A stretch of DNA of 64,000 nucleotides from Eledone cirrhosa. Lineage: Eukaryota. Below the pieces are notes generated by a model, which worked only from the letters and a program-made list of their open reading frames with translations, ran no database searches and was not told where the DNA came from. Positions 1-64,000 of the stretch are shown piece by piece (position 1 is the first letter of the stretch; each line of letters starts with the position of its first letter). Made by a program: the position numbers and the translations under genes. Location of the stretch: contig OZ024743.1 of assembly GCA_964016885.1 (NCBI GenBank), positions 28,334,001 through 28,398,000 of the forward strand. The letters are read 5' to 3'.

Positions 1-310
1 AGCACTATACATATTTCGATGGCCCAGCTCTATCATCCGATTATGATACAAGAGTAGGCGATTTAATCCACTGTTATTTGGAGAATTATGTAACAGGATT
101 ACATTAGAATATTTCTACACTACATAGACCTCATCATTACAAAAACTACTTCATCTGTAGCTTAGAAAATAAATGTGGCATACTATATTAAATTCAAACT
201 TTGTGGCTTAATATAAATAGGTAAAACTAACCATAGATCGGACGATCATACTCTGGAGCATTCATTGAACGTCAGAAGCATTAAAACCAGACACTAAGAA
301 CTGTAATACC

Positions 311-470
311 TCTCTCATATCTGCATCTCAATGTCTTTCTGGTTAGACAGATCTCAGTTTCTGTACCACTGATCTCAATTTCTGTACCACTCATCACACA
401 TCTGATCTCAGCTTCTGTACCACTGATTCCAACCATCATACGTCTCTCATATCTGCATCTCAATGTCTTT
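311..470. repeat. Local minisatellite
   Basis: gatctca.tt/cttctgtaccact three times (350-424), and tctcatatctgcatctcaatgtcttt twice. Confidence 0.8.
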
Positions 471-1364
471 GTGGTTACACAATATGCCATCATTTTACAC
501 AGCTTTCCAGTTTGGCATGAGTAACTTCTCGAAATGTCAATTTTTCTTTCTTCAATTTTCCTCACTGCATAGTTACCTTTACTTTGGGCTCCTGTTCATT
601 GAAGTTGTCGTTTTTATTTTGTTTTGTTTTGTTTTTCCAAGATTTTGCTCGTGTCTTAACTCGGATATTCGGATATAGTTGAAGACACTTGCTTAAGGTG
701 TCATGAGTGGGATTGAATCTGTAATCATATAGATTCGAAGTGAATTTCTTAAACCATGACATACAGAAATCATTAAACCTATTTGTCTATTTATATTCCT
801 ATCAATCTAGCTATCCTTCCCCCTCTTCTTCTATTTATATATGTAGCTTACCAGATGGATGGATAATTATATGTTGGACAGATTGATGGATAGATTATCT
901 TAATGTTATTTTGCACATCACGTGTACATTGTAATTATCTGAGCACGAAATATTCACGCTAATCTGATCACTGCACACCTCCATCAAATTGATCATTCTA
1001 AACTTAGAATATATTTTATATTTTTTGCCTGGAGGACAAGAATTGGATCGATTTGAAAGACACGACGTCATTTAATCTGCGCATAAAATCTTTTAATTCT
1101 TTAAGAATGGATCAATTTATGTCACCGATTACATGATATCTATCCAGTAGGGATTTTAGTGTATGTGTAGGCGGGTAATTATTTTTCTAAGGATAACTAT
1201 CATGTACATTTCAGGGAAGTGAACGTTGAAGTTACATAGATGTAGAGACGGGCATGTGACATGATTTCAAAAATATACCGGACATTAGTGAACTTAGAAA
1301 ACTACTTTAATCTGTTATAATTCACTCACGCATACGATAATTTACACGAATACACCAATCTTAG

Positions 1365-1500
1365 TACTTGACAGGCACTTCACTTTATCGACCCCGGAAG
1401 AATGAAACTCACAGTTAAGCTTCTTAATATTTGAACTTAGAAAGAAAATAACAGTAAATACTGAAGCCATTTTATCTGACACTTTAACGACACTGCCAAT
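1365..1500 (-). mobile_element. Old S1-related SINE; similar degenerate copies at 41088-41207 (-) and 25128-25255 (+)
   Basis: tttatcgaccccggaagaatgaaa...tttgaactt...ctgccaat. Confidence 0.6.
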
Positions 1501-4500
1501 ATCGACATATAGTCGAAGGGATTAATCACTTATTTCCGGCTACATGTTGAGAAACATCTTGTAATACATGTTGAGCAACCAATTCAAACGATCACATTTC
1601 CAGTGATCGCTCTCTCTCTCTTTTTTCTAAGCACAAGACCCTGTTAATTATAATCTTTAACATGCAACAAATTACGTCTAGTATTTGTTTGGTATACGTT
1701 GGGTTATGAAGATTATATGGTGTTAGAAGCCATTTGGTTAAAATTATTTGACCAAAAACTATATAGTAACGATAGTCATTTGCTTGAACTAAATTCAAGA
1801 CCCGTAAACATGTCATATTATATTTGAACTTGACAAAAAGATGCACGTATTTGATTAACATCGATGGAAATCGATGTGTTTATATTTAAAGCAAAATATT
1901 TACTACGGTTATAAAAGTTGATCTGAGGTAAAAACCACGTTAGTGCGAACAAGTGGTTAGTCATGGGAAAACCAAAGCATAATGATCACATAAATATTGA
2001 CTAGCAGATATCTGAGTATCAGGTGTCTGGTGATCGAATTTAAATAAAATAGTGTTTATTTTTTTATTTTTTTTATTATTAATATTTGTTCAGGTGATAG
2101 GCGCAGTAACAATGAGTTTTGTAGCTCCTACAAAATTAGTGATATTTGTACAATAGACAGTAGGATAGGCAGAAGTTTGGAAACATTGTATACATGAGAT
2201 ATAATTTGTAGTAAATGAATTCTTTTCAGCCTGCCAGATAGCTTTGTTTCAGATTAAGTGCGGTATTCTTCTTACGACACTCTTAAATTTTGTAGAAAAC
2301 CAGCACTTGATCAGAGCAGAAGTATTTTCTGGTTCTGACGAAACGCGGTTTTAGTTATGCTACGAATCACAGATCACCAGTAGAGAACAACTGAGATTGC
2401 AAGTCATAGCATTCTTAGAAGCTTTACGGTTTAAGGTGTAATTGTGTATTTGAGAAGGCTAGAATGTGTATATTGATAGAATGTGTATATGATTTCTTCT
2501 TTAACTACACATAATGTAAGAAAAAAAAAGACAAAAACATATGTTAAAATGAAAGTATCAAATGTTTATAAATTAAAGGAAAAATGAGTGTTATGTATAA
2601 AATGCTATAGAGTTTGGAGAGACGATTGTGGACTATATTCAATTTTAATGTAAATAAAAAAGAGCACTTTTAAAAAACAATATAAAAAACAATCGAAACT
2701 TATCATAGCTATCCTTATTGTAAGTGAATATAATATATTTGAAAACAATAGAAAAAAAAACTACTTGCAAACATTTTATACAAGAAAGATCTAGCTAAAT
2801 TCAAAATCAGTATATATATATTCAGTAAAACACATTATATAAAGTCTAGAAAGATATATATAATAAAAGTATAAAATCATTCATATAAGTAGTAATATGA
2901 TATTTAGAATAATTGATATAATATTATAATTTGAATTGCGACATTTCAATGTTGATATTGCCAACAGAGAAATATATTCTTGAGCTGAATCGGGAAGAGA
3001 GATTGAATCAGTGATTGAAAGATTATTTGAAATATACGGGGAGTAAGAGATTTTGATTAATTACTAATAATATTACTTACCATATCTCTGAAAATACGCA
3101 ATACTTTAGAAAGGGGCCTTAGCTAATACATCTTTGACCTTTGAATCACAGGTTTATGTTCATAGTTATAATGAAATATATATAAATCTACAAGTTTGTA
3201 TTTTTTAGAAGGGAAATGCTTAATACCATGTGAAAATTAGATGTGCATATAAATCTATGTGAGCGCATTTCTGTTGAAACAAAAATGAATTATTATATTT
3301 TCAGTCTTTTTAATAATATTCAAAAGATGTTATAACATTTGTAGAAAACGACGCATTAGGTATGTCCTGTATGTTTTTGTAAAAGTTGAAAGCATGCAGC
3401 ACCATGAATATCATACATTAAATAATTCCTCTGCAAAACTATTTCAAACATTTAGACTCACCAATTAAAAGAAAAATACTCTATCGTTAAGAAAGCTAAA
3501 TTACAGCGGTAAAACTCCTAAACTTCAAAAAGAATAACAAAATTAAATGTGAGCGCATTAAGCAAGGACAATGAAAATGTTATAATGGATTAATCAGAGA
3601 GAGATTATGTTTTAAATGCCGAAACACCTATACAGAGTATAGGTTTATTTTCAAATAACTGCTATGGTCGAAAGCTCAGAGAATGGGTATTTGATGCTGC
3701 CATTCTGAGTTGATTTGCACAATTATCATCCCTTTGTTATTGAAACTGTTCGTATCAGATGGTGCTAGATAATGGTGATGCAATTTTACATGTGTGGTTC
3801 TTCAAACGTGGATATTTTTAGATATCTTCATAGAATTCACAAACTTCCCAAACAGACAATACATTAGATTTGGACATCAAAGTCCTCTCATTAAAGAATT
3901 AACTCAAGTTGCAAGGTATTATGAACTTCATCTGGCTTCACATCAAAAGGTGTTTCGCACATTTATAGTTCGATGAAATTGTATTATCTCGAAATCGCTT
4001 TTCAAATTGGTTCAAAAGATTCTAAACCCTTATAACATACGCCACCATCAATTCTGGTTTCTGTTCTTTCAATGCAGGAATGTTTTCCATGGAATATGTT
4101 TACAATTACGTTAAAAACACTTAAAACATATTTCAAAGTTCCTGATATTTTCTAGAATAGGGTAGTTGATATATAATTTTATATATCATTTTAAACTCGG
4201 ATAACTTACGCGACTAATTATATCGAATCAACATGCGAAATCACAAAACACAATTTGGTATCCCTACTTCTATAATAAGAATACTTAGCATCCATAAAGG
4301 CTTTCATGTCATCTTTTAGAACATAAAACCGTTTAAGTAAGCCAATTTTGTTTAACTAACGAGTATCACAATGGTAACATAAATCACCATTACATCGAGG
4401 TGCTTCAAAATTCATTTGAATACTCAATTGTCCAATCCTTTGTATTTTGTGAAGAAGTTAACACATTATATCACTACTTCTATCACCTTGTTTAATCTGA

Positions 4501-5393
4501 AGGTATGTTTGAATAACATATAATAACTCAGATATACAGATACACCAATTTCTTCTTGGAATTCTAAACTGGAATCTTCACTACTATGATTTTTGAAAGG
4601 TAAATCGTAACTATTTATCGTTGATTTGTTTTCTAAAAATGATATTCATCTAATTTCGTGATGCAAATGGGTACGATTAATATTGTAATAAAGATTCCTT
4701 TTAAAATGCTATCTTATCAAAACAGAGAATCCTTTGTCGTCCAAGATAAGATCTTTGGTAAATTCTAACTATTTTGTTCCGAATATGACATAGAAGCATT
4801 TTCATTATATTTCTATAAAAATATAATTAATTGTATATTTTTCTCAGAGAAAAGAATTATTGGCTGCAAAATAATATTCATTGCAGGTGGGATTATTTTA
4901 TGCACTTAATTCGCTAAACATTAATTTGCTTAATAAAGGTATCACTATCGCAGCATCAATTCATACGTGTTCCCGTTTCTGATTAATGTCATAACACAAG
5001 CATTATGTCCACAAAAGATGTTGCTATACAGATTGTTTAACGCAATGGATATTAAATGTGTTAGTATATGTTAATAATTAAATATTAATATTTCAACAGG
5101 GTTTTCAAAGACTTTAATCTGAGTACAGTTTCAAATTTGAATAATGGTATAATATAATTTGTGCTCGAAATTTTCCTGCCACTTTTGGCTTACAAAGTAA
5201 CTATAGATTTCAGGTTTGTTGAGAAACTTTCTGAATGATATAAACCATGTTAATAATATATATTCCAATTACAGAGTCACATCTTTTGTGTTTACGATAA
5301 ATTTCTATTTACTTCTATTTGATATTCTGTCAGCAGATACGAAAATGGATGGCTATACATGTAGTTTTGTAACGTTATGTTTCGCGTATAGGT

Positions 5394-5518
5394 ATGTGTT
5401 AATTTACATGTGTTATATATGTCTCCCTTCCTATCATTTCCTACTATATATTACATGTGTGTGTGTCTTTAGGCGCACACACAAACACACGCACACACAC
5501 ATATAACACATATAATAC

Positions 5519-5570
<52 letters not shown>

Positions 5571-5735
5571 GTATTATATATATATATGTGTGTGTGTGCG
5601 TTTGTGTATGTATGCGTGTGTGTGTGTGCGTGTGTTTGTGTGTGCGTGTGTTTGTGTGTGCGCCTAAAGACACACACACATGTAATATATAGTATGAAAT
5701 GATAGGAAGGGAGACATATATAACACATGTAAATT

Positions 5736-5742
<7 letters not shown>
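5394..5742. repeat. Inverted repeat with ~110-bp arms around a TA/TG microsatellite spacer
   Basis: tgttaatttacatgtgttatatatgtctcccttcctatc...gcgcacac is mirrored at ~5630-5742. Confidence 0.9.
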
Positions 5743-5776
<34 letters not shown>

Positions 5777-5963
5777 GAGAGGGACTAAACTTTCGTATCA
5801 CGAAATCAAAGTCACTGTGCAACGTATTCAGTTGACATAAGATTTCGTTTTTTTTTTAAGTTGAAGATATTTCTCTATCGAAATAAACGTATTCTCATAT
5901 ATGCATATATAAAGACACACAGACATATATACAAATATACAATACATATGCATGCATTCATAT

Positions 5964-6383
5964 AAGAATAAGGCGAAGAAGACTCTAACATCCCACAAAC
6001 CGACCCAATCAATCCAATAGAGGGCATATCTTTTGTTTGGCACATTTGCTGCAGGCAGTGAAAATCTAATGCTGGACTTAAAAGCCACCTAAGGGGCCAT
6101 GGATGGACGCTTGGAATTGGTGATGGTTGATGGGGGAAAATAGGGAGACGGTAATCATCTGAAAAGATGAAGCAATCACCATGTATGTATTTATGTATGT
6201 ATGTATTATGTATGTTCTGGTTTTATAATTTCACAAATTTTTTCCCAGTAGAGAGAGAGTCGGTTTCTAACATAGACACAAGACTCTTTCATTGGAATTT
6301 ACACAACATCAACTAGGTAGATATATATGCATGTCTGCATGCATGTGTAGATATGGATGTTATTGTATGTGTGGATGTGTATG
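5964..6383 (+). repeat. 420-bp direct duplicate of 8211-8630
   Basis: Appears identical by eye from aagaataaggcg to gtggatgtgtatg. Confidence 0.95.
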
Positions 6384-6499
6384 CATACACATACATGTAT
6401 GTGCATGTGTGTAATGAAGTATGTATGTATGCATGCATGTATGTATGTAAGTATGCATGTATCTATCTATGTATATATATATGTATGTATATATGTATG

Positions 6500-6612
6500 T
6501 AGTTAGGTAGGTAGGTAGTTAGGTAGGTAGGTAGGTAGGTAGGTAGGTAGGTAGGTAGGTAGGTAGGTAGGTAGGTAGGTAGGTAGGTAGGTAGGTAGAT
6601 ATGTAGGTAGGT
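6500..6612. repeat. (TAGG)n microsatellite
   Basis: Read directly. Confidence 0.95.
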
Positions 6613-6949
6613 AGTTATGTATTTGTGCAAGATGTATGTTTGCAATGGCGAAAAGAAATGTTTTCATTAGACGAGGTCGTGAGAGAAAAGTCAGATATTT
6701 TAGATATAATGAAAATGTAATAGATCATTATTAGATGAAGTGCATAAAAACAAAATACACAACAAATTTATCTCAAACTGCCCATTAAATTCTGCCTTTG
6801 CTTCATTTCTTCATTAGGTCTCTTATTATCGGACATACGTGATGTGTGGACCGCGTATAGCAATGAGCTGACACATAAATAATTGACGCAGAATTAGAGT
6901 AGCAAAAAAGATATATTCTCAAACTTTTGTATATACCTAAACAAAATAT

Positions 6950-8219
6950 ACAATCTGTGACAAATTTCCCAACTTTGATATAAAAAGAAAATCATGATGA
7001 TAAATATATACAGTAGTCTTTGTTGTAACAAAAGAAAATACCTACATCATTAGATCTACAGAAACATAAATAACAAATTACACACAAACATGGAAATGAA
7101 AAATACAAAAATATAAAAAATAAAGGAACAACTTCACAATCTTAAATGAAATAGAATAGAAATCAGCACCTAGAAAAGGGAAAATAGAAACAGTGATGAA
7201 ATATGATATAACAAAAAGGGAAAACACTGAAACTAATGAATTCCTAAAACAAGAAATACATGCAAAAGCACAAATAATCCGGAAATCTGAAAATAGTCAA
7301 CAGCTTTCTGAATAAAACAAAAACTTCACTCTGACACCAACGATTCTACCAATCTTCGTAGAAGGAAAATAGAGTCGAAAGGTTTAATGAGATGATGGTG
7401 AAGTGAGAAAAGCTACCCTGATCCCCAAGAATTATGACACTGCGAATCCTCAATGCTACGACCCTTGGCATGCCTTTCTACAACCTAGAATATGTTAACT
7501 GCCATAATATCGCAAAAACTGACCAAGCACTTGGAATCAAACACCCTGTTTCCAGAAGAGCAGAAAGGATTCTGCTATGGCTCGTATGGCTGTAAAGACC
7601 AATTACTACTGAAGAGAGCCAGAACAGTAAACTGCCAATAAAAGAAGAAAACATGAAATCTTAGCATGGATTGTTTACTAGCAGGCTTTTGACAATGTTC
7701 CCCATATATGGATATTGAACCATTAATCATGAATAAAATAGCACCAGCAATAAAAACATTCATCAAACATGCCATGAGTAAGTGGCAAACAGTTATGACG
7801 ATCCAAACGGAAGATGGCTTTAGAAATCTGAGCCCATTCCAATTTACAGAGGAATATTTCAATGCCTAGCATTTACACCATTATCTGAGATACTAAACAC
7901 GAATGGAGATGGTTATAAATGCTACAGCAAGAAAATTAACCATCTCTTGAATATGGACGATCTGAAGCTGTACAACGTGAAGTAATGCTGCAGACAATAC
8001 ACGTATTCACGAAAGAAAGAGTGGAAAAATTCGTAAAGATAAATCTAAAGGGAGGAAAACAATTAAAAAGCCTTAAAACTTCGCTAAATCGAACATAGTC
8101 GTGCATAGGAACCAATGAACTACAGGCGGTTAAACATACACGGATAAAGATAAATCAGAAACGAATACTATGAACGGATAGGATTACTACTTAAGACAGA
8201 ACTAAATGCAAAGAATAAG
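6950..8219 (+). mobile_element. Highly degenerate R4/Dong-like RT relic
   Basis: Hand translation gives FPEEQKG..GCKDQLL (~7549), AFDNVPH (~7686), IPIYRGIFQ (~7836), INHLLNMDDLKLY (~7935) and KTELNAKNK (~8193). 5' limit uncertain. Confidence 0.7.
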
Positions 8220-8430
8220 GCGAAGAAGACTCTAACATCCCACAAACCGACCCAATCAATCCAATAGAGGGCATATCTTTTGTTTGGCACATTTGCTGCA
8301 GGCAGTGAAAATCTAATGCTGGACTTAAAAGCCACCTAAGGGGCCATGGATGGACGCTTGGAATTGGTGATGGTTGATGGGGGAAAATAGGGAGACGGTA
8401 ATCATCTGAAAAGATGAAGCAATCACCATG
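8220..8430 (+). mobile_element. RTE-clade LINE 3' end with C2H2-like terminus and (TATG)n tail; duplicated at 5973-6183
   Basis: cacatttgctgcagg...gctggacttaaaagccacctaaggggccat reads HIC..NAGLKSHLRGH, followed by a short UTR and TATG repeats. Confidence 0.6.
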
Positions 8431-8461
8431 TATGTATTTATGTATGTATGTATTATGTATG

Positions 8462-9013
8462 TTCTGGTTTTATAATTTCACAAATTTTTTCCCAGTAGAG
8501 AGAGAGTCGGTTTCTAACATAGACACAAGACTCTTTCATTGGAATTTACACAACATCAACTAGGTAGATATATATGCATGTCTGCATGCATGTGTAGATA
8601 TGGATGTTATTGTATGTGTGGATGTGTATGTTTTGAGTTGTATGTGTGCTTTGTATCTGTACATGTGTATATGCAGTTATTAGATGCAAAGTTTTGGGAA
8701 TGTTTTACATATTTTTACTGTTCCATTAATGGATTGTACTTGTAATTTCCTAACTAGTTGTGTTCTTTCTGTTCCTGTGAAGATAAGTCTTCTCAAGATT
8801 AGTATTGAGGCAGTTACTAACATATTCCAGTGCCCCAATAATCACAGGCATAAATCTGAAGATCTAATGAGGGTGGAGTATCTGCAGATTTCTCATCAGT
8901 TCTGCATAAATATTCTCCTTTTCGCCAATCTTTGGTATTATATTGGCATCTGCTGGGCAGCTAATTTCCACTACTGTACATGCTTTCTTCTCCCTGTCCC
9001 ATATCATAATACC
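8462..9013 (-). mobile_element. 3' end of a restriction-like-endonuclease (R4/Dong-type) LINE including its 3'UTR
   Basis: Minus-strand translation VMIWDREKKACTVVEISCPADANIIPKIGEKENIYAEL...PVIIGAL; (TATG)n on both sides. Confidence 0.75.
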
Positions 9014-9039
9014 TGTATGTATGTATGTATGTATGTTTA

Positions 9040-9240
9040 TGTCGGGTCACTCCTGAGTGCTACTGGTAACATGTAACCAAGTACAACCTGTCGCATTATC
9101 GGATCGTCGGCGACTAAACTGGCAACCTCACCAAATTTACTTGGTGAGGAGGGTGATTTTGGACACCCTGCAGGACATAAAACAAAACCTGACAAAAGGG
9201 AGGAAGAACTCCTGAGTCAACGGTTATCCAAAAATGTGTA
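9040..9240 (+). mobile_element. Probable RTE-type 5'UTR fragment
   Basis: Higher-GC block between TATG tracts, with a perfect hairpin CCTCACCAA-atttac-TTGGTGAGG (9126-9149). Confidence 0.35.
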
Positions 9241-9289
9241 AATATGTATATATGTGTATATATGTGTATATGCATGTGCATTTATATTC

Positions 9290-9640
9290 GCGGGGACATA
9301 GAAATAATCGGGCTGGATACCCGATCGCGCTGTTAAACCACTGGAAGTGAAGGACCCCTAGCCTTGGTCAGAGCAATCTTCGAGGAGAAGGCAACTCAGG
9401 AAGCTGGGATAACTCCGACATAAAACCTGCGGCTCAGTAGTTACCGATGATGTTGATCTTTTCTTCTTTTCGGGTTATAGCTACTGCCGCTCAGAGAGTG
9501 GGATTGACTCAGTGCACAGTCTTTCCTCACTTTAAAAGAATCTTCACGCACAGGCATTGAACGATAGCATTAATTAATAATTATTAATAATGGTATATCG
9601 TGAAATGGCCATACTCGATAACGAGGGGGCAGTCATTATG
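9290..9640 (+). mobile_element. Short non-autonomous, probably RTE-derived repeat ending in a (TATG) tail
   Basis: Second copy at 34322-34674 (minus); contains ggagaaggcaactc..aaacctgcgg, resembling RTE 5'UTRs. Confidence 0.65.
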
Positions 9641-9646
9641 TATGTA

Positions 9647-9795
<149 letters not shown>

Positions 9796-10048
9796 AGATA
9801 GATAAATATACACGGGTGTGTATGATTGTGTATAGAAGATTATATTAATAAGAGGAATTCCAACTTTGTCTGACTTACTCGTTTTATTTACAATCCTTTA
9901 AAATTTATAATGGTATTATAATGAAATAGTATGATAGAATATTAAATGTTAAGTGTTAATTGAACAAGTACTTTCATGCTTTCGCAATCTTCAGGTTCAT
10001 AATGTTTGGTGACAGTCAAGTTTGCAATTTTCAGCATATATATATATA

Positions 10049-10105
<57 letters not shown>

Positions 10106-10451
10106 GGGGGAGTGAATATTAGTATGAAACTAAATAGGCATTCATTTCTGTTGAAAGTGTTGAAAATGTTTCACCACCTAGTCCATTATTAAAAAGAAAA
10201 CCCCTTAAGCAAAATGTACTTTTGCAATATAGTATTCTGGTGAAATTATAGATTTCCTTTTAATATCGTGGCTATATATAATAATTCACATTTCTTTTCT
10301 GAAATACTGTGCTTGCAGTGGTCAATACTATGACGAATCAAATGTGTATTTGCGTCTAAGCGCAACACCGCAGACGCAGTTGATAAACATTTATAAGAAT
10401 TCTAAAATTGAGAAGGAAATGATTGAGAACACACACGCACGCACGCACACG

Positions 10452-10537
<86 letters not shown>

Positions 10538-10559
10538 GATATATATATATATATATCTA

Positions 10560-10592
<33 letters not shown>

Positions 10593-10912
10593 TTACATAT
10601 ATATGAATATTTCTTGAGGTATTAGTACCTAGGTGAAGATATAGTCTACTTAGCTAATGTTAGCTGATTCAGGATAATGGCAACACTACAAGCCGTTAAT
10701 TATACCGCAAAGATGGCTGAGAAAGTAGTGCCTGGTGATCGGTTTTTGCAAAATGGAACAGACGTTCGATCTCGCAACCAATATAGTAAATTCTGTTCTG
10801 AAGCTTCTGTTGATATATAAACAGAATTTTAATCCAACTGTAACTGTGGTGAAAGAATTATCGATAACAACTTGGTGTAACAACATATGGATAAATGTTA
10901 TATGGGATAGAT

Positions 10913-10970
10913 GTATAAATATCAAATCTAAATATTCTAGACGTATAAATATCAAATCTAAATATTCTAG
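10913..10970. repeat. 30-bp tandem duplication
   Basis: gtataaatatcaaatctaaatattctaga twice. Confidence 0.9.
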
Positions 10971-12546
10971 AAGGTTTAGAATCAGTTGATAAATAAGTAA
11001 TGATTTGATATATATCAAAATAACTTATTCTAAAGCTTCAATATAAGTCATAGAAATATACGTAAGAATAAAGAATATGAGAACCAAGTGTAGAAAAATC
11101 AAAATGAAGAATCACTTACATCAGTTGAATGTGTCAGTCGATTCCAAAGAAGAATTAAGTAAATATTGTGAAGCAAATATTAATATTAATGTATACGAAA
11201 ATGACACCAAAATAATTACTTACTTATTAATTATAACTTAACTTATCTGCAAATGCACAATTCTCTATCCCTTCCAAAGCTTAAATATAATTTTGCACTG
11301 CAATTTTCTGATCTGTCGTTCATATATAATTCTGATATATTTTAACTCTTTTATACACAAATTCACATGCCCATGTAATTTACTATCTGCATCATCATAT
11401 CTATAATCTATATAAGCAGATATGTATCTACCCTTCTGTATATCGTACCTAAAATGCATGTGCATGCAAGGGCATAATTATTGATATACGTAAATGCACG
11501 TAACTGTGTATCTCAATATATTTTCAGGTAATAATATAAACCGTTATGCTTTCAACAACTCATCTGGATTGTGATCTCAGCGACTGGATGGAGATATGTT
11601 GTCTTATAGAAAAACGTTTATAATATAATTAATGTTTTTCTCATATAAATGTGTTTAAACATTTTGTGACCTACCTTTAACTTTGTCGCGTTATTTTTGA
11701 GTTATCATTTTTACACAATTTGAAGTTTGTATTCGCCTGAGAATTTAAGATAGCTATATGGTAGTGGAATGTACCATTTACTTCACTTTTTGATTTATCT
11801 ACACAGTAAAATAATTGGAATTATTTCAGAACTTTGGTCTATAACACATATCAGCCATGTCACGATGTTATGGTCTAGATTTGATATGTAAGATAAAACA
11901 CACCGATGGAAAATACACATAGAATATTAGTAAAAACAAACCTACAAAAAATATTTTAGAAATATAGTAAAACTCCCCTGTCAATTAATATTTGTATCTT
12001 TCATGTATAAATGTAAATATACTTCATTTTATCGATGTCGCTACCATTCTATCTATGAACACATGAATATAAATTTCTATACACACTTTTATGTAAAGTA
12101 CTGTTATCATTTAATGTTTAAATGTCTATGGTGATTTCTTAATACGATTACTATGTTCGTTTTACGTACCAACCTCGAATACTCTACACTAATATGTTTC
12201 GACTAATGACCATGCCAGAAAAAAACAAAAGCATTTGAATTTTTTAAGAATGCATGCTAGCTTAATGTAAACTGATTCAATGCAGGTTTTTTGTCTATGA
12301 AACATATTCGAAGAAGTTGAGCAGGTATTTCCTTAGAGGCGGAAAATTAGATAGTATCACATGTGGAAATTAAAGGGCTTAGCTACCATAGCGCACCCGT
12401 CCAGGATACGGCAGATGTAAGCTCGATTCCTAAGGTGTTAGTGTCCTCTTCTTCCGTCTATAGGGGCTTACGTGTTCAACTTGTTAGACTAACTTTTATT
12501 GTCAAAACCCTATTTAAAAAAAATTAAATTTCTTTTTTGTGTGTGA

Positions 12547-12760
12547 AGGCATGTGGCTGATTAGTTAGAGAACTGGATTCGCAATCGTGCGGTTGTCAGT
12601 TCGATTCTTGGACCGGGCGATGATTTATGTCCTTGAGCAAGACGATTTATTTCACGTTGCTCCTTCTATCTGGAGTTGGGACCGATAGATAGTATTAGCA
12701 ATTGGAAAGACCAACGGAAACATTGTTTGCTCGGTTCGATTTGACGAAAGTCGATCGACA
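12547..12760 (+). mobile_element. tRNA-derived SINE family S2 (Meta-domain-like core)
   Basis: B-box GTTCGATTC, core tgtccttgagcaagac; homologous to 50448-50662. Confidence 0.8.
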
Positions 12761-12944
12761 AACCCTATTTAGAGCAGTAAATATTAAAGCCAAAACAGTT
12801 TCAAAATTATAATTTCTTGTTTTGATGGCTATTCGTTATGAAGTGCTTTATCCTAAATATCTACAGAATACCAATCACGTTAGAATTGAGAACTTTGTAA
12901 ACAAAAACTAGAAATGTATTTGTTCATTATGTACCCTTCCTCAT

Positions 12945-13240
12945 CGCTTTGTGGTTAAGGTATTCGGCTCACAACAGTAAGGCCAGGAGTTCGATTCATG
13001 GTGGCTCCTTATGTCCTTGAGCAAGACACTTTATTCCATGTTGCTCCAGTCCACTCAAAATGAGTTGTACCTGTAATTCGAAGGTCCAGCCTTGTCACGT
13101 TCGGTATCACGCTGAATCTCCCAGAGAACTAAGCTAGGGATAAGCGTTTCTGTGGAATGCTCAACCACTTGCACGTTAATTTGATGAGCATGCTGTTCCG
13201 TTGATCGGAACAATTAGAACACTCGTCATCGTAACCGATA
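12945..13240 (+). mobile_element. S2-related SINE with a different 3' body
   Basis: gtggttaagg...GAGTTCGATTC...tgtccttgagcaagacacttt. Confidence 0.75.
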
Positions 13241-13242
13241 TC

Positions 13243-13348
13243 CCACCGAGGTTAGCTTTGCCTTTCATCCTTACGGGGTCGATAAAATAAAGCAGCAGTA
13301 ATGAACTGGGGTAACTGCTGGCCTTGTACCAACATTAGAAACAATTAT
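13243..13348 (+). mobile_element. SINE S1, 3' part (abuts an S2 copy)
   Basis: Core and tail present. Confidence 0.8.
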
Positions 13349-13744
13349 TACACTTCCGAAATATGTGCTTGTTACTCGTGTAGAGCACTGCGTTTCTGTC
13401 ATTTGTATAGCATCAATTACCAATCATCTCATTTTGTTACTATAGTTGTTTTTGCTCTTCTGTACCAGCAAGATATATACAATTTCATCTCTCCTTCTCT
13501 CAGAACATATAATGTTATATTATAGTGTGAATTAAGGCAGAAGAGTATACTACATCTCAACGTGCCACAGTAAATAATTTAGTAAATATTTTTACTCTGA
13601 AACTAAAGTCTTATTGTACACACTTTAACTCTACATTCAACAATCTACACAATTATACGTCGAATTTGAGTTGCATTAATCTCACATGTTTGCAATGGTC
13701 TTGGGCCTTACACTTCCTTCCTCAAGAATCTGGATAGCACACTT

Positions 13745-13944
13745 ACGAGGACCGGCTGAAAAGTTCATAGGTTGACTATGAACAATTAACGCCAGAGCTG
13801 TGAAATATTGCATGCATAAATTAAACTCTTCATATTAATAACTGCATTGTTTCTTTCCAGATACTATGTTGAAAAATAAACCTCATTTGGTCAGTCCATG
13901 AGATTATCTTGGTCAGCCTATGAACGTTTCAGCCGACACTTATA
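13745..13944. mobile_element. Mariner-type MITE
   Basis: Imperfect ~30-bp TIRs: TA-cgaggaccggctgaaaagttcataggttgac ... gtcagcctatgaacgtttcagccgacactta-TA. Confidence 0.8.
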
Positions 13945-15170
13945 GTTCGTTAATTTGCAGTTCATCTAGCATTCGATAATCTATCTTAGATTTTACGAGC
14001 ATCCTATACAAAGAGAATTTTATCTTTCCTCTGGCTTATACCATAAAATAAAGTTAAGCACTATTTATAGTGAAGGGAGCAATTTAATGATCTGAAGTAA
14101 GCCACTATCCATGCGATCCAAACAAAATTAGGTTACTTTCAAGAAAATCATTGAAGTTCTTGAAAAATATACAGATTCAAAATATAAAAGTGTCCTTATA
14201 AAATATCAGACTATAAACTACCTAATTTCATAAAACATACTTAGAATAATATTTTCGAATATAAAGTGAAGGACGGAATAAAAAGAATGAAAGGGACTTC
14301 TGTCAGATTCGATGTTAAGTTTCATATTAACGAAACATTTCTATTCAAATTAAGGTGTAAGTGGCTGGCCCGTACATAGCTTAAATATAATTCTTAAGTA
14401 GAATCCGTCTGACATAGTGTGTGACAAGGTTTGTGATTTGAATGAAAGATACAGTCCATCCAACAGACTTCAAAACAGATTCTGTGTCAACTCTATATGA
14501 CTCAAAAGCATTCGATCGACCTAATGACCTTTGTCTAAAATGCTACACCGTGGGATCGAAATCGAGAGTTTAGGATTGCGAAGCAAATGTTTTAACCATT
14601 CGCCAAACCTGCGCCCTCGAATAAAAAGAAAACAATTATAAGTAACTTATCCCTTGAGAAATAATAATATTATAATGATACAGCAGAGAAATAACAAATT
14701 ACTGAATGTGAATTAAATTTAAGTATCTAAATTTAACGGAATCCACTAAGGTTTTGTAATTATAATTCTATGCAATTATATTGTAAATATGATAATTTTA
14801 CACGCAATATTATTTGCAGTCTTTTTTTTAAAAAAAAAAGAATGAAGACGTGCTCATAAAACAGGTTAGTTTAGAAACTTTGTCAAATCATCAAATAAAT
14901 ATTTAATTATTTTCAAAAACTCTTTGTCAAATACTCAAACAAAAAATTAATTCAGCTCCACTTTAAATAGTTTCTAGAAAAAGTATTGATAATAGTGCAA
15001 CGTTCTATATACCCACGTTGTCTTTCAAAATTCTAAATATCCGGCTAAACGAGAGAGAAAAATCAGACATAAAATATTACATGAATTATTAACGAAAATA
15101 TTCATATGAAGTATAACGTATAAAAAGACGGGAATATCACTGAATGTTGATCTCCGTCATAACTCACACA

Positions 15171-15221
<51 letters not shown>

Positions 15222-15454
15222 ATCAATCTAGCTGTCGTCTGTTCTACAGTGTGGATGTCATTCACTTCGCACAGAAGTTTTGTTCAAATTTATTGAGGAA
15301 ATTTTGTAAGTTCAAACTTAATTTTGATACAATTGTGTAGCTTGACCCTCCGTCTGAACTGTCAGGCGGTGGGTCAGCTCATCTTTACCCCTCCTAGAGG
15401 TGAAAAACCTGTTTTAAAAAATTTTGTGTAAAAAATTTCAATCGTCTAACAGAA

Positions 15455-17356
15455 ATGTTAAACGCAGCGAACGAAAATAGTGGTGGGGGGACAGCGGTAA
15501 GAGTTGTAAGCTCGCACGCTTTAGTCCTCCCTTCCTTCCCAACTAACGTCATAGAGAAGGAAGCAAAAATTAAAATAAAAACGGACGAATCTGCGGAGAA
15601 AAAATTAAATGACGTAAACACAAATCTGGACTTGGATTCCAACAACGAAAAAAAAAAATTTGAAAAATTGCATGACAATACTAATAACACAAACAAAGAC
15701 ACAACAAACAAAAAAATAACAGTTGAAAATAACACCATATCAGAAAACAAAGCAGACGACAAGATTTCATTTGCACAGAAAACAAAGAAATCTTTGACTT
15801 ATATAGCGGAAAACATTTCAGATGTGGTACGAAGGATCACGGACGCCAAACAATACATAAGTGAAGGAGAGAATGGCATTTTATCGGTAAAAATGCCTCA
15901 AGAATTCACGAAAGACATTGAAAGCCGAACGGTCAAGTTTCGGACCATCAACAACAGTACAAAAAAACCTGAACAGCCTTCTCAAGCAGATATCAAAACA
16001 GTACTCACAGAAGTACTGAATGAAACAACTTTCATAAGAAAAGACAGACTGTATGGAAGTCTAGCAATTATCATGAAGAACGAATCGGCGGCAAAAAAAT
16101 GTGCTTTGTCACCGATTCGTTCGAAAAATTTCACCTTTTATCCATCTTATATGGGGAAAAGAACTCAGCGCATATGGCTGGATGCAATGATGCCAGATGT
16201 GGACTACTGCTGGCTCATAGCTGGCTTCATCGATCCAGTGAATGACAACGTGATTTCCATTGGGAAAACCACAGGCAATGCGTTCAGTGGAACAGGTATA
16301 GAACTGGTAGTGCAAATGAAGCCTGAACGCATCGCCCAAATACCCGACAGAATCCTATTAGAGGACCACGGGTATATAAACATTAGCGTGGAGGGGAGAA
16401 GGCCGTCCTGCCATATCTGTGCAGGCAGAGGGCACCTGAAGGCCGCTTGTCCCCAACTCAACAAAAAGAAAACCCTGCTACCAACACCAGCTCCACCACC
16501 ACCACCACAACAGATAAACAAACAACAAAACTCAGTCCCACCCAACCCGTCCCTCAGTAAAACCACAACACCACCACAACACAAACAGTCACAACACATT
16601 ACCCCAAAACAAAATACAGGCCCACCCAACCTCTCACTCAATAAAACAACACAACCACCGCAGACACAACACACAACACAGTCTAACATAGTGACATCCA
16701 TCTCCCCCACAAAGAAAACCAACACGGAAACATTACCAGCAAACATACCTCTTCCCTCCAACACTGAAGATAACCCAACGAATTCGGAGGAAGAAACGGA
16801 GTCCTTCAGACAGATTAAAAGGAAAAAAAGAAAACATGTGCAAAACACACAAGGACAAACAACCCCCACCCAAATCTCAACACAATCCAACAAAACAGAA
16901 AACACCCCTCCAGCAACAAACAAAACCAAACCTGCCCCTCCCCTCTTCGAAACACTCACACCATCGGAAAAAAAGACATTACACTATACTTACATCAACA
17001 GGAACAATAATAAATTAAATGAACTCATATACAATAATCCTTCGGTACAAACCGAAGGTGTAAACTTTGTTTCGTCAGAAAACTACCCACATTTAAAACT
17101 AATAAAGATCCCAATGAACCTCTACCAAAAACTAAAAAAGGATTTTAAGGAGGACGTAGGACCACCCTCTGTCAAACCCATAAACCGCGTCCTACTAAAA
17201 AGCTTTCCTCCTCCCCTTCCCCTCCCCAACACAACTCCAAACACCCCAACCCCACCACACACTGACGACCCCACACCACCACAAGACACCCCTTCACCCA
17301 ACACCCCCGACCCCATGGAAGTCGTGCAACCCGAACCCCGGGAAGCGGAAAGGTAG
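15455..17356 (+). CDS. LINE ORF1 protein (gag-like nucleic-acid-binding protein, one CCHC zinc knuckle, Pro/Thr/Gln-rich C-terminal half)
   Basis: 633-aa ORF with CHICAGRGHLKAAC (CX2CX4HX4C), directly upstream of ORF2; homologous to the broken ORF1 at 61118-63228. Confidence 0.9.
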   Translation: MLNAANENSGGGTAVRVVSSHALVLPSFPTNVIEKEAKIKIKTDESAEKKLNDVNTNLDLDSNNEKKKFEKLHDNTNNTNKDTTNKKITVENNTISENKADDKISFAQKTKKSLTYIAENISDVVRRITDAKQYISEGENGILSVKMPQEFTKDIESRTVKFRTINNSTKKPEQPSQADIKTVLTEVLNETTFIRKDRLYGSLAIIMKNESAAKKCALSPIRSKNFTFYPSYMGKRTQRIWLDAMMPDVDYCWLIAGFIDPVNDNVISIGKTTGNAFSGTGIELVVQMKPERIAQIPDRILLEDHGYINISVEGRRPSCHICAGRGHLKAACPQLNKKKTLLPTPAPPPPPQQINKQQNSVPPNPSLSKTTTPPQHKQSQHITPKQNTGPPNLSLNKTTQPPQTQHTTQSNIVTSISPTKKTNTETLPANIPLPSNTEDNPTNSEEETESFRQIKRKKRKHVQNTQGQTTPTQISTQSNKTENTPPATNKTKPAPPLFETLTPSEKKTLHYTYINRNNNKLNELIYNNPSVQTEGVNFVSSENYPHLKLIKIPMNLYQKLKKDFKEDVGPPSVKPINRVLLKSFPPPLPLPNTTPNTPTPPHTDDPTPPQDTPSPNTPDPMEVVQPEPREAER

Positions 17357-17389
17357 GTCTCTACACTCTCCTTTGGCTCTGCCGCCCAC

Positions 17390-20300
17390 ATGGATGTGTT
17401 AAGAGTAGGATGTTTGAATGCACGTGGCCTGGGCTCAACTTGGAAGCAAGCAAAGCTTCTAAATGACCTCAGGTCATGTAGTATAAATGTAATGGTTATC
17501 TGTGAGACTCGAATCAGCGTCGTACGGCAGCTGGCCCCCACCTTCGATGACTTTGAGGTGCATGCATCTCTCTGTCAACCTGGAGGTGGGGGTGGGGTTG
17601 TCGTACTGCTGCAAAAACACCTGGGTCTTGCCGTACAGGTTGTGCACTCTGACCCGGAGGGTCGTTTGTTGGTGCTAGACGTTGGCAGTAGTGAAAATGC
17701 GGCCTTGAGACTGGTCGCCGTCTACTCCCCTTTCGGAGCTGAACGGCCCGACTTCTTCCAGCGTTTGGAGACTTTTCTGGGAACGTCGCGTTCCCTGCTT
17801 CTAGCGGGGGATTGGAATGACATCCTGGATGCACGTTGGGACTATGCAGGAGCATGTCCTAATAGAGGGGGGTGTAACAGCCTCAAGGGGTTACTCGACC
17901 GTTTTAACTTGGTCGATAGATATCGACTAGATTTTCCAACTGTGCCTACCTGGACTTGGAGAAACCACAGTGGTCAATCTAGATCGTACTTAGATAGATT
18001 CTTAGTTAGAAGTAAGGATAGGGACATATTAAGCTGTCCAGAAATGCGCACGGTTGGCTACACGGATCACAAATTAGTGACCTGCGTGGTCAATCTCGAG
18101 AAAACACATAGACAGGGTCCCGGTTACTGGAAACTTAATTTGTCCTTACCGGCAAAAGAGACTTACAGAAACCGGATTAGCAGATTAGTTAAGGAGAGGT
18201 TGACGGGTGCAATCGTCAACAACCGATGGTGGGCATCTCTCAAAAGAGAGATTAGAACAGAATCAATAAGTTATAGCAAGATGTTAGCTGCCGATAGGAA
18301 TAGAAACGAGAAAGAATTAACAGGTAAATTAGAAGAGGCAATCAAGAGCGAAGATGTGGCCAGAGTGCTGGCATCGAGGACGGCCTTGAACCAGTTTTTC
18401 GATGCAAAGCACGAAGGCTGCGCCATTCGAAGTAAAATACGTGCTCTAAGTAATGAGGGGGCCAAAGCCATTGGATGGGCCCGCGTGACAGAAGCTAAGA
18501 GTGGAAATCGATCCACCATCCGGTCGTTGCAAGACGAAGATGGACGGGTGATCCGGGAGCCTAAGCAGATGTGCGAGGCCTTTCAAAGGCACTTTGCCCG
18601 ATTGTTCGGGGGAGGCGAGGGTCCGGGCTGGGGCGTGGATTTCGGTCCATACCTCGACGGCCTGCTGCGTCTCTCGAGCGAAGAGGCAGAGTCCTGCGAG
18701 GGACCAATCTCGGCTGATGAGATCGGAGATGCGCTGAGCCAATGCAGCAGACGCAAATCTCCAGGTCTCGATGGTATACCTTACGAACTTTATTTAGCAA
18801 TGCCGGTCTTCTTCTCCGAACTCCTCGAAGCGGTCTACTGTAATTGGCAGCAGAACGGGAGAATTCCTTGTTCTGTAGCCAAGGGCGTAGTCACGCTGGT
18901 GAGGAAGGACGAGAACAAGGGGGATAGTATAAATAATTTTCGGCCCATAACCCTGCTAAACACAGAGTTAAAGATTTTGGCCAAGGTGTTAGCAAAGAGG
19001 TTGGCGCTTGTCGTGGGTGGCCTGGTGGGAGATGCGCAGACATGTGCTATCCCATCCAGGTCCATTCACGATAACCTCCACCTCATGCGATACATCATAG
19101 AGAGGGTTGGCAACAAACCCGGCTTCGGTGGGGCCCTGATCAACTTGGATCAGTCTAAGGCCTTCGATAGGGTCGACCATGGTTACCTGGATGCGGTGCT
19201 AGCGGCGGCTGGGTTCGCTCCTGTTTTCAGAGGCTGGATCACTGCCCTACATAGCAACCACATCTGTTCTAGGATCAAGGTGAACGGCTACCTTTCGAAG
19301 CCGTTCGAAATCACACGATCCATTCGACAGGGGTGCCCTCTCTCCTCCCTTCTGTACGTATTGACTCTCGAGCCTTTACTGAGGAAGTTGGAGTTGTTGC
19401 AGGGTATCCCCCTGGAACCAGGATTGAGCAAAGCGGTGTCGGCCTACGCCGATGACGTAACAGTAATGGTATCAACCGACTCGGAGATCGAGGCGATCGG
19501 TACCTTACTGGAGGAGTACGAAAGGTTGTCAGGAGCGAAACTGAACCGGGAAAAATCCATCGGGCTGCAACTCGGAACGTGGAGAGGCAGACCGATGCCT
19601 CCTGACGGTGTCGTCGGACACTGGACGGAGGGCCCGGTAAAGTTGCTTGGGGTCTGGTTTGGACCGGACCTCCAGGTGGAAAAGAACTGGAACGAGGTTA
19701 CGAACAAGGTGTTTGCACTAACCCAGAAATGGGCCAAGTGTAAGCTGTCCCTAAAAGGCCGGGCGGAGGTGGCGAACATTTACATAGCGTCCGTCACTTA
19801 CTACCGCCTGACTGTCGTGCCTTGCCCTAAGGAAACACTCACCACCATGGAACGCATGCTCTTCCAATTTCTTTGGAAGAAGCGTCCTCCTATGGTGAGA
19901 AGATCCATCTGCTGCCAACAACCTTCGAAAGGAGGGCTGGGGATGCCGTGGTTGCTGATGCGTAGGCACGCATTAAGGCTACGGCACCTACAGGTATTCC
20001 TCACTGGTCAACCGGTGTGGGCTCCGTTCGTGAAACGAGCCTTTCCGAGACTCGTCTCGCTCACCGAGCTACAGTCCTGGGTCAAGCAAAGATCCGGAAA
20101 ACTGGGAGACTGGCACACTGAGTGTGCTCAGGCGCTCAGGGCTCTCTGGCAAGCGGGCCGGGCCATCGGTGGAGAATCCACCTCATCATTCTATAGAGGG
20201 CTGGTGGCTAGCAGGGGCGATGACACCCTTGGAGAGTCGCTGGACATGGAAGAAGACGAACTGGCCAGCCTGTTCGGTAGGACTTTCGGCCCAGGACCAA

Positions 20301-20827
20301 TGGACAACTTCCAGAAGTCACTGGCCTGGCAGTGCTACCGGGGGGCTCTACCCGTTCGAGAGAGGCTCTACAGACACGGGCGCCCGGGCAGGGATCCCTC
20401 AAAAAAGATTTGCCCTAGATGCGTGCGTCACGAAGAAACCGTTGCGCACGCATTGGTGCAATGTCCGGGCGTGGCTGATCTGTGGGGCTACGCCGAACAA
20501 CTGCTGTCGCGGGTGGCGCCGATTAAATTGACAGCCGAGTCCGTGATGACAATCAAACCGCCCCCCCTCTTCACAAAGGAAGCAAAGGCGGTTTTTCTGT
20601 GCGTAATAGCCATGTTGAAAGAGGTTGTTTGGTGGACACGATTGAAAGGTCTGAGGTCAGGCAACTTCCTCTCTGGCCATAGTCTGGTCTACTTCTTCCG
20701 ATATCACTTCGGAAGAAGGATAAGAATGGAGAGAGAGGTGCTTGGCCACAGGCAGTTTTATGAAAGGTGGGTGATAGTGGCGAGAATGGCTCGTGTAAAT
20801 GGGCCTTCTCTGTATACCATCCTGTAG
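17390..20827 (+). CDS. LINE ORF2 protein: APE endonuclease + reverse transcriptase + C-terminal CCHC
   Basis: 1145 aa. APE motifs LNARGL, ICET, AGDWN, SYLDRF, TDHKLV. RT motifs KSPGLDG, FRPITLLN, LDQSKAFDRV, IRQGCPLS, YADD. C-terminal CPRC..ETVAHALVQC. Confidence 0.97.
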   Translation: MDVLRVGCLNARGLGSTWKQAKLLNDLRSCSINVMVICETRISVVRQLAPTFDDFEVHASLCQPGGGGGVVVLLQKHLGLAVQVVHSDPEGRLLVLDVGSSENAALRLVAVYSPFGAERPDFFQRLETFLGTSRSLLLAGDWNDILDARWDYAGACPNRGGCNSLKGLLDRFNLVDRYRLDFPTVPTWTWRNHSGQSRSYLDRFLVRSKDRDILSCPEMRTVGYTDHKLVTCVVNLEKTHRQGPGYWKLNLSLPAKETYRNRISRLVKERLTGAIVNNRWWASLKREIRTESISYSKMLAADRNRNEKELTGKLEEAIKSEDVARVLASRTALNQFFDAKHEGCAIRSKIRALSNEGAKAIGWARVTEAKSGNRSTIRSLQDEDGRVIREPKQMCEAFQRHFARLFGGGEGPGWGVDFGPYLDGLLRLSSEEAESCEGPISADEIGDALSQCSRRKSPGLDGIPYELYLAMPVFFSELLEAVYCNWQQNGRIPCSVAKGVVTLVRKDENKGDSINNFRPITLLNTELKILAKVLAKRLALVVGGLVGDAQTCAIPSRSIHDNLHLMRYIIERVGNKPGFGGALINLDQSKAFDRVDHGYLDAVLAAAGFAPVFRGWITALHSNHICSRIKVNGYLSKPFEITRSIRQGCPLSSLLYVLTLEPLLRKLELLQGIPLEPGLSKAVSAYADDVTVMVSTDSEIEAIGTLLEEYERLSGAKLNREKSIGLQLGTWRGRPMPPDGVVGHWTEGPVKLLGVWFGPDLQVEKNWNEVTNKVFALTQKWAKCKLSLKGRAEVANIYIASVTYYRLTVVPCPKETLTTMERMLFQFLWKKRPPMVRRSICCQQPSKGGLGMPWLLMRRHALRLRHLQVFLTGQPVWAPFVKRAFPRLVSLTELQSWVKQRSGKLGDWHTECAQALRALWQAGRAIGGESTSSFYRGLVASRGDDTLGESLDMEEDELASLFGRTFGPGPMDNFQKSLAWQCYRGALPVRERLYRHGRPGRDPSKKICPRCVRHEETVAHALVQCPGVADLWGYAEQLLSRVAPIKLTAESVMTIKPPPLFTKEAKAVFLCVIAMLKEVVWWTRLKGLRSGNFLSGHSLVYFFRYHFGRRIRMEREVLGHRQFYERWVIVARMARVNGPSLYTIL

Positions 20828-21050
20828 GTAAAGAAGTAAATGAGAGGGGAGCACCTTCTCCATGTGCTCCCCGGGCAAAGGATTGCACACTTTTTCGGGG
20901 GTGTGTGCAACCGCCATCACGTCCCCTCCCTTTTGAGGTTATTTTCGATTATTTTCATGTTACACCCTTTTTACTCGATTATATGTAAACTCCCCCTTTG
21001 TATTTGTCCCTTCTTTTTATGCCTTTATGGTAAATAAAGAAATCTATCTA

Positions 21051-21102
<52 letters not shown>

Positions 21103-21254
21103 CGTGAGGTTTATTTTACAAAATGAAAAATAACCGAGGTGTCCTACACGAGTGAAAGTATAAAGAAAAAAGATGAAATCGAAAATGCAACTGGAGTCTT
21201 TTAAAAAAGATGGATTCATTAAGGAACTGGTTAGATACATTAAAGAACTGGTTA

Positions 21255-22550
21255 GAGCATTACTCACCAGAGTACTTGGTGTAGTAGAGTATGGTTATAT
21301 AAAAGAGTCGGGACTCCGACAGCTGAACTCCTGCTAGTTCCAGAGTCTGGAACTAGCTGTTGAAACAGCAAGAGTTCAGCCGTCCGGGTCCCTACTCTGC
21401 CAGGGAGTAATATATGAAGGAGGCGATGTACGTGTTCACCAACTCTGCCCACACTTTCAGCGATAGCATATTCTTAACTATTATCTCTTGCCAGTTTCTA
21501 TCCACTGGATCCAGTCAGAACCTGAACAACTTAACCGCTCCGTTCATACAGTGCCTCACGATGCAATTGGACATGCCTCTCCAGGTGGCGAGCTGCATAG
21601 TCACCGATTTGTCCAGGGTCATTTGGCTCCTGATAACGTTTCCTACTCCTCTTCTAAAACGTTGCCAACCACCATGATTTTAAAGGTATTCAACACCATC
21701 AGGCTGACATTGTCCGCATAGGCCGATGAAACCCTTTCCCGTCCCGGCTCGTACGGAATGCCCTGCAATAGCTCCATCTTCTCTAGTAGAAGTGGCTCGT
21801 GAGTCAGTCAATAGAGAAAAGATGAAAGAGGACGCCGTTTACGAACTAAGCATGTGATATATGATCTAAAACGGAGACCATTTAATTTGAGCACCGAGGA
21901 CATGCCTCCTTGTATTAAAGTGATCTAGCCTCTGAAACTGAACTTAAACGGATTGCTTTGAGGACAGATTCTACGTATCGATGGTTCACCCTAACGAAAG
22001 GTTTGGGTTAATCGAAATGGATCAGTGCCCTACTTAAACCAACCTCTTTGCTAGAACTTTGGCCAAAATCTTAAACTCTTTGTTGAGCTGAGTTATGGGC
22101 TAGACATTCTTAAATATACCCCCTCCTCATTGTTCACCTCTTTCTCCATCTGCGCAACTACTCATCGACTTACAGAACTGTTAGTTGCAATAGACACCTG
22201 CCAGTGCGTCGACGAACAAGTCTGGCATATCTACGTGAAATTCGAAAGGTATATTATCTAGACCACGTGATCTGTGCCTCGTATAATTGCTTATGGCTTT
22301 TTGAATATAAGTTTGCTGTTATCGTCTTTTTTAGTATTCTACATATTCCGTTGGGGTACATGGCAGGCCGTTGAGCTAGGAAATATAATTCGCCGCTATC
22401 TCCGTCACCCGCTTGTTACAAACAGTTGAGCGAAATATTGCTGGAAAGCCACATTCATCTGCTAGTAATCCAGTAGCACTCAACCATCCTAGTCCGCTAA
22501 ACACTTTGAGGGTGTCTGTAGCTAATTAAAAAGAAAACCATAAGAGAGAC
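21255..22550 (-). mobile_element. Old degenerate Tx1/L1 RT fragment (T4, RT part)
   Basis: Reverse complement matches T1/T3 RT DNA (e.g. gattttggccaaag, aaacctttcgttagggtgaaccatcgatac, tcggcctatgcggacaatgtc = SAYADN). Confidence 0.8.
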
Positions 22551-22559
22551 TTCCCACGT

Positions 22560-23495
22560 GATATTAGGACATAAAAGTTAAAAACAATCAGAAGGATGTA
22601 TAAAGTGTTTCCAAATGGAAATCCAATGAGATATGGAGATCGAATCACATCGGTTTCCAACAGCTCCAAGAGGGTAAGTAGTCACTCTTTCCAGCCAACA
22701 TTGCAATTATAAGAGTAGGGTATGTAGGTGTACGTGGCGTCGACCTGGAAGAAAAATGATTTGCTCAACGATCTCAGGTCACTAGCTATAAATATGACAG
22801 CCATCAGCGAGACAAGAATTTCCGACATGCGCACATTAGCCTCCCCTTTTTACATCTTTGAGATCTACACATCTCTTATTCAGCTGTTATTGGGAGCATG
22901 GTAGTTACGATCTTCCTGGATTTGGACAGTAAATTAATGATCCTAGATATTAATGTTCGCAAAGGTGGTGCTTTCACACTGGTGACTGTCTATACACTGA
23001 CTGGGTCATGACGGGTAGTTGTTTCCACGCATCTGGATGCCTTTCTTGGAATGCCACGCCCTTTACTGTTAGCGGAGACTGGAACAGCATCTTAACGTTC
23101 AAAGGACTGCACGAAAGCAGGGGATAAACGAGAGGATTCAAAAGCCTCAAAACTGACAAGACAGTTTCAACAGTCTGAGCGTTACTGACTAGATATCCCG
23201 AATTCGTGAACATGGAGTATAGCGTCACAGAGATAGGTTTATATTTGTATAACATATAGGGATAGTATATTTTGTCCACAATTACAAATACATACATATT
23301 AAGACTACAACTTATTGATCTGCATGACCAACCAAGATAGAACACATAGACAGAGAGCTGGTTACTGGAACATTAACGCATCGTTCCCAGCACGTAAAGT
23401 CCACAGTGACCGGATTCGCACATTAGTTAAAAGACAGTTGACTGGAGCAATCGTGAATAATAGATGGTGATACACTCTCAAGAAAGCGATTAGTA
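22560..23495 (+). mobile_element. Old degenerate Tx1/L1 ORF1-end and APE fragment (T4, inverted part)
   Basis: ataagagtagggtatgtagg (IRVG), ttgctcaacgatctcaggtca (LLNDLRS), gcggagactggaac (GDWN), ggttactggaac, atcgtgaataatagatggtga (IVNNRW). Confidence 0.8.
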
Positions 23496-23499
23496 TAAG

Positions 23500-24180
23500 T
23501 GCTGATGCAAAAATTCTCCCCCTCCGTTTGTATTCTCACTTTGTGCTATAAAGAACATCAGATTTTCGTTCGCTCGCCGCATTATTACAAAGTTCTGATT
23601 GTGTGTGTGGTTAATTGTTGTCTATTTTGTGTTTGTGTAATTGAATTTGTCTTGTGTAAACTTCATTTGTGTTGTGACATTGTTAGTATCGTTGTCGGTG
23701 GTGGATGTTTTCACAGTTGCAGTGGTGGTGTATTTGGTGATGTTACAGATGTCTATGTGTTTGTCGTGGGTGTGTCTTTCGTGTTGTTTTCCTAACTTTG
23801 TGTAGGATGAGAGAAAATGTGTTTTTTTTTATTTCTTAGTATTTTTATTTCGTGATGGTGTTTCCTCTCCCCTTCATTGTGGCATGATGAGATACCCATG
23901 TCTGAGAAATGTTTTTGAAAGAGTGTTGTGCTGAGAGACGGGCTGGGTGTCTACGTTCATAGTTTTTCTTCGAATGATGATAGTTTTCTTCTATTGTTTC
24001 CTTGCTAGTGTTATTAGTGGTGGTATTGGTGATGCTCCTGCTAGTACTGCTGGTGGTGGTGATGGTGCTGTTGCTGATGGTGGTGGTGCTGCTGCTGGTG
24101 GTGGTGGTGGTGCTCTTTATGTTGTTGGTGTTGGTGCTCGTATGGCGGTTGTTTCTGTGGTTGTTTCTGATAATACTACA
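23500..24180 (-). mobile_element. Probable degenerate ORF1-type low-complexity segment of T4
   Basis: Minus strand is C/A-rich (CAC/CAG/ACA triplets), like the ORF1 Pro/Thr/Gln regions of T1 and T3, and lies next to the T4 pieces. No catalytic motif seen. Confidence 0.4.
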
Positions 24181-26152
24181 GATACCCCAGTAGACAAAAT
24201 ATGATATTATGGCAAATGTTAATGATACATTCGTCTATTATATATTTTCTCAATTGTGCACGTTGATGTAACATCCTTTACATTGGCTTCTATAAACTAT
24301 TAAAGTAGACTTCAGAGTGAAGTGTCGGACAGATTTAAAGACTTCAATATAGCATAATAAACCATAGACACCTCCACCCTCTCCCCTTTTCTCTCTCACT
24401 CTCTCTCCCTCTCACCCCCTCTCTCTATCTTGCTCCCCTCACTCTCCTTCATTATCCTACTCTTGTTAGGCTAACGTCTTAATATCTTAGTCAGTAATGA
24501 CTCGCTGGAGAAATTTAATTAAAAATTAATGTTATCTAATCAGGTAAATACTTTTTTCTCAATTATGTTCTAATGTTTTACTACCTACATTTGCAGATAA
24601 GTGATATAGGAATCCTTAAATGTGTTGGATAATTTAAGAGATTATTTAGTGGTATTTAGGAAAGACATTATTTTTTAGATATTATACATTTTAAAATGTA
24701 ACTACAGTGTCTTAAAATGGTACTTGTCCGTTAAATTTTGTTGGAAACCCCCAGTATAGAGTTTATTTCTGTAACACGTTCATTCCTAAGGCTTTTACGT
24801 AGGTTATTTGTTACTGAAAATAGTATTCTGTATTACAATTTTAAAAGTTAAACTGTGGGTATTTAACAACATTTTCCTTTTGAAAATTAAGTTTGATTAA
24901 AAAAGTAAATAATAAAAAAATGTAAATGTAATCTATTTGAAGAAAAGGCAGTGGATTCTTTTTCAAGACAGTAATCAGAAAGTAATTAATGATAGAGATA
25001 ACTCCAAGTATGAACGGAATAATTACAATGATAATTTCTGCAGGTGCCGAAAGGAAACGAGATAAATTTGTTTGGATTTTTTTTATTTTTCATGAGTTAC
25101 ATATCAACAACTACATTAGGCGACGAATGTGCAGAAAAATTACAGCGTTTGATTAAATACCTCGGTATTTCTCCGGCTCATTTCACTCTGTGTTCAATTA
25201 TCACCAGGGTAAATTTGCCTTTCAATATTTTGGGGTCGAGAAAAAGAACTACCAAGAAGCGGTGGATTGACAGATTTGAAAACGAGTCATCATCTCATTC
25301 GGCTCTGTACAAACTCCGCCACATTTTTCATGGATTGTGATCATACATAGTACTAACATTAGAATAACCACAGAAACATTGTTTCCTTAGTCCGATCTGA
25401 CCATTTGCTCATTTCATTTATTATATTACAGCTAAAAAGAACTGCACACACAAAAACAAATCATATAGGGTTACTCATAACTTATTTAAGGCTTCCCATG
25501 AGTGAAGATGCACAAAAATAATATACTACATTACACAGAAATTAAATTACCATGCACATAGAAATGGGGATTACAACGAGCACAATTCAAGCAACATTGC
25601 ACAGAAATTATGAACGTCAGATGCATATTAGCATAGATTGTACCTTCTGTTATGCTGAACTTAATAATGTTCGCTATTGATTGCGACTTGCAGAGTAAAT
25701 CTTGGCATAATGAAGGTGCGTGTTTGATGAGTTGAGTATTAATCAGATGGGGGTAGATGCAGTGCATAATCTAACAACTAATGCAAAACGTTGCGTTGAT
25801 TGCAGCATAGTACTTAATGTCATGGTTCTCCATACAGATATAAATATATCGCCTTTGTACGGATTTGATTTTTAATACCTTCATATTTTATTTATTTCGG
25901 ACGTAAATGCGTGGTTTTTATCACACCAGAATAAATTGAGATTACACACCAATGCACGCACACTAACACATACACACACAAGCATGCACGTCCAAAACAT
26001 ATACACACAGGCATGCATAAAAGCACATACACGTACACGTATGCATACATACACAAATTTACGTAACCTTTCGATATAATCAGTAAGGAGAATATTAGAA
26101 TTTCATTCTGCCACATAATAACACGGCCACCTATACTTTTTAAATAGACCAG

Positions 26153-26205
<53 letters not shown>

Positions 26206-26575
26206 ACACACACACATACACACACACATACACGATTACTCATTCAAATTCATTCTCTTCAACTTCAGTTTTGTCATTACCAGTCCCAATTTAGTCATCG
26301 TCAATTTCAATTTCGTCGTCACTGGAGGATGGAGCGAATTGTTTTATTATTATTATGAGGAATGGGACATTGGCGTCAGTAATTACTTGTCTTAGAATTG
26401 TAAAATAATGTAAGGGATATTTTAAGAGAGATCAGCAATACCTTTCTCGTGTGGCATATAGTCGAATATATATTCGAATATATATATATATATATAAAAG
26501 CAATGAGTTATTCAAATAGAACTCACAACATTAAGTTCTTGTCTGAATATGTCATTATCTGTAAACCAATTTTTG

Positions 26576-26636
26576 TATTTTATCTGATGAGAGCGTACCA
26601 AAATTTTGGCACCCTTGAAATACATATAATAAAATA
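26576..26636 (+). ncRNA. Type I hammerhead motif (family E copy 1)
   Basis: TATTTTAT-CTGATGA-stem II (gagcgtacc/ggcaccctt, imperfect)-GAA-ATA-CA-TAT-A-ATAAAATA; 8-bp stem I. Confidence 0.75.
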
Positions 26637-26679
26637 AATATGGTTTTATAAAGATAGCTTCCATTTAATAATATTATTT

Positions 26680-26714
<35 letters not shown>

Positions 26715-26842
26715 GAGAGAGAGTGAGAGATAATGTGTGTGTGTATATATACATACATATATATACATATATATATATACATATGCATATGTATATAAAT
26801 ATATTCACACACACACCCACACACACATATATATATATATAG

Positions 26843-27074
26843 AAACGAGCAGGACCCCGACGGCTGGGCTCAAGCCGTTTCGACGGCTAATTCTGGACTA
26901 AAAAGAAAAAAAAAAAATGTTCTTTTTTTTTTTTAAATCCAGAATTAGCCGTCGAAACGGCTTGAGCTCAGCCGTCGGGGTCCTACTCGTTCCTATTACC
27001 CACTCTACTACCCTAAGTATTGAGTACTTTGGTGCGTTATGGTCCACCTGGTTCCTTACCACATTTCATTCGTT
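26843..27074 (+). mobile_element. Fold-back Penelope-like end, family A copy 1
   Basis: Arms 26844-26897 and 26938-26991 with an A/T-run spacer; ~83-nt unpaired tail; (TA)n on both sides; four copies in the window. Confidence 0.75.
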
Positions 27075-27329
27075 ATATATATATATATATATATATAAGT
27101 TTACGATTCTGTGTGACCGCCTAAAACTAGCAAACTGCCGGACCAAACTCCTAAAAATTACATGTATATATTCACTATACACTCGGTCAGGTAACGGTCG
27201 AAAAAGTTTAACTTTGCACAGCAAGAAATTCATTTATATTCAATTTATCTTATTTTCTAATGAATATCAAAAGAGATCATCCATTTTGTTTTTTTATGTT
27301 CTCCAGTCTATAGATAAGATAGTGAAGGA

Positions 27330-27575
27330 TGGGAAGAGAGAGAGTAAGGAATCAGAGAGAAAGAGAGAGAGTGGCAGATGGGAGAGAGAGTAAAGCGATG
27401 AGAGAGAAAGAGAGAGAATGAGTGGAAGAGAGAGTAAGGGGATGTGAGAGAGAAAGAAAGAGAGTAAGGGATGAGAGATAGAGTGGGAGATGGGTGAGAG
27501 AGAGTAAGGGGATGTGAGAGAGAAAGAAAAAGAGTAAGGGGATGAGAGAGAAAGACGATGAAAGCGAGAGAGAGG
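27330..27575. repeat. Purine-rich (GA) minisatellite
   Basis: Repeated gagagtaaggggatgtgagagagaaagaaa units. Confidence 0.8.
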
Positions 27576-27649
27576 GAAAGTAACCATCGTTCTTAACTTT
27601 TATTTATTTATTACTTTTACACACTTTTTAACTCTCCCGCTTCCTTAAC

Positions 27650-27760
27650 GTTAAATCCCGCCGAGGTTGACTTTGCCTTTCATCCTAACAGGGTCGATAA
27701 AATAAAGTACAGTAATGCACTGGTGATTGCTGGCCTTGTGCCTAAAGTAGAAACAGTTAT
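27650..27760 (+). mobile_element. SINE S1, 3' part
   Basis: Core and tail present. Confidence 0.8.
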
Positions 27761-29749
27761 TTATCTTGTGGTATGATGTTTGTGTGTGAAAAAAAAAAAG
27801 AGATATATAGACAGAAAGATCAGATTTATGTATAACTATTGCTATTTTCTTAGAGGCGCTGAAAAACGTTTACTGTTGCTCCCGTCTCTTTATGACTAAC
27901 TCGTAATAGATGAGTCGTATGAAATACTTCAACAAAGACTTAATGTGTCTTTCAAGATGTGTTCACCCTCTACTTCGCTTCACATGACTTGTATTGGTTC
28001 CACAAAAATGTCGGCGTTTCAAATTACATCAGCGATTGTATGCTTTGTTAATAGCGAATGCACTGAAGTGTTTGCTGTTCTAGTCGATCAACCAATAATC
28101 ATCTACCAAAGACTAATAACTCTTTTTTTTTTATTCGAACAAAGTAAAATCGTCTTTAGTTTCAGTAGTTTATAGTGCTAGGTTCAAATTGATCATTGAT
28201 TTTAGGCAGACGACAGATGGGGTACATCCAGACTGACATATTAGTTACCCTAGATCAAACTCTACTATAGTTACTTAAGATATTATCAGGCAAACAAACA
28301 ACTGTTCTGCTAGTTTAAGATTCTGTACTATTATTCGAACTGACTTGGCACCGGAAACGCGTTATACTTTTCATTAATATAGTTAAACAGTGTAGAATCA
28401 AAATTATGTTTGTTTTTCATGCCAGAGTAAGTTTGAAATGTCTCAGCCGAGCAAGTATATCTTTCTGGGATATTCAGGATATATTCTCTATTGCTCATTA
28501 AAGGCAGTGAATCACAAAACTCAATCGGTTTTAGGTCTATCGTTCATGATTACGACTTCATGAAATTCGTCAAAGAAATGTCAATCAATCTCTGGTTGAA
28601 TACAGTAATTCAAGCTAACACCCGGCAGCTTTACAATCAATGTATAGAATCATTAGACAAGAGGATGATGCTCCATTAATATATATACTTGACCATTTAA
28701 TTTCTGCCGGACGTAGCTGTAATAGATTCTATATAAAGCATAGCATGCATACATCCGCTTCCTGATCACATTTGAAACCATTTACTATTTTAACTTGACC
28801 ACAAGCAAACAGTAGCGAGAAAATCCATTTTTAATTGAGATCATATAGCGATTAGCTTCGTAATACATTAATGGATGATTTACCTGTAATTATGAAATAA
28901 TTAAATTCTTTCCTACTTAGTAGTTAACTTATTTTCAATAATCAAGCTTATGATCTTTATTAATTCCATCGATATGATTAGCAGTCTAGAACTTATGAAG
29001 TAGGTTTTATTTCTGACCACTCATACAGCTGGTGTAGCGTCAGTTCAAGCGATTACCTTTATTAAACTGATTATTATATATTAATGCCTACAGAGTTATA
29101 AAATGTTTTACGTAAATCATGTGCAGTCATGCAATCACAGCAAAGCCAATATAGAAAAGTATAGAAAATCGATAACTGAAACTCACAAGTGATTGAAACG
29201 AAAAGGAAAATAATTGGGTTCTTATATTTAATAGGAAACTAGAGGTGCGATTCATGTGGTATCAAAGAGCATTAGTAGTTACATGAATTACATGAAATGG
29301 CTTTGACAGAGAAATGAAGAGATATCGGATTCTAGGAGTTTACCTCTTGCCCTGTGCTACTCACAACAGTGTGTATATATTTTCGATATTCTATTGAGCA
29401 GATCTTTAAACAAAAATATTCCAGCTATGACCATCCCGTTCTTATTATTACTATTTTGCATCTAGAAATATGTTATCGAATGTTTTCTCCTTTATTAAAG
29501 GCGGAGCAATTTGAAGGACAGTTGGCTGCTATTTCTGGTAGTTTGGGTGATTCCCAAGAGGCTCTATTGTTGGCTCCTCTGTCTATATTAACAGTAAAAA
29601 TATGTAGTCGATTATCGTATAAGCGGCTGATGGTGATGACGATGGTGATTATGATGTTTTTGTGTAGTAAACTTATGACTAAAGCTATTACAGCCGTGGT
29701 GATAGTCAAGTTGTATGCATGTGTGTCAGACTTCATTATATATATTATA

Positions 29750-29868
29750 TTCTGAGTTCAAATCCCGCTGAGGTTAACTTTGCCTTTCATCCTTACGGGG
29801 TCGATAAAATAAAGTACCCGTAATGCACTGGGTAATTTGCTGGCCTTGTGCCAAAAGTAGAAACAATT
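29750..29868 (+). mobile_element. SINE S1, 3' part
   Basis: B-box, core and tail present. Confidence 0.85.
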
Positions 29869-31199
29869 ATATAATTTATATAATACAGTTTTCCTTATTT
29901 GAAACGATGGTGTGCTATTTCTTCTTCTTCTTCTTCTTCTTCTTCTTCTTCTTCTTCTTCTTCTTCTTCTATATTTTACAACCCCTTCTTCATAATCATG
30001 TTTTCAGGAAAACAATTAAAATGTCTAATGAGATGTGATCTATTCAGTAAAATTGTCTAATTGTTTCTAATTTTTAAACGCCGTAAATTAAGTGGTTTGT
30101 TGCAGATGAATACTGATTTCATATTTAACACTTTACGGCATTGTTTCTCTTCAATTTTTCAGTAATTTTATAGGCAAAATGTTTAGATTTGTGGGTGTGT
30201 TTTACGAAAACCACTGCTTTATCGATGTTTGAATTGTTTAAAAAAAATGCAAACTTAATATATTTACATTCTCACTTTACAAATTCTATTTCTATAATTA
30301 TAATTATTATTATTATTATAAGGAGACTTTGCATGATATGATATAATAACTGTCATCACATTTTTGTCAAATTAAAAAGAGATACTTCCATTAAGCGTGT
30401 CGGATTTTAAATCAAAATGAAGAAGGGTCTGAAAGAATTGATGATGTACTGTTGCTCAAAGACGTTTAAAAGAAGCTGGTAATTACGGTTTCTGCGGACC
30501 GACTAAATGATCCTATTGAATTATTGGACACTGCCCATTTCTCATGATATTTTGTTAATTAGGTCTTTACAGATTACATTCTAAACTAATTTGGTTATTT
30601 GTGTCCAGTATGTTATCTGAAACGTCTATCATGTCAAGATAACGAGGGAAACTTCTACGTGGTTGATCAAGCCATGTAAACGAAGTAGGAGTCACTGAGA
30701 AGTGTACGCCCTAATATACAAAAATACATGGCTTGAAAACCTTTAAACACAGGTCTGTTCAATCAGGTTTGACCAGGAGCTAAACAAAAATAATTGAATG
30801 AAGTGGAGTAAAACTGTTCCAAACAAGAAATAAAAATACTCACTGTTTCGGCTTTTATGAAACTCAAATGGTACAATACAAGAAAATTAAGTTACCAGTT
30901 TCCAGAATTTAATTAGGAAAAATATAAAACATAAAATCAATGGAAACTTATAGTCGTATGTTTATATTATCAAATGTACCAAAAAATAACAAGAAGCCTC
31001 AGCTATGCCATTCGACCTCCTAGCAGTAGCAGTCAAATTTCCCAGAATCAACCTTAAAAATATATTGGGTTAGATAAAATGTTCCCGCTGTGTTACAAAA
31101 GGGGGTACTTTGGCAGAGTTTTCTGGAAATTTTGAAGACTGTGCATGCGCACATATATAATAAGTGACGTTGGTATGCACTATGTGCATTTCACATTTT

Positions 31200-31535
31200 C
31201 TGTCATGCCATCAAATGTGAAGCAACATCGATCCATCCAAATCGTTTATGGCTGTTTACTTTATTTCATCAAATCTGTCCTAAGCGCGGCATTGAGCCGT
31301 TGCTTTAACAATGCATTTGGGTGGCAATTCTTGTCTGAACGCAGTCCAGAGACTAGTTCACACTCTTCCGTTTGCGGTGATTACAGCCTTGAAGATCGAC
31401 CTCACGCAGGACGTCCATCTGAATTCAATGTCGTGTAACTGCGTCAGCTGGTGGAAGTCGACCGATACCAAACATCACGGTAACTTTCCAGAGTACTTGG
31501 AGCATTGAAAACAACCATCGTAAATCACTTGTGTG
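31200..31535 (+). pseudogene. Mariner transposase N-terminal (HTH) relic
   Basis: CGDYSLEDRPHAGRPSEF matches the mariner GDFSLED.PRSGRP motif; frameshifted. Confidence 0.75.
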
Positions 31536-32088
31536 TGCATATTTCAAGCAGATGAGTGAACTGTTGAACACAACCAGACATAATCTAAATAGCTCATCGA
31601 TCCTGCTATTGCCGGTCATAATTCTCAGCCAATGAGATTAGATTCAATGCTCTGTAGTCGTGCTTGATTGCGCAGCAATTATTTGTCCCTTTGGAAGGAT
31701 ATATACATGTTTAACATACATGCATGTGTACGTTTGTTAACGTGTTTGTTTCTGTGTTGCTGCTAGGTGTACAGAAGAAGTAAACAACATCAATACAACA
31801 CAACAGGAAATTAGATATAGTTGTATCCACTGCAAATACTAGATTCCAACAGCTAAATCTCCTTTAAATTATACCTTACTTTCTCGTAAATGTAGGGACA
31901 CGTAGGAAAATATAATCTTGTCAATGTTTATATTGACAAAGGTGGAAAGGTCATTTCTGGAGTGCCTTTCATCATAGGTTTGTTCAGAAAAAAGTGACTT
32001 GATATTTTTTTATTTTTTGTCCGGTAAATATCTCTATAACATGGAATTTTAACTCAGATTTTATGAATCTCTTACAAATACATGCTAA

Positions 32089-32639
32089 TCTATATATATA
32101 AAGTTGTAGTTTCTGTCTGTTTGTTTGGTGATAGACCCCCATAACCTTATATATATTCTGAAACTACATTGCCCAGGGTACTTGGATAAGTATATTTCAT
32201 TTTAATCAAATGAAGATTTTTTCCCTTCGATTTATATGAAATTTAAACTATAGGTAAATGACAAGATATGATGCCTATTCACAAACATTTCAGCAAATTT
32301 CAATCATATTAAGACACTCTAATGGTGGTTAAACCCCCTATAGGGAAAATGTTGGAAGTCCATAACTTGAGTATTGGAACCTTTATTATCACGGGGTTTT
32401 GCTATTAATTAAACGTAAATCAACAAAAAAGCACCTATCTTTTATAGTAAAATTTGGCTAATTTAGAAATTTTATCTATGGCAAACTATGACAAAAAAAA
32501 TTTATTAGTTGATGCCTCTACTTTTTAACATTTTCCCTTTATTTTTTCTCCATAAATTATATCACTGATTTAAAATCAATCATCATTTTCTTACAAAAAA
32601 ATTGTGTGAAACACAGCAAGGCACGAGTAATTCGGCTCG
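32089..32639 (+). mobile_element. Non-autonomous Helitron
   Basis: Starts A|TCTATATATATAAAG..ctgtctgtttgttt; ends gcaaggcacgagtaattcggCTCG|T (CTAG variant) after a subterminal hairpin remnant. Confidence 0.6.
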
Positions 32640-32702
32640 TGTTTAATAAAATCGGTTTGTACCCGCGAGAGTGTTTTAAACATTTGGATATTTTGAAATA
32701 AA

Positions 32703-32892
32703 ATAATTGCTTCTACTTTTGGCAGAAGGCCAATTACCCCAGTACACTACTGGTACTTTAGTTTATCGACCCCGTAAGGATGAAAGGCAAAGTTAACTTC
32801 GGCGGGATTTGAACTCAGATCATAAAGGGTCGTAACTCTATGCTGCAAAGCATAATGTCTTATGTTCTACCGATACTGCCAATCCACCGCCC
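32703..32892 (-). mobile_element. SINE S1
   Basis: Reverse-complement match including B-box and core. Confidence 0.85.
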
Positions 32893-34321
32893 TCAACTAG
32901 ACAGATGAGTGAACCGTTGATAAAATAATACGACCCTACATTCTAACAGCTAATGTTTGTTCCTTTACCGACTTCAAATGGGGATGATTTCTTTTTTTTT
33001 AGGAAAGGCGGTCGACGTAACGTTTGATATTTTATCCTCAAAAACACTTTCTACAGATTGCATATCATAGAATAAACACATACACAAGAGCTAGCTAAAG
33101 TTAGTACTATAAGGTAGAGAAAGGGTTAAGTAATCATATTGATGGCCTCCCCACAGCCCCTGCGGACAGAATGGAGAAGGCGTTTCCCCGGACGATGGTA
33201 AGGGAGACGCGCTACAAATATCAAAAGGAACAGTGGTGTGTTGATATAAATACATTAACACAGATATAGAGAAGAATTGGTACATAGGGAATGATGCGAA
33301 TATAAAAAATAAAACAAATATATATCTACAGACAAAATTATTATACAATTCAAATGATAGTAAATATGTCATTTAAAATAATAATTATTATTCTAGATAT
33401 ATTTGAGAAAACCACCGGCACTTGCCAACCACGTATGACTACTTACTTGTTTTTCTCTGTTTTTCCATGCAAAATTTTTTCTTGCTCTATTTCTCGTATG
33501 TATGACACGTTTTTATCACACTATGTCTTTACTCTAAGCTGCTTTATCTAAATATCTCGTCTCCAGTTAATTGTTTAGCATTGTATTTGTCATTATGGAA
33601 TTCTAGTATTTACAGGCTTCGTTTTGACCAAATGTAAAAAGGAATTAATTCAGGCGTGTTAAAACGCAGTAATGCGAAATTCGTAGAAGATATGATTACA
33701 TATCTTTTATGTATATATACAATTTATATCGACCAGATTTCTGAATAAGAGATTGGTCCTCCCTAGGCTGTGACAGAAGAGAGTTAACCGAGCTATCTTC
33801 TTAACGACACTGTCAATTTTTCAACTATACAAACACACTTATGCACATGCATAGACACACACAAACATACACTATATATATATAGTCACCCCCAATGTAG
33901 ATACCTATAATAATCGTAGACCGTTATAAATGACACTTTATAGAAATAACAGCTAAATCACACTCTATGGTTTTAATTAGCCTCTAAATAACAAGATATA
34001 TAAGATATACACTTAAATTGACTCATAAAAGAAACACCATACATGCAGTTGCTTGACTGGAATGTTTTCATCAGACATTGCGGCTATGACCACATGGTCG
34101 TTATAAGTGTATATTTAGGATTACATTATTCGGTGTCTATTTTAGTCAATAGACTCTGATTTGGTTGTTATTTCTAACAGCATCAGGGACCTATAAAATT
34201 CCATTTTCAAATGAAAACAAAATGTATTAACATCTGTATTCAGTCCATCTACTAGAACCAACAGCCAAATATATGTACATACACACATGCATACATACAT
34301 ACACACATGCATCATACATAC

Positions 34322-34674
34322 ATGATGGCTGCCCCCTTGTTATCGAGTATAGCCATTGCACGATATACTATTATTAATAATTATTAATTAATTCTATCGT
34401 GAAATGCCTGTGCGTGAAGATATTTTTTTAAAGTGAGGAAAGACTGTGCACTGAGCCAATCCCAGCCTCTGAGCGACAGTAGCTATAACCCGAAAAGAAG
34501 AAAAGATCAACATCATCGGTAACTACTGAACCGCAGGTTTTATATAGGAGTTATACCAGTTCCCTGAGTTGCCTTCTCCTAGACGAATGTCCTGACAAAG
34601 GATAGGGGTCCTTCACTCCCAGTGGTTTAACCACGCGATCGGGTGTCCAGACCGACTATTTCTATGTCCCCGCG
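34322..34674 (-). mobile_element. Second copy of the 9290-9640 repeat
   Basis: Reverse-complement match over the whole length; (CATA)n flanks. Confidence 0.7.
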
Positions 34675-35423
34675 CATAAACACACACATTCACCCATACA
34701 TACTAGCATACATACATACATACATGGATGCATACATACATGCATACATACTTAAAAATTTACTGAAGGGTACTTGGCGTGAAAAACGCAGACCATTGAG
34801 GTAATAAAACACCCTAAAAGCCTGGCATAGAGGTTCAACAAGTTTGTAACATCCCACTTTGGAGATGCCTCCATGCAACCCAGAAAGAAGAAATCGTCAC
34901 CAGGTACCAAGTGCCTGCATTTGTATATTTCTGTATCACTAGTTTTTTTTTCTCTAAATATAGTTTTTTCAAGGAATCCCCATTCTTTAAATCCATCAGC
35001 CAATGACCTCCACCCATTCCAATTACCACCTTCCCCTACCAACAGAAAATGTATAAATACGACCTTATCACACTGACAGTCGGCTTTCCTGATGATTTCC
35101 TTCGAATGAAACAGTTCTAGTCCTGTAGAAGCCATTTCTGTATTATATATATATTCAGTCTATTCAGTCCCATGCCGCTGTTCATTATTACATTTGGAAG
35201 TGCTCAACATTTCAGGAGCATTATTTATTCAGGTTTGAAGGTTCACCACTGGATAGAGCTGGTCAATTCCGTATGGTCAATCGTAATGTAATAATATGGA
35301 GAGTACTCAACGTAAAGCCGTTCAACCGTCTTCGTTTTTGTAGTTGGTGGTGCTATTACGGAGTTAAATATTATAATAAAATGACAGGCGACTGGACTTG
35401 TGTAAATCCTTGAAAGGTTTATT

Positions 35424-35481
35424 ATACTATGATTATTTCAATGACCGGGTTCCGTATGAATCCGGTGATATCATCAGGTAT
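35424..35481 (-). ncRNA. Type I hammerhead motif (family B), one stem III substitution
   Basis: Minus strand reads ATAC-CTGATGA...GAAA-TAATCA-TA-GTAT. Confidence 0.7.
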
Positions 35482-37878
35482 TCGAAATATAATAAATGAA
35501 TGTAACAGATGAAATCCATGGGGCTGAAAATCAAAGACCGTAGGACGACCGACTATCTAGAATCTTCCACTTTAGCCGGTCGCCCTCAAGTGCTGGCTAT
35601 TCGGTCTACTGAGGCTATCTGGTGAGTGGCCTAAAGCTTATAGTGTGCTACTACCCTCCCGGTCAAATAGAAGAAAAACAGAAAAGGAGAGGAAGATAAG
35701 TTAGCGTTAATATAATGCTACAAGAAAAAAGACAGAAGGAAGGGGGAAGAAAAGGAAGAAGAAGAAAAGTCAGTGTTAATGTCGAGCTACAAGAAGAAAG
35801 ACAGAGAGAAAGAGGAAGAAAAGCTACAGTCAGGCCAGGAATGGCGCGAAAAAAATGTTTAAAGGACCCGTATCTTAGCAGAGGTAAATATAGTGGGGGT
35901 CTGCATGTTATAATGTGTGAGCAGAAGATTGGAACGTTAAATTTTTGTTTAGATTTATAGGATGAAGTTACAAAAATTTAATATTTAATATTAACATTAT
36001 AAAATTAAAGAAATTAGAAAATTGAAAATTAAACAGTTTAACATTTTTAAGGTTTTGGTTGCGAGGTTTAAGTAAAGAAAGAGTCTTTTATGAAGAAACT
36101 TAAATTGTATTATAGAGTAAAGATTATGTCTTTGTTTAGCAGTCGAACAGCATGCGGCGACTGCAGGCTCCGGCCAGCCCATTCTAACCGCGTGTCGGCT
36201 ATTCCGAGTGAGATCGCCTAGCGAAAGATATGGAAATCAATTTTTCCAAGCACTCCAGGAATGTATAACAGGCTTCAGGTGCGCCAGTGGAAAGTCATCC
36301 CTCATCGTTAAGCCATCCTTGTACCAAACCAGTACTATTAATTTACCCAGGAGGGGGATTTGTTTAAGTAGAGAGAGGCGTGATACATCTAATAGTTATG
36401 ATTAGGTCTATAATTTAAAGGTACTATATGGCGGTCAAAAACCGGCTGCGCGCCGGGCCCCTGGGGCGAATCCATCCGCTCCGAGTAGTTTCATTTACCG
36501 AAAGAAGGGGAAATTTACTTTTCCAAGCACTCAAGGTAGGCCTATGCGCCAGGAGGCCGGTCTCGCAGCCAGGAAAACCAACCCAACAGTCCGACAGAAA
36601 ATTGGAACGTTAAATTATTGTTTAGATTTATAGGATGAAGTTAAAAAAATTAAAGATTAACATTATAAAATTAAAGAGTTAGAAAATTGAAAATTAAATA
36701 GTTTAAAACTTTTTTTAATGTTTTGGGTTGCGAGGGAGTCTTTTATGAAGAAACTTTAATTGTATTATAGAGATCCTTTATAAGTTATCCTAGTGGGATG
36801 TAGAGTAAAGGATATGTCCTTGTTTAGCAGTCAGACAGCACGTGGCGACTGCAGACCCCGGCCAGCCCATCCTAATCACATGTCAGCCATTCCGAGTGAG
36901 ATCGCCTAGCGAAAGATATGGAAATCAATTATTCCAAGAACTCAAGGAATGTATTCCAGGCTTCGGGTGTGCTAGTGGGGAGTCATCCATCGTCGTAATT
37001 CCGTCGTTATGCCAAACGAGTACTATTAATTTATACAGGAGATTCCGAGTACTAGGTATTTTTGTTCTCAGGGGGAGACATTCTAGTGTCGTGTGCTAAT
37101 GGGTACAAGTGAGTAAAAGTCCCAATAAGAGGAGTAGAAAAACATGGATATATAGAAGTAGAATACGTGGAAAAAGCACATTAATAAAGCAAAGGTAGAA
37201 ATATATAAATAAACAAACAAGAGTGGTGGTGGAGTAAATGGAGAAATCAAAACACAGGAGAAATACAATATATTTCAAGTTGCAGTCAGATAATGCATAT
37301 AGATACGGAAATGGAATCAGTGTATGTTCGAGTCTAAGAATTCAGTGTGAGTTACACAGGCCCTGAAGTATAGGGTAGAGAATGTAGTCAATACAGTACA
37401 GTACAATACAGGTTATGGTATAATCAGTAGAATTTTGTCGAAGTCTAAATATTCCGAGATGGAAGTAGCATTGGGCTAGGTGGGCGGTAGATAAAGCTCA
37501 GAGTAGCCAAAATCGGAATGATGGTTCGATCTATTCAGTCGCATGCCGCTGTTCATTATTACATTTGAAAGTGCTCAGCATTAACGCTTACTTTTCTTCT
37601 TCTTCCTTTTCTTCTCCCTTCTTTCTATCTTTTTTCTTGTAGCATGATATTAACGCTAACTTATCTTCCTCTCCCTTTCTGTTTTTCTTCTATTTGACTA
37701 GGAGGGTAGTAGCACACTATAAGCTTTAGCCCCTCACCAGATAGCCTCAAGTAGACCGAATAGCCAGCACTTGAGGGCGACCGGCTAAAATGGAAGATGA
37801 TAGATGGTCGGTCGTCCTCCGGTCTTTGATTTTCAGCCCCATGGATTTTATCGATTACATTCATTTATTATATTTCGA

Positions 37879-37935
37879 ATACCTGATGATATCACCGATT
37901 CATACGGAATCCGGTCATTGAAATGATCATAGTAT
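37879..37935 (+). ncRNA. Type I hammerhead ribozyme motif (family B, inverted arm)
   Basis: Same intact core as 43994-44051. Confidence 0.8.
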
Positions 37936-38117
37936 AATAAACCTTTCAAGGATTTACACAAGTCCAGCCTCCTGTCATTTTATTATATTATATATATATA
38001 TATATAGTAATAATAAATTTGAAGACTAAAATCCAAAGGGGGCTCGATATGGATAAATATATATCAAATATATAAGAACCGTAGAGCAATATATATATAT
38101 ATTTATATAGAGAGAGA

Positions 38118-38228
<111 letters not shown>

Positions 38229-38753
38229 TCCATCCATCTATCTATCTACCTATCTGTCTAACATAAGTTACATTACTGTTTTATAACCTTTACTTGACCT
38301 CTGCAAACATCATATATCATTTGACCATACAGAAGTAGTCGTGTGATGTTTCATTTTTTTTTTAAAAAGCAAACACTAAAAAGACAAAAATACGCTAAAA
38401 CAAAATGGACGTATAACTTCATGCTATTGTCAACCATTTTGAAAAGTCTACTCTTGATATGGAGTATTTTGTGACATATATTGCTCTTTAAACTTTGCCA
38501 TTTTATATTGGCCAGTCATTGCAGTTTCTTTTGAATGCCATCTGTCAGTTCTCAGAGCCTCACTACAATCTAACCAGTTCTGTCTTTAGTCATACTATTT
38601 CTTCGATATTTTAAAATATTACTTTGATTATTTTGTTGTTTTCTTTTTTTTTTGTTTTTTTTTCATCTTTTCTATATTTGTCATCGTCCATAATTTGATG
38701 GCTATTGCTATTGTAGTTCTTGTTGTTGTTGTTGCTGTAGTTCTTGTTGTTGA

Positions 38754-38788
<35 letters not shown>

Positions 38789-39381
38789 GTAGTAGTAGTA
38801 GTAGTAGTAGTAGTAGAGGTAGTAGTAGAATTTACTTTAGAGTTAATCTTCACTGCTATTTCTATTAATGAGTAATCTTGCGTTTGATGTCTTTCTTTGC
38901 ATTATGTCGTTTCTTTTATTATTCTTTGTTGCTGTTAGAAAGAACATTGAGTTTTCTATAGATTCTTTAGTTACTTTAGGCGAAGAATCAACAATACAAT
39001 GTATTCCTTGTATTTCTTGGCCTTCAGGATGCCTCCTTACAGATGTGAACGTCATTCATTCGATCATGCACAGTCATGTATCATAGCCGGCGTTCACCAG
39101 TTGCTGGGCAGCAAATCTCAACATAGCAAAATGGAGAAATATATAAAATATCCCAAGTACACAATATGATATAAATAAATAAGAAACAAAGACAAAATTA
39201 CATTTTTTTCCATTCATTATACAACTTCATTTCTTCTATTCGCTTTCGATATATCTCAAGTAGACACATACACAACTATATATATATGCATAAATACATG
39301 CACACACAAACAGACAGGCACACACACACGCGCTCGCGCACAAACACACACACATACATACACAGACAGAACACACACACA

Positions 39382-39451
<70 letters not shown>

Positions 39452-41235
39452 TACGCTCACACACACACATATATATATATTAGTATTGGTGTTCTGAAAT
39501 AGTGATGTATACATTAATGTATGTATACTATATTTCGCAATATACTGTATGTTTAATTGAAAACATTTTGAAGACCATTCGCTATGAGTTTTAAAGTAGT
39601 GACTATGTATGTTACTTACTTATTCTTGGCAAAAACAATGGAGAGATCGACAGAAAGTCTGTTTCTCGCTTGTTAGCGTTTATCAAGACCTCACACTCCC
39701 TTGCCTCTGACGAGAATTATAGAATCTACTTGTGGTGTAGTGAGGGTTAAACAGCGTGATCGGTGCCACTAGTACCGATTAGTGAGTTTAAATCCTAGGA
39801 AATTGGATGACGGGTAAAGAAATAACATTATTTCAAATTTACTTTACTATCTTTATAACGCACCAGTACATAACGCTAAGCGCTAGTGTGAAATAACGTT
39901 TCTTTAAATCGTTTCTCTTTAAAAAAAAACGAGTCTTTAAATCCTGGTAAACGGTACGTCTAGTAATAATATAACGGTACTTCATATTTGCATGACTCTC
40001 TTTTGAAGTAATAGAATATAACGCTATGTTAATTGAAAATGGTTGATGTTGAATAAATGAAACTCGTTATGCTGTATTCCTAATGTGCATTTTTGTATGA
40101 CATAACACTATTGAAATATTTTTTAATGTATCGCAATAAATCAAAATACACTAATAAACGATTCACATATGGATAGTAGGACGAATATACTCACGCTGAT
40201 ATAAATACTTAATGACATGAAACACACTATTAATACTTCAGTGTCGGCAAAAATGATTCAGTGACGTCACTAATACTTCATTTATATTACTACAATAATA
40301 AAATTCATCTTTATTTTCACCATTTTAATTTCAGAATAACTAACTGGATTTTCTCTAACAAATATTACATGTACCATTGTCTTTGAAATACGACAGCCTC
40401 ACATCTAAATAAACATGTTTCAAATAAAAATCTTCCCACATCTTACGGATGTATAAGATTTTAGGAACTCAAGCCACAATACTTTTCTGAGTTCATTGGA
40501 GAATTATTGGCAGTTCTTTTTATTTACATCAGATGGTCTCGATTTCAACACTTCACATTAAATTTACTAATTGTACTCCAACAGGATTGAGGATGAGAAC
40601 GCAAACATATAGAGTCTGATTAAACACTGCAAGTCATCTTAACTGGTGCCCTACAAATTTCACCAATCCGCTTCCTTGTCCTGGCTCCATATTTATCCAA
40701 ATCGAAGAGAGAAAAGTCAAAGTTGATTTGTAGTCTGCGCGCTGTGATTCTACGGTGAATACACGTACTGCAAGGTCGTTTTAAATATTTCTTTATTTAA
40801 TCTCTAAGAAATCAGCGTCATTTTCAACAGTTATATATAATGTGCAAGAACAGAGATTGAAAACATGCTGCAGTATTATGGTAACCTAGTCCCATTAGAC
40901 TGTATCAATACTTATTCACTACACAAAACAAGACACTTGTAACCAAATATACTTAATAGTATGTATCAGAGTTTTATCTGCCCGTAGAGTTGGGAGTCTC
41001 AAATGCCATTTCAACTCTGCCGTCATTGATCCAGTGGAACATCTAGAATGTGACAGCTAGGAGGAGAGACGGCTGTAATAGCACCGGACTCGTACTTTCT
41101 TTATCAACCCCGAAACAATGAAAGACAAAGAGGTGAGATTTGAACTCAGAAAGCAGAGACCCTGAACAAATATCTATGCTCTGAGAACTCTACAAATTCG
41201 ACCACCTTATCTATCATTATTTCAGAGAACAGAAG

Positions 41236-41420
41236 GGCGGTGAATTGGCAGTATCGGCAGAGGGTCGGACATGCTTTCCAGCATAGTTACGTCCCTTTAC
41301 GATCTGAGTTCAAATCCTGCCTAGGTTAACTTTGCCTTTCAGCCTTACGAGGTCGATAAAATAAAGTACCAGTAATGTACTGGGTAATTGCTGCTCTTGT
41401 GCCAAAAGGAGAAACAATTA
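41236..41420 (+). mobile_element. Full-length tRNA-derived SINE (family S1, Nin/Deu-like core)
   Basis: A-box-like TGGCAGTATCGG, B-box GAGTTCAAATCC, core gcctttca.ccttacg.ggtcgataaa; 18-bp TSD ATTATTTCAGAGAACAGA at 41216-41233 and 41417-41434. Confidence 0.9.
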
Positions 41421-43322
41421 TTTCAGAGAACAGATAAGTTGTTTAAATTCTTTTCAACTGCTCATTCTTAATATTTTGCTGAACCTTTATGCTGATCACA
41501 TTACTACAAGTCAACGTGAAAGTCTCAATTCAGTTGCTTAGCTTCATACTCACGTCACTCTCGAGTTATATTTTTCCGTCTTTAAGAATACCAGTCTTAT
41601 TCAATAATGTATTCCCTGATACACTAACGTTAAATAAAAATGTCCTCACTCAAGAATACATTCAAGTAACAAAAATAACTAAATATCTAAAACAATGAAT
41701 ATTACATCACAAAAGCAAAGACTTTTTCTTCATGGACAGAAAACTATTTTGCCCTGGACACAAGTGTGTATGCGCCTCATACTGCAATGCACACATATAC
41801 TAAAGAGTATACGCACAAATATATTCAACAAAAAGCTATCTAATTGGTAAAAAAACGAAAACAACTAAAATAAGTAAGAAGTCAAATATCATTAAAGAGA
41901 TCCTCATAGAAAAAAATCCATTAAAATCTAAATATGTTCAATTCAATTATTAAAGAATACTTATTTAACTATATAATTTATTTCGAAAATTTCCAATAGC
42001 TTTCACTCTAAATTATAGTTTTGGTGTGAGAACTCGTTATAAATTATTGTTCTACCATATTCAGATGAAACTCTGCTCCCGGAAGAGTAGATAAAATCAT
42101 TATAGAATAATTTTATTTTTAAGACAACAATGGTAAAGTGAACTTAATATCTGAAATTTCTTTTATTACTAATGTGAAACTGATTGATAAGAACATTTTA
42201 AGATTTTGTCTATTATGTTCTCTTTAAAAAATATTCTTTCAGTGAATACTGAACATGGCCTTCAAATTTTCCCTGTATTAATGCCTTACGTAGTCAGAAG
42301 ATGAGATGTTCTAGCGGCCAATCACCTTCAATATATTGCAGTTATATATTGTTATTGTTCTAGCAAGAATAGGAGGCAAAGTCCATTTACATAAGACATG
42401 AATTGGAAAAACGAGATGGCCGAACCTAAGTGATGTAGAGCAAACGTAGGACGATTCTGGCTATTATTGTTACATTCAAACATAAATTGATGGATATCAA
42501 GAAGTGTGAAAAGAACGAGTGATTTTGCAATCAATCTTTTAAGTGATGCTTATGTGTTGATGACACAGTCAATCATGTGCTATTCCTTGGACCTAGGATG
42601 CACCCATGTTATCGTATAGTGTTTAGATTGTTGAGAAAAGCTATTAGTGATGCTAGGATCAAATTCCTTGAAGAGTGAAAGCACCCTTAGCACCCGATCT
42701 ATTTGACTTTATAGCTCTTAATTTAAATTAAAACCAAGGATATCATGCTATGTTTCATAGATATTTTCAATTCTAGCATTGAAGACTCCCATTATGATGA
42801 ATTTGTTCTTGTATGGAACAGTGAAGACCACTGTGTGAAGTTGATCATAGAATGTTTCAATATCCTGCCGGATGAATTGTGAGTTGGGACGTCACAACAC
42901 ACTAGTGTAACCGAGGTGTCGTTTGCTAGATCCTGAAGGAAAGACATATTATAATCACTGACACCTTTAGGAAATGTTGTTAGGAATCTAGCAATACCCA
43001 ATCTAATGACTTTTTCCAGGCCAGAAGAATTGCGTTGGTTAAATAAATTCATTTACAGCGTAATTTACAATTGCCACATCGAGTATATTTTTACACAGTT
43101 TACAAAATCTTTCAAAGATTTATGTATAATAGCCTCTGGCTAATCTTTATGACTTCAACTAGCACTCATCGACGGTGAGTCCATGATACAGAATAAATTG
43201 TAACCGTTTCAATATACATAATATACATACATATAATATATACACTGTATATTATACGTATACACACAAACACACACACATACACATACACACACACACA
43301 CTCACACACACACAGATATGTA

Positions 43323-43381
<59 letters not shown>

Positions 43382-43711
43382 AACGTATGTCTGTGTTTGT
43401 ACATACACATATACATATAGTATGTATATACATGTCAATATATATGCATGTATATGGTTAAGCGGATTCAGACAAATCAAAATTTCATATAATATAGAGT
43501 TGATCAGCTTGAAACTATGCACCAGACGAACCAATCCTATCAACACTTAATTCAATATGCTGCTGGAAGTGCATATTTTGATCTTACATTAGCAGTTCAT
43601 TACTTCATGTCCACAGAAATGACCTAGCATTAAAGAGGACTGTCTGATATATTTTACGAGATCATTTATTCAGTAATGTTTGTATTCCCCTATGTTTTCA
43701 GTTGTATGTAC

Positions 43712-43752
<41 letters not shown>

Positions 43753-43795
43753 GTAACAGGAGGCTGGACTGGTGTAAATCCTTGAAAGGTTTATT

Positions 43796-43853
43796 ATACT
43801 ATGATCATTTCAATGACCGGGTTCCATATGAATCCGGTGATATCATCAAGTAT
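43796..43853 (-). ncRNA. Hammerhead motif (family B, inverted arm) with core variant TTGATGA
   Basis: Reverse complement of 43994-44051 except for C>T at the first core position. Confidence 0.65.
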
Positions 43854-43993
43854 TGGAATATAACAAAGGAATATGTAAAAAGCCATGGGTCAGAAAAACC
43901 ATGGGTTGGTCAGCCGCCTTCTCTGTCTCTGGTTTCCCGGACACATGGTTTTTCGGACCCATGGCTTTTTACATATTCCTTTGTTATATTCCA

Positions 43994-44051
43994 ATACCTG
44001 ATGATATCACCGGATTCATATGGAACCCGGTCATTGAAATGATCATAGTAT
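43994..44051 (+). ncRNA. Type I hammerhead ribozyme motif (family B)
   Basis: ATAC-CTGATGA-stem II (accggattc/gaacccggt)-GAAA-TGATCA-TA-GTAT; stem III within palindromic ATGATCAT; predicted cleavage after AUA at 44047. Confidence 0.85.
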
Positions 44052-44245
44052 AATAAACCTTTCAAGTATTTACACCTGTCCAGCCTCCTGTTATTTCATT
44101 TATAATTAACTCCGTATTCGCACCACCAACTACACAAACGAAGATGGGTGAACTGCACTGCGTTGAGTACTCTTCACAATATTACACCAGGATTGACCAT
44201 ACGAAATGACCAGTTCTATCCAGTGGTGAACCAACAAACCTTAAG

Positions 44246-44296
<51 letters not shown>

Positions 44297-44520
44297 CATA
44301 TATATACGTACATACATCTGTAAACATAAGAGAACACATATATATATACTTATATATATGTGCGTGTGCGTATGTGTGTATGTATATATATATATTTGTG
44401 TATATATGTATATATACACACACACAAATGTATACATATTCATAATGTATATACTTATATACATATATACATACAAACATACACAGATAAATATATATAT
44501 GTATGTGTGTGTGTGTGTGA

Positions 44521-44577
<57 letters not shown>

Positions 44578-45043
44578 CGTGCGCGTGTGTGTGTGTGTGT
44601 GCGTGTGTGTGTTTACTTTTTTGTGTGTGTATGGCCTTCGTTTACTAGTATAGTACCCATCAAAAGTCATGTGGTTTATAGAAAGTATATTTAATTTGAT
44701 AATTCCCTGATTACAACATTCTATGTAATGATGTGTGATTCTCACCCTTTTGACACTCAGATCATCACTGTATTTAATTTTATATTAATTTCATTCAAAT
44801 TTAGTAACTTTCCTCCCTATTTTCATTTACCGTTATCAAATATATACGCACTAAATTACGATGAATTAGTTCTACCTATCTATCTATAGCTCTATCTATC
44901 TTATGAATTTATCTATCTTATGAATTGCATTGAGATTTGCGGTTGTTGTTATTCTTCTTATCCAAAAACAGATACATCCGTCAGGCAAAGAGACACATAG
45001 AGAGGTTTGGAGATAGGTAGAAAGTGACAGACAAATATAGATG

Positions 45044-45126
45044 TTTCTTTATTAGCCACAGGGGCACAAAAGAAAGGGACAAAAACAAAGGGGAAGTTTA
45101 CATACAATAAAAACGTGTAAAATAGT
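45044..45126 (-). mobile_element. Isolated 3' end of the Tx1 family (T5)
   Basis: tttctttattagccacaggggcacaaaagaaagggacaaa is nearly identical to the T2 3' end at 46147. Confidence 0.85.
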
Positions 45127-45772
45127 ATCACAAATGCAATTTAAATATTATTCGATTTTCCCCAATAGATATATAATACGATGCATAATCATTTATGTAC
45201 TATATAGTAATGTCTTATAATATACAATACATTATATTAATAATTACATTCATAGTATTAAAATATATGCTAAAAAATAAATACACTCTTATATATAGGT
45301 GTAAATACGATGTATATTCAATCACACAACCAGATACATATAATATTATATTGTTGTAATTGTTTTAAAGAATAATAGCTTATAATTTACTACAATACAT
45401 TATAATTCTCATTTAAATATTATAAATACATCCATATTCTTAAAATAAAATATATATTGAAAAATAAATAAGTACAATTATTAATTACGTCTAAACTCAT
45501 GTATATATCTTTGGGTGTATATATCTATAACTATCTCTCAAATAAATCGACAATAATTTTTCACCCTATAATAACAAACCCATAAACAATATAAATAAGG
45601 ATTTTTTTTTATTTATGAAGCGTCTAAATTTAACGGCTTTTTTCAGGTTTAAAGTATCCTCATTAACATAAATCCTTGAGTTTTGAATGTTTTCAATCAC
45701 TATCTTCATTGAGCTTATATCATTAAGTTCACATGAAGATATGTCATTATCTTAACACGGAATATTATATTA

Positions 45773-45833
45773 TATTTTATCTGACGAAAGTGTACTTAAA
45801 TATTAGTACCCTTGAAATACGTATAATGAAATA
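45773..45833 (+). ncRNA. Type I hammerhead motif (family E copy 2)
   Basis: TATTTTAT-CTGACGA-stem II (aagtgtact/agtaccctt)-GAA-ATA-CG-TAT-A-ATGAAATA; palindromic ATACGTAT stem III. Confidence 0.8.
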
Positions 45834-45900
45834 AATATGGTTTTATAAATATATTTTCGATTTATTAATATTCTTATGTATATATATATATATATATATA

Positions 45901-46070
45901 TAGGAGAAAGTATGACCCCGACAGCAGAGCTCAAGCCGTTTCGACGGCTATTTCTGGACTGAGCTCTGCCGTAGGGTCATACTTTCTCCTATTACCCACT
46001 CTACTACCCTAAGTATTGAGTACTCTGGTGTGTTATGGTCCATATGGTTCCTTACCACAACTCCTCCGTT
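45901..46070 (+). mobile_element. Fold-back Penelope-like end, family A copy 2
   Basis: Inverted arm from 45901, forward arm 45960-45991, same tail, (TA)n flanks. Confidence 0.75.
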
Positions 46071-46146
46071 TTATATATATATATATAGAGAGAGAGAGAG
46101 TGAAAGATAGATAGATACATAGATAGATATAAAGATAATAGATACA

Positions 46147-49100
46147 TTTCTTTATTAGCCACAAGGGCACAAAAGAAGGGGACAAATACAAATGGGGAGT
46201 TTACATACAGGTATATGAAAATAAAACTATTAATACAATAACAAATAACAATTGAAATCCCCAATAGGGGGAGGTGTTACACAGGAGTCGTACACACCCC
46301 GAAAAAATGTACAAACCTCATCTCCAGGAGCACCAAGAATGAGTACTCCCTTCCTCTCTTCCTCTTTTTCCTCAACCTACAGGCTTATATAGAGAGAAAG
46401 CCCAACCACTCGGGCCATCTTTGCCACATTCACCCACCTTTTATAAAAGTTGCTGGGGTACAGCACCTCTCTCTCCATCCTGATTCTTCTTCCAAAATGA
46501 TATTTGAAAAAACGAATCAGTTGCTCGCCGGAGAGAAAGGTTTCTGACCTCAGCCCTTTTAACCTCGTCCACCATATAACCTCTTTCACCATAGCCATAA
46601 CACATAGGAAAACCGCCTCTCCCTGGTTTTTTGAAGGAGGGTGGCGGTTTGATCATGACAATGAACTCGGTGGTCAACTGGATTGGTCCCACCCGCGACA
46701 ATAGTCGTTCTACATAGCCACACAGGTCGGTAATGCCCGCGCAGTGTACAAATGCGTGCGCGACGGTTTCCTTGTCGCGCACGCATCTCGGACAGATCTT
46801 TTTCGAAGGGTCTCTGCCCGGGTGCCCGTGTCTGTAGAGCTTGTCTCGAACTGGTAGAGCTCCTCGGTAGCACTGCCAGGCCAGAGACATTTGGAAGTTG
46901 TCCATTGGTCCCGGGCGGAAGGTCGTACCGAACAGACTGGCCAGTTCGTCCTCCTCTACGCCTAGAGTTTTTCCGAGCGTCTCGTCGCACTTGCTGCGGA
47001 CCAACCCTCTATAGAATGTCGAAGTGGAGTCTCCACTGATCGCCAGGTCCGTTTGCTTGAGGACTGTTAGCGCCTGAGCACATTCGATGTGCCAGTCGCC
47101 CATTTTCCTCGGTCTTTGCTTGACCCAGGACTGCAGCTCGGTCAGCGAAACGAGTCGTGGGAAGGCTCGCCTCACGAACGGGGCCCACACCGGTTGTCTG
47201 CTGAGGAATACGTGGAGGTGCCGCAGCCTGAGCGCGTGTTTGCGCATCGTCAGCCACGGCAATCCCAGCCCTCCGTTTGAAGGGTGTTGGCAGCAGATGG
47301 ATCTTCTCACCAAAGGAGCCCGTTTCTTCCAAAGGAATTGGAAGAGCGCGGACTCCATTTTGGTGAGCGTTTTGGCTGGACAAGGCACGACGGTCAAGCG
47401 GTAGTAGATGACGGACGCTATAAAAGTGTTCGCCACCTCCGCCCGACCTTTCAAGGATAGTTTGCACTCGGCCCACTTCTGGGTGAGCGCAAACACCTTG
47501 GCCGTAACCTCGTCCCAGTTCTTCTCCACCTGGAGGTCAGGACCAAACCAGACCCCGAGCAGCTTTATCGGTCCTTCCGTCAGCGTCCGACGACGTCATC
47601 GGTTTGCCTTTCCACATTCCAAATTGCAAACCGACGGATTTGACCCGGTTCACCTTCGCTCCTGTGAACCTTTCGTATTCCTCCAGTAAGGTGCCGATCT
47701 CCCCGATTTGCGAGGTGCTCGACACCATTACTGTCACGTCGTCGGCGTAGGCCGACGCCGCTTTTCGCAGTCCCGGTTCCAAAGGGATGCCGTGCAATAG
47801 CTCCAACTTCCGCAGTAGTGGCTCGAGAGTCAGTACGTACAGAAGGGAGGAGATAGGGCATCCTGTCGGATGGATCGCGTGATATGGAACGGCTCCGATA
47901 GGTAGCCGTTCACCTTGACCCTTGAGTAGATGTTGCTGTTGTGCATTGCAACAATCCAGCTCTTGAACATGGGACCGAAGCCTGCCGCCTCGAGCACCGC
48001 ATCCAGGTAACGATGGTCAACCCTATCGAAAGCCTTAGACTGATACAAGTTGATCAGGGCTCTACCGAAGCCGGGTTTACACCCTACCCTACCCTCTCTA
48101 TGATGTATCGCATGAGGTGGAGGTTGTCGTGTATGGACTTGGTCGGGATTGCGCATGTCTGCGCTTCTCCCACCAGGTTTTCGACAACAAGCAGCAGCCT
48201 CTTTGCCAACACATGGCCAAAATCTTTAACTCTGTGTTGAGCAGCGTTATGGGCCGGAAGTTGCCTATGTCATCCCCCTTGTTCTCGTCCTTCCTGACTA
48301 ACGTAATTACGCCCTTTCTGCTGCCAGTTGCAGTAGACCGTTTCCAGTAGACCGGAGAACAAGTCCGGCATTGCTACGTAAAATTCGTAGGGTAGACCGT
48401 CGAGACATGGAGATTTGCGTTTGCCACAATGGCTCAGCGCGTCCCCTATATCAGCGGCCAAAATAGGCCTTTCACAGAACTTCGCCTCGCTGTCCGTGAG
48501 TCGCGGTAGGTCGTCGAGGTAAGAACCGAAATCCATAGTCCCTCCCGGCGCACCGCCCTGCCCGAACAGTTGAGCAAAGTGCCGCTGAAAGGCCGCGCAC
48601 ATTTGCTTCGGCTCACATACACGCGTCCATCTTGGTCCTTCAAAGACCGAATCGTGGACTTGTTGCCACTTTTCGCCTCTGTCACTCGGGCCCAGCTAAC
48701 AGCTTTAGCTCCCTCGTTTCCCAGAGCACGTATTTTGCTTCTGACAACGCAGCCTTCATGCTTTGCATAGAAGAACTGGTCCAAGGCCGTTCTGGTCGCT
48801 AGCACGCTGGCTACGTGCCACTCCTAAGTGCCTCTTCTACTTTATCTACCAGTTCCTTTTCGGTCTTATTTCTATCTAACACTAATTGTTTACTAAAACC
48901 TATCGAGTCTAATCTAACTGCCCTCTTGAGAGAGTACCACCATCTGTTGTTGACAATGGCCCCCATCAAGTGCTGCTTAACTAAAGTGCTAATCCGTCTA
49001 CTGTAGGTTTTGCATGTCGGTAACGACAAGTTCAGCTTCCAGTAGCCGGGTCCCTGTCAATGGGTTTTGTCAAGGTTGACTAAGCAGGTCACTAATTTGT

Positions 49101-49917
49101 GATCTGAATAGGCAACCATGAACATTTGTGGACAGCTTAACATGTCCCTATCCTTCTTTCTAACTAGAACCCTATCTAGGTACGATCTAGATGTTCCGCT
49201 GAGATTAGTCCACGTCCACAGTGGCAGAGTCGGAAAATCTAGTCGATATCTATCGGCCAGGTCAAATCGGCCGATTAACTGTTTGAAGCTGTTTCACCCC
49301 CCTCTATCGGGACATGCTCCCACATAGTCCCAACGTGCATTTAGGATTCCATTCCAGTCCCCCGCTAACAGCAGGGAGCGGGACGTTCCCAGAAAAGTCT
49401 CTAGACGTTTGAAGAAGTCTGGCTGCGGTGTCCCGGATGGGGCATATGCGGCCACCAGCCTGAAGGCTCCACCTTCACTACCGTCAACGTCTAGGACCAC
49501 CAGTCGACTCTCCGGGTCCAGATGTACCGTCTGTGTTACGAGGTCCAGGTGTTTCCGCAGCAAAACGGCAACCCCACCCCCACCACCCGGCTGACAGAGA
49601 GATGCATAGATCTCAAAGTCTTCGAAGATGGGGGCCAGTTGTCGCTCGCTATGGATCCTGGACTCGCAAATGGCTACTACATCCATACTGTGCGACCTGA
49701 GGTCGCTTAAGAGTTTGACCTGTTTCCAGGGCATCCCCAGGCCGCGTACATTCACACATCCAACCCTTATATTGGCCATGTTGCTGCTGAAAAGTTAAAA
49801 GAAGAGGAAAAGAAATCACTCACATCTTCGTCTCCTGGGGACCAGGCTGCACAATTTCCATGGGAGTGTTGGAGGGGTTGTTTGTTGGGGTGGTGGTCTC
49901 TGGCGGGGTGAGGACGG
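46147..49917 (-). mobile_element. 5'-truncated Tx1/L1 copy (T2) with frameshifted ORF2 and the last ~30 codons of ORF1
   Basis: ORF fragments from 49294-49779 through 46377-46598 align in order to T1 ORF2. ORF1 tail MEIVQPGPQETKM* resembles T1 MEVVQPEPREAER*. 3' end AATAAAGAAA. 14-bp TSD AGATAATAGATA(C/G)A at 46133-46146 and 49918-49931. Confidence 0.93.
46377..49779 (-). pseudogene. Disrupted ORF2 (APE-RT) of T2
   Basis: At least seven separate ORF pieces with AGDWN, SKAFDRV, YADD and CPRC motifs; multiple frameshifts. Confidence 0.92.
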
Positions 49918-49974
49918 AGATAATAGATAGACAGCTATATAGATGGATAGAGATAGAGAGGTAGTTTATTATCA

Positions 49975-50152
49975 TGGCAGTATCGGTAGAGGGTCGGACG
50001 CCATGCTTTCCAGCATAGTTACGTCCCTTTACGATCTGAGTTCAAATCCCGCCGAGGTTGACTTTGCCTTTCATCCTTACGGGGTCGAAAAAATAAAGTA
50101 CCAGTAATGCACTGGGTAATTGCTGGCCTTGTGCCAAAAGTAGAAACAATTA
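49975..50152 (+). mobile_element. SINE S1
   Basis: Near-identical to the 41236 copy. Confidence 0.9.
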
Positions 50153-50293
50153 TCATCAGAGAGATAGATGAAGATAGCAATAGTTAGCCTGTGGGATGAT
50201 AGTCAACACCATGAGAGAGAGAGTGCTCAGAGATATAGAAGATAAATTATAATCACACTGTCAAAATTAGCCCTAAATGGTTGTAACTTGGCT

Positions 50294-50447
<154 letters not shown>

Positions 50448-50662
50448 AAGGCACGTGAGTGAGTTGTAAGAGAATTGAATTCCCAATCATGAGGTTGTGA
50501 GTTCGATTCCTTGACTGGGCGATGCATTACGCCCTTGAGCAAGACACTTTATTTCACGATGCTCCTTCTACCTGGAGTTGCGACCGATAGAGAGTATTAG
50601 CAATTGGAAAGACCAACAGAAAAATCGTCTCCTCGGTCCGATTTGACGAAAGCCGATCGACT
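50448..50662 (+). mobile_element. SINE S2
   Basis: Homologous to the 12547 copy; both begin directly after (TG)n. Confidence 0.8.
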
Positions 50663-50680
50663 GTCTTTATATATATATAT

Positions 50681-51211
50681 ACCACCCTCTAGAGATTTCT
50701 ATTCCACCGGCCACTACACACATCATCCCACTGTCTTCGGCCTCCTCGCATCGTGCTCCGAGCCTGTAGACTCGCGCCACCAGAAGGAACGGCAGCCCAT
50801 TTTGGTTTCTGCATACATCTACTTCCTTTGATCTGAAGACTCCGCCATTTTCTCCGCTATTATCTGCTTTCCCCAACCACCCAACAACCATGTACTATCA
50901 ACGTGCACACCGACATATATGCACCATTCCTGCTCCTAAGACACCCACACCCCTATATTCTTACTTAGAATCTATCTTTCTATTCATGATGGCCGACTGA
51001 ATACGCACGTGTATGTTTTTGTCTCCCCTGTTTTGTCTCATTTCCCCCGTTCCTTCGTCTCATCACTCTTTACCCTCTATTTATCTTCTATTTCTAATTC
51101 TATCTTGATGAAGAACTAGTGTCCCAAAGATTCTCTTCCTACTATTTCAAGCGTTAAACTAATATATTTCTACTATGTACTGTGCAGTTTGTTTTTCTAC
51201 CTTTGTTATTA

Positions 51212-51216
<5 letters not shown>
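50681..51216 (+). mobile_element. Penelope-like GIY-YIG C-terminus plus 3' region relic
   Basis: SRDFYSTGHYTHHPTVFGL..SRHQKERQPI resembles PLE endonuclease ends. TTGATGAAG core remnant near 51104. Tail ttcc.ctatttcaagcgttaa recurs at 52779-52801. Confidence 0.55.
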
Positions 51217-51305
<89 letters not shown>

Positions 51306-51536
51306 AATATAAATGAAAGGTATAGAAATTGTTTTAGCGAGAAGCTAATAGTATTCTATAACATATATGCGACTATGTCGTCAAGATGGGAAAAGTAGTT
51401 AACGTAAGATTTAGGAAAAATAATTCAAACTCTTCTCAAAAGAGAATCAGGATACAAATTCATCCACAGAATTTAGTGAAATCCAGGGAAAAATCAATAG
51501 ACCTTTAACTCATGATATATATATATATACGTATAT

Positions 51537-51754
51537 AAGTGGTAACACAATAGTTAGTCACCATACCGAGAACAATTGTTTCACCTTAGCGGATCCAGAG
51601 CTCGTAATGGTCCATTACGAGCTGAGGATCCGCTAAGGTGAAACAATTGTTCTCGGTATGGTGAACTAACTGTTGTGTTACCACTTCTACCTAACCCGTC
51701 CCATGGACTGAGTGCTCTACCACTACGGATATTACCTTCCAGTGTTCTACACCT
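51537..51754 (+). mobile_element. Fold-back Penelope-like end, family C (hammerhead-bearing)
   Basis: Near-perfect palindrome 51537-51686 centred on T51611; ~68-nt tail; TA flanks. Confidence 0.8.
51618..51655 (+). ncRNA. Minimal type I hammerhead motif (family C)
   Basis: CGAG-CTGAGGA-tccgctaaggt-GAAAC-AATT-GTT-CTCG; palindromic stem III/loop AACAATTGTT; GUU cleavage triplet at 51649-51651. Confidence 0.8.
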
Positions 51755-52334
51755 ATACATATATATATATATATTAGAATCACTCTGTATCGCCCTTTGC
51801 TCGGATTAAAAAAGGACATCTTAGGTAGAGAGGCCTGTTTGAAAAATATACTGTGTATGTGTTTGTATATATATTTATAATATTCATATATCTATATTGT
51901 GTCGGCGAATGTGTGTTTAAAATTATAATTATATTATATATGGTCTTTTCCTTGAAAGTAAAAATGAAATAAAACAAATTTGAACAAACTTTCATATTTA
52001 CATCCCAGATAAATCATTGAATATAAAATAACACTTGGACTATTTTATCGAGTAATATATATGAAAAAATGATTCACAAAAGCAGGTTCTGATAAAATCT
52101 GTTATTTTTCTTTTTTTTTTTTCTAATTTATTTACAATCAATATATTAAATATATTGATATAAATATAGATAATTTTTAATCGTGATATAGAAAATAGAT
52201 GTGTTTAACTGATATATATTAAAGTAGAAAGTATATAGTCGATGCTATCCGTTCCTTACTATATATAAGGGATCCGATCGTTATATCGTACCAATAAAAC
52301 AATGTTTCAATGGGTATTTTAGTTGTTTATACTC

Positions 52335-52455
52335 CTGGAAAACGGAGCAACCTCATATGTATTAATGTGCTAGAGAACACAACGTGCCACCCCATACAGG
52401 AATCGAAACGATGACCTTTTGATCATGAGTCCAACACTTTACCCACATGGTCCCA
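52335..52455 (-). mobile_element. Degenerate S2-type SINE head; another at 14490-14596 (-)
   Basis: ggaatcgaaac (reverse B-box) plus remnants of the core. Confidence 0.55.
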
Positions 52456-52503
52456 CGGTTTCAAATAAACACACACGCACATACTATATATATATATTTA
52501 TTT

Positions 52504-52553
<50 letters not shown>

Positions 52554-52577
52554 ACATATATATATATATATATGTAT

Positions 52578-52731
52578 AACGAAGGAATTGTGCTAAGGAA
52601 CCAGATGGACCATAACGCACCAGAGTACTCAATACTTAGGCTAGTAGAGTGGGTAATAGGAAAAAGTATGACCCCGATGGCAGAGCTCAAGCCGTCGAAA
52701 CGGCTTGAGCTCTGCCGTCGGGGTCAGACTT

Positions 52732-52735
<4 letters not shown>
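52578..52735 (-). mobile_element. Fold-back Penelope-like end, family A copy 3
   Basis: Palindrome centred on AGCCGT-cgaa-ACGGCT; same tail on the left; (TA)n flanks. Confidence 0.75.
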
Positions 52736-52767
<32 letters not shown>

Positions 52768-53654
52768 GTTAAGGCCGTCTTCCTGCTATTTCAAGCGTTA
52801 ACCTGATATATTCCTTCCATATACTGCACCGATTGTGTTGTTATTTCTGTTTACCTTTTAGATACATGTATATATAAGGCCGGATTACAATACCTTGATT
52901 TATTATTGCATAATTACACAATATGTATTTCTGTGCCAGCTCATTTCATCAGACTATAACGCAAGACAATCGGTGATATTATGAACATAAAAGATATAGT
53001 TACATAATCAATTCAGGATCATAGCAAAATATAAACAATGACTTGATGTAGAGGCGGTCCGGTTAGCGATACTATCAATATGATTATCAGCCTCTGTATG
53101 CTCAGATAGTCAACAATGGTTGGCATTGTGGACTAGTAGATGCGACTAGGGAAGGGGGATGTATGTGCGTTTGACAGCGATTCATTCTTGATATGTGACT
53201 ATCAATTAACGCTTGTCGCAGAGCCACCTCAAACCATCTTAACTATAATAAAGAAAGGATTGCGGGACTGCGTCCAGAATATATTTCTTTTTATCTCGTT
53301 TGTAAAATAAGTCGGATTACTTTAAATAAATAATGAATGAATATTACATAATTTATGTACTAAATTTCGTAACTCTTAATTAAATATAAATAATTTTATT
53401 ACTTATTTTAAGATTTAAAATTTTCAAATGTCAACACGCCCGTAATATTATGACATTTATTACATCGCTTATATAAACATTCATATATTTTCGTCGCTAA
53501 TTTTCTCCTAATGCAGTTTATATATAATATCGTTTATATATAATATCTCTTTTTAATGTATCAAGGATTACTTTACGGATTACAGAAGAGAGTGTAACGC
53601 AGACTTCGTTCAGTTTCTGTGTATGTTGTCAATTACGATTTCATTTGATGTATC

Positions 53655-53721
<67 letters not shown>

Positions 53722-54626
53722 CGTATAATATCAACGTGCACACTACACATGCTAGTAGAAAAGCGTCCGAAGGGTGGTTTTTCTACTAGTTAGTTTAATG
53801 TCTTCAACCAAGGTCGGGAAATGCCAGTTGGAGTGTGATAGCCACACAGTTTCTTGGTGGAAACCAACGTAGGCTATCTCTTAAAGGGATGCATTGCTAT
53901 ACGCATTTATAGTGAAAACAGAAATAACAACAAACATAATAATAGTGAATAATTATAGAAGAATAATTATAAAAATTATAAATGGAAAATAATCACAATT
54001 GTAAATAATTATCAAAAGCAAATAATTATTAAAAGTAAATATTTACGAAAAGTGACTAAATATAATTATAATATGTAAGTAATTAATTAAAATAAAAAGT
54101 AATTAGTTTAAAACATTAGTAACTAATTAAAAGAATAATTAATTAATTAAAAGAAATATCGACATGTACACATGTATGGGTCTGTACTAAGTTGATGGTG
54201 AACATCTCCAAGGCGTGACCTTATCGCAAGCTTAACCGACTTAGGGGTTTTAATCCCCCGGGATCCGAGAACGGACTCCATGCATCTGAGTAGATTGAAT
54301 ATATGAAAATAATGGAAAAATACCCGAGACCATAGTTAGGTGTACTCCAAGCACTCAGAGAAGGTAGGAATAATTTCCGGTGTCTGAGTAGGTTATGAAA
54401 ACAGCCAGGCAATCTATTTATGATAGATCACATCTCGGATACCAAAAGCTAGTGAAAGTAACTGTCATAACACTTCTTATATGCGCACCATACGTTACCT
54501 TATGCTATATACTGACGGGAATTATGTAGGTAGAGCCGTATGGTGGGAAATATACTGACAATGAAGCCTCATACCATAGCAATATCAGTAAAAGTGTTAA
54601 TAGTAATACATTATCTACTATTATCT

Positions 54627-54713
54627 TAACTTTGCCTTACGGGGTCGATAAAATAAAGCACCAGGATAAAGCACTGGGATAATTGCTGGCCTTGTGCCAA
54701 ATGTAGAAACTAT
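54627..54713 (+). mobile_element. SINE S1, 3' fragment
   Basis: ccttacggggtcgataaaataaag...gtagaaac. Confidence 0.75.
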
Positions 54714-55170
54714 TATCTTATTTTTATGGTTATTACTAATAAGCACAAGAATAAAATAATAGTAGATAAATATAAAAATTATAGAAGAATATAAAAAAAA
54801 TATAAAAAGGAAAAATAATCACAGTAGTAAATAATTATAAAAAGTAAATAAAACTTAAAAAGTAAATAGTTACGAAAAGTGAATAATTATGATTATATAA
54901 TATAAGTAATTAATTAAAATGATGGTTTCTTTCTTTCTTTATTTTTTGATTTATTTATTTATTCATTTATTTATTTATTTATTTATTAGAATAATAATTA
55001 ATTAATAAAAAAAAATATTCGCATGTACATATGTGTAAGTCTATATTAAGTTGGTGGCGAACATCTTCGTGGCTTGATCTTATGACAAGCTCAACCGACT
55101 CAGGGTTTTCAGGCTCCTAGAATCCGTGAAAGAACAACATGCATCTGAGTAGATTCAATATGGAAATAAT

Positions 55171-55360
55171 TGTTTCTACTTTTGGCACAAGGCCAGCAAT
55201 TACCCAGTACATTACTGCTACTTTATTTTATCGATCCAGGTAAGGATGAAAGGCAAAGTTAAACTCGGCGGGATTTGAACTCAGGCCGTATAGAGGACGT
55301 AACTATGCTGGAAAACATGGCGTCCGACCCTCCACCGATTCTGCCAATCCACCGCCCTTT
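55171..55360 (-). mobile_element. Full-length SINE S1
   Basis: Reverse-complement match to 41236; TSD CAATATG(G/A)AAATAAT at 55156-55170 and 55366-55380. Confidence 0.9.
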
Positions 55361-55440
55361 ACACGCAATATGAAAATAATGTAAAAGTACCTGAGCACTT
55401 AGTTCAGTGTACGCCAAGTACTTAAAGAAGGTAGCTATCA

Positions 55441-55498
55441 AAACCTGAAGATGGGGTAGACTCTGGACTCTGCCGAAAACACCCAGTGTCTAGGTATT
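55441..55498 (+). ncRNA. Degenerate hammerhead-like motif (family F)
   Basis: CTGAAGA-(ggtaga/tctgcc)-GAAA-ACAC-cca-GTGT-C; stem I pairs poorly; lies ~90 nt before the element end at CA/TA repeats. Confidence 0.5.
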
Positions 55499-55604
55499 GG
55501 TTCTGTTAAGCTGACTAGCAGCAAACACGGACGATGAAGACTAACATTTCGGTTGTATTCGTACGACCCATAGCGTTATAGTTATACACACACACATACA
55601 TATA

Positions 55605-55689
<85 letters not shown>

Positions 55690-55691
<2 letters not shown>

Positions 55692-56458
55692 AAAATTAAG
55701 ATAGATTAAAATAATTCAATCAGAATCGAAATTGTGGGTGTCATTCCTTAACGGAATGCGCCATATCGCCCGGAAAATAAGCTCTAGGACTTTGTAGGTA
55801 CGAACATTTAATAATAACTAGGAATTGATCAACATATATATAAATAAATATAAACATGAAAAATCACAGGAGATAATTTCTACAAGCGTGTAACCACGCA
55901 TGGCTAGTAGGTAACAAGTAAATAAAGTTAACTAGAACTTCAAAAATATATACCTTTTAATGATTAATCTTCCCTGTATATATTTCATTAAAGAAATATA
56001 TTTCACCAATTAATCAGATGGTAAGTCACGGAAAGTGGATATTATTGGATTATCAACAAGGAAGAATAATATCAAGCGATCCATGTTTACACTTCGAGTC
56101 AAAATCTTAAACTGGCCGTTACCACGTGTTCATATTACACATCACAGCGGCTTCGTTTCAGTGGCGTGAATAGGTATTCGACAACTAGAAATAGCAGTCA
56201 ATTCCCTTCAACAAAGTTAGCTCTTAATATCCACTTTCCGTGACTTACCATCTGATTAATTGGTGAAATATATTTCTTTAATGAAATATATACAGGGAAG
56301 ATTATTCATTAAAAGGTATATATTTTTGAAGTTCTAGTTAACTTTATTTACTTGTTACCTACTAGCCATGCGTGGTTACACGCTTGTAGAAATTATCTCC
56401 TGTGATTTTTCATGTTTATATTTATTTATATATATGTTGATCAATTCCTAGTTATTAT
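55690..56458 (-). mobile_element. Fold-back Penelope-like end, family D
   Basis: ~233-bp arms 55811-56043 and 56226-56458 (one mismatch seen), 182-bp spacer, ~120-nt tail abutting (TA)n. Confidence 0.75.
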
Positions 56459-56725
56459 ATATGTATATATATATATATAATGTCTGCTTTCCTTCAGTGA
56501 TGAAACCTAATAGATATGTTATCGACGTTGAAAAGATGAAAGGAAATGACTGCATTTTCCCAACATTCTACCTGTCTTTTTATCGATGGACATATACATT
56601 GTCTTCCGCTCTCGCTCCCTTTTCCTCTTCTTCCTTCTCTCTAATTAGATATTAAACACACACATATTTATATATATCTGTGTGTGTGTGTATATGAATA
56701 CGCATATATGAATACACACACATGT

Positions 56726-57625
<900 letters not shown>

Positions 57626-57673
57626 TATATAGTAAGAAGAGGTAAACCGCAGAAGAGTATAACAGGGTACTGA

Positions 57674-57740
<67 letters not shown>

Positions 57741-57741
57741 T

Positions 57742-57779
<38 letters not shown>

Positions 57780-57814
57780 TGTAGTAGTAGTAGTAGTAGT
57801 TGTAGTAGTAGTAG
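57674..57814. repeat. (TAG)n microsatellite
   Basis: Read directly. Confidence 0.95.
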
Positions 57815-57911
57815 TGATGTTGGTAACACCGGTCGCACGAAAGTGATGGTATTGATATATATATATATATATATATATGAGTCTGTGCGTGCGTGCGTGT
57901 GTGTGTGTGTG

Positions 57912-59069
57912 CAGGCGATACATAGAGGAACTGAAGCAGCGCATTGTAGCAAAGAGTGCAAAAATCAGGCGATACGAGAACAGGGTCAGTCAGTATAAAC
58001 AGAACCGCATGTTCGACAACAACCAGAAGATGCTGTTTGGACAGCTTGAGGGGAAAGAAAGAGGCAACGACTTGATCCCTGAGGCGGAACAAACTAAAAC
58101 ATTCTGGAGAGGAATATGGGAGCAGGATGTTAGACATAATGACCAGGCAGGGTGGATTGAGACAGTACAGAGGGAGATTAGTGAACAGGCACACCAACAA
58201 ACTGATTTGAGTATCACAGTTGAAACTCTTAAGGGGCAGGCCAAAAAAATAACCAACTGGAAATCACCAGGCCCAGATGGTGTGCAGGGGTATTGGATTA
58301 AAATTTTAACATCCCTCCACCCGAAACTGACAACCATGTTCAATGACTGCTTGATGTCAGGTGAGGTACCAGAGTGGTTGACAAAAGGTACCACAGTTCT
58401 GATAATGAAAGACCGAATCAAGGGTAATGATGTTACCAACTATAGACCTATCACATGTCTGTCCGTAATGTGGAAACTGCTGACGAGCATTGTGTCTGAG
58501 GAAATCTACCATCACCTCCACACAAACAACTTGTTACCGGACGAACAGAAATGATGCCGAAAGAAGTCACGTGGTACAAAGGACCAGTTACTTATTGATA
58601 AGATGGTAATGAGGAATTGCAAGAGGAGACACACTGGTCTTGCCATGGGATGGAAGACTACAAAAAGGCATTTGACATGGTGCCTCACTCTTGGATCACC
58701 AAAAGCCTGGAGATCTTCAAGGTGGCAGATAACATCAGATAGTTGCTGGACAGGAGTATGAGGTCCTGGGAAACAGAGTTGACATCAACTTGAGAATCCT
58801 TGGGGAGCGTGAAGATCAAGAGAGGTATCTTCCAGGGAGATAGCCTGTCCCCTCTGTTGTTTGTCCTTGCCCTGATGCCCTTGACCATTATTCTGCGAAA
58901 AGTGAGAGCAGGATACAAGTTGGGAAAGGGAGAGCTTACTATCAATCACCTCCTCTTCATGGACGATCTTAAGCTCTTCGGGAAGTGTGAGAAGGAGTTG
59001 GATGTGCTTGTTGACACTGTCCGTATTTTCAGCAGTGATATATGTATGCAGTTTGGTATTAGTAAGTGT
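57912..59069 (+). mobile_element. R4/Dong-clade non-LTR retrotransposon internal fragment (disrupted RT)
   Basis: [81 protein letters not shown]. Contains in-frame stops and a frameshift. Confidence 0.88.
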
Positions 59070-61082
59070 GGACGCCCCTCAACGTCTCCAGTTTGTGCAG
59101 TAATGGCTCGAGAGTCAATACGTACAAGAGGGACGAGAGGGGACATCCTTGGCGGACCGAGCGCATGATGTTGAACGGTTCCGACAGGTGACCGTTCACT
59201 CTCACCACAGAGCAGATGTGGCTGTGCATGGCAGCGATCCAGCCTCTGAAGACGGGCCCAAAGCCAGCCGCCCTCAGGACTGCCGCTAGGTAACGATGGT
59301 CGACCCTATCGAAAGCTTTCGACTGATCTAAATTGATCAAGGACCCACCCGTGCCAGGTTCCCTAGCTACCCTCTCTACGATGTATCGCATGAGGTGGAG
59401 GTTGTCGTGGATGGATCTGTCGGGAATGGCGCATGTCTGCGCCTCTCCCACCAGACCACCAACGACAAGCGCCAACCTCTTTGCTAGCACCTTGGCCAAA
59501 ATCTTGAACTCTGTGTTTAGCAGAGTTATGGGCCGGAAATTATTTATGTTATCCCCCTTGTTCGGATCCTTTCTCAGCAGTGCCACCGCTCCTCGGCTCA
59601 CAGAACTGGGAATTCTCCCGTTCTGTTGCCAGTTGCAGTAGACGTCCGCCAAGAGGCCTCCGAACAAGTCTGGCATCTGTACGTAAAGTTCATAGGGCAG
59701 ACCATCCAAACCAGGCGATTTACACCTTGTGCAGCCAGTCATTGCCTCCCTTACTTCAGCGGCTGTTATCGGCTTTTCACAACACTTCGCCTCAGTGGCC
59801 GAGAGCCGCGGCAGTCCGTCGAGGTAGACACTAAAGTCCATCCCTCGACCCGGCCCACCGCTGCCCCCGAACAGCTGAGCGAAGTGTCGCTGAAAAGCTT
59901 CACATATTTGCCCGGGATCGAGTAGCATGCGCCCGTCGTGGTCCACCAAAGACCGGATCGTGGCTTTGTTGCCACGACGCGCCTCCGCCACTCGGGCCCA
60001 TTGAACGGCTTTCGTCCCCTCGTGTCTGAGAGCACGCACCCTTGCTCTGACAACGCAGCCTTCGTGCTTTGCATTGAAGAATTGGTCAAGGGCCAATTTC
60101 GCCGCAAGCACGTCGGTCGCAATGCCTTTGCTAAGCGCCTCGTCTAATTTTCTAACTAGTTCTCCCTCTGCTCTATTTTTCTCTATTGCTAAAGCCTTAC
60201 TAAACCTAATGGATTCTATTCTAATCGCTCTTTTCAGAGCAAACCACCACTTGTTGTTGACGATGGCCCCCGTCAACGCCCGCTTAACTAGTTCGCTAAT
60301 CCGGTCTCTGTAGGCCTTGGGCGCTGGTAAGGACGCGTTTAGCTTCCAGTAGCCGGGTCCTCGTCTATAAAGCCTATCTAAGTCAAGCACACAGATCACG
60401 AATTTGTGGTCCGTGTAGCTGACTATCTTGAATTGTGGACAGCCTTTGCTAGACCTATTTCCCTACAAAATACTCTATCTAGATATGATCTGGATGACCC
60501 TATGCGATTTGTCCAAGTCCACATTGGCACATTCGGGAAATCCAATCGGTACCTGTCAGACAGTTCAAAACGCCTGAGCAGGTTGGTGAGGCTCTTGCAC
60601 CCTCCACCCCTATTCGCTAATTCCACCCAGTCCCAGCGTGCATCTAAGATCCCGTTCCAGTCGCCCACTAACACTAAAGAGCGGGACGTTCCAAGAAAGG
60701 TCTCCAGACGCCGGAAGAAATTAGGCCGCCCTGCTCCTGTCGGGGCATAGACGGCCACTAGCCTGAAAGCTTGCCCGTCTCCGCTGGTCACGTCCAGCAC
60801 CACCAGCTTACCCTCTGGGTCCAGGAAGATGGCCCGTATGGCGAGATCCAAACCTCTCCGAAAAAGCACAGCAACTCCTCCCCCCGATCCAGGACGGCTG
60901 GGAGATGCGTACACATCGTAGCCGCCAAAGATCGGTGCGAAGGCCCGTGCTTCGGAGATTCTGGTCTCGCTGATGGCCACTACATCTATGTTTAGTGACC
61001 TGAGGTCGTTGAGCAGGTGACCCTGCTTCCATGACGACCCCAAGCCACGCGCATTTATGCTGCCTATTCTGAGTGAGGTCAT
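59070..61082 (-). pseudogene. Frameshifted, 3'-truncated ORF2 of T3
   Basis: INARGL, VGDWN, SYLDRV, one frameshift near 60430, then KSPGLDG, LDQSKAFDRV, VRQGCPLS. Confidence 0.92.
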
Positions 61083-61117
61083 GTTTAAAATAGAGTGGAA
61101 AAGATGAGAAAGACCAC

Positions 61118-63228
61118 TTACCGTACTTTTCGTAGAGGAGGGATGGTTTTTACATCCCTTTTCACTTGATCGTCTGGTGAAGGGACCGTTGAATCGTCCC
61201 TTCGGCTGGTCGTCGGCTCTTCTAAGAGAATGTCTGAATATACTCTTCGATTGATAGTTCCTCCTAGGTCCCTGAAATCACCAACTGCGTTGGGGAATTT
61301 CGTTTTAATGTTTGTGTATTGTTTCTGTGCTATTTTTAGCAGTCTTATGTTAGTTGGCGTTTTGATTGGTGCTGGTATTATGTAGTCGTGTTGTGAAATG
61401 TCTGTGTGTTCAATTATGTAAGTCATTAGTTTCTTGTTGTGTGTATTTATTGCCGTGCATTTGTTTTTCTGGTGGTGGGGGGTGGTTCTGCTATTTTCTT
61501 GTCGTTGTTGCTGGGTGTGCGTGTTTTGTTGTTGTGTTTGCGATGTTGGTGCTTGTGGTGGTGGTGTTGAAGGTGTTGTTGGCGGTGGGGTTGTAGCCGG
61601 TGGTGATGGTGGTGCTAGTGTGGGTGGTGATGGTGTTGGTGGTGTTGCTGCTGTGAGTCTCTTTGCAGTAGACTTTACCCTTTTTTCATTTCTTTCCTCC
61701 ATTTTCAAAGGCGACGATGCGCTGCTTCTGCGTTTGTGCCTTCTTACGACCTTTTACCATCCCTCTCCCACCTCACACTCCATGTCTGATTCTGCGAGGT
61801 CGGGGAGGGGTACCAGCTCCACTCTTTCACTTGTTGTTGTTGGTGATGTTTGCACCGGAGTCTCTGTTGCAGCTGCATTTGGTATTGCTGTTGTTGTTGT
61901 TAATACTTCCACTGCTACTGTTGTTTTTGATTTCAGTGGCGTGGGTATGGGTGCCACGGACCTATCGTTCCTGGTTGCCGCTTGTCCTGTTGCTGGTAGC
62001 CATGGAGCCAGTTTCGGAAGGAGGGGGGTTTTTCTCCTTTCTCAGGGTCTTCTCGTTGCAGAAGGCCCTGAGGTGAGTCTTCGATCCACAGCGAAAGCAT
62101 TTCAGGCGTTTGCCCTCAACACTTATGGGCAGTTGAGTGCCGTTATCGAAGTCTATCACATCCGGGATAGCTTCGATGCACTCCTGGTTGGTTTGGATTA
62201 ACATCTCAATGGAGGTGCCGACCCAATCTTCTCTTACTTTTTTCTGTAGTTGCAGTACAGTTGTTTTGTCCTCGATTCCGACGAGGACAGACGCGGCCAG
62301 CCAAGAAGGGGCCATCCCGGGGGGGACGTGGGTCAGTTTGACCCTCACAATTTTTTGCCCGCAGTAGGAGGGCACCAACACCATTTCCTCGCTCCTTAGG
62401 GTCACTAAGGATTGAGCCTTTGCCTCCTGGGGTGTGGCAAAATGTACGTCTACGGTGGCATATTTCTTGCCTCGGGTGATGTGCGTTTTCCGCTGCCACA
62501 CAGACCCCCAAGGTTTTTTGTATTTGAGCCTCTGTGGCTCTTTCAACCCTGCGGGATTTTGTACTTACTGTACGGTACGTGACCGTATAGTGCTGTTGGG
62601 TTTCGAAAAAATTTTCCGCTGCCTTGCAGAATGCTCGGTGTCTAGTTTTTGTCACCATCTTCTTCGCTTCCTCTAATTCCTCATTTGTTATGAGGATGGT
62701 TTCCAGGTTCTTCGCAATACCTGCACACGCGATTGGTTTTTCTTTGCTGCTGCTGTTGTTGTTGTTGTTGTCGTCAGAGCTGCTGTTACTTTTGTTGTTG
62801 CTGCAGGTACTACGACTACTGCCGCCGCCGCTGTTGCTGTGGTTGTTGTTGTTGTTGCTGCTGCTAATGCTGTTGTTGTTTATGCTGCTGCTGATGCTGA
62901 TGGGGCTGCTACTGTTGTTTTCATTGTCACTGTTGCTGTTGTTATTACGGCTGCTACTGCTATTATTCCTGACGTCAGACGAATGAAATGGGTTTTCGTA
63001 TTTCCCGCACACCTGTTTCGTCGTTGTCGTCGTCGTCGTGGAGAAATCTTGCACGCTTTGCACGAGACTTTTCTTTTCTGTCGTCGCTTGCGAAAGAGAA
63101 GGGAGGGAGAGAGACACATTTAAAGAAGGGAGGGAGAGAGACAATCTTCTCTCTGCTGTAGTGACGATTGAGGAAGAAGAAGACGGAATGAGTGGGAGTG
63201 ACCTATGAAAATTCTTTTTCGTAGCCAT
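61118..63228 (-). pseudogene. Frameshifted ORF1 of T3
   Basis: Starts MATKKNF; contains a Ser/Asn microsatellite tract, a CCHC knuckle and a Pro/Thr-rich region; about three frameshifts. Confidence 0.85.
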
Positions 63229-63443
63229 GTTGTTTTTTTGTTTAAAATAAATATTGGGCACAAAACCCCAATAAGCAGTTATTTAACCCCGAAGGGCCAA
63301 ATAACGAGCAGAAAGACCCCTCTCACGAGGAGGAGGGTGTTTTTGTCTACAAGTTGGTTAAAGTTTTAAACAATTTACAATTGTTATAGCGGTCAAAATT
63401 TACAATACCTTACAGAGCCGAGCCTCCGTCAACCATAGCATTC

Positions 63444-63511
<68 letters not shown>

Positions 63512-63520
63512 TAATAATAA
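63444..63520. repeat. (AAT)n microsatellite; (TTC)n at 29919-29970; ATT/AGT compound at 38753-38828
   Basis: Read directly. Confidence 0.95.
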
Positions 63521-64000
63521 GAAGAAGAATAAGAATAAGGGAAGAAGACGCACGAGGTGGTAGAAGGTCATGAAATCGCTCCCGTAAGTTTTTGATTTTT
63601 AACATATTTAAATCAATTGTGAAATAACAATTCTTAGTACAAATAATGCATAAACCACCGAATCAAGTCTCATAAAATTTCTGATCCATAATATATTGTT
63701 ATATCGCTCAAATATTCAATTTTGTATTATATATTTTATATTCAAAAAAGAAAATGATTATAAATGGAAGAAAATTCCCTCTGTCTACACTATAGAGAAC
63801 AGCCAAATAACAGCAATTTCACCAACACCAGAAACGTGATACACCACCTATCCCATCACACCGCTGTGTACACTAAATATAACAGCCAGATAACGGCAAT
63901 TTCACCACCACCAATCCCAGCATCATAATTTAATTACTATTATTATTGTCTCAAGTTTTAACAAAATGTTTAATTCCAATTTCACGGGAATATCTCAACA

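What the first reader, a model, noticed from the sequence alone, without database searches (positions are those of the whole stretch)
17350..17405. Splice-donor consensus on the ORF1 stop in all four Tx1 copies: candidate ORF1-ORF2 fusion mini-intron
Seen: the ORF1 stop sits inside a GTRRGT motif in T1 (AG|GTAGGT, 17353), T2 (AT|GTGAGT, 49823 minus) and T3 (CG|GTAAGT, 61121 minus). The same motif lies at the equivalent place in degenerate T4 (GG|GTAAGT, 22674). Three different stop codons are used and the spacers do not align, yet each donor is followed by a pyrimidine tract. ORF2 codon 5 is an AGR Arg in all four, giving a phase-2 AG. Splicing to it (51 nt in T1, 53 nt in T3, 40 nt in T4) or to the TTTTCAG in T2 (37 nt) removes the stop and joins ORF1 to ORF2 in frame. 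Inference: regulated splicing could make an ORF1-ORF2 fusion or control ORF2 output, instead of the re-initiation described for mammalian L1. Caveats: these introns would be very short, and T1 ORFs are already in frame (33-nt stop-free spacer), so readthrough is an alternative there.
Basis: partly seen in the sequence, partly recalled or inferred. Interest (0 to 1): 0.8.

Follow-up and report, generated by a model that had tools for sequence, protein, structure and literature searches.

The report
LINE splice donor before ORF2
A large family of jumping genes in this animal genome keeps a strong splice signal at the end of its first gene in every subfamily examined; it does not fit a tiny intron that fuses the two genes, and it likely lets the cell cut the whole second gene out of some RNAs so that the first protein can be made alone, a trick known from LTR retrotransposons.

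Summary
A G|GTRRGT donor lies 25-52 nt before the ORF2 start in 15 of 15 subfamily representatives and in 28 of the first 30 copies in genome order, against 19 of 1828 windows by chance. It stays when the ORF1 stop moves: phase 1 in four subfamilies, phase 0 in one. So the donor, not the stop, is what is kept. The mini-intron fusion is not supported: 5 of 13 subfamilies would be out of frame or lack the AG, the acceptor scores poorly, and no intronless copy was found (0 of 606 T1 copies; 73 of 73 donor variants unspliced). A better partner is the ORF2 stop itself (CTGTAG|G, window 20827): third of 165 conserved AG columns, usually followed by a purine-rich tract. Splicing there would give an ORF1-only mRNA, as copia does for Gag. 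This is inferred: the T3 subfamily lacks that AG and no retro-copy of this form was found. U1 binding without splicing is a close rival. RNA reads are the missing test.

The parts
15226..21042 (+). T1, full-length L1/Tx1-type non-LTR retrotransposon between (ATCT)n tracts
   Evidence: 5' end shared by 12 of 12 other T1 copies fetched; 3' end; Pfam RVT_1, Exo_endo_phos, zf-RVT; nearest solved structure human LINE-1 ORF2p, E 2.7e-49
15306..15311 (+). D1, weaker donor-like GTRAGT in the 5' UTR
   Evidence: GTAAGT here; GTGAGT in 11 of 12 other T1 copies; similar motif near the 5' end in most other subfamilies; 3 variants found, none spliced
15455..17356 (+). T1 ORF1, 633 aa, with a CCHC-type knuckle seen by eye; predicted coding exon
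   Evidence: no Pfam hit
17350..17358 (+). D2, conserved strong donor AAG|GTAGGT (GT at 17353) carrying the ORF1 stop
17359..17389 (+). pyrimidine-rich spacer (76-92% C+T in 15 subfamilies) ending in the ORF2 start context
   Evidence: can pair with the purine-rich exon end in many subfamilies but poorly in T1
17390..20827 (+). T1 ORF2, 1145 aa (endonuclease, RT, zinc-binding); the predicted intron 17353-20827 (3475 nt) contains it whole
20800..20828 (+). candidate acceptor: pyrimidine-rich run then CTGTAG|G, whose TAG is the ORF2 stop
   Evidence: rank 3 of 165 conserved AG columns, rank 2 of 252 AGs in T1
20828..21042 (+). 3' UTR, predicted terminal exon: purine-rich start, AATAAA at 21033-21038
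22671..22679 (+). T4 donor GG|GTAAGT in a degenerate copy
49818..49826 (-). T2 donor AT|GTGAGT; ORF2 ATG at 49779
46376..46400 (-). T2 ORF2 stop and candidate acceptor CTGTAG|G (TAG 46379-46377)
61116..61124 (-). T3 donor CG|GTAAGT; ORF2 ATG at 61082; other copies of this subfamily end ORF2 in TAA

Best explanation
The motif is a 5' splice-site consensus conserved at the end of ORF1 across a large L1/Tx1-type LINE family, and it is likely used to splice ORF2 out of part of the transcripts, probably to the AG of the ORF2 stop codon, which would give a short ORF1-only mRNA. Shown: the donor is kept in all subfamilies examined, always within about 10 codons of the ORF1 stop and upstream of the ORF2 start, in any phase; most subfamilies end ORF2 in CTGTAG|G followed by a purine-rich tract and a poly(A) signal. 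Inferred: the spliced RNA supplies abundant ORF1 protein, while the unspliced RNA makes ORF2p from its own start codon (probably by re-initiation) and is the only form copied into the genome, which is why the intron is never lost.
For: Donor present in 15 of 15 subfamily representatives that are 64-94% identical over the first 900 nt of ORF2, while only 23 of 133 four-fold sites are invariant. It survives shifts of the ORF1 stop: phase 1 in F97 (641-643 aa open), F90, F213 (640 aa) and F37, phase 0 in F67 (280 aa). ORF2 ends in TAG in 14 of 15 representatives, and that AG ranks 3 of 165 conserved AG columns. The 30 nt after it are at least 80% purine in 8 of 15, against 1.2% of ORF2 windows. 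After the predicted join ORF1 meets a stop within 4 codons in 9 of 15, against 4.7 expected for random phase (nominal P 0.007), and in all 5 off-phase subfamilies; in T1 the spliced protein would be identical to the unspliced one. Precedent: Ty1/copia Gag is made from a spliced subgenomic RNA (PMC7197481, passages).
Against: No genomic copy has ORF2 removed at these sites: 73 of 73 donor variants in three motif searches and 1 of 1 T1 GTAA hit are point changes, small indels, one recombinant and one microhomology deletion, among roughly several thousand copies. This fits only if an RNA without ORF2 is very rarely mobilised in trans, or if splicing is rare in the germ line. The T3 subfamily (26 of the first 100 rows, hand count) ends ORF2 in TAA; its next AG is 7 nt on and weak. 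TAG conservation alone is not unusual: 15 of 34 two-fold purine sites are as conserved. Two internal AGs (window 20196, 17804) outscore the stop AG. Six of 15 subfamilies would gain tails of 19 or more codons. The acceptor score is my own heuristic, the stop-distance cut-off was chosen after seeing the data, and subfamilies are related.
Confidence: 0.42

Rival explanations
1. The donor binds U1 snRNP but is rarely used for splicing. With the weaker 5' UTR donor it would protect the intronless full-length RNA from early termination, cryptic polyadenylation or nuclear decay.
For: No spliced copy from D2 and none from D1 in T1 (3 variants, none spliced), although a 5' UTR splice would keep both ORFs and about 2% of full-length human L1 copies are such products (PMC5860796, passages). 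Donor-like motifs recur near the 5' end of non-alignable 5' UTRs. Precedents: U1 at the foamy-virus donor suppresses polyadenylation (PMC3694450, abstract and section titles); 5' splice sites protect against Restrictor (PMC12211998, abstract and section titles). Phase is irrelevant under this model.
Against: Poly(A) hexamers cluster upstream of D2, in ORF1 (T1: 8) rather than in ORF2 (T1: 1), and their distance to D2 is not conserved. The model does not explain why the exon end coincides with the ORF1 end, nor the acceptor-like ORF2 stop. A perfect donor ahead of about 250 AGs is unlikely never to be used (inference).
Confidence: 0.33
2. One reading: a 37-61-nt intron removes the ORF1 stop and fuses ORF1 to ORF2.
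For: Frames fit in the four window copies and in 8 of 13 subfamilies printed. Some subfamilies have a YAG just before the ORF2 start (T2, F97, F213, F86, T4).
Against: Out of frame or no AG in 5 of 13; by the printed sequences the pre-ATG YAG is also out of frame in F97 and F213. Weak acceptor. [quoted passage not shown] No intronless copy: 0 of 606 T1 copies have a non-G after the exon end, and none.
Confidence: 0.05
3. The motif and the pyrimidine tract are a translation signal for ORF2 re-initiation or internal entry (or part of a hairpin) that only resembles a donor.
For: ORF2 has its own conserved start context; F67 starts ORF2 at ATA overlapping the ORF1 TAG, which suggests termination-re-initiation. 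A hairpin over the donor forms in many subfamilies (summed stem 90 against 77 shuffled, P 0.02).
Against: The motif's distance to both stop and start varies. The hairpin is weak in T1, F51 and T3 and native pairs do not beat swapped pairs (P 0.19).
Confidence: 0.13
4. The motif is an ancestral accident kept by common descent, with no function.
For: The subfamilies are related (third-position identity to T1 0.44-0.71); G+TRR+GT needs only three bases beyond a stop; 6 distant metagenome elements show no G|GTRRGT before their ORF2-like start (by eye).
Against: Only 17% of four-fold sites are invariant over the same 15 sequences; flanks and spacer length changed (25-52 nt) and the stop moved in several lineages while the motif stayed.
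Confidence: 0.07

Closest known systems
Ty1/copia Gag subgenomic RNA (Drosophila copia, Arabidopsis EVADE)
   Same: A splice is used to make the structural protein in excess from a short RNA, while the unspliced RNA makes the enzyme and is the template (PMC7197481, passages).
   Different: Those are LTR elements with one gag-pol ORF and virus-like particles; splicing there is shown. Here it is a two-ORF LINE, the intron would be the whole of ORF2, and splicing is only inferred.
Human L1 splice sites: SpIREs and SpORF2
   Same: Conserved donor in a LINE RNA that mostly evades splicing; a 5' UTR donor like D1 (PMC5860796 and PMC2896524, passages).
   Different: In the passages read, L1 donors lie in the 5' UTR, give ORF2-only or promoter-deleted RNAs, leave about 2% spliced copies and are read as harmful. 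Here the strongest donor is at the ORF1 end, looks selected, and leaves no spliced copy.
Retroviral donors that act through U1 binding (foamy virus major splice donor)
   Same: A donor needed for full-length RNA, with RNA structure gating U1 access (PMC3694450, abstract).
   Different: That donor is near the 5' end and acts on an adjacent poly(A) site; no conserved poly(A) site lies beside D2.
Tx1 clade, microsatellite-targeting members Kibi and Koshi
   Same: Two ORFs, APE endonuclease plus RT plus zinc-binding domain, insertion into microsatellites (PMC4494074, passages).
   Different: Flanks here are (ATCT)n or (TTA)n rather than (TC)n or (TTC)n; no junction donor is mentioned in the passages read; clade membership was not tested by a tree.
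Drosophila TART introns
   Same: Spliceosomal introns in a non-LTR element, similar across subfamilies (PMC1636488, passages).
   Different: They are 53-489-nt introns in antisense UTR transcripts and do not separate ORF1 from ORF2.

Membership tests
L1/Tx1-type non-LTR retrotransposon | ORF2 with N-terminal APE endonuclease, RT and C-terminal zinc-binding domain | tested here: met
   Pfam PF03372, PF00078, PF13966 (the last just under its cut-off); human L1 ORF2p E 2.7e-49 against R2 3e-20
L1/Tx1-type non-LTR retrotransposon | separate ORF1 upstream, 5'-truncated copies, simple-repeat 3' end, no LTR | tested here: met
Tx1 clade | RT phylogeny with named Tx1 elements | not tested
   no named Tx1 reference came from any call; homologues were unnamed
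Tx1 clade | target preference for a repeat | tested here: met
   12 of 12 T1 5' ends fetched abut ATCT repeats; T3, F90 and F213 abut TTA repeats; not counted genome-wide
U2-type 5' splice site | consensus AG|GTRAGT kept beyond coding need | tested here: met
   the site was located by a motif search, so the informative facts are presence in 15 of 15, G at -1 and +5, and survival of phase shifts
U2-type 5' splice site | junction reads in RNA | not testable with these tools
   no run on record as RNA was available to lay
ORF1-ORF2 fusion mini-intron | frame and acceptor conserved across active subfamilies | tested here: not met
   8 of 13 in frame
ORF1-ORF2 fusion mini-intron | intronless retro-copies from the cis-acting spliced RNA | tested here: not met
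   0 of 606 T1; 0 of 73 variants
copia-like subgenomic splice | donor at the end of the structural ORF and a conserved acceptor beyond the enzyme ORF | tested here: inconclusive
   donor met; acceptor in 14 of 15 representatives but absent at that place in T3
copia-like subgenomic splice | abundant, well-translated short RNA | not testable with these tools
   needs RNA-seq, northern blot or polysome data
structure-gated splice donor | hairpin over the donor supported beyond base composition | tested here: inconclusive
   4 of 20 below p 0.05, swap test P 0.19; stem-length test P 0.02, designed after the first

The most novel reading that the evidence does not exclude
This LINE family is built as a gene whose ORF2 is one whole intron, bounded by the ORF1 end (GT) and the ORF2 stop (AG). 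Splicing gives an ORF1-only mRNA and intron retention gives the transposing RNA, so the spliceosome, perhaps gated by a hairpin over the donor, sets the ORF1p:ORF2p ratio and switches transposition on or off. Eight literature searches on LINE splicing and related topics listed no LINE described this way.
Probability: 0.33. Interest if true: 0.8.

Novelty: new variant of a known kind. Interest (0 to 1): 0.6.

Why it matters
How LINEs balance much ORF1p against little ORF2p is known mainly from mammalian L1, where splicing is read as harmful. Here a family with more than 10,000 copies and several young subfamilies has kept a strong donor at the ORF1 end through repeated changes of stop codon and frame. 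Under either leading model a LINE is using the spliceosome on purpose. One junction (17352^20828) and one two-base mutation make the question directly testable, and many near-identical intact copies exist to test it in.

Tried and rejected
RNA evidence: no RNA holder listed. Five of five listed runs are contigs of unknown kind; all five were laid, four per call. No joint was listed in 17240-17450, and contigs of X1 and X5 cross the donor unspliced; one search showed only 15 of 105 joints, none at the donor. This is no evidence on expression or splicing. My early reading of X1 depth as RNA was dropped, because contig depth cannot rank parts of a gene. Gapped pattern searches for spliced copies gave 0 but had no positive control, so I rely on the ungapped ones. 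The NNB patterns miss joins whose third exon base is A, and copies with changes in the exon motif; T2, F67, F90, F97, F213, F37 and F86 were not covered. L175 starts its deletion at the donor but ends after ACG, not AG: microhomology. L050, with a long open frame, has a deletion across the stop, not a splice. CTCAG|G at 17472 was considered as acceptor: rank 11 of 165, CGG or AAG in some copies. An acceptor before the ORF1 ATG (CTAACAG in T1) with D1: no spliced copy. Outgroups: a close protein family (P0004) was not found in this genome beyond the known family nor in metagenome contigs; the viral scan was empty; 9 distant loci came back, 6 had a start region to inspect. The host's minimum intron length could not be measured. 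Earlier scan notes: none. No supplementary files were opened; they could bear on novelty, as could Repbase entries and subscription journals, which are not searched.
Full report
What is there. The window holds one intact element (T1: ORF1 15455-17356, ORF2 17390-20827) and three damaged relatives. ORF2 has endonuclease, RT and zinc-binding domains and is nearest to human L1 ORF2p among solved structures. Copies sit in microsatellites, as described for some Tx1 elements (PMC4494074, passages). The genome is 3.0 Gb; a donor-independent ORF2 pattern finds 10,719 copies.

Observation. The four motifs and the frame arithmetic are correct. The in-frame result follows from one fact, phase 2 at both ends. 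Beyond the window, G|GTRRGT lies within 70 nt of the ORF2 start in 28 of the first 30 copies in genome order, 17 of 20 copies picked for variety and 30 of 30 loci, against 19 of 1828 windows of the window. In 15 subfamily representatives, 64-94% identical in the part of ORF2 compared, the donor lies 25-47 nt before the start (52 nt, GTAATT, in a sixteenth, F86). The site was located by a motif search, so invariance at +1, +2 and +6 is partly built in. The informative facts are presence in 15 of 15, G at +5 in 15 and at -1 in 14, against 23 of 133 invariant four-fold sites.

The donor is independent of the stop. ORF1 reads through it in phase 1 in F97 (643 and 641 aa open), F90, F37 and F213 (640 aa in 3 of 6 copies), and in phase 0 in F67, where ORF1 ends on a TAG that overlaps an ATA at the ORF2 start. 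The frames agree with the homologous ORF1 ends. Selection therefore appears to act on the RNA motif (inference).

The mini-intron fails. The join to the Arg AG is in frame in 8 of the 13 subfamilies printed; F89 has CGA, and F67, F97, F90 and F213 are out of frame (the script stopped before F135 and F37). [quoted passage not shown] The acceptor scores poorly. The ORF2 start is kept with its context. Most telling, a fused RNA would encode the enzyme and be copied in cis. Of 606 T1 copies with the exon end, none is followed by a base other than G. Three further searches for a changed +3 base gave 13, 28 and 32 hits; all 73 were read, and all are point changes, small indels, one recombinant or one microhomology deletion. 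By a hand count of the first 100 rows these searches cover subfamilies holding about 79% of copies, so several thousand; this denominator is an estimate. In human L1 about 2% of full-length copies are spliced products (PMC5860796, passages).

A better partner. ORF2 ends in CTGTAG or CTATAG in 14 of 15 representatives, mostly followed by G. On a simple pyrimidine/YAG score of my own this AG ranks 3 of 165 conserved AG columns, and between 1 and 22 of about 260 AGs per element. A purine-rich tract follows (at least 80% in 8 of 15; 1.2% of ORF2 windows), resembling an exonic enhancer (resemblance recalled, not tested), then AATAAA. Joining donor to this AG removes ORF2 exactly. ORF1 then stops within 4 codons in 9 of 15 (4.7 expected; nominal P 0.007; related sequences, cut-off chosen afterwards), including all 5 off-phase subfamilies; in T1 the protein is unchanged. 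Against: T3 ends in TAA with a weak AG 7 nt on, in all the T3-type ends aligned; 15 of 34 two-fold purine sites are as conserved as the TAG; two internal AGs score higher; six subfamilies would gain long tails; and no retro-copy of this form was found. An RNA without ORF2 cannot copy itself, so this blank weighs less than it does for the fusion, but it excludes abundant germ-line splicing combined with efficient mobilisation in trans.

Other anatomy. A second, weaker donor-like motif lies near the 5' end in most subfamilies, even in non-alignable 5' UTRs, but none was seen in two F90 copies. In T1 it left no spliced copy (3 variants), which supports U1 binding without splicing. The pyrimidine tract can fold back on the purine-rich exon end and close a hairpin over the donor in many subfamilies, but the tests are mixed (4 of 20 below p 0.05, swap P 0.19; stem length P 0.02) and T1 itself pairs poorly.

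Mechanism. Shown: a conserved donor consensus at the ORF1 end, an ORF2 start of its own, an acceptor-like ORF2 stop in most subfamilies, and only unspliced genomic copies. Inferred: part of the RNA is spliced to an ORF1-only mRNA (0.42), or the donor only recruits U1 to protect the full-length RNA (0.33). Fusion 0.05, translation signal 0.13, accident 0.07. The two leading models are not exclusive.

Comparison and novelty. It would work like the copia Gag splice (PMC7197481, passages) or like a U1-dependent retroviral donor (PMC3694450, abstract), but it is neither an LTR element nor a retrovirus. Known LINE splicing in the passages read concerns the L1 5' UTR and ORF2-only RNAs or TART antisense RNA. 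Searches listed no LINE with a conserved donor at the ORF1 end; I saw listings and abstract openings for most hits, the library omits most subscription journals, and no supplements were opened. PMC9115989 (passages) has no mention of Tx1 or splicing. Verdict: real feature, wrong intron, new variant of a known kind; interest 0.6, limited by the lack of RNA data.

Noticed in passing
window 15306-15311; L243-L259, L271-L284: A second donor-like motif (GTRAGT and relatives) about 30-90 nt from the 5' end in most subfamilies, followed by a U-rich run; T1, F74 and F67 also have a YAG just before the ORF1 ATG. None seen in F90.
   Followed up: partly
L067, L070, L083, L096, L212 (subfamily F67): ORF2 begins with ATA, not ATG, overlapping the ORF1 stop TAG in every copy read: a natural candidate for non-AUG termination-re-initiation.
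   Followed up: partly
window 15163-15225 and 21043 onward; L243-L248, L283-L286: T1-group elements sit in (ATCT)n tracts; T3, F90 and F213 sit in (TTA)n tracts, suggesting two target specificities within one family.
   Followed up: partly
G000 C1:348919672-348931641, C1:423365218-423418069, C1:4225357-4255778: Head-to-tail tandem arrays of full-length elements with about 5.8-kb spacing, up to ten units.
   Followed up: no
L245 against L243/L244; L157; L249 against L251/L252: Signs of recombination between subfamilies: same ORF2 with a different 5' UTR, a T2-type ORF1 end joined to an F56-type junction, and swapped 3' UTRs.
   Followed up: no
window 15344-15404; 5' UTRs: Inverted repeats in the 5' UTRs of all groups, and a GRCGT/GGATGT-like motif near the 5' end that resembles an internal promoter element (resemblance recalled).
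   Followed up: no
window 57877-58554 (+): A 225-aa frame of another RT-like element lies head-to-head with the 3' part of T3.
   Followed up: no
run X5 (organism B): Contigs from a second organism carry the T1, F56 and F67 junctions with the donors intact.
   Followed up: no
P0026: A 796-aa protein from an unnamed assembly in which an ORF1-like part runs into a related ORF2 start; no DNA was available to tell a mutated stop from a real fusion.
   Followed up: no
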